A stretch of 64,000 bases of DNA from Eubacteriales bacterium. GTDB lineage: Bacteria > Bacillota > Clostridia > Oscillospirales > JAAYXM01. Below, in pieces: positions 1 to 64,000 of the stretch. The notes under the pieces were generated by a model, which ran no database searches, was not told the origin of the DNA, and saw only the letters and a program-made list of their open reading frames with translations. A program made the position numbers and the translations under genes. The stretch's first letter is position 1, and every line of letters begins with the position of its first letter. The stretch covers positions 1,268-65,267 of the forward strand of contig JAZOAI010000027.1 of the NCBI GenBank assembly GCA_045595365.1, written 5' to 3'.

Positions 1-1
1 T

Positions 2-1138
2 ATTGAATGTATAAAAGTAGTTGTTCAAGTTTTTGGGTTAGACAAAAACATTATAAAAAATATAGAGGACTCAACGGAGGTCTTTGGAACAAAATATAGT
101 GAGAGTGGAAGTGATTCAAAGTTTTTTGAATATATTCGCTCGCTATGTGGAGTGCACCCACTTTGCACAAGTTATCAAAAAGATTATTTAAATGGGAGTG
201 CATTTCATTGTTGCCCATTTGTAGCTTGGACGGATCGTGGTTACGTGAGTTCAAGAAAACATAACGGAGCAGATTTGATTGCAAATGTTTATACAACAAA
301 AAGCGATATTTCTATTGATATTGAACTTTATGTAAATGAATTTGAAACATATTTAAATAAATGGATAGAATGCATTCCGAACGTAATCGAAGCTAAAAAC
401 AAATATGTTGATGATAAACATAATGTATTTAGAAAGGAGCGAATGAAAAACTTATCTGATTTTAGAAATAATTATGTTGAATACATATCATATTTAAAAG
501 AGGAATATATCAAAAGACTTGATGATGCAAATGAATATATTCTAGATGAGTTTATTGAAATTTTCAAAATAAAACTTTCAAATAATGATAATCAGCGTAA
601 ATTAGATAAATATAAAAATGCAATATTGTATTCTTTAGGTTTTTTACATAGCAGTTTACAAACGATGACATTTGTTGGTTTTGAAAATACTGGCATAAAA
701 TATCCGGATAATTTTATAGAAACAGAACTTTATATTGAATTAGCATCGCCTACTCTCTATAATGGAGAGTTTGCAAAATGTTCATATGAAATAGGAAAAG
801 CATATAATTTATCATCAAATGGTAGTAGTAATGCATTTGATAAACACTATGCAAGAAGTTTATTGGAAAAACCAAAAGAATTAATTAACCAATACATACT
901 TTTTACTAATCAAGAGTCAAATGAAGAGGTGTATGTGCTGATTAAAGTTGCGTTATATCTTGAATCGCTAACAAGAAAAAGTATACTAAACAAGAATATT
1001 CCTAATGAAGAACAATATAGAGAAATTCTTTTGACAGAAACAGAAGTTGAGGAATTACATCAGGAAGAACCTGAAAAAGAAATCGAGACAATAGACTTAA
1101 GTATATTCAATGATATAATTAAAGAATACGGCGGCTGA
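2..1138 (+). CDS. Hypothetical protein, 5'-partial (element cargo); possible HEPN-like R-x5-H motif
   Basis: The track ORF 152..1138 starts at GTG, but I translated the same frame upstream and it stays open to position 2 (IECIKVVVQVFGLDKNIIKNIEDSTEVFGTKYSESGSDSKFFEYIRSLCGVHP...), so the gene probably starts left of the window. It is followed by hairpin terminators. I recognise no family. Confidence 0.6.
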   Translation: MECIKVVVQVFGLDKNIIKNIEDSTEVFGTKYSESGSDSKFFEYIRSLCGVHPLCTSYQKDYLNGSAFHCCPFVAWTDRGYVSSRKHNGADLIANVYTTKSDISIDIELYVNEFETYLNKWIECIPNVIEAKNKYVDDKHNVFRKERMKNLSDFRNNYVEYISYLKEEYIKRLDDANEYILDEFIEIFKIKLSNNDNQRKLDKYKNAILYSLGFLHSSLQTMTFVGFENTGIKYPDNFIETELYIELASPTLYNGEFAKCSYEIGKAYNLSSNGSSNAFDKHYARSLLEKPKELINQYILFTNQESNEEVYVLIKVALYLESLTRKSILNKNIPNEEQYREILLTETEVEELHQEEPEKEIETIDLSIFNDIIKEYGG

Positions 1139-1165
1139 CGAAAGTCAGTCGCTTTTGCATTTTAA

Positions 1166-1192
1166 ACGATCGGTTATGCCGGTCGTTTTTTT
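1166..1192 (+). terminator. Rho-independent terminator after the cargo ORF
   Basis: The stem acgatcgg/ccggtcgt (8 bp including one G-U) has a 5-nt loop and is followed by TTTTTTT. Confidence 0.7.
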
Positions 1193-1264
1193 GTGCTCAA
1201 AAGCCAGTTTGTACATTGTTATTTAAGTGAAAAGTAAAACATAAAATTATGAGAGGTGGTATTA

Positions 1265-1432
1265 ATGAATGAATTTGTGGTTGAACTCTTCGTAGCGAGC
1301 GATGATAAGCAAGATATAATGCTCTCAAGCTTAAATGAAGATGAAATGGAACAATGGAAAAAAGATATGGAGGCACGAGCGTTGAGCGAATACCATAACC
1401 AAAAAATTAAAATTAAGAGCAAAAAAATTTGA
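1265..1432 (+). CDS. Small acidic hypothetical protein (55 aa), immediately upstream of the recombinase; candidate recombination directionality factor
   Basis: ATG at 1265 is preceded by GAGAGGTGG. The translation is MNEFVVELFVASDDKQDIMLSSLNEDEMEQWKKDMEARALSEYHNQKIKIKSKKI. It falls below the 60-aa track cutoff. The antisense track ORF 1219..1422 has low-complexity composition. Confidence 0.4.
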   Translation: MNEFVVELFVASDDKQDIMLSSLNEDEMEQWKKDMEARALSEYHNQKIKIKSKKI

Positions 1433-1508
1433 TTTCAAAAAGCGGCATTGATACAATAATCGTATAGAATAAATAGTTGCCGTTTTTCAGGGAAGGAGGT
1501 TAAACAAA

Positions 1509-2957
1509 ATGAAAGTGGCGGCAGCTTACATACGAGTTTCTACTGATGATCAGCTTGAGTACAGTCCTGACAGTCAGTTGGAAAAAATAAAACTCTATGC
1601 GGAAAAAAATCAAATTTTATTGCCTGAAGAATTTATATTTGTAGATGAAGGCATCAGCGGAAGAAAAACAAAAAACAGACCTGCATTTAACGAAATGATA
1701 GGTTTGGCAAAATGCAATCCGAAACCATTTGACGTTATATTAGTTTGGAAATTCAGTCGATTTGCACGAAATCGTGAAGATAGCATTGTTTATAAATCTA
1801 TGCTCAGAAAAGAGCGTAATATTGATGTTGTTTCAGTTAGTGAGGATATAGGAGATGACAAATTATCTATCCTTATAGAAGCTATTATCGAAGCAATGGA
1901 CGAATTTTACAGTATTAACCTTGCCGAAGAAGTAAAACGAGGAATGACAGAAAAAGCAAAAAGAGGCGGTGTTCTTTCTATTCCCGGATTTGGTTATAAG
2001 GTTGAAAATGGTGAATATGTGATTGTTCCTGAAGAAGCAGAGATTATACGTAAAGTGTTTAATGACTATCTGAACAAAAAGGGATTTTTAACAATTGCAA
2101 AAGAACTGAATGCTATGGGAATAAAAACACATCGGAACTGTAAGATTGAGAACAGAACCATAGACTATTGGCTTCATAATATGTTGTACATAGGAAAAAT
2201 CTGTTGGAGTCCAAACGGTAAACGCTCAAGAAACTATAATTTGGAAGATATGATTATCAGCGATGGACATCACGAACCTATTATAGATATGGAAACATGG
2301 GATAAGACACAGGAAAGATTGGTTAAGCAAAAAGAAAAGTATGGTAAGTATTATAATTCTGATCGTAAAGATTTATCTCACTGGTTAACCGGAATATTAA
2401 GATGTGAGAAATGCGGAAAAGTATTGTCTTATCAGGGCGGATACTTCGGTTGTTCAGAGCGAAGCAGAGGAAAATGCGACGGAGTTGGATATATAAAAGC
2501 AGAAAAAATAGCTAATATCATTCTTAATATTTTATGCGAAATAGAACTACCAAATGTTGAACTGGAATTTGCTGATCCTAATTCTGTTAAGGAAGTAAAT
2601 ATCAACGATGACAGCAGGATAGTATCTGCACAAATTCAAAGACTTGAAATTCGTCTGGAACGAGTAAAGCTTGCTTATGAAGATGGTGTAGATACTCTTG
2701 AAGAGTACAAAGCAAAGAAAAAAGCTATCACGGATGAAATTGATAAGCTGAAAGAGATGCTTGAACAAACTCAAGAAGAAAACCCAAAAGAAGAAGTTAA
2801 GCTAAACAAAAAAGAGCTTCGCAGATTGACTGAAGTTTTGAAAGATGATGATGTAAGTAATATGGAAAAGAACAATATGGCAAGGACAATTTTTAAAGAA
2901 ATTATAAAAGGCGGAGATGGCGGAAAACGGCTTAAATGCGTGTTTTGGCGGCATTAG
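1509..2957 (+). CDS. Large serine recombinase (resolvase N-terminal domain, recombinase domain, zinc ribbon and coiled coil)
   Basis: The N-terminus AAYIRVSTDDQ...SPDSQ is the catalytic-serine motif. Also present are VWKFSRFARN, Cys pairs CEKCGK...CSERSRGKC and a C-terminal coiled coil. RBS GGAAGGAGG lies upstream. Confidence 0.9.
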   Translation: MKVAAAYIRVSTDDQLEYSPDSQLEKIKLYAEKNQILLPEEFIFVDEGISGRKTKNRPAFNEMIGLAKCNPKPFDVILVWKFSRFARNREDSIVYKSMLRKERNIDVVSVSEDIGDDKLSILIEAIIEAMDEFYSINLAEEVKRGMTEKAKRGGVLSIPGFGYKVENGEYVIVPEEAEIIRKVFNDYLNKKGFLTIAKELNAMGIKTHRNCKIENRTIDYWLHNMLYIGKICWSPNGKRSRNYNLEDMIISDGHHEPIIDMETWDKTQERLVKQKEKYGKYYNSDRKDLSHWLTGILRCEKCGKVLSYQGGYFGCSERSRGKCDGVGYIKAEKIANIILNILCEIELPNVELEFADPNSVKEVNINDDSRIVSAQIQRLEIRLERVKLAYEDGVDTLEEYKAKKKAITDEIDKLKEMLEQTQEENPKEEVKLNKKELRRLTEVLKDDDVSNMEKNNMARTIFKEIIKGGDGGKRLKCVFWRH

Positions 2958-2982
2958 CTAGGCTACTCAAACATTTGCAGTA

Positions 2983-3078
2983 CGCTCCACCAAGCTGGGT
3001 GATGATTATTTTTGCAGCTGCAGGATTCGGTTTTTTGATTTTTACAGGATACTGTAACTTTTTCTCATATATCCACAT
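2983..3078 (-). pseudogene. cotJC: cotJC 5' fragment (first ~32 codons), interrupted by the element
   Basis: ATG at 3078 lies 3 nt after the cotJB stop. The translation MWIYEKKLQYPVKIKKPNPAAAKIIITQLGGA matches the conserved CotJC N-terminus as I remember it (B. subtilis MWVYEKKLQYPVKV..NP.LAK..I.QYGGADGEL). After GGA the frame reads YCKCLSSLANAAKTRI-stop, antisense to the recombinase 3' end. Confidence 0.75.
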
Positions 3079-3081
3079 ACT

Positions 3082-3378
3082 TTAATTCTCCCCCTCCCAA
3101 GGCCACGGTCCTGATACCCAGTCCCATCTATTCTCATTTTTGTTGCCGTGCATCGTTATGGGGCCGATATTTGCCTCATGTTCTGCAATAAGCTTTTCCC
3201 TCTCGTTCTGAAGCTTTGAATAATATTTGAGCGCTTTTAAGTTGTTAGGGTGAGTATCTAAAAACAGAACCGTTTCAAATATTGCGAAATCATATTCTCT
3301 TATTTTTCGCATCAGATGGCTTTTTTGTGATGAATAATTTGCGTTTCTGCTCATATTGGAATTTGTTCTCATCCCCAT
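3082..3378 (-). CDS. cotJB: Spore coat protein CotJB
   Basis: The motif YDFAIFETVLFLDTHPNN...ALKYY...WPWE is typical of the CotJB family. The gene overlaps the cotJA stop. Confidence 0.85.
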   Translation of the reverse strand: MGMRTNSNMSRNANYSSQKSHLMRKIREYDFAIFETVLFLDTHPNNLKALKYYSKLQNEREKLIAEHEANIGPITMHGNKNENRWDWVSGPWPWEGEN

Positions 3379-3581
3379 ACATCCTCCCCGAAAAAAGGTT
3401 TGTCAAGATCCGGAAATTGCGTACCGCGGGAAAGCGCCTCGTGAGGCTCTTTGACATCTCTCCACATCTGCATGGGAGAATATATCATACCGACTACCAT
3501 TTCGCCGCAGGTGAGCTCGCCGATATTCTCATCATGGCAACTCTCATGCTCATAATGCGGTTTCATATATGGATTCTCCAT
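3369..3581 (-). CDS. cotJA: Spore coat-associated protein CotJA
   Basis: The CotJA-family core SPMQMW....EPHEAL..GTQFPDLDKPF is present, and the gene sits first in the cotJ operon. Confidence 0.75.
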   Translation of the reverse strand: MENPYMKPHYEHESCHDENIGELTCGEMVVGMIYSPMQMWRDVKEPHEALSRGTQFPDLDKPFFGEDVWG

Positions 3582-3663
3582 AGATTACCCGAGTCTCCTT
3601 TTATAGATTTTAAGGATTTTTTCCTTACAGCTTATCCTATGTATGTTATCGAAAACTTGTTAA

Positions 3664-3704
3664 TAAAAAAAGAAATATAGCAGGGGATCTCTCCTCTGCT
3701 ATAT
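3664..3704 (-). terminator. Terminator of the Ca2+-ATPase gene
   Basis: On the minus strand the stem atatagcag/ctgctatat starts 6 nt after the stop and is followed by a TTTCTTTTTTT tract. Confidence 0.6.
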
Positions 3705-3709
3705 GCGGA

Positions 3710-6370
3710 CTATTTCTTTTTTGAAATTCTGATAAACAGCTTGATTATCTCCTGAATCGGCATAATTGCGAGAGACAGCGCGATTGCGACTCCGTATTCC
3801 TGCACATCAAGCCGGGCAAGTTCAAATGCATTGGCGAGTACCGGAACTTCTATAACAAGAGTAACAAGAAGGAACGAGAGAACCGCCGCACCCCAGAGCC
3901 ATAAGTTCTGACTCTTCATTTTAAAGATTGAGCCTCGTAGCGAGCGAAGATTGAAGGAGTGGACAATCTCCCCTATCGCAAGAGTCAAAAACGCCATTGA
4001 GGTGCCGAGCGTATCTGCATCATACGGCAACGTGCCGAACTTTGCAATATGGTCGGGATAGAGAATATCGTGACCTATGAAGTAAGATGCAAGAGTTATT
4101 GCTGTGACAATGACTCCCTGATACACAACGGCAGCTCCCACGCCCCCGGAGAAGATTCCCTCGCTTGTCTTTCTAGGCTCTCTCGACATTATATCTCGCT
4201 CTGCTTTTTCCATACCGAGAGCAAGCGCGGGCAGACAGTCTGTTACAAGATTTATCCATAGAAGATGAACAGGCTTAAAGAGTGTAAAGCCAAAAAGCGT
4301 TGCAAAGAAAATCGACAGCACCTCGGAAAGGTTTGACGCGAGAAGAAACTGAATACATTTTCTTATGTTATCGTATATTCTTCTTCCTTCGCCTACCGCA
4401 GAAACGATTGTTGCAAAGTTGTCATCCGCGAGAACCATATCCGCAACATTCTTTGTGACATCCGTTCCGGTTATTCCCATACCCACGCCAATGTCGGCAT
4501 TTTTTATTGACGGAGCATCGTTTACGCCATCGCCCGTCATCGCCGTAATCTTGCCGAGCTTCTGCCACGCTTTTACGATTCTCGTTTTATGCTCGGGCTG
4601 AACTCTCGCATATACGGAGAAATTCTGAACGATTCTCTCAAACTCCTCTTCTGACAGTTTGGAAAGCTCAGCCCCCGTCATCGCTTCACTCGCATCTTTT
4701 ATAATCTGAAGCTCTCGTGCAATCGCAACAGCCGTATCTTTATGGTCTCCCGTTATCATTATGGGGCGTACTCCCGCTCGGCGACATTCTTCAATCGCGG
4801 ATTTGACTTCATCTCGAACGGGGTCAATCATTCCAACAAGCCCTATAAAGCAAAGGTCATTCTCAAGGTTTTCAGCATCATAACTATCAGGCACGGAGCT
4901 GTATTTTCTTTCCGCCGCGGCAAGAACGCGAAGAGCGCGGTCTGCCATATTTTTATTGTTTGTAAGTATATTCTCCTTTACACCTTCTGTCAAATCAACA
5001 ATCTTGCCGTCTACATACGCGCTCTTGCAACACTTCAGGATTTCATCGGGCGCGCCCTTTGTAAACTGGACAATGCCGTTATCAGCTTTGAAAACGACTG
5101 ACATCATCTTGCGTTCAGAGGAAAACGGAGCTTCACCGATTCGCGTATATTCCTTTACCATCTCGTTTTTATCAAGCCCGAGCGTGTATGCATAATCTAT
5201 CAGCGCACATTCTGTCGGCTCACCTTGAGCGCTTTTTGTTTCAGGGTCAAGCTCGGCATCGGAGGCAAGTGCCATCGCTTTTGCGAGTTGCGTCTCGTCT
5301 GTGCAGAAGTTTTCGACAACCGTCATCTTATTCTGCGTGAGTGTTCCTGTCTTATCGGAGCAGATTATCTGCGTGCAGCCGAGAGTCTCAACCGCGGTAA
5401 GTTTTCTTATAATCGCGTTTTGGCGGGACATATTCGTTACGCCTATTGAGAGAACGATTGTGACAACGGTTGCAAGCCCTTCGGGAATTGCCGCAACAGC
5501 GAGAGAAATTGCAATCATAAACGTATCGAGAAAGGTTTCAAGCACGAACGTTCCTTCAGAGATAACTGAGCGGATAATGTTTATTCCGAAAATTACAACA
5601 GATATAGCTATGACAAGCTTTGTCAGAACCCTTGAAAGCTCAGAAAGCTTCATCTGAAGAGGGGTTTTTCCGTCTTTTGCCTGAGTCAGAGCATCTGCGA
5701 TTTTACCCATTTCGGTATCCATCCCCGTTGCCGTAACCACCGCTTTACCGCGCCCATAAACGACAGAGCTGCCTGAGAAAACCATATTTTTTCTGTCTCC
5801 GAGCGAAACCTCGCCGCCCGAGAGAGCCTCTATGCCCTTTGTGACGGGGACCGACTCTCCTGTGAGCGCGGCTTCTTCGATCTTAAGGCTTGCACATTCG
5901 ATAAGCCTCGCATCTGCGGGGACTGCATCTCCCGCTTCAAGAATAATAATGTCGCCGACAACAAGCTCTTCACTCGGGATTATCATATAATGGCCGCCAC
6001 GGATTACTTTTGACGTCGCGGCGGACATCTCCTGAAGCGCGGCGATTGATTTTTCAGCCTTGCTCTCCTGAACAACACCGAGGACTGCGTTGATAATTAC
6101 AACCGCCATAATAATTATGACATCTGCCGGGAACTCATTTTCATAAACCGCCATTATTCCGGCAATCGCCGCGGCAATTATGAGAATGATTGTCATAGGC
6201 TCGGCAAGCTGCTTTAAAAAACGTTTTATTATGCCATCTCCCTTTTCTTCTCTGAGCTTGTTTCTTCCGTTTTTCAAGAGCCGCCGCGCAGCTTCTTTTC
6301 CGGAAAGCCCGTTTTCGGAAACCGAAAGCTCTTTCATTACCTCGCCATAATCCTTAACATATTCTTTCAT
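3710..6370 (-). CDS. Calcium-translocating P-type ATPase (PMCA/SERCA-type, YloB-like)
   Basis: 886 aa. It has the DKTGTLT phosphorylation motif, TGES, the TGDGVNDAP hinge, MITGD and about 10 TM segments. Confidence 0.9.
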   Translation of the reverse strand: MKEYVKDYGEVMKELSVSENGLSGKEAARRLLKNGRNKLREEKGDGIIKRFLKQLAEPMTIILIIAAAIAGIMAVYENEFPADVIIIMAVVIINAVLGVVQESKAEKSIAALQEMSAATSKVIRGGHYMIIPSEELVVGDIIILEAGDAVPADARLIECASLKIEEAALTGESVPVTKGIEALSGGEVSLGDRKNMVFSGSSVVYGRGKAVVTATGMDTEMGKIADALTQAKDGKTPLQMKLSELSRVLTKLVIAISVVIFGINIIRSVISEGTFVLETFLDTFMIAISLAVAAIPEGLATVVTIVLSIGVTNMSRQNAIIRKLTAVETLGCTQIICSDKTGTLTQNKMTVVENFCTDETQLAKAMALASDAELDPETKSAQGEPTECALIDYAYTLGLDKNEMVKEYTRIGEAPFSSERKMMSVVFKADNGIVQFTKGAPDEILKCCKSAYVDGKIVDLTEGVKENILTNNKNMADRALRVLAAAERKYSSVPDSYDAENLENDLCFIGLVGMIDPVRDEVKSAIEECRRAGVRPIMITGDHKDTAVAIARELQIIKDASEAMTGAELSKLSEEEFERIVQNFSVYARVQPEHKTRIVKAWQKLGKITAMTGDGVNDAPSIKNADIGVGMGITGTDVTKNVADMVLADDNFATIVSAVGEGRRIYDNIRKCIQFLLASNLSEVLSIFFATLFGFTLFKPVHLLWINLVTDCLPALALGMEKAERDIMSREPRKTSEGIFSGGVGAAVVYQGVIVTAITLASYFIGHDILYPDHIAKFGTLPYDADTLGTSMAFLTLAIGEIVHSFNLRSLRGSIFKMKSQNLWLWGAAVLSFLLVTLVIEVPVLANAFELARLDVQEYGVAIALSLAIMPIQEIIKLFIRISKKK

Positions 6371-6403
6371 TTTTCCAACACCTCTCTATAAAATTATATA
6401 CAT

Positions 6404-6442
6404 AAAAAAGAGACTTATTTGTAGAATCTACAAATAAGTCTC
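6404..6442 (-). terminator. Terminator downstream of asp23/spoIIIA
   Basis: A 16-bp perfect inverted repeat gagacttatttgtaga/tctacaaataagtctc is followed by TTTTTT on the minus strand. Confidence 0.7.
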
Positions 6443-6548
6443 ATCGTTTCAAATAAAGCCAGAGCAATATGCCCGATTGTTGACTTCACTGCGCTTTCGC
6501 GCCGATTACTCCCTTGTTTGTTATTTAAAATGTTGTTAAAAAGCTTTA

Positions 6549-6950
6549 TTATTTTTCGCTTTCTGCGGCAGGCTTCACAGCTTTTTTCTTTTCCTTTTCA
6601 AAGGAAACTCCGCCAACCTTGACGTTCGCCGCGACGACACGAATCCCCGTCATTGATTCTACCGAGGAAATGATGTTTGCCTGAACCGCCTTTGCAACTG
6701 ACGGGATAACCACCCCTTTTTTGACGGTAATGGTAGCAAAAATCTCAACGGAATCATCATTAATCAAAACTCTGACACCTTTTGCAGAGGATTTCTTGCC
6801 GAGGAAATCTGCGACATTTGCTGTGCCGAGGTTTGCAACTCCATCTATCTCTCCTGCAGCGAGGGCGGCAATAGACGCAATAACCTCTTCTGATATTATA
6901 ACCTTGCCGTTATCGTCAGCCTTTGCTGTATATTCCTTCATTTCAGCCAT
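6549..6950 (-). CDS. Asp23/Gls24 family envelope stress protein
   Basis: The motifs ISEEVIASIAALAAGEIDGV and ...VKVGGV are typical of the Asp23 family. Confidence 0.85.
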   Translation of the reverse strand: MAEMKEYTAKADDNGKVIISEEVIASIAALAAGEIDGVANLGTANVADFLGKKSSAKGVRVLINDDSVEIFATITVKKGVVIPSVAKAVQANIISSVESMTGIRVVAANVKVGGVSFEKEKKKAVKPAAESEK

Positions 6951-7000
6951 AACAAGCTACACTCCTTCAACTGTAGTATATCTATAGTATAACTCATAAT

Positions 7001-7522
7001 TTACTTAATTTCAATAATTTTTATTTCACTCGGCAAAATACCTGTTTCGCTGACAACGATATCCTTTATTTTTGTTGTATCTGATGCCGACAACCCCTCC
7101 TCAGGTGCCGACACGATTATGTTTGCCCCTTTCCCGTTTATGAGGGCAACGCAGTCATTAAACCCCTTTGCTTTCACAAGCGTCTCTATGCGTGTTTCAG
7201 ATATTGCCCCTGTCGAAATTGTTTCAATGCTTGCGGCTGCGCGGTCTCGCGATTCCTGTGATAAGTTCTCTTCCTTTATAGACTCTTCAAGCGTTGTTAT
7301 CGCGCTGTCCCGCGCTTTTTGCTTTTCAAGGCGCGCCTCTGCAAAATATTTTTCTTCACTTTCCGTTTCCATCACTTCATTCGCACCACTGCCTTCATTT
7401 GTTCCGAGTGTGCTTTCCACACGAACACCGTCGTTCTCAAGCTCCGCCGTATTGAGGTTAAGATATACGGCAACACATATAAAAAGCACGATAATTGCGG
7501 CTACGGCACTCTTTCTCTTCAT
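7001..7522 (-). CDS. spoIIIAH: Stage III sporulation protein AH
   Basis: It has an N-terminal TM segment and an ARLEKQKARD segment, is the last gene of the spoIIIA operon, and has a C-terminal YscJ-like region. Confidence 0.8.
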   Translation of the reverse strand: MKRKSAVAAIIVLFICVAVYLNLNTAELENDGVRVESTLGTNEGSGANEVMETESEEKYFAEARLEKQKARDSAITTLEESIKEENLSQESRDRAAASIETISTGAISETRIETLVKAKGFNDCVALINGKGANIIVSAPEEGLSASDTTKIKDIVVSETGILPSEIKIIEIK

Positions 7523-7531
7523 GGTTTCCTC

Positions 7532-8059
7532 CTACTTTTTCATTTTTATTATGCTGATTTTGTCGCTTCCAAGCCCTGTAAGTGCTGAAACAGAAGCCAC
7601 AACCGAGCTTTGAACGTCTACTCTGTCTGCACCGTCGCAGATTACAACAGCTCCGCGAAATTCCGGGTAGATTTCCTTCACAACAAGCGGGCTTTCTCTC
7701 CCCGACCCTTCAGACACTATACTTGGCTTTATGTCACTGTCGCTCTCTAACATCACCCCGCTCTCGTTTTCCCTCGCACTTTTACGCGAATCTTTTTCAT
7801 AAACGTTTTCCGGGCCGGATTCCACCGACAAAATCACCTTGCATCTGCCGACCCCGTTACATTCGAAAAGACATTCTTCTATTCTTTTTTCAAAGCTCTT
7901 AAGCTCAAATTCGACAATGCTCCCGTCCTTTTCCTCTGCCTTCTTTTCTCCCTGCGGCAACACGAGCAGAAAGAGGCCTACTGCGATAACAACTGCTATG
8001 TATTTATATTTTTGCAGAAATTTGAAAATCCCCGGCAGTTTAAACATATCCTTGTTCAT
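7532..8059 (-). CDS. spoIIIAG: Stage III sporulation protein AG
   Basis: It has an N-terminal TM segment and the C-terminal motif PEFRGAVVICDGA, and its operon position fits. Confidence 0.85.
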   Translation of the reverse strand: MNKDMFKLPGIFKFLQKYKYIAVVIAVGLFLLVLPQGEKKAEEKDGSIVEFELKSFEKRIEECLFECNGVGRCKVILSVESGPENVYEKDSRKSARENESGVMLESDSDIKPSIVSEGSGRESPLVVKEIYPEFRGAVVICDGADRVDVQSSVVASVSALTGLGSDKISIIKMKK

Positions 8060-8524
8060 TTATTTTCCCTCAATTTTTACTTCCTGTTTTTCAGGAGAAA
8101 TTCCGAATTCTTCTTCCAAAACTGCACATACGCGCCCGGCCTCTTCGGCACTTTTTGAAATCACTGTCGCAGAGACAGGCATATCTCCATCAAGCTTTAC
8201 GGACACTTCGCAAGCATTGGCTTTCGCTTTATTCAATACATATGCCGAAAGCTTCTCCCCTATGATTTCATTTTCAATTTCTTCGAATTTTTCTGCCGAC
8301 GTTTCTATGCTTTTATTGATTTCATCTTCATATGCCCGACTCATTTCAAAGATATCCGATGAGGTTATCTTCTTAATCGGGGATATAAGCACGACAATGA
8401 GCATAACGCTGCCGAGCATTGAACAGACCCGTCCTGCGCTGTTTTTCGGAGCAAGGGAGGAGATTACCGACATTATGAGTGTCACTGCGGAGAGCGATGC
8501 AATCCAGAGTTTTATGCCTTCCAT
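8060..8524 (-). CDS. spoIIIAF: Stage III sporulation protein AF
   Basis: Operon position fits. I chose the start at MEGIKLWIASLS (ATG at 8524, RBS-like TGGGGG upstream) rather than the GTG at 8542, which lies inside spoIIIAE. Confidence 0.8.
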   Translation of the reverse strand: MEGIKLWIASLSAVTLIMSVISSLAPKNSAGRVCSMLGSVMLIVVLISPIKKITSSDIFEMSRAYEDEINKSIETSAEKFEEIENEIIGEKLSAYVLNKAKANACEVSVKLDGDMPVSATVISKSAEEAGRVCAVLEEEFGISPEKQEVKIEGK

Positions 8525-8525
8525 A

Positions 8526-9608
8526 TCACAAAACCCCCACACTTCTCATAGCTGCGATTACGGATATAAGAATGACGGTTGCGACAGACGCACACATTGC
8601 AAGCACAAGCCCGAAGCTTTCGGCAAGGCGCGAGGAGAGTTCCGCTATGCTCCCACCCACTACAGGGCTTGCTATGAGAGATGCTGCTTTAAACGTGAAA
8701 TAGTTTACGAGCATCGTGGCAAAGGGCGTTGCAAATGCCGAGAGAATCGCAAGCATTCCGAAAACACCGATTGCGTTTTTCATCATCGCCGCGCCTGCAA
8801 TCACGGTCTCTGCCGCTTCCGAAACTGCAGCTCCTACTATCGGCACCGTGCTTCCGAGAGCAAATTGAGCTGCCTTGAGCCCTGCCTTATCAGCGCCACC
8901 TGTCACAAGCCCCGATACACTTATGTAAGACACAAAGGCCCCTAGCAAAACCTTCAGCGCCACCGACACTATCTTAACTGAAAAATCCGAAATTTTTTGA
9001 AGCGCAAGGTTTTTCGCGGCGGCATTTGCAGTGGCAGCGAAAATATTTATATATACAAGCGGAAGCAAAACCGAGCTTATCAGAGTTATGAGGACATCCG
9101 AAAAGATAAGGGTTATGCCTGCCTTCGCCGCCGCAGCAGACGGAAGCCCGCACATAGCCTCTGCCGCCGCCACAGACGGAAGCAAAGCTTTTGAAAAAAG
9201 CTCAACCCCTGATATAAACTCACGCCCCATCCCTATTACACTGGTTATGCTGCCTGAAGCGGCCCCTGTGACAGCTATTGCGCCTACAAGCGAAAGCGCG
9301 CATCTTACGGAGCTGCTTTCCCCCGGAGTAAGCGTTTCGACCGAGCTACACAAAAATGACACAGCGCAGATTATCGCAACGCATTTAATTCCGCTTCCGA
9401 GAAGGGATGAGATGTTCTCTTTTATTTTTTCGAATATCCCGCCTATTCCGTCTGACAGTGAGATGTTCTGCTCAAATTTTATATCTGCGCCATCAGGCAC
9501 TGACTCTATAACGCGTGGAACTTCAAGCGCATCATAAAGCCTGTCCTCTGCCGAAGCCGCAGGGATAAGAATTATTGCAAGCATTAAAACACAAATAAAT
9601 TTTTTCAT
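8526..9608 (-). CDS. spoIIIAE: Stage III sporulation protein AE
   Basis: 360 aa with a signal peptide and a polytopic Gly/Ala-rich membrane protein. Operon position fits. Confidence 0.9.
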   Translation of the reverse strand: MKKFICVLMLAIILIPAASAEDRLYDALEVPRVIESVPDGADIKFEQNISLSDGIGGIFEKIKENISSLLGSGIKCVAIICAVSFLCSSVETLTPGESSSVRCALSLVGAIAVTGAASGSITSVIGMGREFISGVELFSKALLPSVAAAEAMCGLPSAAAAKAGITLIFSDVLITLISSVLLPLVYINIFAATANAAAKNLALQKISDFSVKIVSVALKVLLGAFVSYISVSGLVTGGADKAGLKAAQFALGSTVPIVGAAVSEAAETVIAGAAMMKNAIGVFGMLAILSAFATPFATMLVNYFTFKAASLIASPVVGGSIAELSSRLAESFGLVLAMCASVATVILISVIAAMRSVGVL

Positions 9609-9618
9609 TTGTTTTTCC

Positions 9619-9999
9619 TCACGATGTAATTTGTCCGAGAAGCCCGAACATTAGCGGAATGGCAAAGGATATTGCCACCGCACCACCCAAAAGCTCTATA
9701 TACGACGCCGCCGAAACAACTCCGCTTTCCCTGCACAAATCAGAGGAAAGCTTTGTTATAATGCTTATTCCGAGAGCCTTTATAAGCGGCGTGAGAAGAT
9801 TTTCTGAAAGCCCCGCATATTCTGCAAGCTCAAAAACAAGCTCTATAACCCGCCCGATTGCTCCGGCGGCGCAGAAAACGAGCGCACCAAGAAGGACAAG
9901 AGATGCTGCAACTGACATTTCAGTAAGTGTTCTGCGAAGCAGAACTACCGTGATCGCGCCCACAATTGAGAGCGCACAAACCTTAAGTACAACTTCCAT
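9619..9999 (-). CDS. spoIIIAD: Stage III sporulation protein AD
   Basis: A 126-aa 4-TM protein in the expected operon position. Confidence 0.85.
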   Translation of the reverse strand: MEVVLKVCALSIVGAITVVLLRRTLTEMSVAASLVLLGALVFCAAGAIGRVIELVFELAEYAGLSENLLTPLIKALGISIITKLSSDLCRESGVVSAASYIELLGGAVAISFAIPLMFGLLGQITS

Positions 10000-10008
10000 A
10001 GCCTTGTC

Positions 10009-10203
10009 TCAGAGTCCGAAGGTTGATTTAATAAGGTCGAACAAGTCGCTTATCTCCTCGATAATTATCATAAGCACAACTATTAACCCCGCAAGAGTCG
10101 TCATCATCGCCTGCTCCTCGCGCCCTGAGCGCACAAGCAGCTGATTTAAAACCGATACGAGAATCCCTATCGCAGCAACTTTAAAAATCAAATCAACCTG
10201 CAT
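10009..10203 (-). CDS. spoIIIAC: Stage III sporulation protein AC
   Basis: A 64-aa 2-TM protein with the motif VAAIGILVSVLNQLL. Confidence 0.85.
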   Translation of the reverse strand: MQVDLIFKVAAIGILVSVLNQLLVRSGREEQAMMTTLAGLIVVLMIIIEEISDLFDLIKSTFGL

Positions 10204-10223
10204 TTTTCACTTCTCCGCTTCCG

Positions 10224-10739
10224 CTAAATTAGAATTATAACAACTGCCATTCCGCTTATAAGCCCGAGCTTTGCATACAACTTTCCAAGGCGTCCTCTGT
10301 CATTTTCAGCCGCTTCCCAAAGCGAGCTTATTCGCCTTTGACTGTGAGAAATAGCATTTATCTGCTCCTCTGCACCGTACCTTCCGAGAACGCTCCCGAG
10401 TTCTTTTATAACATCTTTTTCATTTGATTTGAGCCTTAGATAGTCAGCACGCGACAAAGCCTTTGACCATATCAGAAAAAACGGAACATCAGGCTTTTTA
10501 TTTTTCTCTTCACAGCACTCTGAAAAAAAATTGCTGAGAGGGCTTGGGCTTTCATGGGAAAGCTTTTCCATAAGCTCGGAAATTGGCGTAAGCCTCCCCC
10601 CTATCTCTGAGCGCATTATGTCAAGTGCCGACAAAAAGCCTTCAAGAACGCGTGCGCGGACAGCAAGCTCACTTGATGCAAAGACCCCTATAATCGCAGC
10701 GCCTCCGACAAGTAAAATTGCGCCTATTATTTTTATCAT
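10224..10739 (-). CDS. spoIIIAB: Stage III sporulation protein AB
   Basis: 171 aa with TM segments at both ends. It overlaps the spoIIIAA stop. Confidence 0.8.
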   Translation of the reverse strand: MIKIIGAILLVGGAAIIGVFASSELAVRARVLEGFLSALDIMRSEIGGRLTPISELMEKLSHESPSPLSNFFSECCEEKNKKPDVPFFLIWSKALSRADYLRLKSNEKDVIKELGSVLGRYGAEEQINAISHSQRRISSLWEAAENDRGRLGKLYAKLGLISGMAVVIILI

Positions 10740-11659
10740 TGAGTCCCTTCCCCCTTTTTGACTTCTTCGACTTTGTATGTAAACTCTCCGTTTTCTTTTT
10801 TCAGAATGACGGCAATTTTAAAAGCGCTGCGCTCGTGCAAATCTCTATACACAGGTTTTGAAAACACATCTTCCACACTGTCGCCGTGGACTGTTGCAAG
10901 GATTCCGACCCCACAATTTAAAACCACGGATATGGCCGCAGCATCGTCCACTGCTGTTATTTCATCAAGCGCAATTATGTCCGGAGAGAGGCTTCTTAGC
11001 ATAAGAAGCGCCCCCTGTGCCTTATTTATGCCGTCTGAAACATCTGTGCATCGACCTACATCAAACTGTGGAACGCCCCGTCTTTTTGCCGCGACCTCTC
11101 CTCTCTCATCGACAAGAGAAATCCGAAACCCTTTATCAGAAAGCCGCCTCACGAGGTCACGAAGCATTGTTGTCTTTCCAAAACCCGGTGGCGATATTAT
11201 GACCGTATTTAAAAATGCTCCGTTTCTGATAACCTGCGGAAAAATATGCTCCGCCGCATGCTTTATCTCTCTCGCAATTCTTATGCAAACGGAAGACAGG
11301 TCACGCACGGTGAGGATGCCCGACGGTGTTTTCGCATACGTTCCGCAAAGCCCGATGCGATGGCCGCCCGAAACCGTTATATACCCTTCGCTTATGCTTG
11401 TCTGAACACTGTGAACCGACCCGCGCGATGCAAGCTCAAGAACGCTCTGAAGCTCCTCATTTCTTATCGGGCACTCTCCTCCGCAGAGAATTTCTTTTTC
11501 GTTTACGTATACTGACATATATCTCCCCACCCGAAGCCTGAACTCCGATGCCGCCGCTCTCTCTTCTTCGCAAAGCTGCATAGCCTCATTCCGCAAACGG
11601 GGTGGCAGATAGCTAACTGCCTGTCCGTATCTGGCAAGCATATCCTTTCTTTTTTCCAA
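10736..11659 (-). CDS. spoIIIAA: Stage III sporulation protein AA (ATPase)
   Basis: Walker A is ISPPGFGKTT and Walker B-like is IIALDEI. It is the first gene of the 8-gene operon. Confidence 0.9.
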   Translation of the reverse strand: MEKRKDMLARYGQAVSYLPPRLRNEAMQLCEEERAAASEFRLRVGRYMSVYVNEKEILCGGECPIRNEELQSVLELASRGSVHSVQTSISEGYITVSGGHRIGLCGTYAKTPSGILTVRDLSSVCIRIAREIKHAAEHIFPQVIRNGAFLNTVIISPPGFGKTTMLRDLVRRLSDKGFRISLVDERGEVAAKRRGVPQFDVGRCTDVSDGINKAQGALLMLRSLSPDIIALDEITAVDDAAAISVVLNCGVGILATVHGDSVEDVFSKPVYRDLHERSAFKIAVILKKENGEFTYKVEEVKKGEGTQ

Positions 11660-11813
11660 TCCCTTTCAGTCCTTTCGCTTTTCGTTAAAATATATGTCCC
11701 TCTCTCAAGCGATAGAACAAAATTTATGCACGTCCCAAAAGGCGCACTATTTCGAAAATTCCATTTTGCTTCATCATATAGTTAATCATCTAAACTGACC
11801 GGAGGTTTTTGTT

Positions 11814-12386
11814 ATGGCTATAAAAATATTTATTGATCAGGGGCACAACCCGGAGGGGGTAAACGCGGGTGCCGAGGGGTTTGGGCTCCGTGAGCAGGAC
11901 ATAACCTATAATGTGGGGATTTATCTGCGCGATATTTTAAGCCAGGACCCGCGCTTTGAAGCGCGCGTTTCAAGGCCTACTCCCGAGACAACGCTCGGAA
12001 CAAGCAACGCGACAAGCCTGGCCGCGCGCGTGAATGCGGCAAATTCCTGGCCTGCCGACTATTTTCTCAGCATCCATGTAAACGCAAACACTGATCCTGA
12101 CGTAAACGGAACAGAAATGTATATCTACCGCTCGGGCGGGACAGCCCAGGCTCTTGCAGAAGCACTTCTTGACGCAATAACAGACCGCCTTGACACGAAG
12201 CGCAACGGAGTTTTTGTTCGCCCGTCGCTCTATGTTCTGCGCAGAACCCAAATGCCTGCCGTTCTCCTCGAGCTTGCCTATATCACAAACGAAGACGACG
12301 CCGAAGAGCTTGAGGATCGTCAATATGCCTTTGCATATGCAATTTATGTTGGGCTTCTCAATTTTTTTGGTCTCCAGGTTATATAA
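11814..12386 (+). CDS. N-acetylmuramoyl-L-alanine amidase (Amidase_3 family, no signal peptide)
   Basis: The sequence IFIDQGHNP...SIHVNA...ELAYITN carries the zinc-ligand pattern of Amidase_3. RBS is CGGAGG. Confidence 0.85.
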   Translation: MAIKIFIDQGHNPEGVNAGAEGFGLREQDITYNVGIYLRDILSQDPRFEARVSRPTPETTLGTSNATSLAARVNAANSWPADYFLSIHVNANTDPDVNGTEMYIYRSGGTAQALAEALLDAITDRLDTKRNGVFVRPSLYVLRRTQMPAVLLELAYITNEDDAEELEDRQYAFAYAIYVGLLNFFGLQVI

Positions 12387-12449
12387 ATAACTGGAAATTT
12401 TCCCATATATATGGTAGAATATTTTAGAAGAATATTCGGAGGTCATATT

Positions 12450-13250
12450 ATGGGTACGGTGTTTGAAAATATTGGATTTAACATAACGAGCGAGGATGAC
12501 GTATACCGTCTTGCCGATTTCGTTTTGAATTCAGGGCGTATTCTCCCTGTTGATGACGGTGCTTATGCGGTTTTTTCAGACAAATGCGGTGCCGAAATCT
12601 GGGAACGCGTCGCCCTCGACCATAACACAAAAAGCGCATCTCTTCTTAATCTTGACCCGCACTTTAACGGAAGCACAGTCTGGCAGCTTGAGCTTGTCCG
12701 CGAGTTTTCCGCTGAACGCGATGATATGCTCGACTGCAAGGCTCTCCTTAAAAAGCCCGATTCTGACAGCTCCTTCTGCGCAAGAATTATGGGAGCACTT
12801 GCGGCAAAGAATCTTGCAAGCGGCGAGGAGTTTGATTTTCAGGTTTCGCTTATCCCCCATTCTATCGCCTTTTTTGAAAATGAGCTCGAGATGCGAAAAA
12901 AGCTTTCCGACGAAACTACAGCTCTCGGAGTTATTGCTCCTGTCGGTATGTATACAAGAATGCTTTCAGTAGATCAGGATATGTCGCAGACAGACATTCT
13001 CCTCTCCCGCGTTGCGGCTGAAATCGAAACGGGAGATGTCCGCTTTATGATAGCGGGAGATAGGCCTGTCGGAGAATTTCTTCATCTCACTATAAAAACC
13101 GTTTTCGGCCCGCTCGATGTGGCGGTCAGCCAGAATCAGTATGAAACAAAAGAGCTTCCGCGCCTTTGCGAGGGCGGATATATTGCCGTTGTAAACGGCA
13201 TTATATCGGTTAAGCTTATTAACAGAGAAAAGGCAGATACAAATGATTGA
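12450..13250 (+). CDS. Hypothetical protein (266 aa)
   Basis: I chose the ATG at 12450 with RBS CGGAGGT 6 nt upstream (the track start is 12411). The stop overlaps the ABC-F start by 8 nt. I recognise no family. Confidence 0.6.
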   Translation: MGTVFENIGFNITSEDDVYRLADFVLNSGRILPVDDGAYAVFSDKCGAEIWERVALDHNTKSASLLNLDPHFNGSTVWQLELVREFSAERDDMLDCKALLKKPDSDSSFCARIMGALAAKNLASGEEFDFQVSLIPHSIAFFENELEMRKKLSDETTALGVIAPVGMYTRMLSVDQDMSQTDILLSRVAAEIETGDVRFMIAGDRPVGEFLHLTIKTVFGPLDVAVSQNQYETKELPRLCEGGYIAVVNGIISVKLINREKADTND

Positions 13251-15114
13251 TATTTCAGTTTCGAACCTGAATAAATTTTACGGCGACCACCACGTTCTCC
13301 GCGACCTTTCTTTTACGATTGAGCAGGGAGAGCGCGTTGGTCTTCTCGGTGACAACGGTTCAGGGAAAACAACGCTCTTTAAAATCCTTTCCGGCGAGTG
13401 TGACTATGACTCGGGCGAGGTTTTAATCCCCTCAGACAAGAGGCTTGCCGTTGTTTCTCAGATCCCCGCCTTTCCGCCGGAATACACCGTTTCTGACGTT
13501 CTTGCAACGTCTTTCTCGCATCTTGCGGATATTTCAAAAAAGCTCCGCGACTTAGAGCGGATGATGGAGGTTTATTCCGACGCCGATGTCCTCGCGAAGT
13601 ACGATTCTCTCTCCGCTCGATATGAGCATCTCGGAGGATATAACACGGAGACCGAAATAAACAAAACGTGCAACGGGCTCGGAATTTCAGAAGATATGCG
13701 TTCCCGCCTTTTCTCCACACTTTCAGGCGGTGAAAAAACGCGTATTATGATTGCCTGTGCGCTTCTTCGCAACCCGGACATTCTCCTTCTTGACGAGCCT
13801 ACAAACCACCTCGACATTGATGCTGTTGAGTGGCTTGAGAACTATCTCCCGACCTTCCGGGGAACAGTTTTCATAATTTCTCACGACAGATATTTTATCG
13901 ACAAGTGCATAACGCGCGTTATTGAGCTTTCCGACGGCGGTGCGGAGTTTTACCCCGGAAATTACAGTTTTTACGTTAAAGAGCGCGAAGCGAGGTATGT
14001 TGAACAGCTGAAGCGTTATAAAGCGGAGCAAGCGGCTATTGAAAAGCTTGAGTTTACCGCAGAGCGTATGCACGGCTGGGGCATGGGAAACAAGAAGCTC
14101 CAGGTGCGGGCATTTGCTATAGAGAAAAGAATTGAGCGTATGCGAAAAACCGAGAAACCGAAAGAAGTCCGCTCATCTCTCCACGCAAGCTTTTCCTCTG
14201 CTGATTTCTTCGGTGACAACGTTTTTAAAATCAATGAGCTTTGCAAGTCGTTTGACGAGAAGACCTTATTTGACTCGCTTAATCTCACTATGAAAAACGG
14301 TGATCGGATTGCCCTTATCGGGGATAACGGCTGCGGAAAAACAACGCTTCTTGACATTATTGCCGGAAAGTCTTCTCCCGACCGCGGAAGCGTCACATAT
14401 AACCCTTCCGTCAAATCCGCTCTTCTCCCGCAGATTATTTCATTTGCGGATGAAAACCGCTCTATCCTTGACACAATGCTTTATGACCTCAACGTTTCGA
14501 CCCAGACAGCAAGAAACCGGCTTGCATCCTTTCTCTTTTTCGGAGACGAGGTTTTCGACAGCGTAAATACGCTCTCGGGCGGAGAGCGGTCACGCTTAAA
14601 GCTTTGCGAAATTATGGCAGGCGACATAAACCTTCTTATGCTGGATGAGCCGACAAACCACCTCGACATAACCTCGCGCGAATGGATTGAAGAAGCCGTT
14701 GAGGATTATAGCGGCGCGCTTTTGTTCGTCTCACACGACAGATTCTTTATAAACAAATTTGCAAACAGAATCTGGGAGCTGCGCGACGGGAAGATTTATG
14801 ACTTTGTCGGAAGCTTTGATGCCTTCAGGCGCGAAAAGCAGCTTGCCGCGTTATCCAAGCCCGCAAAGGCAGAAGAAATCAAGCATGAGAAAAAGGAAAA
14901 GACCAAAGCCCCGAACAAAAAACTCAATGATAAAAAAATCCGCGAGGTTGAACGCGAAATTGCGCGGATTGAAGCAAGGCTTTCTGAAATTGAAGATGAA
15001 AGCGCCGCATCTGCAAGCGATTTTGAGGCGCTGTCACGGCTCTTTGAAGAAAAAGAAATATTAACTCTCGAACTTGATGAGAAAATGCTTCTGTGGGAAA
15101 GCTTATACGAATAA
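13243..15114 (+). CDS. ABC-F family ATPase (two ABC domains, no TM; Uup/YdiF-like with a C-terminal coiled coil)
   Basis: Two Walker A motifs (GDNGSGKTT, GDNGCGKTT), two signature motifs (LSGGEKTR, LSGGERSR) and a Lys/Glu-rich C-terminal tail. Confidence 0.9.
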   Translation: MIDISVSNLNKFYGDHHVLRDLSFTIEQGERVGLLGDNGSGKTTLFKILSGECDYDSGEVLIPSDKRLAVVSQIPAFPPEYTVSDVLATSFSHLADISKKLRDLERMMEVYSDADVLAKYDSLSARYEHLGGYNTETEINKTCNGLGISEDMRSRLFSTLSGGEKTRIMIACALLRNPDILLLDEPTNHLDIDAVEWLENYLPTFRGTVFIISHDRYFIDKCITRVIELSDGGAEFYPGNYSFYVKEREARYVEQLKRYKAEQAAIEKLEFTAERMHGWGMGNKKLQVRAFAIEKRIERMRKTEKPKEVRSSLHASFSSADFFGDNVFKINELCKSFDEKTLFDSLNLTMKNGDRIALIGDNGCGKTTLLDIIAGKSSPDRGSVTYNPSVKSALLPQIISFADENRSILDTMLYDLNVSTQTARNRLASFLFFGDEVFDSVNTLSGGERSRLKLCEIMAGDINLLMLDEPTNHLDITSREWIEEAVEDYSGALLFVSHDRFFINKFANRIWELRDGKIYDFVGSFDAFRREKQLAALSKPAKAEEIKHEKKEKTKAPNKKLNDKKIREVEREIARIEARLSEIEDESAASASDFEALSRLFEEKEILTLELDEKMLLWESLYE

Positions 15115-15187
15115 AGTATTTAAATTTACCATTAAATGTGGTATACTGTAAGATAGTTGTATTAAATTGATATACGAGAGGTAAAAT

Positions 15188-16261
15188 ATGTTAGAGAAGC
15201 TTAAGTTTTTAGAAGAAAAATTCGAAGAGCTTGAAAAAAAGCTCGCTGACCCTAATTTGTATAACGACCCCGCTCTTGCCGCAAAAATCTCGAAGGAGCA
15301 AAAGGACTTAACTCCGATTATTGACTGCTACCGCAGATATTGCGACACTGAGCGCGAGATGAATGACCTGCGCGAAATGCTTGACGGAAAGCTTGACCCG
15401 GATTTTCGCGAGATGGCTCAGGAGGAGTATACCCTCGCAAAAGAAAAGCTTGCAGAGCTTGAGCACGAGCTTAAAATTCTGCTTCTCCCGACTGACCCCA
15501 ACGATGACAAAAACGTTATTGTTGAAATCCGCGGCGGTGCAGGCGGCGAAGAAGCGGCACTTTTTGCACATTCACTTTACCGTATGTATTCCATGTATGC
15601 CGAGGCGCGAAGATGGAATATAGACGTTGTTTCAATAAACGAAACTGAGCTTGGCGGAATTAAAGAAATAAGCTTCCTTATTGAAGGTGCAGGGGCATAT
15701 TCCCGCCTGAAATTTGAAAGCGGAGTTCATCGCGTTCAGCGAGTTCCCGATACGGAATCCTCAGGCAGAATTCACACTTCAACCGTTACGGTTGCGGTTC
15801 TCCCCGAAGCGGAGGAGGTTGAGGTTGAGCTCAATATGGCAGATGTTGACGTTGATACCTTCCGCGCATCTGGTGCCGGCGGGCAGCACGTTAACAAAAC
15901 TGAATCCGCAATAAGGCTCACTCACCGCCCGACAGGGATCGTCGTTGAATGTCAGGATGAGCGAAGCCAGCATAAGAACAAGGACCGCGCAATTAAGATT
16001 CTGCGCTCAAAGCTCTATGACATCCAGCTTCAGGAGCAGACTTCTCAGATTGCTGCAGAAAGAAAGAGCCAGGTCGGCACAGGTGACCGAAGCGAAAGAA
16101 TCAGAACCTACAACTACCCGCAGGGCCGCGTTACTGACCACCGCATTTCTCTCACGCTTTACAAGCTTGAGCAGTTTTTGAACGGTGACCTTGACGAAAT
16201 GATTGACTCCATCATTACTGCCGATCAGGCAGAGAAGCTCAAAGCATCAGAAAATGCGTAA
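15188..16261 (+). CDS. prfA: Peptide chain release factor 1
   Basis: It has the GGQ motif ([19 protein letters not shown]) and the RF1-type GRIHTST motif. 357 aa. Confidence 0.95.
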
Positions 16262-16287
16262 TTTTTCCGAAAGGAAGTAGATTCCAT

Positions 16288-17334
16288 ATGACAACTGAGC
16301 TTATACGCATACGCGGGCTTATGGAAAATTCCGATGACTTTATGCGTGCCGGAAAGCTCCTTAAAAACGGAAGCGTAGTTGCAATCCCTACAGAAACGGT
16401 TTACGGCCTTGCCGCAAACGCATTTGACGTTTCTGCGGTGGAAGAAATCTTCAAAGCCAAAGGAAGGCCTCAGGACAACCCTCTGATAGTCCATATATCA
16501 GACCTTAGCGATATATCAAGCCTCTCAACGGAATTCCCGGATACTGCCGTCACTCTCGCAGAGAAGTTCTGGCCGGGGCCGCTTACTATGATACTTAAAA
16601 AGAGCGATAAAGTTCCGGCGGAGGTTACAGCAGGGCTTTCTACGGTTGCAGTCAGGTTCCCTTCCCATAAGGTTGCCCTTGCGGTAATTGATGCCGCAGG
16701 CGTTCCGCTTGCCGCCCCGAGTGCGAACCTCTCCGGAAAGCCAAGCCCCACAACCGCTCAGCACGTTATGCGCGACCTTTCAGGAAAGATTCCTATGATT
16801 TTAGACGGTGGAAAGTGCGAAGTCGGCCTTGAGTCCACAGTTATCGATTTAAGCGGAGAGATCCCCACCCTTCTGCGTCCGGGCGGGATTACTTTAAAAC
16901 AGCTCCGGGATGCAATAGGCCGCGTGGATATAAACCCGAAAATTTTAGAAGAAGTTTCAGACGACGAGCCGGTTGCTTCTCCGGGGATGAAATACAAACA
17001 CTATGCGCCCAACGCACCCGTCGTTATAGTTGACGGGGAAAGTGAAGCTTTCAAGAAATATGTTTTGGATGATATGGGAGACAAAAAAGCCGCAGTCTTA
17101 TGTTTTGAAGAGGAAGCCGACTTGTTTTCAGATTCAGAAATCCCCGTTATAACATACGGCAGGCTTTCACATCCGGAAGAGCTTGCAGCAGAGCTTTTTT
17201 CTTCCCTGCGCGAGCTTGACGATCTCTCCCCTGATATTATTTATGCACGAGAGCCTGTCTGCGAAGACGGCATAGAGCTTGCTGTTGTCAATCGCTTAAG
17301 CCGGGCTGCAGCATTTTCAAAAATTTCTGTTTAG
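16288..17334 (+). CDS. tsaC: L-threonylcarbamoyladenylate synthase (Sua5/YwlC type, with C-terminal Sua5 domain)
   Basis: The motifs VVAIPTETVYGLAANA, KGRPQDNPLIVH and SANLSGKPSPT are present. 348 aa. Confidence 0.9.
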   Translation: MTTELIRIRGLMENSDDFMRAGKLLKNGSVVAIPTETVYGLAANAFDVSAVEEIFKAKGRPQDNPLIVHISDLSDISSLSTEFPDTAVTLAEKFWPGPLTMILKKSDKVPAEVTAGLSTVAVRFPSHKVALAVIDAAGVPLAAPSANLSGKPSPTTAQHVMRDLSGKIPMILDGGKCEVGLESTVIDLSGEIPTLLRPGGITLKQLRDAIGRVDINPKILEEVSDDEPVASPGMKYKHYAPNAPVVIVDGESEAFKKYVLDDMGDKKAAVLCFEEEADLFSDSEIPVITYGRLSHPEELAAELFSSLRELDDLSPDIIYAREPVCEDGIELAVVNRLSRAAAFSKISV

Positions 17335-17345
17335 GCGGTGACTTT

Positions 17346-17957
17346 ATGCTTACAATAGGAATTACAGGCGGAAGCGGCTCGGGAAAAAGCACCGTGGCTG
17401 AAGTTTTCTGCTCACTCGGAGCCGAAACTATTGACGCCGATGTCGTTTACCACGACCTTCTCAACAACTCCGACGCTATGATGAGGGAGCTTCGCCGCCG
17501 GTTTCCCGATGCAATCGGGAGTGACGGCCGTCTTTCCCGAAAAATCCTTGCAAACATTGTTTTCTCGGACAAAGCCGCGCTTTCGGATTTGAACGAGATT
17601 GCTCATAAGTTTGTAATTGAGGAAACGGAACGGCTGATGTCGTCACTCTATCAAAAAAACGTTCAATATATCTGCCTAGATGCGATTGCACTTTTTGAAA
17701 GTGGCTTATCCGGCATCTGTGATGTGACAATCGGCGTTATCGCGCCAAGAAGCCTAAGGCTCTCAAGAATTACCTCACGCGACGGAATCAACAATATGTC
17801 CGCCTCGGCACGGATAAATGCTCAGGCGCCTGATGAATTTTACCGCGAAAGGTGCGACTATGTCATCGTAAACGACGGCGACCGCGATTCTGTCACCGAA
17901 AAAGCCAAAGAAATTTTTGAGCTTATTACGAAAGGACTTGAACATAACAATGAGTAA
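17346..17957 (+). CDS. coaE: Dephospho-CoA kinase
   Basis: The P-loop is IGITGGSGSGKST, followed by IDADVV. Confidence 0.9.
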   Translation: MLTIGITGGSGSGKSTVAEVFCSLGAETIDADVVYHDLLNNSDAMMRELRRRFPDAIGSDGRLSRKILANIVFSDKAALSDLNEIAHKFVIEETERLMSSLYQKNVQYICLDAIALFESGLSGICDVTIGVIAPRSLRLSRITSRDGINNMSASARINAQAPDEFYRERCDYVIVNDGDRDSVTEKAKEIFELITKGLEHNNE

Positions 17958-19359
17958 CAAAAAAAACAGCGCTCTTGATTCCCTTCGCGACTCACTTGCT
18001 TTTAAACCGAAGAACGTCTTCTTCTCGGAATATGACAGCGACAAATGCGATGCTTTCTGTGAGGATTACAAAGCTTTTCTCAATGACGGAAAGACCGAGC
18101 GGCTTTGTGTCAGAGAGGCAGTTTCGCTTGCCGAGAAGTGCGGATTTGTCCCCTATACCCGCGGGATGAAGCTCTCGCCGGGAGATAAGATATATAAAAT
18201 CAACAGAGACAAGGCTCTCGTTCTCGCGGTCATCGGGAAAAATGGCGTTTTGTCCGGCGTAAATATTGCCGCGGCACATATCGATTCTCCTCGGCTTGAC
18301 CTCAAGCAAATGCCGCTTTACGAAAGCGAGGGACTTTCACTTTTTAAAACTCACTACTACGGCGGAATCAAAAAATATCAGTGGCCTGCAATCCCGCTTG
18401 AGCTTTACGGCGTTGTTGCAAAGAAAAACGGTGAGGTCATTGACGTAGCTGTGGGAAACGAACCCGCGGACCCGGTTTTTGTTATAACCGACCTTCTTCC
18501 CCACCTCGGCAAGGACCAGCTCCAGAAAAAAGCAAGTGAGGTAATCCCGGGAGAGAACCTCAATATTCTCTGCGGAAGTGAGCCTGCTCCGGGTGCTGAT
18601 GAAAAATCGACCGATGCTGTTAAGCTTAACGTTTTAAGGCTTCTCAACGAAAAGTACGGTATTTGCGAGGAGGATTTCCTCTCTGCCGAGCTTTGCGTTG
18701 TTCCGGCTTTTGCCGCGCGCGATATAGGCTTTGACCGCTCTCTTATCGGCGCATACGGCCACGATGACAGAGTTTGTGCATACCCCTCTCTCCGCGCCGT
18801 TCTGGATTTGGACGTTCCCGAAAAAACTGCAGTCTGCATCCTCGCCGATAAGGAGGAGATAGGCTCTGAGGGCGTAAGCGGTATGCAGTCAAAATTCTTT
18901 GATACCTTCATTGAAGATCTTTGTGCAACCTCTGGCACAACGCTCCGCGAATGCTTTGAGGCCTCGGCGTGCTTATCTTCAGATGTCACGGTTGCTATGG
19001 ACCCGAACTTTACAGACGTGTGTGAAAAGCAGAACACGGCATATCTCAACCGCGGCGTTGCGCTGTGCAAATATACAGGCTCTCGCGGAAAGTCATCTTC
19101 AAATGACGCGTCTGCCGAGATGATAGCAAAGCTCCGCAAGCTCTTTGACGAGAAGAATATCTTCTGGCAGATGGGCGCATTGGGAAAAGTTGACCAGGGC
19201 GGCGGTGGAACAGTTGCGATGTATATGGCAAACAGGAACATCGAAACAATAGATGCAGGCGTTCCGGTTCTCAGCATGCATTCTCCCTTTGAAACAGTTG
19301 CAAAGACCGATGTTTATATGACGTACCTTGCAATTTCCGCATTTTTTGAAAAGTATTAG
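17950..19359 (+). CDS. M18 family aminopeptidase (aspartyl aminopeptidase-like)
   Basis: The motifs AAHIDSPRLDLK, YGHDDRVC, ADKEEIGSEG and SMHSPFE are present. I chose the start at MSNKKNS, which overlaps the coaE stop. Confidence 0.8.
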   Translation: MSNKKNSALDSLRDSLAFKPKNVFFSEYDSDKCDAFCEDYKAFLNDGKTERLCVREAVSLAEKCGFVPYTRGMKLSPGDKIYKINRDKALVLAVIGKNGVLSGVNIAAAHIDSPRLDLKQMPLYESEGLSLFKTHYYGGIKKYQWPAIPLELYGVVAKKNGEVIDVAVGNEPADPVFVITDLLPHLGKDQLQKKASEVIPGENLNILCGSEPAPGADEKSTDAVKLNVLRLLNEKYGICEEDFLSAELCVVPAFAARDIGFDRSLIGAYGHDDRVCAYPSLRAVLDLDVPEKTAVCILADKEEIGSEGVSGMQSKFFDTFIEDLCATSGTTLRECFEASACLSSDVTVAMDPNFTDVCEKQNTAYLNRGVALCKYTGSRGKSSSNDASAEMIAKLRKLFDEKNIFWQMGALGKVDQGGGGTVAMYMANRNIETIDAGVPVLSMHSPFETVAKTDVYMTYLAISAFFEKY

Positions 19360-19371
19360 AAGGTGACACTT

Positions 19372-20283
19372 ATGTATGACGTTGCGATTATTGGCGAAGG
19401 CCCTGCGGGAATGACTGCCGCAATATATGCGACACGGGCAGGTCTCTCGACCGTTATTATCGAAAAAGCTTTCTCCGGCGGGCAAATGGGAGTTACTCCC
19501 GAAATTGACAATTATCCGGGCTTTGAAAGCATTTCGGGATTTGACCTTTCAATGAATATGTCAAACCACGCAAAAAAGCTTGGAGCTGAAATTCTGAAGG
19601 CTGATGTGACTGATATTGAGTTTAACGAAGGTCACAACATTATTAAAACATCAAAGCAGGAAGTTGAAGCAAAAACCGTTATTCTTGCGCTCGGTGCCTC
19701 TCACAGAAAGCTTAATGTTGCCGGAGAGGACAAGTTCTCAGGGCTTGGAGTTTCTTACTGCGCGACTTGCGACGGTAACTTTTTCAGAAACCGCGAGGTC
19801 TGCGTTGTCGGTGGAGGAAACACAGCTCTTGAGGATGCTTTGTATCTTTCGAAAATCTGCACGAAGGTATACCTCATCCACAGGCGCGACTCTTTTCGAG
19901 GCTTTGACGCTCTCGCAAAAAGGATTTCCGAAACGGAAAACATCTTCCCCGTTCTTGACTCCGTAGTCGAGAAGTTAAGCGGAGAGGAACGCCTTTCCTC
20001 CGTCACCGTGAAGAATGTCAAAACCGGCGATATTTCGGATATTCCCGTTGCGGGTTGCTTTATAGCAGTCGGGATGATTCCCAACACAGAAATTCTAAAA
20101 GGGAAAGTTTCGCTTACGGAATCGGGCCATATTGATGCGGGAGAAAACACGGAAACAAACCTTCCCGGAGTTTATGCCGCGGGAGATATACGAAAAAAAC
20201 CATCTTACCAAATAATCACAGCTGCAGCTGACGGCGCTGTTGCGGCGTCGCGCGCAGGTGCATATATTACAGAAAGAGGATGA
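19372..20283 (+). CDS. trxB: Thioredoxin-disulfide reductase
   Basis: It has the FAD motif YDVAIIGEGPAG, the redox CATCDG motif and GGGNTALEDA. ATG at 19372 has RBS AAGGTG. Confidence 0.9.
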   Translation: MYDVAIIGEGPAGMTAAIYATRAGLSTVIIEKAFSGGQMGVTPEIDNYPGFESISGFDLSMNMSNHAKKLGAEILKADVTDIEFNEGHNIIKTSKQEVEAKTVILALGASHRKLNVAGEDKFSGLGVSYCATCDGNFFRNREVCVVGGGNTALEDALYLSKICTKVYLIHRRDSFRGFDALAKRISETENIFPVLDSVVEKLSGEERLSSVTVKNVKTGDISDIPVAGCFIAVGMIPNTEILKGKVSLTESGHIDAGENTETNLPGVYAAGDIRKKPSYQIITAAADGAVAASRAGAYITERG

Positions 20284-20288
20284 AAAAA

Positions 20289-21131
20289 ATGAGAGAAGTT
20301 TCAGTAAAAGAAATATCACGCGAAATAGCGAGGCTTTGCGAAGAAGCTTGCACAAAGCTTCCCTGCGATGTCGTGAAGTCTTTTGAAGACGGCGCAAAAA
20401 ACGAAAAGTCCCCCGTAGGGCGCGATATCTTCAACGTTATGTGTGAAAATGCGCGCTACGCCGCAGAATCGGGCATCCCTGCCTGCCAGGACACGGGAAT
20501 GGCTGTCGTTTTTATCGACATCGGTCAGGATGTTCACCTTACAGACGGCGATTTTTACGAGGCTGTCAACGAAGGTGTCCGCCGCGGATATGTTGACGGA
20601 AAGCTTCGCCTTTCCGTTGTTGGCGACCCTCTCCGCAGAGTAAACACCAACGACAACACTCCTGCAATTTTACATACACGCATAGTTCCGGGTGACAAGG
20701 TTTCAATCACCGTTGCGCCTAAGGGCTTTGGCAGCGAAAATATGAGCGCTATGAAAATGTTCAAGCCCTCGGCAACGACAGACGATATCCTCGACTTTAT
20801 CGTGGATACAGTCTCAAAAGCGGGAAGCAACCCCTGCCCGCCGGTAATCGTCGGCGTAGGCCTTGGCGGGACTGTCGATATGGCTGCTCTCTGCGCAAAG
20901 CGTGCGCTTCTCCGCGATGTGGGAAGCAAACATGATGACGAGCTCTATGCATCTCTTGAGGCTGAAGCTCTCTGCCGCGTCAACAAGCTCGGAATCGGCC
21001 CGCAGGGAATGGGCGGCACGATTACTGCCCTTGCTGTTTTCTTTGAAAAGTATGCAACGCATATTGCGGGGCTGCCCTGCGTTGTAAACATAGGTTGCCA
21101 CATCACTCGTCACGCATCGACAATCATTTAG
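20289..21131 (+). CDS. Class I Fe-S fumarate/tartrate hydro-lyase, alpha (N-terminal) subunit
   Basis: The CQDTGMAVVF motif, GSEN and NIGCH are present. About 280 aa. The start region overlaps the trxB stop. No beta subunit gene follows. Confidence 0.85.
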   Translation: MREVSVKEISREIARLCEEACTKLPCDVVKSFEDGAKNEKSPVGRDIFNVMCENARYAAESGIPACQDTGMAVVFIDIGQDVHLTDGDFYEAVNEGVRRGYVDGKLRLSVVGDPLRRVNTNDNTPAILHTRIVPGDKVSITVAPKGFGSENMSAMKMFKPSATTDDILDFIVDTVSKAGSNPCPPVIVGVGLGGTVDMAALCAKRALLRDVGSKHDDELYASLEAEALCRVNKLGIGPQGMGGTITALAVFFEKYATHIAGLPCVVNIGCHITRHASTII

Positions 21132-21265
21132 GATATTTACTAAATTTGAACCTTGATTTTTAAATTTATTGTGTATTTTTTATAAAACCGTATTGTGCTT
21201 CTGCTTTTTATGTGCTATAATTTAGGTAAGGTACAGAGGTACCAAAACGAAAGGAGCGGACACAT

Positions 21266-21799
21266 ATGAAGTTTATCTACACAGAACGCAATTTTGATTT
21301 CACTGATGACTTGCGTGCATACGCGGAGAAAAAGCTTTCAAAGCTTGATAAGTATTTTCACTCGGATGCAGAAGCGAGCATCACCGCTCGGACAGAACGC
21401 GGGCACTGTTGCCTTGAGGTCACCCTCAGAAGCGGCGGTATGCTTATGCGCGCTGCTTGCCGCGACACTGACGTTTTCCGCGCCATTGACACGGCAGAGG
21501 TCACAATTGACAGGCAAATCAGAAAGAACAAAACCCGCCTTGAAAAAAGGCTGCGCGACGGGGCTTTTGAAAGTCTTCTCTTCCCCTCTGATTCGGAGCC
21601 GGTTGAGGAGGAGCGCGAGTTTGACATCGTTCGTACAAAGCGTTTTTCTGTCAAGCCTATGACGGTTGAAGAGGCCATTCTTCAGATGAATCTCTTAAAC
21701 CACGAGTTCTTTGTCTTTAAAAACGCGGCAGATGACGAGCGTTTTTCTGTGGTATATAAGCGCCATGACGGCGGATACGGTTTGATTGAAGACGCATAA
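21266..21799 (+). CDS. hpf: Ribosome hibernation-promoting factor (long HPF)
   Basis: It has an N-terminal S30AE domain and the C-terminal motif KPMTVEEAILQMNLLNHEFFVF. Confidence 0.9.
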   Translation: MKFIYTERNFDFTDDLRAYAEKKLSKLDKYFHSDAEASITARTERGHCCLEVTLRSGGMLMRAACRDTDVFRAIDTAEVTIDRQIRKNKTRLEKRLRDGAFESLLFPSDSEPVEEEREFDIVRTKRFSVKPMTVEEAILQMNLLNHEFFVFKNAADDERFSVVYKRHDGGYGLIEDA

Positions 21800-21874
21800 A
21801 TTTAATAATAATTCTATGGAGCTGTATCGGGAAACCGATACAGCCCCATTTACTTTCACCAAGGAGTTGTTTTT

Positions 21875-22417
21875 ATGTTTTCTGACCTGCTGACTCTTTT
21901 TGGACTTTTTTTCAAAATAGGAGCTTTTACCTTTGGCGGCGGCTACGCGATGATCCCGGTATTTGAACGCGAATTTGTGACCGAACGCGGATGGATAACC
22001 TCTGAGGATATGATGAACTACGTTGCAATGAGCCAATCATCTCCGGGCGTAATCGCCGTTAATATGGCAACGTTTATCGGCTATCGCAGGCGCGGGTTCT
22101 GGGGAGCTCTTTTTTCCACGCTCGGAGTTATAATCCCCTCCATAATCGTTATTTCAATTATTGCGGCATTTATCTCAAACTTCAATGAATACGTTTATGT
22201 GCAAAAGGCACTGCGCGGCATAAACATCGCTGTTGCAGTTATTCTTTCCTCGGCAGTCTGGGATCTTGGCAAAAAATCGGTTGTTGATATAATCGGTTTC
22301 GCTCTCGCGCTCATCTCTTTCCTCTCTGTTGTCATTTTTAGAATAAACAGCATCTGGCTTATAATCTTCTCTCTTATTGTCGGAATCGCCGTTAAAGGGG
22401 GTAAGGTCTTAAAATGA
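21875..22417 (+). CDS. chrA: Chromate transporter family protein (short ChrA, first of a pair)
   Basis: The motif FTFGGGYAMIP...SSPGVIAVN is present. It overlaps the next gene by 4 nt. Confidence 0.85.
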   Translation: MFSDLLTLFGLFFKIGAFTFGGGYAMIPVFEREFVTERGWITSEDMMNYVAMSQSSPGVIAVNMATFIGYRRRGFWGALFSTLGVIIPSIIVISIIAAFISNFNEYVYVQKALRGINIAVAVILSSAVWDLGKKSVVDIIGFALALISFLSVVIFRINSIWLIIFSLIVGIAVKGGKVLK

Positions 22418-22974
22418 ATATATTTTCTCTCTGCCTGATGTTTTTCCTTACCGGGCTTTTTGCTATAGGCGGTGGCCTCGCAGGAATCCCCATTATGCAA
22501 CAGCTTATAGTTGAAAAGGGCTGGATTGCCCCTGAAATGTTCTATAATATGGTGGCCATAAGTGAATCCACCCCGGGGCCTATTGGCGTTAATATGGCGA
22601 CTTACATCGGTTTTGAGCGCTTTGGAGTTCTTGGTGGAATTGCGACAACTCTCGCGCTTACTCTCCCCTCTTTTATTTCAATTCTTTTAATTGCTCGCTT
22701 TTTTCTGCGCATTGAAGACAAGCCCATTGTTAAAAACGCGCTATACGGAATCCGCGCTGCCGTTTCCGGCCTTATCGCTTCTGCGGCGTGGAGCGTGCTT
22801 TCAGTAACAATCTTAACTCCCGATAATTTTTTAGCAAACCCGTCACCACTGACGCTTTTTGATTTCCGTCAGCTTGCAATTTTCGCAGTTATCTTTACGC
22901 TGTATAAGGTTTTTAAAAAGCATCCTATTTGGTATATCCTGTTTGGTGCGGTATGCGGAATTGTTTTTCTTTGA
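22414..22974 (+). CDS. chrA: Chromate transporter family protein (short ChrA, second of a pair)
   Basis: The motif FAIGGGLAGIP...STPGPIGVN is present. Confidence 0.85.
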   Translation: MNIFSLCLMFFLTGLFAIGGGLAGIPIMQQLIVEKGWIAPEMFYNMVAISESTPGPIGVNMATYIGFERFGVLGGIATTLALTLPSFISILLIARFFLRIEDKPIVKNALYGIRAAVSGLIASAAWSVLSVTILTPDNFLANPSPLTLFDFRQLAIFAVIFTLYKVFKKHPIWYILFGAVCGIVFL

Positions 22975-23075
22975 TTTAATTACACTTTATGCTATAAAAC
23001 AAATCGAACCTCTCGACGTACTTATGTACTACTTCGGGTTCGATTTGTTTATTCTGCACTATTTTTCTAAAGCCC

Positions 23076-23116
23076 AAAAAAAGGGTTTGTAGCAAAATGC
23101 ATTTTGCTACAAACCC
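23076..23116 (-). terminator. ftsZ terminator
   Basis: A 17-bp perfect stem gggtttgtagcaaaatg/cattttgctacaaaccc is followed by TTTTTTT on the minus strand. Confidence 0.8.
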
Positions 23117-23127
23117 TTTAAATTATC

Positions 23128-24312
23128 TTAATTTCTGTTCTGGAACATCTTGACGATTAATTCATATGGGTCATCGTCTTCCCCATCCGTTGCAGCAGAA
23201 GCCTCCTCCGCAGGAGCTGAAGCTACAGGAGCCGGAGTTTCTTCCTCATCAAAAAGCGAGGAGCGGAAACGAGGGAAGGAAGGTTCCTCCTCAACTTTTG
23301 GAGCCTCAACCTTTTCTGGCTGGATTGCTTTTGCCGGGGCAGGTGCTTCTGAAGCTTTGCCCTCAAAGCCTGTCGCGATGACCGTAACGCGGATTTCATC
23401 CTCGAGGTCGGGGTCAAACGCCGCACCAAAGATGATGTTCGCATCCTCGTGAGCTGCTTCACGAACCATTTCTGCGGCAGTTTCGACTTCATCAAGCCCG
23501 ATGTCGAGCGAGCCTGTTATGTTGATAATAACGCCGTGAGCGCCGTTAATTGAGGTTTCAAGAAGCGGGCTCTGGATAGCTATGCGGGCAGCCTCTGCCG
23601 CCTTATCCTTACCTGAAGCGCGGCCAACGCCCATATGAGCATAGCCTGCATCCTTCATAATCTTCTTAACGTCAGCAAAGTCAAGGTTAACAAGACCGCC
23701 GCCGGAAATAAGCTCTGAAATGCTCTGGATTGCCTGACGGAGAACGTCATCAGCAACCTCAAATGCGTTTAAGAAGGTTATCTTCTGCTCCGAGACGCAC
23801 TTTAAACGTTCGTTCGGGATGACAACGAGAGAGTCAACCTTTGCGCGAAGGGTTTCGATTCCCTCTTCGGCCTGAAGCATACGCTTCTTTCCTTCAAATG
23901 CGAACGGCTTCGTAACAACGCCGATTGTGAGGATTTCCATCTCACGGGCAATCTCAGCAACTATGGGAGCTGCACCTGTGCCGGTACCACCGCCCATACC
24001 TGCGGTAATAAACACCATATCAGTGCCTTCAAGCATTTTTTTGATGCTCTCACGGCTCTCCTCTGCGGCTTTTTTGCCTATTTCAGGGTCAGAACCGGCA
24101 CCGAGACCCTTCGTGAGCTTCTCGCCAAGCTGAATTCTGTATGTAGCGCAGGACTTATAAAGAGCCTGCCTGTCTGTGTTCATAACTATGAACTCAACGC
24201 CGCGAACACCTGAATTAATCATCTGATTAACAGCGTTTCCGCCGCCGCCACCCGTACCGATGACTTTAATGGGAACTATAACTTCTGTGCCTGCATCTAA
24301 CTCGAAAGGCAT
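23128..24312 (-). CDS. ftsZ: Cell division protein FtsZ
   Basis: The motifs [11 protein letters not shown] and [12 protein letters not shown] are present, with a Pro/Glu-rich linker and a C-terminal peptide. Confidence 0.95.
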
Positions 24313-24364
24313 ATGTAAAATCCTCCTTGAGACTTCTTTTGTTACTTATACTATAACATATACT

Positions 24365-24393
24365 ATTTTATAATTTTTTTGCCAAAAGGTCAA
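24365..24393 (-). promoter_or_regulatory. Candidate sigma-A promoter for ftsZ
   Basis: On the minus strand TTGACC, a 17-nt spacer and TAAAAT lie ~50 nt upstream of the ftsZ ATG. Confidence 0.5.
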
Positions 24394-24468
24394 TAGGAAT
24401 TATGCAATATTTATAATTTTTTTGAAGAAAGTTTTTCCAAATTTGGAAATAAGGCCGCTAAAAGATAT

Positions 24469-24501
24469 AAAAAAGGCATTGGAAATTTCCAATGCCTTTT
24501 T
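24469..24501 (-). terminator. tuf terminator
   Basis: The stem ggcattgg/ccaatgcc is flanked by A and T runs and lies 17 nt after the tuf stop. Confidence 0.7.
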
Positions 24502-24517
24502 GAGAAAAGCTTTAAAA

Positions 24518-25717
24518 TTATGCGTTAATTCCGATAACAACGCCGGAACCAACTGTTCTGCCGCCTTCACGGATAGCGAAGCGGAGACCCTCTTCGATAG
24601 CGATCGGGGTGATGAGCTCAACGTTCATAACAACGTTATCGCCCGGCATGCACATTTCAACGCCGTCTTCAAGTGTGATAACACCTGTAACGTCAGTTGT
24701 ACGGAAGTAGAACTGCGGACGGTAGTTGGAGAAGAACGGCTTATGACGGCCACCCTCTTCCTTCTTAAGAACGTAAACCTGGCCCTTGAACTTTGTGTGC
24801 GGGTTGATGGAGCCCGGCTTTGCAAGAACCTGACCACGCTTGATTTCGTCACGAGCAATACCACGGAGAAGAGCACCGATGTTGTCGCCAGCTTCTGCAT
24901 AGTCGAGGAGCTTACGGAACATTTCGATACCTGTGATAACAGTCTTGCGGCTCTCGTCTGCAAGACCAACGATTTCAACTTCTTCGTTCATCTTGATCTG
25001 GCCACGCTCAACACGACCTGTAGCAACAGTACCACGGCCTGTGATTGTCATAACGTCTTCAACCGGCATAAGGAACGGAAGGTCAGCCTTGCGCTCCGGA
25101 GTCGGGATGTACTCGTCAACAGCATTCATAAGCTCAAGAATCGGAGCATATGCAGCATCGTTTACATCGTCGCCGCCTTCAAGAGCTGCAAGAGCAGAAC
25201 CCTTGATGATCGGAATATCGTCACCCGGGAACTCGTAGTCAGAGAGAAGCTCACGGATTTCCATCTCAACAAGCTCGAGAAGCTCCGGATCGTCAACCTG
25301 ATCACACTTGTTCATGAAAACAACAATGTAGGGAACGCCAACCTGACGAGCAAGAAGAATGTGCTCGCGAGTCTGCGGCATCGGGCCGTCAGCAGCTGAA
25401 ACAACGAGGATAGCGCCGTCCATCTGAGCAGCACCGGTGATCATGTTCTTAACGTAGTCAGCATGTCCCGGGCAGTCAACGTGAGCATAGTGACGTGTGT
25501 CTGTCTCGTACTCAACGTGAGCTGTGTTGATTGTGATACCACGCTCTCTCTCTTCCGGAGCCTTGTCGATGTTTGCATAGTCTTCAAACTTTGCCTTACC
25601 CTGGAATGAGAGTGTCTTTGTGATAGCAGCTGTAAGAGTTGTTTTACCATGGTCAACGTGACCGATGGTACCGATATTTACGTGCGGTTTACTTCTTTCA
25701 AATTTTTCCTTTGCCAT
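24518..25717 (-). CDS. tuf: Elongation factor Tu
   Basis: The motifs [18 protein letters not shown] and NKCD are present. 399 aa. Confidence 0.98.
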
Positions 25718-25854
25718 TTTGCTTAATCCTCCTCTTTATTTTAAAAAATTATTTACTTATTTTTTCTGCACACGGATTTATGTGCAGTTACATACTGTTA
25801 TTTTATAGTAAAACAACAAAACTTTCAACTATTTTTTTGAAATTTTTTCAAAAA

Positions 25855-27936
25855 TTAGTCTTTCTTTGCACGAACCGAGATGATTTCCTCAGAAATGCTC
25901 TTCGGAACCTCAGTGTAGCTGTGCGGCTCCATTGTGTACTGGCCGCGTCCCTGTGTTCTGGAACGGAGGTCTGTCGCATAACCGAACATTTCGGAAAGCG
26001 GAACAAGAGCTTCGATCTGCTGTGCGCCAAAGCGAGCCTCCATACCCTGAATCTGACCACGGCGGCCGTTAAGGTCACCCATAACGTCGCCCATGTAGTC
26101 CTCAGGAACAATGACTACAACTCTCATAATCGGCTCCATAAGAACCGGGTTTGCCTTGCGGCATGCTTCCTTAAACGCCATTGAACCGGCAATCTTAAAC
26201 GCCATTTCAGATGAGTCAACCTCGTGGTATGAGCCGTCGTAAAGTGTTACCTTAACGTCAACTACGTTATAGCCCGCGAGAACACCGCTCTGCATTGCGC
26301 CCTGAATACCTGCGTCAACAGCCGGAATGTATTCCTTCGGAATTGCACCACCGACGACCTTGTTGATGAACTCGTAGCCCTTGCCGGACTCGTTCGGCTC
26401 AACAATGATCTTAACGTGACCGTACTGACCCTTACCGCCTGACTGACGGGAGTACTTGTGGTCAACATCGGCAGACTTGCGGATAGTCTCTTTGTAAGCA
26501 ACCTGGGGCTTACCGACATTCGCTTCAACTCTGAACTCACGAAGGAGACGGTCAACAATGATTTCAAGGTGGAGCTCGCCCATACCTGCGATAATCGTCT
26601 GCCCTGTTTCTTCGTCAGTGTAGGTGCGGAAGGTCGGGTCCTCTTCAGCAAGCTTTGCAAGAGCGATACCCATTTTTTCCTGACCGGCCTTTGTCTTCGG
26701 CTCGATAGCTACACGGATAACAGGCTCCGGGAATTCCATAGACTCGAGAATAATCGGGTGCTTTTCATCACAGAGAGTGTCACCTGTTGTAGTGTTCTTA
26801 AGCCCTACAGCCGCTGCGATGTCACCGGAATAAACTTCCTCGACATCTTCACGGTGGTTAGCATGCATCTTAAGGATACGGCCGATACGCTCTTTGTTGT
26901 CCTTAACAGAGTTAAGAACCGTGCTACCTGCCTTAAGTGTACCGGAATATACGCGGAAGAAGCATATCTTACCGACATACGGGTCAGTAGCAATCTTGAA
27001 TGCGAGAGATGAGAACGGAGCCTTGTCATCTGACGGACGGCTGTCCTCCTCGCCTGTTTCAGGGTTTACACCCTTGATGGCCGGAACGTCTGTCGGAGCC
27101 GGCATATAATCGACAACAGCGTCGAGAAGCATCTGAACGCCCTTGTTGCGGTAGGAAGTACCACAGCATACCGGAACCATCTTAACTGCAATCGTAGCCT
27201 TACGGATAGCATTTTTAATAGCTTCTTCGGAAACTTCCTCTCCCTCGAGGTACTTTTCCATAATTTCGTCATCAAATTCGGAAACTGCCTCAAGAAGAGC
27301 TGCACGATACTCCTCTGCCTTTTCCAGCATATCTGCCGGAATGTCCTCATCGCGGAAATCCTTGCCAAGGTCATCATAGTAAACCTCAGCACGCATTCTG
27401 ACAAGGTCGATAATTCCGCGGAACAGGTTTTCAGATCCTATCGGGAGCTGAATCGGAACCGCGTTACAATTGAGTCTTTCTTTCATCATGGCGACAACGT
27501 TGTAGAAGTCTGCACCCATAATGTCCATCTTGTTGACATATGCCATACGCGGAACCTGATACTTGTCCGCCTGGCGCCAAACTGTTTCGGACTGCGGCTC
27601 AACGCCACCCTTTGCACAGAGAACGGTAACGCTTCCGTCAAGAACACGGAGCGAACGCTCAACCTCGATTGTAAAGTCAACGTGTCCCGGGGTGTCGATG
27701 ATGTTGATGCAATGGTTCTTCCACTGGCAGGTTGTAGCAGCAGAGGTAATCGTGATACCGCGCTCCTTCTCCTGCTCCATCCAGTCCATCGTTGCTGTAC
27801 CCTCGTGAGTATCACCGATCTTGTAGTTACGGCCGGTGTAGTAGAGAATACGCTCGGTGGTGGTTGTTTTACCTGCGTCGATGTGAGCCATGATTCCTAT
27901 ATTCCTTGTAAGTTCAAGGGGAAACTGTCTTGGCAT
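25855..27936 (-). CDS. fusA: Elongation factor G
   Basis: The motifs [23 protein letters not shown] and NKMD are present. 693 aa. Confidence 0.98.
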
Positions 27937-27969
27937 TTCATATCTCCTTTCGGTAGTAACAGCTAAGGA

Positions 27970-28440
27970 TTACCAGCGGAAGTGTGCAAACGCACGGTTT
28001 GCCTCTGCCATCTTGTGTGTATCCTCACGCTTCTTAACTGCGCCGCCGACGCCGTTTATTGCGTCGATAAGCTCGCCTGCAAGACGCTCGCACATTGTTC
28101 TCTCACTTCTTGAACGTGCATAAGCCGTGAGCCAGCGGAGACCAAGTGTCTGTCTGCGCTCCGGGCGAACTTCTATCGGAACCTGGTAAGTAGCACCGCC
28201 GACACGGCGAGCCTTAACTTCAAGCACCGGCATAATGTTTTCTAATGCTTCGGTAAAAGCTTCAATCGGAGCTTTACCTGTCTTTTCGCTCAGGATTTCA
28301 AAAGCGCCGTAGACAATCTTCTGTGCTACGCCCTTTTTACCATCGAGCATAATGCTGTTGATAAGCTTTGTGACAAGCTTGGAGTTGTAAAGCGGATCAG
28401 GCAATACATCTCTCTTGGGAATAAATCCTCTTCTTGGCAC
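27970..28440 (-). CDS. rpsG: 30S ribosomal protein S7
   Basis: The sequence begins [19 protein letters not shown] chose the GTG at 28440 with GGAGGG 7 nt upstream, giving 156 aa. Confidence 0.95.
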
Positions 28441-28597
28441 TGTTTTTCCCTCCTTCATATAGAGTAATGATTTCATAGGTACTCCGAAGCAAACTTACTT
28501 CGGTGTGTGCCCGCCCGAGGTTTATACATATATATAAACACTGGGCAAGGCATGACTTTGCCTTGCGCTGTGCGTGGTAAAGTCGTGTGTTAAAATT

Positions 28598-29017
28598 TTA
28601 CTTGCCTGCCTTAGGCTTCTTTGCACCGTACTTGGAACGAGCCTGCATACGGTTTGCAACACCCTGTGTGTCAAGTGTACCGCGGATGATGTGGTAACGT
28701 ACACCAGGAAGGTCCTTAACACGGCCGCCGCGAATCATAACAACGGAGTGTTCCTGAAGGTTATGACCTACGCCCGGGATGTATGCGGAAACCTCTGTAC
28801 CGTTTGTAAGGCGAACACGGGCGATTTTACGAAGAGCTGAGTTCGGCTTCTTCGGAGTGGCTGTACGAACTGCTGTGCATACGCCGCGCTTCTGAGGAGA
28901 ACTCTGATTCGTAACTTCCTTCTTTAAAGAGTTGTACCCGTTCTGCAGAGCCGGAGCTGTTGACTTGTAAACTGATACCTGGCGTCCTTTTCTAACAAGC
29001 TGGTTTACTGTAGGCAT
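28598..29017 (-). CDS. rpsL: 30S ribosomal protein S12
   Basis: The sequence begins [12 protein letters not shown] and contains [10 protein letters not shown]. The start has RBS AGGAGG. Confidence 0.95.
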
Positions 29018-29114
29018 TATTTTTCCTCCTTTCCTCAAAAATAAATATATATTCTCTGCCGAGCGGCCTTGTACTAAGGCCGCCCGACCGGGAATTTTGA
29101 AAAAGTTTCCGACG

Positions 29115-29357
29115 CTATTTTACAAGCGCCGCTACAGCTGCGCCCACGTTTATCCCGCAGGCAGCGCCAAGCTCTTCCATAGTGTCGACTCTCACAAGCT
29201 CAATGCCTTTTTTCTCACAGAGAGCTGCAAAAGCGTTTACTATTTCAGGGTCGGCATCACGCGCAGCGAAAGCCTTTGTCGCAGACCCGTCAGAAACGGC
29301 TCTCCGAGACTGTTTTACGCCGACAACGTGTTTTGCGGCTGCAAATTCGCAAATCAT
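29115..29357 (-). CDS. L7Ae/L30e family ribosome-associated protein (YbxF-like)
   Basis: It contains [11 protein letters not shown] and ELG.ACGI.VGAA and lies between rpoC and rpsL, as in Bacillus. The start is uncertain (29357 or 29387). Confidence 0.7.
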
Positions 29358-29474
29358 CGTGAATTTACCTCCAAATACAAGCATCATAGCCGATGCCTAA
29401 TCTGATTTCATAGCCATACATCATAGGATTATATCAGATTATTTGTAATTAGTCAATCTTTAATGCAAATTTTT

Positions 29475-32400
29475 CTAAATTTCCGTCTCAACAGGTTCTT
29501 CAGGCACTTCAGCTTTGTGTTCCATATCAAATTCACGGTACATTTTCATACCGGAACCTGCAGGAATGAGCTTACCTATGATAACGTTTTCCTTAAGGCC
29601 GACGAGCGGATCAATCTTACCTTTGATTGCGGCATCGGTAAGGACACGCGTTGTCTCCTGGAAGGATGCTGCTGAGAGGAATGAATCCGTAGCAAGAGCT
29701 GCCTTTGTGATACCGAGGAGAATCGGCGTGCAGGTAGCCTTTGTGAGAGCTTCCTCACCCGCTGCAATTCTTGCCTCAATCTTTGCATTCTCGTTTTCAA
29801 GCTCAAAGAAATCGACCATCGCGCCCGAGATAAGGCCTGTATCACCTGCTTCATTGACCGTAACCTTCTTAAGCATACGGCTGACTATAACCTCAATGTG
29901 GCGGTCGTTGATATCAACACCCTGCTGGCGGTAAACGCGCTGAACTTCCTGAATAAGATAATTCTGAACAGCTGAAACTCCGAGGATGCGAAGGACATCG
30001 TGAGGATTGAGCGCACCTTCCGTAAGCTCTGCGCCGACTGCAACCTCGTCGCCCTCCGAAACCTTTACGATTGCACCGAACGGAAGCGGGTAGCTCTTTG
30101 TTTCGCCGTCTTCCTTATTTGTGACGTTGATTGCACGCGGAACGTTCTTCTTTATCTCATCAAATGAAACAACACCTGCAATCTCAGACAGGATTGCCAT
30201 CTTCTTCGGCTTGCGGCCTTCAAAGAGTTCTACAACACGCGGGAGACCCTGTGTAATATCATCACCCGCGACACCACCGGTGTGGAACGTTCTCATTGTG
30301 AGCTGCGTTCCCGGCTCACCGATTGACTGAGCAGCAATAACACCGACAGATTCACCAATGCTTGCAGGCTCACCGGATGCAAGGTTTGCGCCGTAGCACT
30401 TTGCACAAACACCGTGTTTTGCGCGGCATTTGAGAACTGAACGGATTTTTATGCGCTCAATGCCCGTGGCTATAATCTTATCTGCATCGTCAGAAGTCAT
30501 AAGCTTATCTGTAGAAACGAGAACGTTTCCGTCTTTATCGCAGATATCCTCTGCAAGGTATCTGCCAACAAGTCTGTCGCGGAGCGGCTCAATGGTCTGA
30601 CCTCCGTCACGGATTTCAAAGACTTCAATTCCATCAGTTGTTCCGCAGTCATGCTCACGGATGATAACATCCTGAGAAACGTCAACAAGACGGCGGGTAA
30701 GGTAACCCGAGTCAGCTGTACGGAGAGCTGTATCAGCAAGACCTTTACGCGCACCACGGGATGAGATGAAATACTCAAGAACCGAGAGGCCTTCACGGAA
30801 GTTTGCCTTGATCGGAATTTCGATTGTCTTACCTGCGGTGTTCGCCATAAGTCCGCGCATACCCGCAAGCTGACGAATCTGATTCATAGAACCACGAGCA
30901 CCGGAGTTTGCCATCATATATATCGGATTGAAGTGGTCAAGAGCATTTTCAAGAGCCTTTGTAACATCATTTGTTGTTTTTGTCCACTCCTCGATAACAA
31001 GGCGATAGCGCTCATCGTTTGTTATAAATCCGCGCTGGAATTTCTTTTCGATATCTGCAATAGCCTTTTCAGAATTCTTGATATATTCATACTTTTCTTC
31101 CGGGATAACCATATCGGAAACTGAAATCGTTATCGCGCCCTTAGTGGAGTATTTATATCCGAGATTCTTAAGGTCATCAAGAAGCTCTGCAGTTTTTGTG
31201 AAGCCGTGCTTGTGGATAGCCTTGTTGATAATCTTTCCGAGTTCCTTCTTTGTAACAAGGAAGTTTACTTCAAGGTCAAGCTTTTTGTCCTCGTCTGTTC
31301 TGTCTACGAAGCCGAGATCCTGCGGGACCGGTTCGTTGAAGATGAGGCGGCCTGCCGTACAGTCAATAATCTTTGAGCATTCGACTCCGTCAATCTCGCG
31401 TGTTACGCGGAGCTTGATGGGTGCATGGAGCCCGATTATCTTATTATCAAGAGCAAGGATAACCTCTTCCATACTTCCGAATACTTTTCCTGCTCCCGGC
31501 TCATCACGCTCGATTGTGAGGTAATATGCACCGAGAACCATATCCTGTGACGGAACCGTAACCGGGAAACCGTCCTGCGGCTTTAAGAGGTTGTTTGCAG
31601 AAAGCATAAGGAAACGAGCTTCTGCCTGCGCCTCTGCCGAAAGCGGAACGTGAACAGCCATCTGGTCACCGTCGAAGTCAGCGTTAAACGCCGTACATAC
31701 AAGCGGATGGAGCTTAAGAGCGCGCCCCTCAACAAGAACGGGCTCAAACGCCTGAATACCGAGGCGGTGAAGTGTCGGCGCACGGTTTAAGAGAACCGGG
31801 TGGTCCTTGATTATTGTGTCAAGAGCATCCCAGACCTCGGGCTTTGCACGCTCAACCATTTTCTTTGCGCTCTTGATGTTATTGGCGATTCCGCCTGCAA
31901 CAAGCTTTTTCATAACAAACGGCTTGAAAAGCTCAAGAGCCATTTCCTTCGGAAGACCGCACTGGTAGAGCTTAAGCTCAGGGCCTACAACGATAACCGA
32001 ACGGCCTGAGTAGTCTACGCGCTTTCCGAGAAGATTCTGCCTGAAGCGGCCCTGCTTACCCTTAAGCATATCTGAAAGGGATTTGAGCGGGCGGTTGTTC
32101 GGCCCTGTTACAGGGCGACCGCGACGGCCGTTGTCAATAAGTGCGTCAACCGCTTCCTGAAGCATACGCTTTTCGTTTCTGACGATAATGTCAGGCGCGT
32201 TGAGAGACAAAAGCCTCTTTAAGCGGTTATTTCTGTTTATAACACGGCGGTAGAGGTCGTTGAGGTCACTTGTTGCGAAACGACCGCCGTCGAGCTGTAC
32301 CATCGGGCGGATTTCCGGCGGAATGACCGGAAGAACAGTAAGAACCATCCATTCGGGGCGGTTTCCCGATGAGCGGAAAGCCTCAACAACTTCAAGACGC

Positions 32401-33020
32401 TTAATAAGGCGAAGCTTTTTCTGCCCTGTTGCATCTTCAAGCTCGTGGTGAAGCTCTTCGCTGAGCTTGTCAAGGTCAATTTCAGCAAGAAGCTCGCGGA
32501 TAGTCTCCGCGCCCATTCCCGCTTTGAAATCATCCTCATACTTAAGGCGATAATCGCGGTATTCCTTTTCGTTGAGAACCTGACCCTTTTCGAGTGGTGT
32601 ATCACCCGGATCGGTTACTATATACAAAGCAAAGTATAATATCTTCTCAAGAATACGCGGAGAAATATCAAGGATAAGCCCCATACGTGACGGGATTCCC
32701 TTGAAATACCAGATGTGGGAAACAGGAGTTGCAAGCTCTATATGGCCCATGCGCTCACGGCGAACCTTAGCCTTTGTGACTTCAACGCCGCAACGGTCAC
32801 ATATCTTGCCCTTGTATCTGATCTTCTTATACTTTCCGCAATGACATTCCCAGTCCTTCATCGGGCCAAAGATTTTTTCGCAGAAAAGCCCCAGTGGCTC
32901 CGGCTTTAAGGTTCTGTAGTTGATGGTTTCAGGCTTTACTACCTCACCATAAGACCAAGAGTAGATCTTTTCCGGTGAAGCAAGACCTATTTTGATAGCT
33001 TCAAAGGTCGTATAACTCAT
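29475..33020 (-). CDS. rpoC: DNA-directed RNA polymerase subunit beta'
   Basis: It has the NADFDGD catalytic motif and the zinc-binding CHCGKYK...CDRCG. 1181 aa. Confidence 0.98.
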
Positions 33021-33034
33021 ACCATTTTTCCTCC

Positions 33035-36733
<3,699 letters not shown>

Positions 36734-36958
36734 CAGAAATCACTCCTGTTGAACTCAGGCAGGTCTCCTGCCCTGTATTTTTTGCTGCATCCGCAGCCTG
36801 ACCCCTGTTTTCTCAAGGCTTGACAAGGAAGGTTCAAAGCCCGAAGAAACACCCGGGAAAGTTGTTGATTTTTCGCTGATATTTGTTGCTTTTTTCAATT
36901 AAATGCAATAAAATAAAAATGTAATAGTGCAAATTACCGCATTATAATTGAGACTATC

Positions 36959-36988
36959 ATTTTATCACTTATTTTGCAACATTGTCAA
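36959..36988 (-). promoter_or_regulatory. Candidate sigma-A promoter for rpoBC
   Basis: On the minus strand TTGACA, an 18-nt spacer and TAAAAT lie ~220 nt upstream of the rpoB ATG. Confidence 0.4.
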
Positions 36989-37062
36989 CCCGACACACAA
37001 AAATCAGCACAATGCATAAGCATCGTGCTGATTTTTTATATATTTTTATGCAAAATCACAAT

Positions 37063-37971
37063 TCAGCGAGTCATACTTTCCTCAAGAACCTCTAAATTAT
37101 GCCGCACCGCATCAATATACGCATTTTTTGTGTTGTCATCGAGCTTGCCGCCCGTGAGAGTATCAAGCACAAAAACCTTGCAGCCCGTTTCTCTCTTAAC
37201 CGCTTTCATGGCAGCGCTTTGAGAATCGCCTTCCGAAACATAAACCGCATCAATATTATCCTTCTCCATATGCTCTACAACCTCAGCTATCTGCTTTGGC
37301 GACGCAGAGCTTCCGCCGTGCCCGGAGAGAAGCTTTATCACGTTGAACCCGAACTCATCCGCAAAATAGTCAAACGATTCATCGAAAACTATCATATCGC
37401 GTTTATTTATCTTTTCACATCTTTCGCTGCTCTCCGAAAGGAGTTGCGTAAGCTTTTCTTTATACTCTGCCGCGTTCTTTTCATAAATCTCCGAATTTTC
37501 CGGATTGAGCCTTATGAGCGTTCGTGCTATTTTGTCACACTGACTTATTGCATTTTCTATATTCATCCAATAGTGGGAGTTGTTCCCGCCCTCCCCTTTC
37601 AGGGTCTTGGGAATGTCTTCTCCGCTGTCGAGAACCTCAAGGTTCGGAAGCCCGAGAATGTTTTTCCCTACAAACGCTTCCATATCCATGCCGCTTGCAA
37701 TAAATAGGTCAGCAGCGGAAAGTTTTTTCATATCGTTCGTCGTAAGCGCATAATCATGCATACAACCATAATCGGTTTTTGTGAGATTAGCAAGAGAAAC
37801 ATTCTCTGCCCCGTCAATCAGGTTGAGCGCTACTACATAAACGGGATAAAATGACGTAATCACCCGAAACTCGCCATCACTGCCGCTCTGATAACTATTT
37901 TCTCCACATGCGGAAAAAGAGACGACAAGAGTAAGCAATAAGCAAAGCGACAAAAGCCTTTTCATAGTCAA
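37063..37971 (-). CDS. Metal ABC transporter substrate-binding lipoprotein (ZnuA/TroA family)
   Basis: It has the lipobox VSFSAC, plus YGCMHDY, NSHYWM and VFDESFDYF. No ABC ATPase or permease gene is adjacent. Confidence 0.8.
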   Translation of the reverse strand: MTMKRLLSLCLLLTLVVSFSACGENSYQSGSDGEFRVITSFYPVYVVALNLIDGAENVSLANLTKTDYGCMHDYALTTNDMKKLSAADLFIASGMDMEAFVGKNILGLPNLEVLDSGEDIPKTLKGEGGNNSHYWMNIENAISQCDKIARTLIRLNPENSEIYEKNAAEYKEKLTQLLSESSERCEKINKRDMIVFDESFDYFADEFGFNVIKLLSGHGGSSASPKQIAEVVEHMEKDNIDAVYVSEGDSQSAAMKAVKRETGCKVFVLDTLTGGKLDDNTKNAYIDAVRHNLEVLEESMTR

Positions 37972-38471
37972 TTCTCCTCTTTATGTTGTTTTTTCTTCAT
38001 CAGTTTTTCTATCATCTTAAACAAAGGAAGCCCTGCGCCATAGCACGCGACAGCCTGCCCTGCCCCTACCGTGAGAATATTGTACCATAACGGAAGCGCT
38101 TCCATCCCATCTACAAGCACATATGTGAGCATCGCGCCGACAAACAGCGCATTTATGACAACAGCGGGAAGCGGAAGGAGCCATTTGTTCTTAATCTTAG
38201 CTGCCATATATGAGGCAATGAACGTTGCCGCCGTTCCTACCAGGACATCCCAAGGCAGTGTAAGCCCGAATGACATCCCGATAACATTTGCGAGGAAGCA
38301 GCCTAAAGTCAGCCCTATAACCGCTTCTCCCATAAAAAACGGAAGAATGCAGAGCGCTTCACTTATGCGAAGCTGGATGGGGCCAAAGGAAAGCGGCGAA
38401 AACGCGAAGGTCAGAACCGCGTATGCCGCAGCGACAAGCGCAGTGCGTGCAACACGAGAGGTTTTGTTCAT
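37968..38471 (-). CDS. queT: Queuosine-precursor transporter QueT (ECF S-component family)
   Basis: A 167-aa multi-TM protein with the motif ALVAAAYAVLTF.FSPLSFGPIQLRISEAL. Its stop overlaps the downstream ATG (ATGA). Confidence 0.75.
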   Translation of the reverse strand: MNKTSRVARTALVAAAYAVLTFAFSPLSFGPIQLRISEALCILPFFMGEAVIGLTLGCFLANVIGMSFGLTLPWDVLVGTAATFIASYMAAKIKNKWLLPLPAVVINALFVGAMLTYVLVDGMEALPLWYNILTVGAGQAVACYGAGLPLFKMIEKLMKKKQHKEEN

Positions 38472-38504
38472 GGTTATCCTCCAAACATAAATTAAATTTT
38501 CCTA

Positions 38505-38533
38505 ATTATATCAAAAAACCAATTATTTTTCAA
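38505..38533 (-). promoter_or_regulatory. Sigma-A promoter for queT
   Basis: On the minus strand TTGAAA, a 17-nt spacer and TATAAT leave a leader of only ~30 nt before the ATG. Confidence 0.7.
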
Positions 38534-38563
38534 GTATACTTTCACGCCCCTCAGGTGCGCGGC

Positions 38564-38600
38564 AAAAGAACAGAGCAGATATCGAATCCGATATCTGCTC
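38564..38600 (-). terminator. degV terminator
   Basis: A 12-bp stem gagcagatatcg/cgatatctgctc is followed by a T-rich tract on both strands. Confidence 0.7.
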
Positions 38601-38656
38601 TTTTTGAGGGGCGCTTTTTCGTAAAAGCACGTACAATATTCAATTGTTATTAAATT

Positions 38657-39508
38657 TTACTTTTCCAAAAACAGGACTCCGAGAGTTCCCGGGCCGCAGT
38701 GGGTGGAAATCGTACAGCTTGCGCGGGAGATGTAAATTTCTTCAAAAATCCCGGCTTCCTCAACCTGCCGCTTCACCGCCGCGAGCCTTTCGTCTGACAC
38801 GCCGGAATGGGTTATATACATACGCTTTCCGTCAATATCGGGGTATTTTTCAAACTGTTCTGCAACATACTGAGAAAGAACGCGGTCCATATTTCCGCGG
38901 TACTTCTTTGCAGCGTGAAGCTCGCCTGTTTTGTTGTCAACCTCAATCGAAACCTTAAGGCCGAGCACGCCTGCGGCAAGCGCCGCAACGCCTGAGCATC
39001 TTCCGCCCGCTTTCATAAAGTCGAGAGTTTCAAGAACAAAGCTGCAGTGGCTCTTCTCCCGAAGGGCAGACACCTCTTCAACTATCTGTTCTGCGCCCAT
39101 TCCCTCGGCGATTCTGTCGCCTGCTTCCATAACAAGAAGCGCGATAGCTGATGAAACATTTCTCGAATCTATGACATAAACTCCGGGAAGCTCTGCCGCC
39201 GCAAGAACACACGACTGATAGCTGCTCGTTATTGCAGAAGAGAGTGTGAAGTGGATGACTTCACAGCCTTCATCTGTCCACTTTTTGAAATATTCTATAT
39301 ATTCTGCCGTGTTTATCGCCGAGGTTTTCGGCAAAATCTTTTTTTCGCGGAAAGTCTTATAAAGGTCATCCGGCATTATATCAACGCCGTCAAGGTACGT
39401 CTTATCCTCAAGGGTTATCGGATATGAAATGAGATTTACGGAATATTTTTCCGCAAGCTCTTTCCCGATATCGCAAGTGCGGTCTGCACTGAGAATAATC
39501 TTTGGCAT
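38657..39508 (-). CDS. DegV family fatty-acid-binding protein
   Basis: The N-terminus IILSADRTCD and the overall 283-aa DegV pattern fit. Confidence 0.85.
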   Translation of the reverse strand: MPKIILSADRTCDIGKELAEKYSVNLISYPITLEDKTYLDGVDIMPDDLYKTFREKKILPKTSAINTAEYIEYFKKWTDEGCEVIHFTLSSAITSSYQSCVLAAAELPGVYVIDSRNVSSAIALLVMEAGDRIAEGMGAEQIVEEVSALREKSHCSFVLETLDFMKAGGRCSGVAALAAGVLGLKVSIEVDNKTGELHAAKKYRGNMDRVLSQYVAEQFEKYPDIDGKRMYITHSGVSDERLAAVKRQVEEAGIFEEIYISRASCTISTHCGPGTLGVLFLEK

Positions 39509-39534
39509 ATCTTTTCCCTCTCTTTTAAGATTAA

Positions 39535-40257
39535 TTATTCCTCTTCCCAGTTGTGATATACATTCTGAACGTCGTCGTTATCGTCAAGCATATCAAGAAG
39601 CTTCTGCATATTTTTGATGTCATCCTCGCCCTCAAGCTTCATATAGTTCTGCGGAACAAGCTCAGCCTCTGCTGAAACTACGTTATACCCCGCGGCGGTG
39701 AGCGCCTCGCTGACGGATGAAACCGCTGTCGGGTCACAATAGACCTCTGCCGCCTCTTCCGAAACCTCAACGTCATCAGCGCCGGCATCAAGGCACGCCA
39801 TCATGAGCTCATCCTCATCAGTTTCTCCGCGCTCGAGGATAACAATACCCTTATTGTCAAACTGCCAGCTTACGCACCCGCTCGCGCCGAGGTTCCCGCC
39901 GAACTTGTCAAAATAATGGCGCATCTCCGAGGCTGTCCGGTTTCTGTTGTCCGTCATCGTCTCAACGATTACGGCAACGCCACACGGCCCGTAACCCTCA
40001 TATACTATTGTTTCATAGTTTGCGCCGTCAGCACCTGATGCGCGCTCAATTATGCGCTTGATGTTGTCGTTGGGAACGTTGTTCGCCTTAGCTTTCGCGA
40101 TGCACGCGGCAAGCTTCGAGTTGCTGACCGGGTCGGGCCCGCCCTCTTTGACCGCAACAGACATCTCGCGGCCAATTTTTGTGAAAATCTTTGCGCGCTG
40201 AGCATCTGTTTTTTCTTTTTTATGCAGAATATTTTTCCATTTTGAGTGTCCTGACAT
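39535..40257 (-). CDS. YebC/PmpR family DNA-binding transcriptional regulator
   Basis: The sequence begins MSGHSKWKNI.HKK...DA.RAKIFTK. Confidence 0.9.
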   Translation of the reverse strand: MSGHSKWKNILHKKEKTDAQRAKIFTKIGREMSVAVKEGGPDPVSNSKLAACIAKAKANNVPNDNIKRIIERASGADGANYETIVYEGYGPCGVAVIVETMTDNRNRTASEMRHYFDKFGGNLGASGCVSWQFDNKGIVILERGETDEDELMMACLDAGADDVEVSEEAAEVYCDPTAVSSVSEALTAAGYNVVSAEAELVPQNYMKLEGEDDIKNMQKLLDMLDDNDDVQNVYHNWEEE

Positions 40258-40347
40258 TGTATTTCCTCATTCCTTATAATCTTACATATCAGTATACATC
40301 ATCACAATGAATTTTTCAAGACAATTAAACTAATTTTACTTTTCTTT

Positions 40348-40377
40348 GAATAATCCTCGACAAATTTGTGCAGACTA
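40348..40377 (+). promoter_or_regulatory. Candidate forespore (sigma-G-like) promoter
   Basis: GAATA, an 18-nt spacer and CAGACTA compare with my recalled sigma-G consensus GHATR-18-CATXHTA (one mismatch). The site lies ~55 nt upstream of the 37-aa ORF. Confidence 0.3.
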
Positions 40378-40430
40378 TGAATACATCATTGTGAAAACAG
40401 TGGTGATACACTTTTATGAGGTGACTTTAA

Positions 40431-40544
40431 ATGTCAAAGGAAAACTACCAGAACAACCAGAGCCAGAGCAACCAGAACAACCAGCAGAACAAAAACAATC
40501 AGAATCAGAGCAACAACAAGAAGAACGAAAGCGAAAGCTACTAA
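40431..40544 (+). CDS. Small N/Q-rich protein (37 aa), possible minor spore protein
   Basis: ATG at 40431 has GAGGTGA 7 nt upstream. The translation is MSKENYQNNQSQSNQNNQQNKNNQNQSNNKKNESESY. The stop is followed 12 nt later by a strong terminator. It overlaps the track ORF 40346..40633 in another frame. Confidence 0.5.
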   Translation: MSKENYQNNQSQSNQNNQQNKNNQNQSNNKKNESESY

Positions 40545-40556
40545 GCTGGCTCAGAG

Positions 40557-40590
40557 AAAAGCTCCGGATTTTTCCGGAGCTTTTCTTATT
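40557..40590 (+). terminator. Rho-independent terminator after the 37-aa ORF
   Basis: The stem aaaagctccgga/tccggagctttt is followed by a T-rich tract. Confidence 0.75.
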
Positions 40591-40617
40591 GACTTTAGCT
40601 ATATTTTGCATTATACT
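40589..40617 (+). promoter_or_regulatory. Candidate sigma-A promoter for dinB
   Basis: TTGACT, a 17-nt spacer and TATACT are followed by the inverted repeat ATCATTataAATGAT. Confidence 0.5.
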
Positions 40618-40659
40618 TATATTATCATTATAAATGATAATACGAAAGGAGGTATCTTT

Positions 40660-41868
40660 TTGGAACAGGCAATACTTCACTGTGACTTAAACTCTTTTTT
40701 TGCATCTGTCGAAGAAGTCAGAAACCCCGAGCTTCGCGCATATCCCGTTGCCGTCTGCGGTGACCCTAAAAAACGCCACGGAATTATTCTTGCAAAAAAC
40801 GAAAAGGCAAAGGCGTTTGGGGTAAAAACTGCAGAAACCATCTGGAAGGCGCTTAAAAAATGCCCGAACCTCGTTCTTGTGCCTCCGCATTATGATGACT
40901 ATGCTAAATATTCAAAAATCGTGAACGATATTTACCTGAGGTATACAGACCTCGTCGAGCCCTTCGGCATCGACGAATCCTGGCTTGACGTCACGGGGTC
41001 ATTACACCTTTTCGGAACTCCGCGGGAAATTGCAGATGATATCCGCCGCGTCGTTTTTTCCGAAACGGGGCTTACGGTATCTGTCGGCGTGTCATTTACC
41101 AAATCTTTTGCAAAGCTCGGAAGTGACTATAAAAAGCCGGATGCAACAACAGAAATCTCCCGCGGGAACTTCAAAACCATAGTCTGGCCGCTTCCCGTTT
41201 CTGACCTTCTCTTTGTAGGGCGGAGTACGAAAGACGTTTTTTCGCGGCTCGGAATTAAAACCATCGGAGACCTCGCGCAAAGCTCGCGGGAAATGATTAT
41301 CGCGCATCTCGGAAAAAACGGCGAGCTTCTCCATAACTATGCAAACGGGATTGACGACTCTCCCGTTCAGTCAGCCTTTGAGGAGACTGACCCGAAATCC
41401 ATAGGCCGCGGAATCACCTTCCCTCACGACCTCACCGACATCACCGAAATCCGCACGGCGCTTACAGCGCTTTCAGATGACGTTGCCTCTCGCCTTCGCC
41501 GCCATAATAAGCGGGCGTGTTCTGTTTCCCTCACCGTTCGCGACCCCGCCTTTAAAACAAGCTCAAGGCAAAAAACACTCTCTCGCCCCACCCACCTTTC
41601 AAGCGAAATTCTCGCTGCCTGCATTGAGCTTTATAAAAAGCATTATGCCCGCGCCACAGCTCCTGTCCGTATGCTTACTGTCACTGCCGCGACACTTCTT
41701 GATGAGGAAGATGCTTCAGGTATGCAGATTTCCCTTTTCGGAGAGGATGAGATGTACCAGAAGCGCGAAAACGTTGAAATGACGATGGATGAAATCCGGC
41801 GCAGGTTCGGCCGCAGCTCGATGACCCATGCCTCACTCTTAAACGGAGACTTTTCGATTGAAAAATAG
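40660..41868 (+). CDS. dinB: DNA polymerase IV (Y-family)
   Basis: The motifs ILHCDLNSFFASVE, IDESWLDV and a SxGxS motif are present. I chose the TTG at 40660, 7 nt after AAGGAGG. Confidence 0.9.
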   Translation: MEQAILHCDLNSFFASVEEVRNPELRAYPVAVCGDPKKRHGIILAKNEKAKAFGVKTAETIWKALKKCPNLVLVPPHYDDYAKYSKIVNDIYLRYTDLVEPFGIDESWLDVTGSLHLFGTPREIADDIRRVVFSETGLTVSVGVSFTKSFAKLGSDYKKPDATTEISRGNFKTIVWPLPVSDLLFVGRSTKDVFSRLGIKTIGDLAQSSREMIIAHLGKNGELLHNYANGIDDSPVQSAFEETDPKSIGRGITFPHDLTDITEIRTALTALSDDVASRLRRHNKRACSVSLTVRDPAFKTSSRQKTLSRPTHLSSEILAACIELYKKHYARATAPVRMLTVTAATLLDEEDASGMQISLFGEDEMYQKRENVEMTMDEIRRRFGRSSMTHASLLNGDFSIEK

Positions 41869-41918
41869 CTCGAAAAACCTTGACAAATCCCCTATTTTGG
41901 GTGTATTATATTTTTTAA

Positions 41919-43412
<1,494 letters not shown>

Positions 43413-43423
43413 CAGAAAACATT

Positions 43424-43456
43424 AAAACCGGATGTGGAAAGCCACATCCGGTTTTT
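43424..43456. terminator. Bidirectional terminator between guaB and the PNP gene
   Basis: The stem aaaaccggatgtgg/ccacatccggtttt has A and T runs on both sides. Confidence 0.75.
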
Positions 43457-43459
43457 CTA

Positions 43460-44281
43460 TTACATCTTCGAAATTGCGGCGGAAACGAGCTTTTTGAAAT
43501 CTCCTCCGATTCGTTCTGCCATTTGCTTTATATCCTCGTGGGTAAGCGGTGCCGCATTCAGCCCTGCCGCCATATTGGATATGCAGCTTATCCCGCAGAC
43601 ACGCATCCCCGCGTGGCGCGCCGCCATCGCCTCACACGCGGTGCTCATTCCCACGGCATCTGCGCCCCAGAGCGCATATGTGCGGATTTCCGCAGGTGTT
43701 TCGTAATTCGGCCCTGAGGTCTGGATATATACACCCTCAAAAAGCTTCACGCCCTGGCCCTTCGCCGCTTCTTTTATTATTTCTCGCAGTTCTTTATCGT
43801 AAACGCAGCTCATATCCGGAAACCGTGTTCCCAGCTCTTCTATATTCTCACCCGCAAGAGGCGACGGCACAAGGCTTGAGATATGATCCTTTATCATCAT
43901 AAGCGCACCTTCACCAAAGCTTTTGTTAATTCCGCCCGCAGCGTTTGTGAGAAAAAGAATTTCCGCCCCCATAAGCTTCATAAGGCGAATGGGAAGAACA
44001 ACCTCCTGCATGCTGTATCCTTCGTAGAAATGCACTCTCCCCTGCATCATAACCGTAGGGACTCCTTCTATATACTTAAAAACAAACCGTCCCTTATGTC
44101 CGACGACTGACGAAACGGGAAACCCCGGAAGCTCGTCATACGAAATCTCGGCAACAATATCATCGCCCTCTGCAAATTCGCCGAGCCCGGAGCCTAAAAC
44201 CAGCGCAACCTTGGGGACAAAGTCCGTCTTTTCTCTCACGGCGTCAAGCGCCAAAAGAAGTTTTTTATACATATCCGTCAC
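43460..44281 (-). CDS. Purine nucleoside phosphorylase (PunA type)
   Basis: The motifs LVLGSGLG, GHKGRFV, GRVHFYEGY, TNAAGG and GMSTACE are present. Confidence 0.9.
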   Translation of the reverse strand: MTDMYKKLLLALDAVREKTDFVPKVALVLGSGLGEFAEGDDIVAEISYDELPGFPVSSVVGHKGRFVFKYIEGVPTVMMQGRVHFYEGYSMQEVVLPIRLMKLMGAEILFLTNAAGGINKSFGEGALMMIKDHISSLVPSPLAGENIEELGTRFPDMSCVYDKELREIIKEAAKGQGVKLFEGVYIQTSGPNYETPAEIRTYALWGADAVGMSTACEAMAARHAGMRVCGISCISNMAAGLNAAPLTHEDIKQMAERIGGDFKKLVSAAISKM

Positions 44282-44299
44282 TTTATTCTCCTCCGAATT

Positions 44300-46366
44300 T
44301 TAATTAAATGCATTTTTTCCGTCTGAAACATCAAACATTTCTATTATGCGCTGTTTTAAAAGCTTATGCTCGGGAAGTGAAAGTTCCCTGTCTGAGACAA
44401 CAATTCTCTCAGCTTCACTCTTCGCCGCTTCAAGCACCTTCATATCCGACATAAAGCTCGCTATCTTAAGCGTAGGAAGCCCGTGTTGCCGCGTTCCGAA
44501 AAAATCTCCGGGGCCGCGAAGGCGCAAATCCTCTTCAGATATTTTAAACCCGTCGCTCGTTGCGCGGAGTGCTGAGAGCCGCTCACCGGCAGGAGTCCAT
44601 CTCCCGACGTTGGAGAATAAGATACAATATGACTTTGCCTGACCTCTTCCCACTCTTCCGCGAAGCTGATGAAGCTGTGACAGCCCAAACCTTTCGGAAT
44701 TTTCTATTGCCATAACAGTTGCATTGGGGACATTCACACCAACCTCAATAACCGTTGTCGAAACTATAGCAGAAGTCTCCCCCGATACGAAACGGCGCAT
44801 AACCGCATCTTTCTCTTTCTGCCGAAGCTTTCCGTGGAGAACCTCTACCTTTTTCCCGAGAAACACAGTTTCAGAAAGTTCCTTTGCAAACTGCATAGCC
44901 GAGCGAAGCTCGCTCTCCTCATTCTCATCAATGAGCGGGCAGACTATATATGCCTGATGCCCCTGCTCAAGCTGCTTATTTATGAATTCATATGCATCGG
45001 CTCTCTTTGCATCGTTTACAATGAGCGTATCTACGGGAATCCTGCCCGGCGGAAGCTCATCAATTACGGATATGTCAAGGTCACCGTACATTATTAGTGC
45101 AAGTGAGCGCGGAATCGGGGTCGCCGACATAACAAGCTGGTGCGGGTTCTCCCCTTTTGACGCAAGCGCTGCACGCTGGCGGACTCCGAAGCGGTGCTGT
45201 TCGTCAACAATCATAAGCCCCAGCTTTTTAAACTCCACGTCTTCACTTATAACCGCGTGGGTTCCGATAAGCAAATCTATTTCTCCTGCGGCGCAGGCCT
45301 CTTTTATCCTCTTCTTTTCTGATGAACGAAGGCTCCCCGTAAGCAAACCGCAGGTCATCCCGAGTTCTTTAAGTTGCGGGGACAGAGAGATGAAGTGTTG
45401 CTCCGCAAGAATCTCCGTCGGAACCATAAGTGCCGACTGGAGATTATTTATATGTGCAAGATATGCAGAAAATGCCGCAACGGCAGTCTTTCCCGAGCCG
45501 ACGTCTCCCTGAACAATTCTGTTCATAGGTTTTGGCTTCTGCATATCCCGGCTTATTTCCTCCGTAACCCTGAGCTGTGCGCGTGTCATCTCAAACGGGA
45601 GAGCTTTATAAAAAGCATCTGCAGAAACGTTTTTTATTGCAAACCCGGTTTCCGTATCGCGTCGCCCTCTCAGATGCATAAGCCCGAGAGAAAGAACGAA
45701 AAGCTCTTCAAACACTAGGCGCCGTTTTGCTATTTCAAGCTCCTCCTCGCTTGAAGGGAAGTGAATTTCGCGATAAGAATACCCGACATGAGCAAGCCTG
45801 AATTTTCTCCGGATATCCTCGGGCAAAGATTCTACCAGCCCTCCCGAAAATTCGGATAAGGCGTTACGGATAGCTCCGCGCAGAACATCTGCCGAAATCC
45901 CCGAGGTAAGCGGATAAATCGGAAGGATAGCTCCGGTTTTTACCCCCGAGCTATCCTCGCTTTCAAATGTCGGATTTGTCATAGTAAGCCTGCCACCGCG
46001 TTCCTCAACCTTACCGAAGAAGATGTAGGTTTTGCCGGGAACAAGCTTGTCCACACTGTATTTCTGATTAAAAAAGGCGATATTTATCCCGCCCGACTCA
46101 TCTACCGCCCGAAACTCCGCGAGCGAAAAACCCCGCCGGATTTTGCGTGTTCTGACGGGTGATGAAATGCGGGCTCGTATACACGCCTTGTCCCCTGCCC
46201 GAAGCTCCGAAATATCAAGGATTTTCCGTCTGTCCTCATAGTCGCGCGGGAAGAAGTTGAGAAGGTCTCCGACCGTAAATATGCCAAGCTTCGCAAAAGC
46301 CTCGGCACGCTTTTCTCCGACGCCCTTAAGGTAACGTATTCCGGTGTTTAAGTCAGGGTTTGTCAT
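44300..46366 (-). CDS. recG: ATP-dependent DNA helicase RecG
   Basis: It has a wedge domain, Walker A GDVGSGKT, DEQHRFG and the TRG motif QLRGRVGRG. Confidence 0.95.
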   Translation of the reverse strand: MTNPDLNTGIRYLKGVGEKRAEAFAKLGIFTVGDLLNFFPRDYEDRRKILDISELRAGDKACIRARISSPVRTRKIRRGFSLAEFRAVDESGGINIAFFNQKYSVDKLVPGKTYIFFGKVEERGGRLTMTNPTFESEDSSGVKTGAILPIYPLTSGISADVLRGAIRNALSEFSGGLVESLPEDIRRKFRLAHVGYSYREIHFPSSEEELEIAKRRLVFEELFVLSLGLMHLRGRRDTETGFAIKNVSADAFYKALPFEMTRAQLRVTEEISRDMQKPKPMNRIVQGDVGSGKTAVAAFSAYLAHINNLQSALMVPTEILAEQHFISLSPQLKELGMTCGLLTGSLRSSEKKRIKEACAAGEIDLLIGTHAVISEDVEFKKLGLMIVDEQHRFGVRQRAALASKGENPHQLVMSATPIPRSLALIMYGDLDISVIDELPPGRIPVDTLIVNDAKRADAYEFINKQLEQGHQAYIVCPLIDENEESELRSAMQFAKELSETVFLGKKVEVLHGKLRQKEKDAVMRRFVSGETSAIVSTTVIEVGVNVPNATVMAIENSERFGLSQLHQLRGRVGRGQAKSYCILFSNVGRWTPAGERLSALRATSDGFKISEEDLRLRGPGDFFGTRQHGLPTLKIASFMSDMKVLEAAKSEAERIVVSDRELSLPEHKLLKQRIIEMFDVSDGKNAFN

Positions 46367-46372
46367 AAAAAA

Positions 46373-48022
46373 CTACTCCGCAGAAATCAAATAGTAATAA
46401 ACCGGCTGACCGCCGTCAAGAAGCATAACCTCGGCATTTTTTGCCTTTTCCTTGCAGATGTTCTCTACGGGTTCTGCATCCGAGGCAGTCACGCCCTCGC
46501 CGTGGAAAATCGTGACAAAGCTTTTATCCTCGATTCCCATCGCAGAAACGAGCTTCTCAGCGACTTCTGAAAGGTCACAGCCCGATGCGGCAAGCTTGCC
46601 TTCGTTAAGTGCGAGGTATTCACCCTGTTTTATTGAATATCCGTCAAACTCGCTGTCGCGCGCAGCATAGGTAATCGAACCGGTAGAAACGTTTTTCGCC
46701 GCCTCGCTCATAGCTTCTATGTTTGCTTCAAGCTCTGCATCGGGGTCAAACGCGAGCATAGCGGAAATGCCCTGAGGCATAGTCTTTGTTTCAAGAACAA
46801 CGACCTTCTTTTCCGTAAGCTCAACTGTCTGCTGTGCCGCCATAATGATGTTTTTGTTATTCGGAAGAACAAAAACTATCTCAGACGGCGTTGCGTTAAC
46901 CGCAGCGAGAATATCGTCAGTAGACGGGTTCATCGTCTGCCCGCCCTCAACGAGAGTGTTTGCGCCAAGGTCACGGAATACGTTCAGTATCCCCTCGCCC
47001 GCTCCGACAACTGCAAACCCGTATTTTGTCTCGGCCGGCGCAACCTTCGGCTCATCCTTCTCCGGAGCCTCTCCTGCAAAGTTCTCGCTGTGCTGGTAGC
47101 GCATATTATCAATTTTTATGTTTGTAAGCTCGCCGTAAGTAAGTGCGCGGCCTATTGCGCGGTCAGGCTCGTTTGTATGAACGTGAACCTTTATGATGTC
47201 GTCATCATCAACAACGACAACGCAATCGCCTATCGACTCAAGAAACGCGCGAAGGCTTCCCACATCAAGCTTTTTACCCTCGCGGCTTATGTTTACGATA
47301 AATTCGGTGCAGTAGGCAAAGGTGATTTCCTCATCAGACGGTGCAAATCCTGCAGAGGATGAAGCGGAAATCTCCTCACCTGACATCGGAACAACATCGT
47401 TCCCGAGAAGAGTGGACTGCATAGCCTCAAGGACAAGAACCCATCCGCATCCGCCTGCATCAACAACTCCCGCCTTTTTGAGAACGGGGTTCTGCTCCAT
47501 CGTGTCGGCAAGGGCCTCTTTTGCCGCTTCAATAATTTCAACAAAAATAATGTCTATATCGCTGTTTTCTTCCGAGACTTCTTTTGCCTTCTCCGCCGCG
47601 ACTCTCGAAACGGAAAGGATGGTCCCTTCGGCCGGCTTCATAACGGCACGGTATGCCGCCTCTACACCGCTCCCAAGAGCAGCCGCGAGGTCTTTCGCCG
47701 CAAGAAACGCCTTCTCTGCACACGACTTTGCAAAACCGCGGAAAAGAAGGGAAAGAATAACACCTGAGTTTCCTCGTGCTCCGCGAAGCAGAGCAGATGC
47801 CGCGATGCTTGCCGCCTCGCCCACGGTTTCGGGGCTTGCCCCCGCAAGTGCAGACGCTGCCGCGCGCGCGGTGAGGGACATATTCGTACCCGTATCGCCG
47901 TCGGGAACGGGAAAAACGTTAAGCTCGTTGAGCTTTTGTTTGTTATTATCAATCGCCGCAGAAGCCGAAATGACCATACGTTTAAACTCTGCGGCAGTAA
48001 TCTGTTCTCTCAAAATAGGCAC
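46373..48022 (-). CDS. DAK2 domain-containing protein (YloV family)
   Basis: It has N-terminal DGDTG.NM and sits in the conserved asp23-yloV-recG order. Confidence 0.85.
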   Translation of the reverse strand: MPILREQITAAEFKRMVISASAAIDNNKQKLNELNVFPVPDGDTGTNMSLTARAAASALAGASPETVGEAASIAASALLRGARGNSGVILSLLFRGFAKSCAEKAFLAAKDLAAALGSGVEAAYRAVMKPAEGTILSVSRVAAEKAKEVSEENSDIDIIFVEIIEAAKEALADTMEQNPVLKKAGVVDAGGCGWVLVLEAMQSTLLGNDVVPMSGEEISASSSAGFAPSDEEITFAYCTEFIVNISREGKKLDVGSLRAFLESIGDCVVVVDDDDIIKVHVHTNEPDRAIGRALTYGELTNIKIDNMRYQHSENFAGEAPEKDEPKVAPAETKYGFAVVGAGEGILNVFRDLGANTLVEGGQTMNPSTDDILAAVNATPSEIVFVLPNNKNIIMAAQQTVELTEKKVVVLETKTMPQGISAMLAFDPDAELEANIEAMSEAAKNVSTGSITYAARDSEFDGYSIKQGEYLALNEGKLAASGCDLSEVAEKLVSAMGIEDKSFVTIFHGEGVTASDAEPVENICKEKAKNAEVMLLDGGQPVYYYLISAE

Positions 48023-48027
48023 CTCCG

Positions 48028-48375
48028 TTATTCAGCCATTACAGAGTCAACGTTTACATTAACGCATCCGACAGAAACGCGTGTCACGCGCTCAACATTA
48101 TAACGGACCTCGTTTATTATCGACTCACATATTGCAGTAATGTTCACACCGTGGTCAACGATGATATGAACGTCTATATTAACCTTGTCATTTTCGAACG
48201 TAACTCTTACGCCCTTGGACATATTCTCACGCTTGAGCAGGCTGACAATTCCGTCTTTAACGTTTCTGTATGCCATACCGCGAACGCCGAAGCAGTTCGT
48301 AGCGGCGTCTCCTGCAATAACCGTAAAAACTTCATTGGTAATCTCTATTGAACCTTTATCGTTATTGATTATCAT
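48028..48375 (-). CDS. Asp23/Gls24 family protein (YloU-like)
   Basis: It contains GSIEITNEVFTVIAGDAA. I chose the ATG at 48375 with RBS AGGAGG. Confidence 0.85.
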   Translation of the reverse strand: MIINNDKGSIEITNEVFTVIAGDAATNCFGVRGMAYRNVKDGIVSLLKRENMSKGVRVTFENDKVNIDVHIIVDHGVNITAICESIINEVRYNVERVTRVSVGCVNVNVDSVMAE

Positions 48376-48598
48376 AACCGGTCCTCCTTGTAAAGATATA
48401 GAAGCTCGACACACATTATCTGCACATCGACACTAATATAGGATTAATATTATTATATTCTATTTTTGTCAATAACTCAATAGGAATTTTTATAAAACAC
48501 CTAATTTTATATTTCGATTAGAATTTTGATATTGAATCTTATTTTTCATTTTGATATAATTATTTCCATAAATCGAACATTTAAGGAGGACTTTTAGA

Positions 48599-49531
48599 AT
48601 GCTTGAAATCAGCGAAGTCAAGTACGGACAATGGGGAAACTGTGTTCGTCTGTGTGACGGAAGAAATGAGCTTTTAGCTACGCTCGACTTTGGACCCCGA
48701 ATTATAAAGTTTTGCGCTCTTGGAAAAGAAAATATGTTCTTCGAGGATAAAAACGACGAAATAAACGGTTATGATTTTGAAAATGAAACCTCAAAAACTT
48801 ACGGTAAGGATTCCGGAGTATGGCACATAAGAGGCGGCCACCGTTTATGGAAGAGCCCCGAAGGACTTCCCGATACGTATTACCCCGACAACAAGCCTGT
48901 TTCCTATGAGAAGATAGAAAACGGAATAAGGCTTCTCCCCCCTCCCCAGAAAGAAATAAACCTTCAATTTTCAATGGAAATAACAATGCCTGAGGAAAAC
49001 TGCACTCACATTGTCCACACAATCCGGAATATCGGTGACAAGCCCGTCACTCTCGCGCCGTGGGCGCTTTCCGTTCTCTCCCCCGGCGGAACGGAGATTT
49101 TTCCGGTTGCAGACCGCCCCGCTCCTTTCCTCGGAAACCGTCACTTCGTTTTCTGGCAATACACAAGGATGAACGATAAGCGCGCAACCTGGGGTGATAA
49201 GTATATCCGTCTGCGACAGGATTCTGACGCTGAAGTCAACTTCAAGGTGGGCACGCTCTCACAGCACGGATGGGCAGCATACTTTAACCACGGCGATGTT
49301 TTTGTCAATTACTTTGATGTGAACGACGGTCTCCCCCATCCTGACCACGACTGTAACTTTGAAACCTATACCGGGAAATATATGCTTGAAATGGAAAGCC
49401 TTGGTGTCCTTTCCGAGCTCGCGCCGGGAGAAGCTGTTTCTCACAATGAATGCTGGAGCTACTATACCGATGTTGCGCTCCCGGCAAACGATGAGGAAAC
49501 TGATTTGTTCGTAAAAAACATAGTCGAATAA
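48599..49531 (+). CDS. Hypothetical protein, possibly galactose-mutarotase-like fold
   Basis: 310 aa with RBS AAGGAGG. The GGHRLW.SPE motif reminds me of aldose-epimerase-like DUF proteins, but this assignment is weak. Confidence 0.6.
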   Translation: MLEISEVKYGQWGNCVRLCDGRNELLATLDFGPRIIKFCALGKENMFFEDKNDEINGYDFENETSKTYGKDSGVWHIRGGHRLWKSPEGLPDTYYPDNKPVSYEKIENGIRLLPPPQKEINLQFSMEITMPEENCTHIVHTIRNIGDKPVTLAPWALSVLSPGGTEIFPVADRPAPFLGNRHFVFWQYTRMNDKRATWGDKYIRLRQDSDAEVNFKVGTLSQHGWAAYFNHGDVFVNYFDVNDGLPHPDHDCNFETYTGKYMLEMESLGVLSELAPGEAVSHNECWSYYTDVALPANDEETDLFVKNIVE

Positions 49532-49591
49532 ATCCGTCAAAACAAGCAGCGACTTTTTTCTTCAAAAATTTTATTAAATTCTGAAAAAATA

Positions 49592-49620
49592 TTGACAAAG
49601 CTAAAACGTTTTAGTATAAT
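49592..49620 (+). promoter_or_regulatory. Consensus sigma-A promoter with an embedded palindromic operator
   Basis: TTGACA, a 17-nt spacer and TATAAT. The spacer holds the perfect 14-bp palindrome CTAAAACGTTTTAG (49601-49614). Confidence 0.75.
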
Positions 49621-49656
49621 TCAGTTATACTCAAATTTTTATAGGAGGCGACTACT

Positions 49657-50871
49657 ATGGCAAGATCAGGCGGTCCCGGATCCTTCGTATTCGGCGACGA
49701 AGAAAGAAAAGAAGTTATGGAAGTCCTTGACGGGAGATATCTTTTCCGTTACGGCGCAGCAGATGCAGAAGGCTACACACATAAGGTTGTAGACTTTGAA
49801 GATGAACTCAAGAAGGTAATGGGCGCAAAGTACGCTGTTGCTACAACAAGCGGAACCTGCTCACTCCTCGCAGCTCTTGCAGCTCTCGGAATCGGTGGCG
49901 GCGACGAAGTTATCGTTCCGGGTTATACCTTCATCGCATCAATCTCTACGATTATGCTTGCAGGTGCTACCCCTGTTTTGGCTGAAATTGACGAGTCTCT
50001 CACAATTGACCCGACAAAGATTGAAGCTTTAATCACTCCGAAGACAAAGGCAATTCTTCCGGTACATATGCTCGGCAACCCGTGCGACCTCGATGCTATC
50101 ATGGCTATCGCAAAGAAGCACAACCTCTACGTTCTTGAGGACTGCTGCCAGGCTGTCGGCGCAAGCTACAAGGGCAAGCGCGTAGGTACAATCGGCAACA
50201 TCGGTGCTTTCTCACTCAACGTCTTCAAGACAATCTCTACAGGTGACGGCGGCGCTGTTATCACAAACGATGAGAACCTCTACGAGAGAGCTTTCGGTTA
50301 CCACGACCAGGGCCACAAGCCGAACCGTACAGGTGTTGAAATCGGAAACCGCAGCCTTATCGGTATGAATATGAGAATGAACGAGCTCACAGGTGCTGTT
50401 GCTCTTGCTCAGACACGTAAGCTTGACGAAATCCTCTCAACCCTCAGAGCTAAGAAGGCTCTTCTCAAGAGCCTCCTCGCTGACCTTCCGCACATCTCCT
50501 TCAGAAAGATCAACGACGAGGGCGAGTGTGCTACACTCCTCACAATCCTCTTCGATACGAAGGAACTCGCTGAGAAGTTCTGTGAGAAGACAGGCGGCAG
50601 ACCGATTGCTTACTCCGGCTGGCATGTTTACAACAACATGGAGCAGGTTCTCAACAAGCTTCTCCCGGCTCCGACAATGAATGTAAACGACAGAACCTAT
50701 ACAAAGCATATGCTCCCGCAGACAGATGCTATCCTCGAGCGCGCAGTCAACATCAGCGTAGGTGTTGTTGACAAGGGTCTCGGATCAGGATATGGCATCA
50801 ATATCCTCTCAACAGAAGAAGAGATCCGCGATGTTGCTGCAAACATCCGCGAGCTCATCCTCAGCCTCTAA
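49657..50871 (+). CDS. DegT/DnrJ/EryC1/StrS family PLP-dependent sugar aminotransferase
   Basis: It contains TSGTCSL, DEVIVPGYTFIAS and a FSLNVFKTISTGDGG lysine region. 404 aa. Confidence 0.85.
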   Translation: MARSGGPGSFVFGDEERKEVMEVLDGRYLFRYGAADAEGYTHKVVDFEDELKKVMGAKYAVATTSGTCSLLAALAALGIGGGDEVIVPGYTFIASISTIMLAGATPVLAEIDESLTIDPTKIEALITPKTKAILPVHMLGNPCDLDAIMAIAKKHNLYVLEDCCQAVGASYKGKRVGTIGNIGAFSLNVFKTISTGDGGAVITNDENLYERAFGYHDQGHKPNRTGVEIGNRSLIGMNMRMNELTGAVALAQTRKLDEILSTLRAKKALLKSLLADLPHISFRKINDEGECATLLTILFDTKELAEKFCEKTGGRPIAYSGWHVYNNMEQVLNKLLPAPTMNVNDRTYTKHMLPQTDAILERAVNISVGVVDKGLGSGYGINILSTEEEIRDVAANIRELILSL

Positions 50872-50960
50872 TCTTAATCAACCGCTTAATTTGTCTTGAA
50901 TGCCCCGGGGCTTCCCCCGGGGTAACAATAAAAAATCAAAAATTCAGGAGGTCAATTATT

Positions 50961-51995
50961 ATGTCAAGATTTAAGTATTCAGTAGGTCCCTGGAACGTTC
51001 ACGAAGGTGCAGACGCATACGGCCCGGCCGTTCGCGACAGCATCCCCTTCGAAGAAAAAATCAAAACATTTAAGGAAATCGGTTTTGATGCTATTCAGTT
51101 CCATGATGACGACGCTGTTCCGAACATCAACAACTACACAGAAGCAGAAATCATCGAAGAGGCCAAGAAGGTAAAAGCTCTCCTCGACAAGTATGATCTC
51201 GCTGCTGAGTTCGTTGCTCCGCGTCTCTGGTTTGACCCGCACACAACAGACGGCGGCTTCTGCTCCAACAGTGCTGAAGACCGTGAGTATGCAATGTGGA
51301 GAGCATACCGCTCAATCGACATCGCAAATGTTCTCGGATGCGACAAGATTGTTCTCTGGCTTGCTCGTGAAGGCACACTCTGCTATGAAAGCAAGAGCCC
51401 GGTTGAGTCCACAAAGCGCCTTATCGAAGCTATCAACAAGATGCTCGACTACGACAAGAACATCAAGATTATGATCGAGACAAAGCCGAACGAGCCGATC
51501 GACAGAAGCGTTTGCCCGACAATGGGTCACTGCATGGCTATCTCTGCTGCTTCTAAGGATCCGTCACGTGTTGGTGGTCTTCTCGAGTCTGCTCACGCAA
51601 TGCTCGCAGGCCTTGATCCGGCAAGTGAAATCGGCTTTGCTTCAGCTATGGGCAAGCTCTGGGGCGTTCACCTCAACGACCAGAACGGCATCAAGTACGA
51701 CCAGGATAAGAGCTTCGGCGTTGAGAACCTCCGTGCTGCATTCAACCAGATGAAGGTTCTTATGGAAACAGGCTTTGGTAAGAACGGCGAGTACATCGGC
51801 CTTGACGTTAAGGTTATGAGAACTCAGAAGCAGGAAGGCAGCTATCAGCACCTCATCAACAGCCTTAAGATTGCTAAGGCTCTTGAAGCAAAGGCCGAGA
51901 AGTTCGATTACGACTATCAGGCAAAGTGTGTTGCAGAGCGCGACTACGAGAAGCTCGAGATGTATGTCATGGAGCTCCTCATGGGCCTCAACTAA
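50961..51995 (+). CDS. Xylose isomerase-like TIM-barrel protein, resembling class I (actinobacterial-type) xylose isomerase
   Basis: It contains FHDDD, WLAREG (versus WGGREG), ETKPNEP (versus EPKPNEP), TMGHCMA, ESAHAMLAG and VHLNDQNG, matching recalled class I XI catalytic and metal motifs. 344 aa. Confidence 0.75.
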   Translation: MSRFKYSVGPWNVHEGADAYGPAVRDSIPFEEKIKTFKEIGFDAIQFHDDDAVPNINNYTEAEIIEEAKKVKALLDKYDLAAEFVAPRLWFDPHTTDGGFCSNSAEDREYAMWRAYRSIDIANVLGCDKIVLWLAREGTLCYESKSPVESTKRLIEAINKMLDYDKNIKIMIETKPNEPIDRSVCPTMGHCMAISAASKDPSRVGGLLESAHAMLAGLDPASEIGFASAMGKLWGVHLNDQNGIKYDQDKSFGVENLRAAFNQMKVLMETGFGKNGEYIGLDVKVMRTQKQEGSYQHLINSLKIAKALEAKAEKFDYDYQAKCVAERDYEKLEMYVMELLMGLN

Positions 51996-52038
51996 TCAAC
52001 CTGCTTAAAAGAATTAAATTCCAACAAGTTTAATACTT

Positions 52039-52069
52039 GAGGGTGGGTTAAAACCCACCCTCTATTTTT
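52039..52069 (+). terminator. Terminator or attenuator after the isomerase-like gene
   Basis: The stem gagggtgggtt/aacccaccctc is followed by TATTTTT. It lies only ~16 nt before the next ATG. Confidence 0.65.
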
Positions 52070-52085
52070 AAAAGGAGCTTAGATT

Positions 52086-52805
52086 ATGAATATTCTCGCT
52101 ATTGGCGCACATCCCGACGATATTGAAATCAACTGCGCGGGCACACTCGCGAAGTATGCAGCCCAGGGGCATAAGGTTTTTATTGCCACTGCAACTAACG
52201 GCAACATCGGCTCGGCTACGCTTCCCAAAGACGAAATAGGCGCTATCCGTAAGCGCGAGGCTGCAAAGAGCGCAGCTATCATCGGCGCGGAATATATCTG
52301 CCTTGATTATGACGACGAGCTCTTCTATGAAGACGTTTCAGTCCGCATGAAGTTCATAAACCTTGTTCGTCACTGCAAGGCTGATGTCATTCTCACTCAC
52401 AACCCGCACGACTACAACCCTGACCATATGCTCACAAGCAAAATCATAAACGACATTCAGGTTATGATTCCTATTGCGAAGCTCCCGACAGAAGAACCTC
52501 CCTGCCCGACTCTCCCCGTAATCTACTACTTTGAGCCGGCTAAGGGAATGGGTTTCATCCCGACGGACTATGTCGACATCACTGACTACTTTGAAACAAA
52601 GAAGAAGATGTTCCTTTGCCACGAAAGCCAGCAGGCATGGATGGCTGATAACTATGCAGGCTATGGTTCCGGAGAAGATGTCTTCACAGAAGATATGACA
52701 ATCACCTCAAAATACAGAGGTATGCAGTGCGGTGTTAAGTATGCAGAAGCTTTCATCCGTTGCAACGATGCTTATCGTATGACAGCAGAAAGACTTCTTC
52801 CGTAA
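52086..52805 (+). CDS. PIG-L/LmbE family N-acetyl-sugar deacetylase, copy 1
   Basis: It has the AIGAHPDDIEI zinc motif and HNPHDYNPDH. 239 aa. Confidence 0.85.
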   Translation: MNILAIGAHPDDIEINCAGTLAKYAAQGHKVFIATATNGNIGSATLPKDEIGAIRKREAAKSAAIIGAEYICLDYDDELFYEDVSVRMKFINLVRHCKADVILTHNPHDYNPDHMLTSKIINDIQVMIPIAKLPTEEPPCPTLPVIYYFEPAKGMGFIPTDYVDITDYFETKKKMFLCHESQQAWMADNYAGYGSGEDVFTEDMTITSKYRGMQCGVKYAEAFIRCNDAYRMTAERLLP

Positions 52806-52819
52806 CTTAATAAATGATA

Positions 52820-52855
52820 AAAAAGCTCAAGCAGATTTCCGCTTGAGCTTTTTTA
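52820..52855 (+). terminator. Terminator after deacetylase copy 1
   Basis: The stem aaaaagctcaagc/gcttgagcttttt is followed by T's. Confidence 0.7.
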
Positions 52856-52929
52856 TCTTCAAAGGCTCTTGTTTTTATCCTGAAAATGCGGTATTATATT
52901 TGTATAAAAACACTAAAGGAGATTTACAT

Positions 52930-53646
52930 ATGAACATACTTGCAATCGGCGCACATCCCGACGATGTCGAAATAGGCTGCGGAGGCACTCTCGCCAAATA
53001 CGTAGCCCAGGGGCATAAGGTTTTTATTGCCACTGCAACTAACGGCAATATCGGCTCGGCTACGCTTCCGAAAGACGAAATAGGCGCTATCCGTAAGCGC
53101 GAGGCTGCAAAGAGCGCAGCTATCATCGGTGCGGAATATATCTGCCTTGATTATGACGACGAGCTCTTCTATGAAGACGTTTCAGTCCGTATGAAGTTCA
53201 TAAACCTTGTTCGTCACTGCAAGGCTGACGTCATTCTCACTCATAACCCGCACGACTACAACCCTGACCATATGCTCACAAGCAAAATCATAAACGACAT
53301 TCAGGTTATGATTCCTATTGCGAAACTTGAAACGGAAGAACCCCCATGCCCGACTCTCCCTGTAATCTATTACTTTGAGCCGGACCTTGGAATGGGATTT
53401 ATCCCGACGGACTACGTCGACATCACTGACCACTTCGAAACAAAGAAGAAGATGTTCCTTTGCCACGAAAGCCAGCAGGCATGGATGGCAGATAACTACG
53501 CAGGCTTCTCAGCTGAAGATACATTCACAGAGGATATGATAACAACCGCAAAATACAGAGGCATGCAGTGCGGCGTTAAGTATGCAGAGGCATTTGTCCG
53601 CTGCAACGATGCCTACCGTATGACACCGCATAGACTTCTCCCGTAA
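52930..53646 (+). CDS. PIG-L/LmbE family N-acetyl-sugar deacetylase, copy 2
   Basis: It has AIGAHPDDVEI. I chose the ATG at 52930 (RBS AAAGGAG) by alignment with copy 1. 238 aa. Confidence 0.85.
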   Translation: MNILAIGAHPDDVEIGCGGTLAKYVAQGHKVFIATATNGNIGSATLPKDEIGAIRKREAAKSAAIIGAEYICLDYDDELFYEDVSVRMKFINLVRHCKADVILTHNPHDYNPDHMLTSKIINDIQVMIPIAKLETEEPPCPTLPVIYYFEPDLGMGFIPTDYVDITDHFETKKKMFLCHESQQAWMADNYAGFSAEDTFTEDMITTAKYRGMQCGVKYAEAFVRCNDAYRMTPHRLLP

Positions 53647-53666
53647 CTTAATAAAAACAGCAAACA

Positions 53667-53696
53667 AGCCAAGTGGAAATTCCACTTGGCTTTTTA
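53667..53696. terminator. Bidirectional terminator between deacetylase copy 2 and the LacI-family gene
   Basis: The stem aagccaagtgga/tccacttggctt is followed by TTTTT. Confidence 0.7.
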
Positions 53697-54692
53697 TTAC
53701 CCCATCTTCTTCACAGAATCGCGCACGACAAGCTGCATCGGAATAGAGTAGCTCTTAACGGGTTTTCCGCTGATCATCCGCCTGAGAAGCTCCATAGCAA
53801 CCGCGCCCATTTCCGTTTTGTCAATTTTTATTGTCGTGAGTTTCGGCTCAATATAGCGTGCGAGGAGAATATCGTCAATCCCTATAAGCGAAACGTCATC
53901 CGGAACGGAGAGGTTCATATCCTTGACACATCGCATAGCGCCGATAGCAAAGCTGTCAATCGCGCAGAGAATCGCAGTGGGGCGCCTCTCGCGCGAGAGA
54001 ATTTCCTTTGCGGCAAAGTATGCACTTTCCTCGTTATATGCCGTCTGCTCAACAAACTCCGGCAAAACGGCAATCGAGTTCTCTAAAAGCGCGTTTGCAA
54101 ATCCCTGCAGGGTTTGCTTATAAAAATCCGGAATAATGTTGGAAGAAAGGAGCGCTATGTCCTTATGTCCGTTTTCAATCAGATACGCCGTCGCGAGATA
54201 CGCCGCTTTTGTGTAATCCGCACTGACTGAAATAAGAGACGCATCGCTGTCGTGAGTATCAACGACAACAAATGGAATCCCGCTTGCAAGGGCTTTTTTC
54301 TTCATCGCCGGGGTTATATCCTGCATAAAAACAAGCCCGTCAACGTCCCCGGAATACACACTGTCCGGCAAATCACCGCGTTTAGGCTTGCTTATTACGA
54401 TATTATATCCATGCTTTGTGCTTTGGTTTAAAATACCGTTCATTATTTCAAAGTAGAACAAATCTTCAAACGGCGAGGAATACTGATTGACAATAAGGGT
54501 TATATTAAAGCTCTGATTCATCGCAAGCCTCTTTGAGTTGAGGCTCGGCTTAAACCCCGTTTCTTCAATAATATTTTGAATTTTCTTTCTTGTTTCCTCA
54601 CTAACGCCGGGCTTCTCATTCAAAACAAAAGACACTGCCGTGACAGATACGCCCGCCATTTTAGCGATTTCCTTAATCGTCAGCTTTTTCAT
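53697..54692 (-). CDS. LacI family transcriptional regulator
   Basis: The N-terminal HTH is TIKEIAKMAGVSVTAVSFVLN, followed by a periplasmic-binding-like sugar domain. Confidence 0.9.
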   Translation of the reverse strand: MKKLTIKEIAKMAGVSVTAVSFVLNEKPGVSEETRKKIQNIIEETGFKPSLNSKRLAMNQSFNITLIVNQYSSPFEDLFYFEIMNGILNQSTKHGYNIVISKPKRGDLPDSVYSGDVDGLVFMQDITPAMKKKALASGIPFVVVDTHDSDASLISVSADYTKAAYLATAYLIENGHKDIALLSSNIIPDFYKQTLQGFANALLENSIAVLPEFVEQTAYNEESAYFAAKEILSRERRPTAILCAIDSFAIGAMRCVKDMNLSVPDDVSLIGIDDILLARYIEPKLTTIKIDKTEMGAVAMELLRRMISGKPVKSYSIPMQLVVRDSVKKMG

Positions 54693-54716
54693 CTTATCCC
54701 CCGAAGGTTAATTATT

Positions 54717-54739
54717 TACTAAACTAATCCGTTTTAGTA
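54717..54739. promoter_or_regulatory. Operator-like inverted repeat upstream of the LacI-family gene
   Basis: TACTAAAC-N6-GTTTTAGTA shares the 10-mer CGTTTTAGTA with the 49601-49614 palindrome. It lies just downstream of a candidate -10 (minus-strand TATAAT at 54745-54750, with TTGCTT 17 nt upstream). Confidence 0.5.
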
Positions 54740-54810
54740 AATTAATTATACACAATTTTGCTCAAAAAAGCAACGTTTATTCTCATAATGCTTTTTATGG
54801 TTTCTACTAA

Positions 54811-54845
54811 ACAAAAATTAAAGCGGCGCGAATTTCTGCCGCTTT
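54811..54845 (-). terminator. gtrA terminator
   Basis: The stem aaagcggc/gccgcttt is followed by AATTTTTGTTT on the minus strand. Confidence 0.6.
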
Positions 54846-54852
54846 AATAACT

Positions 54853-55260
54853 TTACTTTGTATCTATACTTTTTCCGAAAACGAAAAATCTCTGATATAA
54901 AAACTCCGTTATAAAATTCAGAAGCATATTAAGCGCTGTGACGAGATATTCATTCCAGAAAAGAGTCTCAACCAGATAATCTCCGAGGATTGTTGAAAGC
55001 GGTGTGAATACCACATAAAACGCGAAAGTCTTTGCCATCGCAACAGGAACATTTGAGGCTGACTTGAAAGTAAAATTGCGGTTGAGCGTAAAATTCCAAA
55101 CAACCGACAAAACAAGCGCCGCAAGGTAACAAACCCAGTAATTCCACTTAAACACCTCGTTAAACAGCGCGAAGCTCGCCATTTGAATTACTCCTGCGCT
55201 GATCGAAAACAGAACAAACTTAAAAGCGCGGGTAAATTCCTTTGAATTATCCTTAAACAT
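54853..55260 (-). CDS. GtrA family membrane protein
   Basis: It has 4 TM segments and the GtrA-like pattern FVLFSISAGVIQ...LNRNFTF. I chose the ATG at 55260 (RBS GAGGA); the track start at 55323 is a TTG. Confidence 0.75.
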   Translation of the reverse strand: MFKDNSKEFTRAFKFVLFSISAGVIQMASFALFNEVFKWNYWVCYLAALVLSVVWNFTLNRNFTFKSASNVPVAMAKTFAFYVVFTPLSTILGDYLVETLFWNEYLVTALNMLLNFITEFLYQRFFVFGKSIDTK

Positions 55261-55350
55261 CGTTCTCATCCTCATCCCATAAATATTTAGATTAATTTTA
55301 ACAAACATAAACTCCCTTGTCAACAGAGATAAATTTACGCCCGTTATGTC

Positions 55351-55379
55351 TTGACTAAGATTATTTGCTTTGATATAAT
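55351..55379 (+). promoter_or_regulatory. Sigma-A promoter for pyrR
   Basis: TTGACT, a 17-nt spacer and TATAAT. Confidence 0.7.
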
Positions 55380-55410
55380 GACCTTATCTTTGCAGTAAAT
55401 GGAGTTTCTT

Positions 55411-55947
55411 ATGGAATTTAAAGCTAAAATAATGGATGAAGCGAGCCTTCACCGTTCTGTTGCACGAATAACTCACGAAATCATAGAAAAAAACCGCGGT
55501 GCGGAGGGCATCTGCCTTCTCGGCGTAAAAAGGCGCGGGATTCCCCTTGCAAAAATGCTTAGGGATAACATCAAGAAATTTGAAGGTGTCGATGTTCCCA
55601 TAGGGCATACGGACATTACCTTATACCGCGATGACCTTTCGGAATCCGACCCTCTCCCTTCCTCGGAGGGCTGTGAAATCCCGTGTGACATTACCAACTA
55701 CAACATAATCATCGTTGATGACGTTATATACACAGGCAGAACCGCGCGTGCCGCGATTGAATCCGTCTTTAAGTTCGGGCGGCCCAAGTCAATCCAGCTC
55801 GCCGTTCTCATAGACCGAGGTCACCGCGAGCTTCCTATTCGCCCCGATTTTGTCGGCAAGAACATTCCGACTTCTAAAAACGAGCTTGTTTCCGTTCTCC
55901 TTGAGGAGATTGACGGTGAAACGGGAGTTTGTTTATACAGCATATAA
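55411..55947 (+). CDS. pyrR: Bifunctional pyrimidine operon regulator / uracil phosphoribosyltransferase PyrR
   Basis: It has the PRPP motif IIIVDDVIYTGRT, plus ITHEIIE and GVKRRG. I chose the ATG at 55411, 6 nt after GGAG. Confidence 0.9.
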   Translation: MEFKAKIMDEASLHRSVARITHEIIEKNRGAEGICLLGVKRRGIPLAKMLRDNIKKFEGVDVPIGHTDITLYRDDLSESDPLPSSEGCEIPCDITNYNIIIVDDVIYTGRTARAAIESVFKFGRPKSIQLAVLIDRGHRELPIRPDFVGKNIPTSKNELVSVLLEEIDGETGVCLYSI

Positions 55948-55980
55948 AAAACAGGATGCCGTATGGCATCCTGTTTTCTT
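55946..55980. terminator. Bidirectional terminator between pyrR and thrS
   Basis: The stem aacaggatgcc/ggcatcctgtt is flanked by AAAAA and TTTCTT. Confidence 0.75.
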
Positions 55981-55984
55981 ATTC

Positions 55985-57748
55985 TTATACTCTTTCTTTG
56001 ATTTCGCGTGTAATCTTTTCTACAAACTCGGAAAGCGTCATTGTTTCGTTTTGTGCAGTGTCGCGGTATCGGACTGAAACGGTTCCGTTCTCTACCTCCT
56101 GCTGACCAATGATTACCATATACGGAACGCGGCCGACAGTCTGCGCTTCACGAATCATATAACCGATTTTCTCATTTCTGTTATCCATCTCAACACGGAC
56201 ACCTGCACGGCGAAGCGTCTCGAAAACTTCCTTGCCGTACTCTGCGCTCTTTTCTGAAACAAGGAGAACCTTAGCCTGAGTCGGTGCAAGCCATACGGGA
56301 TACTTTCCTGCAAAATGCTCGGTGAGGATACCTATAAATCTCTCTATTGAGCCGAAGCAAACGCGATGAATCATAATCGGGCGCTGCTTTTCGCCGTTTT
56401 CGTCAATATACTCAAGCTCAAAATTGAGCGGCATCTGGAAGTCAAGCTGGATAGTTCCGCACTGCCAGGTTCTTCCGAGAGAATCCTCGAGGTGGAAGTC
56501 TATCTTCGGGCCGTAGAAGGCGCCGTCGCCCTCGTTGATTGTGTACGGCAATCCAAGCTTTTCAAGCGCACCCTGAAGCCCGCTTGTCGCTGCTTCCCAG
56601 TCCTCATCGCTTCCCATGCTGTCTTCAGGGCGGGTCGAAAGCTCAACGGAATATTTGAACCCGAACTTGCTGTAAACCTCGTTGATAAGGTCAACAACTC
56701 CGACGATTTCGTCAGTTATCTGCTCGCGGCGCATAAAGATGTGCGCATCATCCTGAGTGAAGCAACGAACGCGGAAGAGGCCGTGCAATGCGCCGCGAAG
56801 CTCGTGGCGGTGGACAAGCCCAAGCTCTCCCATGCGAATCGGAAGGTCACGATAGCTGTGCGGCTGTGAGCGGTAAACCATAACCCCGCCCGGGCAGTTC
56901 ATCGGCTTAACGCAGAAGGTTTCCTCATCTATCGTCGTTGAATACATATTGTCTTTGTAGTGGTCCCAGTGCCCGCTCGTCTCCCAGAGGTGACGGTTCA
57001 TAATGAGCGGGGTCGAAACCTCTACATAGTTGTTGCGTGTATGAAGCTCGCGCCAATAGTCGATAAGCGTATTCTTAAGAAGCATACCCTTCGGAAGGAA
57101 GAACGGGAAACCCGGAGCCTCGTCAGCAAACATAAACAGCCCCATTTCCTTGCCTATGCGGCGGTGGTCGCGCCTTTCAGCCTCTTCAAGAAGCTTGAGA
57201 TAATCTTCACGCTCCTGCTGCGATGAAAACGCGATTCCCTTGACGCGTGTGAGCATCTTGTTGTTCTTGTCGTTTTTCCAGTATGCACCTGACTGGTCAG
57301 TAATCTTAAACGCCTTAAGCGCCTTTGTGTAGCAGAGGTGCGGGCCTACGCACATATCTATATAATCGCCCTGCTGATAGAAGCTAATCTCAGCATCCTC
57401 AGGCAGGTCCCCGATATGCTCAACCTTATATTTCTCGCCGCGGCTCTCCATAAGAGCGATAGCTTTATCCCTCGGGAGAACGTACGGCTTTATCGGGAGA
57501 TTCTCCTTAACGATTTTGCGCATCTCCTGCTCTATCTTCTGCAAATCCTCGTCTGTAAGCTTTTCATCGCCGAGGTCGACATCATAATAGAAGCCCTTGT
57601 CAGTAGCAGGGCCGTATGCAAAGTGTGCATTCGGATAAAGCCTTGCTATCGCCTGAGCCATAATATGAGCTGCAGAATGGCGAAGAACGTGAAGTTCTTC
57701 CTCCTTCGGGCATTCGCCCACTGTTCCGTTGCTGTAAATTACTTTCAT
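55985..57748 (-). CDS. thrS: Threonine--tRNA ligase (short form lacking the N-terminal TGS domain)
   Basis: It has the class II motifs, the editing-domain HSAAH at residues ~24-28, and an anticodon-binding C-terminus. 587 aa. Confidence 0.9.
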   Translation of the reverse strand: MKVIYSNGTVGECPKEEELHVLRHSAAHIMAQAIARLYPNAHFAYGPATDKGFYYDVDLGDEKLTDEDLQKIEQEMRKIVKENLPIKPYVLPRDKAIALMESRGEKYKVEHIGDLPEDAEISFYQQGDYIDMCVGPHLCYTKALKAFKITDQSGAYWKNDKNNKMLTRVKGIAFSSQQEREDYLKLLEEAERRDHRRIGKEMGLFMFADEAPGFPFFLPKGMLLKNTLIDYWRELHTRNNYVEVSTPLIMNRHLWETSGHWDHYKDNMYSTTIDEETFCVKPMNCPGGVMVYRSQPHSYRDLPIRMGELGLVHRHELRGALHGLFRVRCFTQDDAHIFMRREQITDEIVGVVDLINEVYSKFGFKYSVELSTRPEDSMGSDEDWEAATSGLQGALEKLGLPYTINEGDGAFYGPKIDFHLEDSLGRTWQCGTIQLDFQMPLNFELEYIDENGEKQRPIMIHRVCFGSIERFIGILTEHFAGKYPVWLAPTQAKVLLVSEKSAEYGKEVFETLRRAGVRVEMDNRNEKIGYMIREAQTVGRVPYMVIIGQQEVENGTVSVRYRDTAQNETMTLSEFVEKITREIKERV

Positions 57749-57821
57749 ATTTTATACCCTCTTTCGGATAGTGAATCATTTGCTGATAATAACGAACACA
57801 ATTCGCCATTATTCACATTAC

Positions 57822-57851
57822 ATTGTATAATAAAAACAGGCTGATTGTCAA
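57822..57851 (-). promoter_or_regulatory. Candidate sigma-A promoter for thrS
   Basis: On the minus strand TTGACA, an 18-nt spacer and TACAAT lie ~75 nt upstream of the ATG. Confidence 0.5.
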
Positions 57852-57865
57852 TGCTTTTGTCAATT

Positions 57866-57904
57866 TAAAAAAGAAAAAGTCGGCTTTCTTTTCAGAAAAC
57901 CGAC
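57866..57904 (-). terminator. Terminator after tRNA-Arg
   Basis: An 11-bp stem agtcggttttc/gaaagccgact (one G-U) is followed by TTTTTCTTTTTT on the minus strand. Confidence 0.7.
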
Positions 57905-57981
57905 TGGCGCGCTGTGGAGAATTCGAATCCCCGACCTTGTGGTCCGTAGCCACACGCTCTATCCAGCTGAGCTAACAGCGC
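57905..57981 (-). tRNA. tRNA-Arg (anticodon ACG), CCA encoded
   Basis: The minus strand reads gcgctgt-ta-gctcagctggatagagc-g-tgtgg-ctACGga-ccaca-aggtc-ggggattcgaattctcc-acagcgc-g-cca, which folds by hand into a cloverleaf. Confidence 0.9.
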
Positions 57982-58004
57982 ATATCGTATTCGACAGCTT
58001 TACT

Positions 58005-58033
58005 ATAATATCATATAGCAAATAAAATTGCAA
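58005..58033 (-). promoter_or_regulatory. Sigma-A promoter for tRNA-Arg
   Basis: On the minus strand TTGCAA, a 17-nt spacer and TATTAT lie ~24 nt upstream of the tRNA 5' end. Confidence 0.6.
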
Positions 58034-58113
58034 GCACTTTTTTCAAATTTTAACAAAAATTTTTCTCGCCTATTTGCCCTGTTATATGTTATAATAATAT
58101 CAGGTGATTATCT

Positions 58114-59601
58114 ATGAAATATGAAATCACGATATATACCGAAAATAAAAAAGAAGTTCTTTGTGCAGAAGAAGGGGTAAGCCTTCATTCGCTCCTTTCA
58201 GATTCCGGTTATCCGCTCTCCTCTCCCTGTGGCGGTAACGGCAGGTGCGGAAAATGCAAGGTTTTCGCTTCGGGAGACTTTCTCCCGCCGTACGGGAAAG
58301 TTTCGGATGTACGCGAAATTCAAGCTTGCAAGGCCTTCCCTTCAGGAAGCTGCCACGTGCATTTAAACGCCAACTCCCATTTCTCATCCGAAGCATTGTC
58401 TGACATCCCCGCCTCCGGAAACCTCGGAATCGCTTTTGATGTAGGGACAACCTCCATCTCTGCCGTGCTCTGCACCCTTGATGAAAAGCGAGAGCTTTCC
58501 TCCCTCACCTGCAAAAATGCTCAGGCGGCCTTTGGTGCAGATATCGTCACCCGCATTTCGCAGGATGCAAAAAAGCTTTCTTCCGTTCTCGTTGCTCAAA
58601 TAAATTCGATAACCGAAAAGCTCTGCCCTGATACATCGCGCATTTCAAAGCTCACTTTCTCGGCAAACACAGTTATGTCGCATTATATCGCCGGGATTTC
58701 GCCCGAGGGGCTTGCATCATTTCCTTTGACACCTGCGGATACATTTGGCAAAACATATTCCGCAAAAGAGCTTGGTTTCGTTGCAGACAAAGCCGATGTA
58801 TATATCTTCCCTTCTCTCGCCTCTTTTGTAGGTGGAGACATAAGCTCAGGGCTTTTCTCGTTAAATCTTCCCGCCACGGGCGCGACAACTCTCCTTATTG
58901 ACATCGGAACAAACGGAGAAATGGCGCTTTGCAAAAACGGCAGAATTTTTGTTGCTTCTGCCGCCGCCGGCCCTGCCTTTGAAGGTGGAGAGCTTTCCTG
59001 CGGGATGCCGGCCGAGCCCGGCGCCGTTACAGGGTTTGACGTGGCTTCTTTCACAACAGTCGGAAATCTCCCTCCGCGCGGAATCGCAGGGAGTGGCGCA
59101 ATAGATCTCCTCGCTCAGCTTTCCTCAATCGGAGTTATCGACAAGGGAGGGCGGCTTCTCCCTCCCGACGAAGCTCCTTTCTTCAGGGAGCGGCTTTCAT
59201 TTTCGGATGGAGAAGTAGTTTTTTCAATTTCAGGAAACGTATTTCTCTCTGCGACCGACATCAGAAAGCTTCAGCTTGCAAAGGCAGCGATAAGAGCCGC
59301 GCTTTCCCTTCTTCTCATACGGAGTGAAACGACAATTTGCGAAATTGATTCAGTATACATAGCAGGTGCTTTTGCGTCTTCTGTAAACCCGGAAAACGCT
59401 GCTAAAGCAGGGCTTATCCCACCTGAGCTTCTCCCCGTATGCATCCCTGTAGGAAACGCCTCGCTTGACGGTGCCTGCAAAGCGCTATATGATAATAATT
59501 CACTTTCAAAACTTATAGCACTTCAAAAAAACACAACACACATAGAACTCTCCGGAGATTCTGACTTTGAAGACGAGTTTTTAAAACACATTCATATGTA
59601 A
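58114..59601 (+). CDS. 2Fe-2S ferredoxin domain / ASKHA (DUF4445) protein, similar to the corrinoid activation-regeneration protein RACo
   Basis: The N-terminus has the plant-type ferredoxin motif CGGNGRCGKCKV. The remainder has ASKHA-like DVGTTS and IDIGTNGE phosphate motifs. Confidence 0.7.
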   Translation: MKYEITIYTENKKEVLCAEEGVSLHSLLSDSGYPLSSPCGGNGRCGKCKVFASGDFLPPYGKVSDVREIQACKAFPSGSCHVHLNANSHFSSEALSDIPASGNLGIAFDVGTTSISAVLCTLDEKRELSSLTCKNAQAAFGADIVTRISQDAKKLSSVLVAQINSITEKLCPDTSRISKLTFSANTVMSHYIAGISPEGLASFPLTPADTFGKTYSAKELGFVADKADVYIFPSLASFVGGDISSGLFSLNLPATGATTLLIDIGTNGEMALCKNGRIFVASAAAGPAFEGGELSCGMPAEPGAVTGFDVASFTTVGNLPPRGIAGSGAIDLLAQLSSIGVIDKGGRLLPPDEAPFFRERLSFSDGEVVFSISGNVFLSATDIRKLQLAKAAIRAALSLLLIRSETTICEIDSVYIAGAFASSVNPENAAKAGLIPPELLPVCIPVGNASLDGACKALYDNNSLSKLIALQKNTTHIELSGDSDFEDEFLKHIHM

Positions 59602-59650
59602 AAGGCGGGGTGTTCCCCGCCTCGGGCATAAGGCATATAACTTTTTATGC

Positions 59651-59821
59651 CTACAGAATTGATTGCAGGCTGTCAATCACGCTTCCCGCGCTTTTTAGAA
59701 CTTTTCCCACGCTGTGCTTCATGCATTTGCAGCTTTTGCTCTTTTTCGGAGTTATGACTGCTGCAAGAGTTCCGCCAACAATCAATCCTGCTGTCATCCC
59801 CTTCCAAAAGGGCGTCATCAT
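59651..59821 (-). CDS. Small membrane protein (56 aa), hypothetical
   Basis: The translation is MMTPFWKGMTAGLIVGGTLAAVITPKKSKSCKCMKHSVGKVLKSAGSVIDSLQSIL. RBS-like GGGAAG lies 7 nt upstream. It is followed by the hairpin ggcggggaacaccccgcc plus TTTT. It falls below the track cutoff. Confidence 0.4.
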   Translation of the reverse strand: MMTPFWKGMTAGLIVGGTLAAVITPKKSKSCKCMKHSVGKVLKSAGSVIDSLQSIL

Positions 59822-59914
59822 AATACCACTTCCCTTACAGTAATATTATCTCCAAAACTTCGCGGGCCTTTCGCGGTAGTTTGTGGAAAAACATTTTTTA
59901 AGGAGACATACCAT

Positions 59915-60490
59915 ATGAAAAAACTTATCCCTCTTGTTCTCGCGCTTGTTCTGCTTCTCTCCTCTTGCATTTCATCAGAGGTGGACAGAGTTCCCGACAT
60001 CCCCGATGAATCACTTCCCGCTCCCCAGACTGTGGAGGAGCTCTATTCTCTCTACGATGCAGTAGGACAGGATATGCCGAAATCCGAGCTTGACTTGCTC
60101 TACGGCGAACCCACTCCGTCCTATGATGACTTTGGAGATGTAAAGTTCTATACATACTTTAACGCTTCAAAGTCTGCAGGGGTTTCGGTAATTTTTGACA
60201 TTGATGAAAAGCTTTCAACCAAAATGCTTTTCTTCAACACAAAGAAGAACCTTATCCCCTTTTCAGGAAGCTACATTAACGAGAAAATTCCGCTTATAAA
60301 AACTGATATGTCGGTGGATTCCGCAATAAAAGAAATGGGTTCTGTTCCACTCGAGCTTTCGTGTCAGTACACAAGCGACGGCCCTGACAACACAAAGAAC
60401 ATATACTGCTGGTACAATGAAGACGGCTCGAATTTTATGATTCACACAAGCCGCGGCCTCATCGAAAATGTCGCACTCTACCGCGACTGA
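59915..60490 (+). CDS. Lipoprotein, function unknown (191 aa)
   Basis: ATG at 59915 has RBS AAGGAGA. The signal peptide and lipobox read MKKLIPLVLALVLLLSSC. The track ORF start at 59714 is an upstream GTG with no RBS. Confidence 0.75.
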   Translation: MKKLIPLVLALVLLLSSCISSEVDRVPDIPDESLPAPQTVEELYSLYDAVGQDMPKSELDLLYGEPTPSYDDFGDVKFYTYFNASKSAGVSVIFDIDEKLSTKMLFFNTKKNLIPFSGSYINEKIPLIKTDMSVDSAIKEMGSVPLELSCQYTSDGPDNTKNIYCWYNEDGSNFMIHTSRGLIENVALYRD

Positions 60491-60522
60491 AAAAATACAT
60501 AAACAAAAAGGGGATTAAGAAA

Positions 60523-60951
60523 ATGAAAAAAATCAAATTTATTTCTGAGTTCAAGGAGTTTATCTCCCGCGGAAACGTAATCGATATGGCAATAGGCGTT
60601 GTCGTCGGTGGCGCATTCAAGAGCATTGTTGATTCGCTCGTAAACGACATTATAATGCCGGTTGTCGGCTTCCTTATAGGCGGGCTTGATTTTTCAAGCT
60701 ATGCCTTAAAGCTTTCATCAACCATCGCCGATGACGGAACTGAGGTCGTAAACGCCATACTGTACGGAAAATTTATAAACAGCATCATAAGCTTTCTCAT
60801 CATCGCCTTCTGCCTTTTCCTCACTGTTAAGGTCATAAACAGCTTCCACAGAAAGCAAGAGGAAACCCCTGAGCCGCCCGCACCTGCAGCTCCGTCTGCA
60901 GAGGAGGCTCTCCTTGCCGAGATCCGCGACCTTCTCAAAGAAGGCAAATAA
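60523..60951 (+). CDS. mscL: Large-conductance mechanosensitive channel
   Basis: The motif EFKEFISRGNVIDMAIGVVVGGAF..IV.SLV.DIIMP is present. Confidence 0.95.
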   Translation: MKKIKFISEFKEFISRGNVIDMAIGVVVGGAFKSIVDSLVNDIIMPVVGFLIGGLDFSSYALKLSSTIADDGTEVVNAILYGKFINSIISFLIIAFCLFLTVKVINSFHRKQEETPEPPAPAAPSAEEALLAEIRDLLKEGK

Positions 60952-60993
60952 GTCTCTTAAAATTCCGGCTCGTGCGACAAAATTCTTTTTTTG

Positions 60994-61022
60994 TTGCATG
61001 AGCCCCTTTTTTGTGGTATACT
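60994..61022 (+). promoter_or_regulatory. Sigma-A promoter for the THF riboswitch-folT transcript
   Basis: TTGCAT, a 17-nt spacer and TATACT, with TG one base upstream of the -10. Confidence 0.6.
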
Positions 61023-61039
61023 GTTTTTGTCACAAAAAG

Positions 61040-61139
61040 GCAGAGTAGGAAATATCGGGCCAGTGCCGTGCGAACGGGGAGTTGTCGCACAGACGAATTG
61101 CGCAAGCTGCGCTACCGTGGTATTTCCGCATCCCGCTGC
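61040..61139 (+). promoter_or_regulatory. THF (tetrahydrofolate, folT-motif) riboswitch aptamer
   Basis: GCAGAGTAGG...GCGAACGGGGAGTTGTCGCACAGACGAA...CCGCATCCCGCTGC matches the recalled THF-I consensus (AGAGUAG, GAAUGGGAUGUCG..CAC..ACGAAG, GCAUCCGCU). P1 pairs gcag with ctgc. It lies directly upstream of folT. Confidence 0.85.
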
Positions 61140-61204
61140 TCTTAACCTCAGCTTGCTGTCCTCTTTGTGGTCAAAATTTTCAACTCACAAGGAGGACTAT
61201 AATA

Positions 61205-61753
61205 ATGTCAAACCGCATAAAATCTTCAGCAAGAGAGCTGAAAAACACCCGCTCTCTCGTCACCTGCGCTGTCCTTATAGCGTTGTATGTAATCGCAGAT
61301 GTTTTTCTCACATTCAAAACTGATGCATTTGAGATCACCACTTCTTTCCTCGCGCTTGCGCTCATAGGTTATTTCTTCGGTCCGGTTCCCGGTTTTATTT
61401 CTGCAATCGTCGGTGACCTCGTCGCATATATTTTTCGCCCTGCAGGCCCGTTTTATCCGGGTTTTACACTTTCTGCAATTTTAATCTGCGTTATCTTCGC
61501 CTTCTTTTTTTACGAAAAAAAGGTTACCCTCTGGCGCATTATTCTGGCAAGGAGCATAATAAACATATTTGTCAATATAGGCCTTGGCACACTCTGGATT
61601 TCCCATCTCTATGGCAAGGCATATATTCCTCTTCTGATTTCGCGCGCTGCCAAAAACATAATTGCACTTCCCTTTGAAATTTTGCTTTTATACCTTCTTC
61701 TTAAGAATATCGAAAAAATAATGAAGCATACCGGCGGCAAGAGCCGCATATAG
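61205..61753 (+). CDS. folT: Folate family ECF transporter S component
   Basis: ATG at 61205 follows AAGGAGG. It is a ~180-aa 6-TM protein controlled by a THF riboswitch. The track ORF start at 61082 lies inside the riboswitch. Confidence 0.8.
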   Translation: MSNRIKSSARELKNTRSLVTCAVLIALYVIADVFLTFKTDAFEITTSFLALALIGYFFGPVPGFISAIVGDLVAYIFRPAGPFYPGFTLSAILICVIFAFFFYEKKVTLWRIILARSIINIFVNIGLGTLWISHLYGKAYIPLLISRAAKNIIALPFEILLLYLLLKNIEKIMKHTGGKSRI

Positions 61754-61781
61754 TTAATATCTTATATCGGAGTTGATTTTT

Positions 61782-62588
61782 TTGGATATCATCAAATCAA
61801 TTATTCTCGGCATTATCGAAGGCATAACCGAATGGCTCCCCATAAGCAGCACCGGGCATATGATTCTCGCAAATGAATTTATGGGGATAACTGAGGACTC
61901 TTTCTTCAATTCGCAAATCTTTTTATACGTCATTCAGCTCGGTGCGATTCTCGCCATCGCAACTCTCTATTTTAAAAAGCTCAACCCCTTCTCCCCGTCA
62001 AAGTCATCTCAAGAAAAAAGAGATACGTGGCAGATGTGGTTCAAGGTCATCGTTGCATGCATTCCCGCGGCAGTGCTCGGGCTCGCCTTTAACGACGCGA
62101 TGGATAAGATTTCAACCCCCGTTGTCGTGAGCCTCATGCTTGTGATTTACGGCATCGCCTTTATCCTTTGTGAGAGAAATCGCCGGGATGCCAAAATCAA
62201 TACAATGAACGAGATGACCTATAAAACCGCGCTTCTCATCGGCCTTTTTCAGGTGCTTTCAATTATCCCGGGAACTTCCCGCTCAGGCGCAACAATCCTC
62301 GGCGCGATGCTTCTCGGCTGTTCCCGCTCACTCAGCGCGGAGTTCTCATTCTTCCTCGCAATCCCCGTTATGTTCGGGGTAAGCTTTTTAAAAATCGTCA
62401 CAAACGATTTTCTCCTCACTTCAAGCCATTGGATTTTGCTGATCCTCGCGATGGTCGTTGCATATGTTGTGTCAATTCTTTCCGTCAGGTTCCTTATGAA
62501 CTATGTCCGGAAACACGATTTTAAGGTCTTCGGGTGGTACAGAATAGTACTCGGCATTATTCTCCTTTCATATTTTTTGATTTTTTAA
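61782..62588 (+). CDS. uppP: Undecaprenyl-diphosphate phosphatase (BacA/UppP)
   Basis: The motifs GIIEGITEWLPISSTGH and PGTSRSGATI are present. I chose the TTG at 61782, 9 nt after GGAG. Confidence 0.9.
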   Translation: MDIIKSIILGIIEGITEWLPISSTGHMILANEFMGITEDSFFNSQIFLYVIQLGAILAIATLYFKKLNPFSPSKSSQEKRDTWQMWFKVIVACIPAAVLGLAFNDAMDKISTPVVVSLMLVIYGIAFILCERNRRDAKINTMNEMTYKTALLIGLFQVLSIIPGTSRSGATILGAMLLGCSRSLSAEFSFFLAIPVMFGVSFLKIVTNDFLLTSSHWILLILAMVVAYVVSILSVRFLMNYVRKHDFKVFGWYRIVLGIILLSYFLIF

Positions 62589-62602
62589 AATCTCATATCA
62601 CT

Positions 62603-62645
62603 GAACCGCGATTCGGAAAACCCGAATCGCGGTTTCACATTTTTG
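62603..62645 (+). terminator. uppP terminator
   Basis: The stem gaaccgcgattcgg/cccgaatcgcggtttc is followed by ACATTTTT. Confidence 0.65.
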
Positions 62646-62718
62646 CACATCCGGCAATATAATGTAACGGACTGTAAAAAATCCAAACAGAACCTGCGCC
62701 GGAAAGGATGAATTTTAT

Positions 62719-63594
62719 ATGAGAAAAAGGCTCGACATTTCTGTTGTCGGAGGAGATACACGCCAGGTACAGCTTGCAAAGCTTCTTTCAGGCGATGGCC
62801 ACCGCGTTTTTGCATATGCCCTTGAAAATGCACCGCTACCGCAAGAAATCATACGCTCGGGAGATATTCTCTCCCTCTCAAAGAGCGTAGATTGCGTCAT
62901 TCTTCCCGTTCCCATAAAATCTGATAAAGGGCTTTTAAATGCTCCTTTTTCAGAAGCAGAACATTCAATCAATTCTCTTTTTTCGCTTTTCCCGACGGGA
63001 CAGACAGTAATTGCGGGAAAGCTTGATAACGATATGTTTGAGATTGCCGGAAAATGCGGCATCCGCCTTTACGACTTCCTTGAGCGTGAGGACTTCACGG
63101 TTATGAACTCAGTCCCCACGGCAGAGGGGGCAATCGCCGTCGCAATGCAGCTGCAGCAGACAACTCTCAACGGCTCAAAATGCCTTGTTCTCGGCTATGG
63201 ACACATCGGAAAGCTTCTCTGTGCGTATTTAAAAGGCCTCGGTGCGAACGTAACTGCATCGGCAAGAAAATCGGGTGACCTCGCATGGATTTCCGCCTAC
63301 GGTTATACGCCTGTCAAAACCTCTGATATAAATGCATCGCTTTCCGAGTTTGACATAATCTTCAACACGATTCCCTCACTTATACTCAATGAAGAAGCGC
63401 TCATGTCTGTCAAGAGCGATGCTTTGATTTGCGACCTTGCCTCACGGCCGGGCGGAGTTGATTTCAGCGCGGCTGAACGCCTCTCACTCCGAACCGTTCA
63501 TGCGCTTTCCCTCCCCGGAAAGGTCGCGCCCCTTACAGCCGCAAAAAGCCTGCGCAGCACTGTTTATAATATTCTCAACGAATGGGGGAAATAA
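62719..63594 (+). CDS. dpaA: Dipicolinate synthase subunit A
   Basis: It contains ISVVGGDTRQ and an NAD-binding motif VLGYGHIGK. It is followed 3 nt later by dpaB. Confidence 0.85.
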   Translation: MRKRLDISVVGGDTRQVQLAKLLSGDGHRVFAYALENAPLPQEIIRSGDILSLSKSVDCVILPVPIKSDKGLLNAPFSEAEHSINSLFSLFPTGQTVIAGKLDNDMFEIAGKCGIRLYDFLEREDFTVMNSVPTAEGAIAVAMQLQQTTLNGSKCLVLGYGHIGKLLCAYLKGLGANVTASARKSGDLAWISAYGYTPVKTSDINASLSEFDIIFNTIPSLILNEEALMSVKSDALICDLASRPGGVDFSAAERLSLRTVHALSLPGKVAPLTAAKSLRSTVYNILNEWGK

Positions 63595-63597
63595 TTA

Positions 63598-64000
63598 ATG
63601 AAAAAAACTGTGGTCGGCTTTGCGCTCTGCGGCTCCTTCTGCACCTTCAGCAAGGTCGTTCCCGAAATTCAAAAACTCAAAGAAAACGGATATGATATTA
63701 TCCCCATAATGTCCGAAACGGCCGCCTCCACCGATACGCGTTTCGGAAAAGCCTCGGACTTCGTTAAAACCATAGAAGAAATCTGCGGGCGCAAGATAAT
63801 CCATACGATATGTGACGCCGAGCCGATAGGCCCAAAAAAACTTCTCGATGCTCTTGTTATCGCTCCGTGTACCGGAAACACGATAGCAAAGCTTGCGTGC
63901 GGAATATGTGACACCTCGGTAACTATGGCGGCAAAAGCGCATCTCAGAAACGGGCGCCCGCTTATTATTGCAGTTTCCACAAACGACGGCCTTGCGATGA
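63598..64000 (+). CDS. dpaB: Dipicolinate synthase subunit B (flavoprotein family), 3'-truncated by the window edge
   Basis: ATG at 63598. My translation MKKTVVGFALCGSFCTFSKV...APCTGNTIAKLA is the flavoprotein/DpaB pattern. The frame is open to the window end. Confidence 0.85.
   Translation, partial: MKKTVVGFALCGSFCTFSKVVPEIQKLKENGYDIIPIMSETAASTDTRFGKASDFVKTIEEICGRKIIHTICDAEPIGPKKLLDALVIAPCTGNTIAKLACGICDTSVTMAAKAHLRNGRPLIIAVSTNDGLAM

Follow-up and report, generated by a model that had tools for sequence, protein, structure and literature searches.

The analysis of a 64,000-nucleotide stretch of DNA (the window) revealed that an endospore-forming Clostridia bacterium of the gut has cotJC, the third gene of its spore-coat operon cotJABC, interrupted at codon 31. 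As judged by comparison with related loci, positions 1-2986 form the right end of an integrative element that is not phage-like and moves horizontally. We consider it highly probable that this is a site-specific element with a large serine recombinase (LSR), integrated in cotJC and excisable in frame. Towards the whole account, which adds to this structure a developmental excision that would rebuild cotJC, we lean only slightly.

As the sequence-only reading had described, cotJA (3369-3581; Pfam CotJA, E=1.5e-11) and cotJB (3082-3378; Pfam CotJB, E=6e-28) are intact on the minus strand, and the ATG at 3078, three bases past the cotJB stop, starts the N-terminus of CotJC, which opens MWIYEKKLQYPVKIKKPNPAAAKIIITQLGGA. 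This cotJC fragment (2987-3078, minus strand), comprising codons 1-30 and two bases of codon 31, corresponds to the first 33 of the 284 positions in the Pfam profile Mn_catalase (E=2.8e-8), and its protein sequence is identical to the CotJC N-terminus of L067 and L069, the closest relatives of the host. In both of them the site is empty, and the uninterrupted protein reads on as ...QLGGPDGELNA.... The break in cotJC had been recognized correctly but placed slightly too far, after GGA at ~2983; the last host bases are the GG that begins codon 31 (2988-2987), the GCG codon for Ala that had been credited to cotJC is element sequence, and the continuation is PDGEL rather than the expected DGEL, both relatives reading GGPDGEL. 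From there, the called cotJC ORF runs through element DNA for 17 foreign codons to a stop at 2932, which agrees with the decay of the frame reported before. The turn to AT-rich DNA was likewise found, with foreign DNA of G+C 0.32 (1-2986) beginning at 2986/2987, compared with 0.47 in the remainder of the window. This boundary did not arise from misassembly, as the same junction is present in more than 50 independent assemblies. Additionally, spoIIIAA-AH at 7001-11659 identify the host as a genetic endospore former. In B. subtilis, cotJ is expressed in the mother cell (sigma-E), which we assume to hold for the present host; the cut at codon 31, right after cotJA and cotJB, then lies within a mother-cell sporulation gene, as in known intervening elements.

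The comparison set consisted of 58 genomes, each representing a species and carrying an LSR of the same clade (38-98% identity). A cotJC piece was found beside the LSR in 52 of these 58 genomes, lying within 300 bp of the LSR stop in 49/58 and within 3 kb in three more, and the interrupted gene was always preceded by cotJB or by cotJA and cotJB. Both junctions were visible in L010, L020, L047, L057, L059 and L060, with element sizes of 9.6 kb in L010, 3.65 kb in L020 and 2.6-4 kb in the others. Joining the L010 and L020 halves at the central GG yielded an in-frame, full-length Mn-catalase/CotJC, with ...QYGG in front of the join and PDGEL... behind it. Each joined protein matched Mn_catalase in one continuous stretch (residues 1-182/183, E 1e-52 to 1e-57), and both aligned gap-free over the join to a solved structure of the Mn-catalase family. 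The structural part of the earlier proposal is thus strongly supported: an LSR-bearing element sits site-specifically inside the cotJC coding sequence, and in related loci with two visible ends both gene halves are intact and fuse at the att core with the reading frame preserved. All 12 of the cotJC 3' halves visible at full length were free of stops. The element occurred in both orientations (34 and 15 loci), and a second, unrelated LSR family was found inserted in cotJC at codon ~62.

On the element side, the junction is formed by a 24-bp att arm (P'), (A)GCGTACTGCAAATGTTTGAGTAG, at 2963-2986 of the minus strand. The arm is the same, or almost the same, at the junctions of more than 25 loci, and in the window it matches the family consensus perfectly. 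The far-end arm CTACTCAAACATTTGGTGTAC, seen in L010, L017 and L062, repeats it in inverted orientation. Comparison of the two junctions, which the sequence-only reading had suggested as a way to define the att core, revealed in related loci only GG(N)GG as common sequence of attL and attR. The GG at 2987-2988 (minus strand), with which codon 31 begins, is the one dinucleotide common to both that also lies where the dyad of the reconstructed attP, CATTTG-GTGTACGGT-GG-TGCGTACTG-CAAATG, is centred. A short, imperfect dyad of this kind, with no long direct repeats, is characteristic of serine-integrase att sites, and we infer that crossover takes place at the GG of codon 31. No excision product was detected; an exact search of two contig collections, viral contigs and JGI metagenome contigs, gave no match to the predicted attP.

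The recombinase gene (1509-2957, plus strand) encodes a 482-aa LSR with the Pfam domains PF00239 Resolvase (residues 4-154, E=3.4e-29), PF07508 Recombinase (174-271, 3.2e-23) and PF13408 Zn_ribbon_recom (292-340, 2.4e-6), and it matched the PHROG 95 integrase at 2.5e-105. A resolvase catalytic domain with the nucleophilic serine is evident from the PF00239 match and the N-terminal motif AAYIRVSTDDQ at residues 5-15, and the C-terminal recombinase and zinc-ribbon domains, together with a length of 482 aa compared with ~200 aa for a resolvase, are those of a serine integrase. These domains bear out the earlier identification of the protein, and its stop at 2957 does lie close to the junction and point at it, 26-30 bp inside the boundary. 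More than 120 homologues of the LSR showed 74-98% identity. More specific identities were rejected: CcrB of SCCmec reached 131.6 bits with an NCBIfam cut-off of 900, CcrC matched only below its NCBIfam cut-off, and the XisF match (NCBIfam, 6e-25, 88 bits) was so far under the family cut-off of 375 that the LSR is not an XisF orthologue. The LSR gene is preceded by a sigma-70-like promoter (1429-1457, plus strand; TTGATT-17-TACAAT with upstream TG), and an alignment of 23 elements revealed that the spacer holding this promoter (1433-1508) is almost invariant, being more conserved than the flanking coding sequences.

Directly upstream of the LSR, a small ORF (1265-1432, plus strand) encodes an acidic protein of 55 aa with a pI of 5.0, and it was found in this position in 25 loci (42-97% identity), including the minimal 3.65-kb element of L020. 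The predicted fold is beta-beta-alpha-beta (pLDDT 79), for which no significant PDB match was obtained; the protein belongs to no family in Pfam, PHROGs or PADLOC and showed no detectable likeness to known recombination directionality factors (RDFs) in Pfam, PHROGs or the fold search. In size and charge it is like the known RDF CD1234 (PMC10747680), and we propose it as a candidate RDF. The ribosome-binding site of the ORF, GAGAGGTGG, lies at 1251-1259, and the motif CATAAAAT at 1240-1247 (both plus strand) stands only 3 nt before it, a spacing that is tight for a -10 box. Across 23 diverged elements the motif is near-invariant, varying mainly at position 5 (A, T or C). With its resemblance to the -10 consensus of sigmaE/sigmaK (CATA...), it may be a -10 element of the kind used by mother-cell sigma factors.

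Together, two terminators, the 55-aa protein, the LSR with its own promoter and the att arm make up a conserved core module of 1.85 kb. Nucleotide homology between elements of different hosts begins at ~1128-1131, where two tandem terminator-like hairpins (1130-1188, plus strand; individually 1130-1153 and 1164-1188), both conserved in the element alignment, form the left edge of the module. Comparison among loci revealed that variable cargo lies to the left. In the window, this is a gene at 2-1138 (plus strand; frame 2 is open from base 2) for the C-terminal ~379 codons of a ~467-aa protein, the start of which lies left of the window. The cargo protein shares 94% identity with P0165 (467 aa), and in L078, a different host, this cargo again stands before the same module. 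None of its 60 homologues of ~465 aa carries a Pfam domain, and no match was found in PADLOC or PHROGs. Assignment to a temperate phage or prophage was rejected, as no phage structural, packaging or lysis genes were found in the visible 3 kb, in the complete elements of L020 and L010 or in 10 kb upstream in L003. Viral contigs carried only distant relatives of the LSR (43-48% identity).

The module was ~95% identical between hosts whose CotJB proteins were only ~38% identical, which indicates that the element moves horizontally. LSR identity was unrelated to host identity (r=0.05), and LSRs at least 93% identical occurred in hosts with CotJB ~38% identical. This lack of co-divergence with the hosts shows that the element is mobile and actively spreading. 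It is compatible with a dual life like that of SPbeta, but just as well with the mere inactivation, by insertion, of a coat gene that the host can do without.

Comparison with the other loci shows that the element was inserted by an LSR at the conserved GG of cotJC codon 31, between G-G and P in Q-(Y/L)-G-G-P-D-G-E-L, and recombination of both junctions at this GG would remove it precisely and restore full-length CotJC. By analogy with SPbeta (SprA/SprB) and skinCd (CD1231/CD1234), the LSR may be made constitutively, with expression of the small acidic protein as the trigger of excision. One such trigger would be mother-cell sporulation: cotJC would be rebuilt in a cell that is differentiating terminally, and the element would persist in the spore. 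The conserved small acidic protein and the CATA-type motif, taken with the analogy to skin and SPbeta, give weak hints that excision in the mother cell may rebuild cotJABC in this way. The elements skin, SPbeta, vfbin, vrin, gin and yin are all excised during sporulation (PMC4191935, PMC10747680).

Some of the same evidence would fit a purely selfish insertion, in which the conserved GGPDGEL-coding stretch is a widely available attB, a dispensable coat gene is permanently knocked out, and excision serves vegetative horizontal transfer with no developmental role. The near-identical modules in very distant hosts, the lack of co-divergence and the two orientations point this way, and the second LSR family at codon ~62 is as expected for a disruption-tolerant gene. 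The phenotypes of B. subtilis cotJC mutants are mild, and a permanent loss of the gene may thus be tolerable. Moreover, the cargo is typical of mobile and defence islands (GmrSD in L001; a DUF3990 and HTH pair, tyrosine integrases, and RelA/SpoT-like and AAA proteins in L010), and on a 38-kb viral contig (L074) the gene of a related LSR is followed by a cotJC-mimicking, attP-like site. However, none of the full-length 3' halves has decayed, the minimal elements of 2.6-3.7 kb retain the small ORF and the LSR without transfer functions, and all characterised LSR elements in mother-cell sporulation genes proved to be excised during sporulation (PMC4191935, PMC10747680). The intact halves are weak evidence of selection, since LSR identity does not track the host and the insertions may be recent. 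We regard a purely selfish insertion as possible but rather doubtful; the selfish and developmental readings are not mutually exclusive, as SPbeta does both.

It is very improbable, in our judgement, that the element is a dead relic, non-excisable in the present genome, with cotJC a pseudogene (for example, through deletion of the 3' half) and a Mn-catalase paralogue elsewhere supplying the function. Consistent with a relic, the left end of the element and the cotJC 3' half lie beyond the window, the contig ending at most 1.6 kb further left, and the 61 kb to the right of the junction contain no 3' cotJC piece. Decayed relatives are also known, such as L062 with a truncated LSR, and several CotJC-like genes are common in Clostridia, for example in C. 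difficile (PMC11222575). In contrast, no stop interrupts the LSR gene, the small ORF or the visible part of the cargo ORF, and their identity to other copies is 94-98%; the att arm fits its consensus without a mismatch, and cotJA, cotJB and the 5' fragment of cotJC remain intact.

Excision in the mother cell, which we prefer to both alternatives, could be extended to cotJC of gut Clostridia as a multi-site 'assembly gene', with two unrelated serine-recombinase element families at codons ~31 (between GG and PDGEL) and ~62 (between DxGT and EE) in dozens of species and a functional coat catalase arising only after two independent programmed mother-cell excisions. We found cotJC in three pieces in L044 and probably also in L026, L032, L035, L042, L047, L049, L059 and L060; this extension nevertheless seems unlikely to us at present. 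It would parallel the cyanobacterial heterocyst nif/hup/fdx elements in multiplicity, whereas the cotJC elements still spread horizontally.

Mobile DNA as a developmental switch is classically exemplified by intervening elements in sporulation genes, and to our knowledge nearly all of those studied come from Bacillus and a few pathogenic clostridia. The cotJC element is a further example of the known skin-like type and introduces no new principle. One LSR clade has settled at a single cotJC codon in at least 50 species, mostly uncultured gut Clostridia. The comparison defined its att core and a minimal recombination module of two genes, and it gave clear evidence that the element spreads horizontally. 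For annotation, many metagenome-assembled genomes will have cotJC miscalled as a pseudogene or as missing, and contigs tend to break within the element. A cultured carrier exists in Negativibacillus massiliensis Marseille-P3213T (L058). For engineering, the module combines a compact serine integrase and a candidate RDF with a set of att sites for which nature provides a conserved landing site.

Whether a cotJC-resident element had been described, which the sequence-only reading had left open, can be answered in the affirmative for in silico work (Abe et al. 2013, as cited in bioRxiv 10.1101/2021.11.22.469490; Galperin 2022), including a Laceyella sacchari cotJC with a skin-like element (bioRxiv 10.1101/2022.02.25.481979). 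As far as the accessible parts of these sources go, the same gene is cut there by a skin-like or phage-/transposon-related element; those cases are from Bacilli and were listed in silico only, with no mention of the gut Clostridia clade, the GG core, the two orientations or the codon ~62 site.

The skin elements of C. difficile (CD1231 and the RDF CD1234, in sigK) and B. subtilis (SpoIVCA/Skr) are likewise LSR elements within the coding sequence of a mother-cell sporulation gene, and skin shares with the cotJC element a recombinase gene beside the junction, a candidate small acidic RDF and an excision that would restore the frame. However, skin targets a sigma factor and the cotJC element a structural coat protein, and their LSRs are not closely related; skin is also largely strain- or lineage-bound, whereas the cotJC element moves between distant hosts. 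The gin element is similar as a small, non-phage-like intervening element with essentially only recombination functions, but its target gene, host clade and recombinase differ, and its excision in sporulation has been shown experimentally. The fdxN element (XisF) of cyanobacterial heterocysts resembles the cotJC element in that a serine recombinase restores an interrupted gene in a terminally differentiated cell, as proposed for cotJC, although the phylum and the developmental programme are different. SPbeta (SprA/SprB, in spsM) is a functional phage of 134 kb, in contrast to the cotJC elements of 2.6 to >10 kb in which no phage structural genes were seen, and SprB has no sequence similarity to the small acidic protein. 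SPbeta is nonetheless alike in its mobility and its late spore-surface target gene, and by analogy the two may share the same logic, in which an LSR with its own promoter is paired with a separately controlled small RDF.

The cotJ operon of the window lies on the minus strand, where cotJA (3369-3581; Pfam CotJA, E=1.5e-11) overlaps cotJB (3082-3378; Pfam CotJB, E=6e-28). An ATG at 3078, three bases past the stop of cotJB, begins MWIYEKKLQYPVKIKKPNPAAAKIIITQLGGA…, and this 5' piece of cotJC matched the Mn_catalase profile (284 positions) over its positions 1-33 (E=2.8e-8). These Pfam matches bore out the sequence-only reading, which had described an intact cotJA and cotJB followed by a CotJC N-terminus. 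The host end of cotJC is the GG of codon 31 (2988-2987, minus strand), and the att arm of the inserted element occupies 2963-2986; past the junction, the cotJC frame goes on for 17 codons of unrelated sequence before a stop at 2932. The G+C content was 0.32 in bases 1-2986 vs. 0.47 in the rest of the window, in agreement with the AT-rich change noticed earlier at the junction. The claim that cotJC is split there also stood, but the Ala codon that had been counted as CotJC proved to be element DNA. The continuation to be expected on the far side is PDGEL instead of DGEL, as evident from the read-through in L067 and L069, the two nearest host relatives found. Chimeric MAG assembly was ruled out as the source of the junction because the same junction was present in more than 50 assemblies. 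A tblastn search of the 64-kb window, in which an approximate CotJC sequence of B. subtilis served only as a probe, revealed no other cotJC-like sequence, neither a second copy nor a 3' piece.

The spoIIIAA-AH operon (7001-11659, minus strand) was found near the cotJ operon, which marks the host as an endospore former at the genetic level. A P-type cation ATPase gene (3710-6370) lies between the two operons, and the SpoIIIAH, ATPase and cotJ neighbourhood was the same in L069. In the region upstream of cotJA (3582-3709), the motif CATACATA (approximately 3642-3649, minus strand reading) resembles the sigma-E -10 consensus, as would be in keeping with expression of the cotJ operon in the mother cell. 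Elsewhere in the window, we observed a THF riboswitch (61039-61140, plus strand; 71 bits) upstream of an ORF at 61082-61753 and a tRNA-Arg(ACG) gene (57905-57981, minus strand).

Both junctions of the element were visible in six related loci, namely L010 (approximately 9.6 kb), L020 (3.65 kb), L057 (approximately 2.6 kb), L047 (approximately 3.5 kb), and L059 and L060 (approximately 4 kb). In L010, …CAGTACGGCGG is followed by TGCGTACTGCAAATGTTTGAGTAG… at the 5' junction and …CTACTCAAACATTTGGTGTACGGTGG by ACCGGACGGCGAACTT… at the 3' junction. Alignment of the two junctions, as the sequence-only reading had proposed, yielded an att core with a central GG, and the element ends were inverted repeats; the rebuilt attP, CATTTG-GTGTACGGT-GG-TGCGTACTG-CAAATG, is symmetric about this GG. 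The att sites of serine integrases are typically short and imperfectly symmetric. When the host halves were joined at the GG, the frame continued from …QYGG into PDGEL…, and the joined CotJC proteins of L010 (193 residues) and L020 (189 residues) each gave one unbroken Mn_catalase match over residues 1-182/183 and aligned without gaps across the join to a solved structure of the Mn-catalase family. The CotJB proteins of L067 and L069 were 66-69% identical to that of the window, their CotJC N-terminus was identical to that of the window, and their CotJC reads on …ITQLGGPDGELNA…, which represents the empty site. The earlier structural reading, an element with a large serine recombinase (LSR) inside cotJC, was therefore right, since both junctions and the in-frame join were seen in related loci.

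Taken together, these alignments strongly support site-specific integration by the LSR at the GG of codon 31, and they argue as strongly that the geometry allows precise excision, which would restore cotJC. For the element of the window, the far-end junction is predicted to lie to the left of base 1, with the inverted-repeat arm …ACTCAAACATTTGGTGTACGGYGG adjoining CCNGAYGGNGAR… of cotJC. Placing the crossover at the next CG, two bases on, would give ...GGADGEL, the B. subtilis reading; this alternative was rejected because attP would then be strongly asymmetric and because GGPDGEL is what the nearest relatives have. No exact match to the predicted attP, CATTTGGTGTACGGYGGWGCGTAC, was found among viral and JGI metagenome contigs, a result that carries no weight, since only an exact match would have been reported and excised circles are minor species. 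All 12 of the full-length cotJC 3' halves were free of stop codons, which is weak functional evidence because the insertions may be recent.

The 482-residue recombinase at 1509-2957 (plus strand), identified as an LSR from the sequence alone, contains the Resolvase, Recombinase and Zn_ribbon_recom domains (Pfam) and matched the PHROG 95 integrase at 2.5e-105; it showed each of the three defining features tested and is a member of the large serine recombinase family. We found more than 120 homologues with 74-98% identity in gut metagenomes and in MAGs labelled Clostridia, Oscillospiraceae or Ruminococcaceae. Near-identical LSRs showed the same order of LSR stop, short arm, cotJC 5' piece, cotJB and sometimes cotJA in unlike chromosomal surroundings, the neighbouring genes being nagA/nagB in L001, pheST in L003, a fructose PTS operon in L078, and the P-type ATPase and spoIIIA genes in the window. 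In a species scan with one genome per species, which gave 58 loci with LSR identities of 38-98%, 49 loci had a cotJC piece no more than 300 bp from the LSR stop and 3 more had one within 3 kb; of the 6 loci with no cotJC piece, three had a flank shorter than 120 bp. Among the 49 close loci, 34 had the 5' piece, in the convergent arrangement of the window, and 15 had the 3' piece, co-oriented. Because cotJB precedes the interrupted gene in every locus with a visible 5' side, this gene is the cotJC of the operon and not an unrelated catalase.

Several loci departed from this arrangement. In 15 loci (L017, L024, L038, L040, L045, L052, L054, L055 and others), the module of small ORF and LSR is reversed relative to cotJC, so that the LSR adjoins the 3' half and is co-oriented with it; the 'GGTGTAC'-type arm is still on the 3'-half side, which means that the att site and the recombinase gene have changed their relative orientation as the family evolved. 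In L062 (10580-10640), a truncated LSR is followed by both att arms, approximately 20 bp apart, around a cotJC-like GGGCCGGATGGCAAC. In L030 (3790-3840), a cotJC-like CAATACGGCGG and then a window-type arm directly follow a 57%-identical LSR; these two odd sites may be tandem or decayed elements. A 43%-identical LSR was also present in a cultured type strain, Negativibacillus massiliensis Marseille-P3213T (L058; NZ_FTRU01000008.1, 1317812-1339215), 2.2 kb from the cotJC 3' half (7314-7814, minus strand) and with the 5' half more than 10 kb off, and this carrier could serve for experiments.

A second insertion hot spot was found in cotJC at codon ~62, between TD(I/V)GT and EE, where a different, unrelated LSR family is inserted. 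In L067 (6301-6516) and L069 (6304-6537), cotJC is intact at codon 31 and broken at this second site. In L044 (11470-11589 and 14723-15115), a 3.1-kb insert carries a different LSR of 496 residues and a nucleoside phosphorylase gene, and cotJC is in three pieces. A cotJC piece ending at residues 62-68 was also found in L026, L032, L035, L042, L047, L049, L059 and L060.

Nucleotide homology between elements of different hosts extends from approximately 1128 to the junction, with approximately 95% identity in the closest relatives. This conserved module of 1.85 kb starts with two tandem terminator-like hairpins (1130-1188), continues with a small acidic protein of 55 residues (1265-1432; pI 5.0), and finishes with the LSR and then the att arm. 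In 25 loci, among them that of the minimal element L020, the 55-residue ORF precedes the LSR. The protein had no family match in Pfam, PHROGs or PADLOC, and a Foldseek search with a single-sequence AlphaFold model gave no usable PDB match (best E 0.44). The spacer between the two genes carries a sigma-70-like TTGATT-17-TACAAT with an extended TG and is better conserved than the coding sequence. An almost invariant motif, CATAAAAT (1240-1247), lies in the conserved upstream region, 3 nt before a strong ribosome-binding site. It is a candidate sigma-E/sigma-K -10 box by its resemblance to the consensus sequences; its position very near the ribosome-binding site counts against the -10 reading.

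To the left of approximately 1128, the content varies between elements. The cargo ORF of the window, whose frame is open to base 2, covers the C-terminal ~379 codons of a protein family of approximately 467 residues and had no match in Pfam, PADLOC or PHROGs. The contig of the window, 65.6 kb long, breaks off within the element, so that the left end and the cotJC 3' half lie beyond it, and the related contigs L001, L005 and L078 end inside the element as well. Other elements carried a GmrSD-type restriction enzyme, a DUF3990 and HTH pair, tyrosine integrases, and RelA/SpoT-like and AAA proteins, and no phage structural genes were seen in the elements inspected for cargo. The repeated pair consists of a conserved DUF3990 protein of approximately 225 residues and an HTH_3 protein of approximately 213 residues (L001, 2791-4090; L010, 7479-8775; L020, 7979-9284), which could be a toxin-antitoxin-like or regulatory pair.

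LSR identity was not correlated with host CotJB identity (r=0.05, 528 locus pairs), and among pairs whose LSRs shared 93% identity or more, the median CotJB identity was 38%. The host flank of the window did not align to other loci beyond approximately 130 bp of cotJC itself. This uncoupling and the unalignable flank show that the module is on the move, or was so recently, among distantly related spore formers and is no domesticated relic tied to one lineage. More distant LSR relatives (43-48% identity) were found in viral contigs and one complete 32-kb phage genome. In the phage record collection, the best match was 43% identical, and no obvious cotJC-like attP was seen beside the integrase of that phage; the IMG/VR relatives (45-48% identity) had no cotJC fragments. 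One of them, the 38-kb viral contig L074 (IMG/VR UViG_3300045988_094968; LSR 46% identical), has a dyad-symmetric attP-like site at 11427-11487, 60 bp past the LSR stop (AAATCATATCTT…CAGTTAGGCGGTC…AAGATATGATTT), within which CAGTTAGGCGG mimics the core of cotJC. Some members of the wider LSR clade are thus probably phages that use the same cotJC attB.

Developmental excision of the element is a plausible and reasonable hypothesis by analogy, given that the -10 reading is tentative and that the small protein matched no known protein in sequence or fold. The main rival explanation is that cotJC is no more than a landing pad, conserved but dispensable, which the insertion knocks out for good, and the horizontal mobility of the element, its island-like cargo, its occurrence in both orientations and the second, unrelated LSR family at codon ~62 (L067, L069 and L044) all speak for it. 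The landing-pad and developmental readings are compatible, because SPbeta does both. That the copy in the window genome is a dead relic is unlikely, as every visible part of it is intact and near the family consensus.

The target itself is not new, as interruption of cotJC was already known in silico. A preprint on SPbeta-like phages (bioRxiv 10.1101/2021.11.22.469490) cites Abe et al. on cotJC interruption, and Galperin and colleagues (bioRxiv 10.1101/2022.02.25.481979) describe a skin-like element that interrupts cotJC of Laceyella sacchari. The literature searched contained no experimental study of a cotJC element, and neither the clade in gut Clostridia nor its module or att core was described there. 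What the finding adds is a broad clade with a defined att site and a compact module of two genes, together with a second site of insertion.

Upon comparison with known systems, phi027 of C. difficile was found to integrate beside, not inside, a CotJC-like gene. The 55-residue protein is a candidate recombination directionality factor (RDF), because it is small, acidic, closely linked to the LSR and retained in elements stripped of nearly all else, a profile that agrees with published descriptions of CD1234, SprB and Skr (PMC4191935, PMC10747680). The LSR would be made constitutively from the sigma-70-like site, and the small RDF gene would be regulated through the CATA-type motif; two distinct promoter-like signals of this kind agree with the SPbeta/skinCd scheme, in which the integrase is constitutive and the RDF regulated. 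By this analogy, the element would work like the class of skin, SPbeta, vfbin, vrin, gin and yin, in which strict membership means excision during sporulation, and gin, which is not a prophage, is nearest to the cotJC element in size and content.
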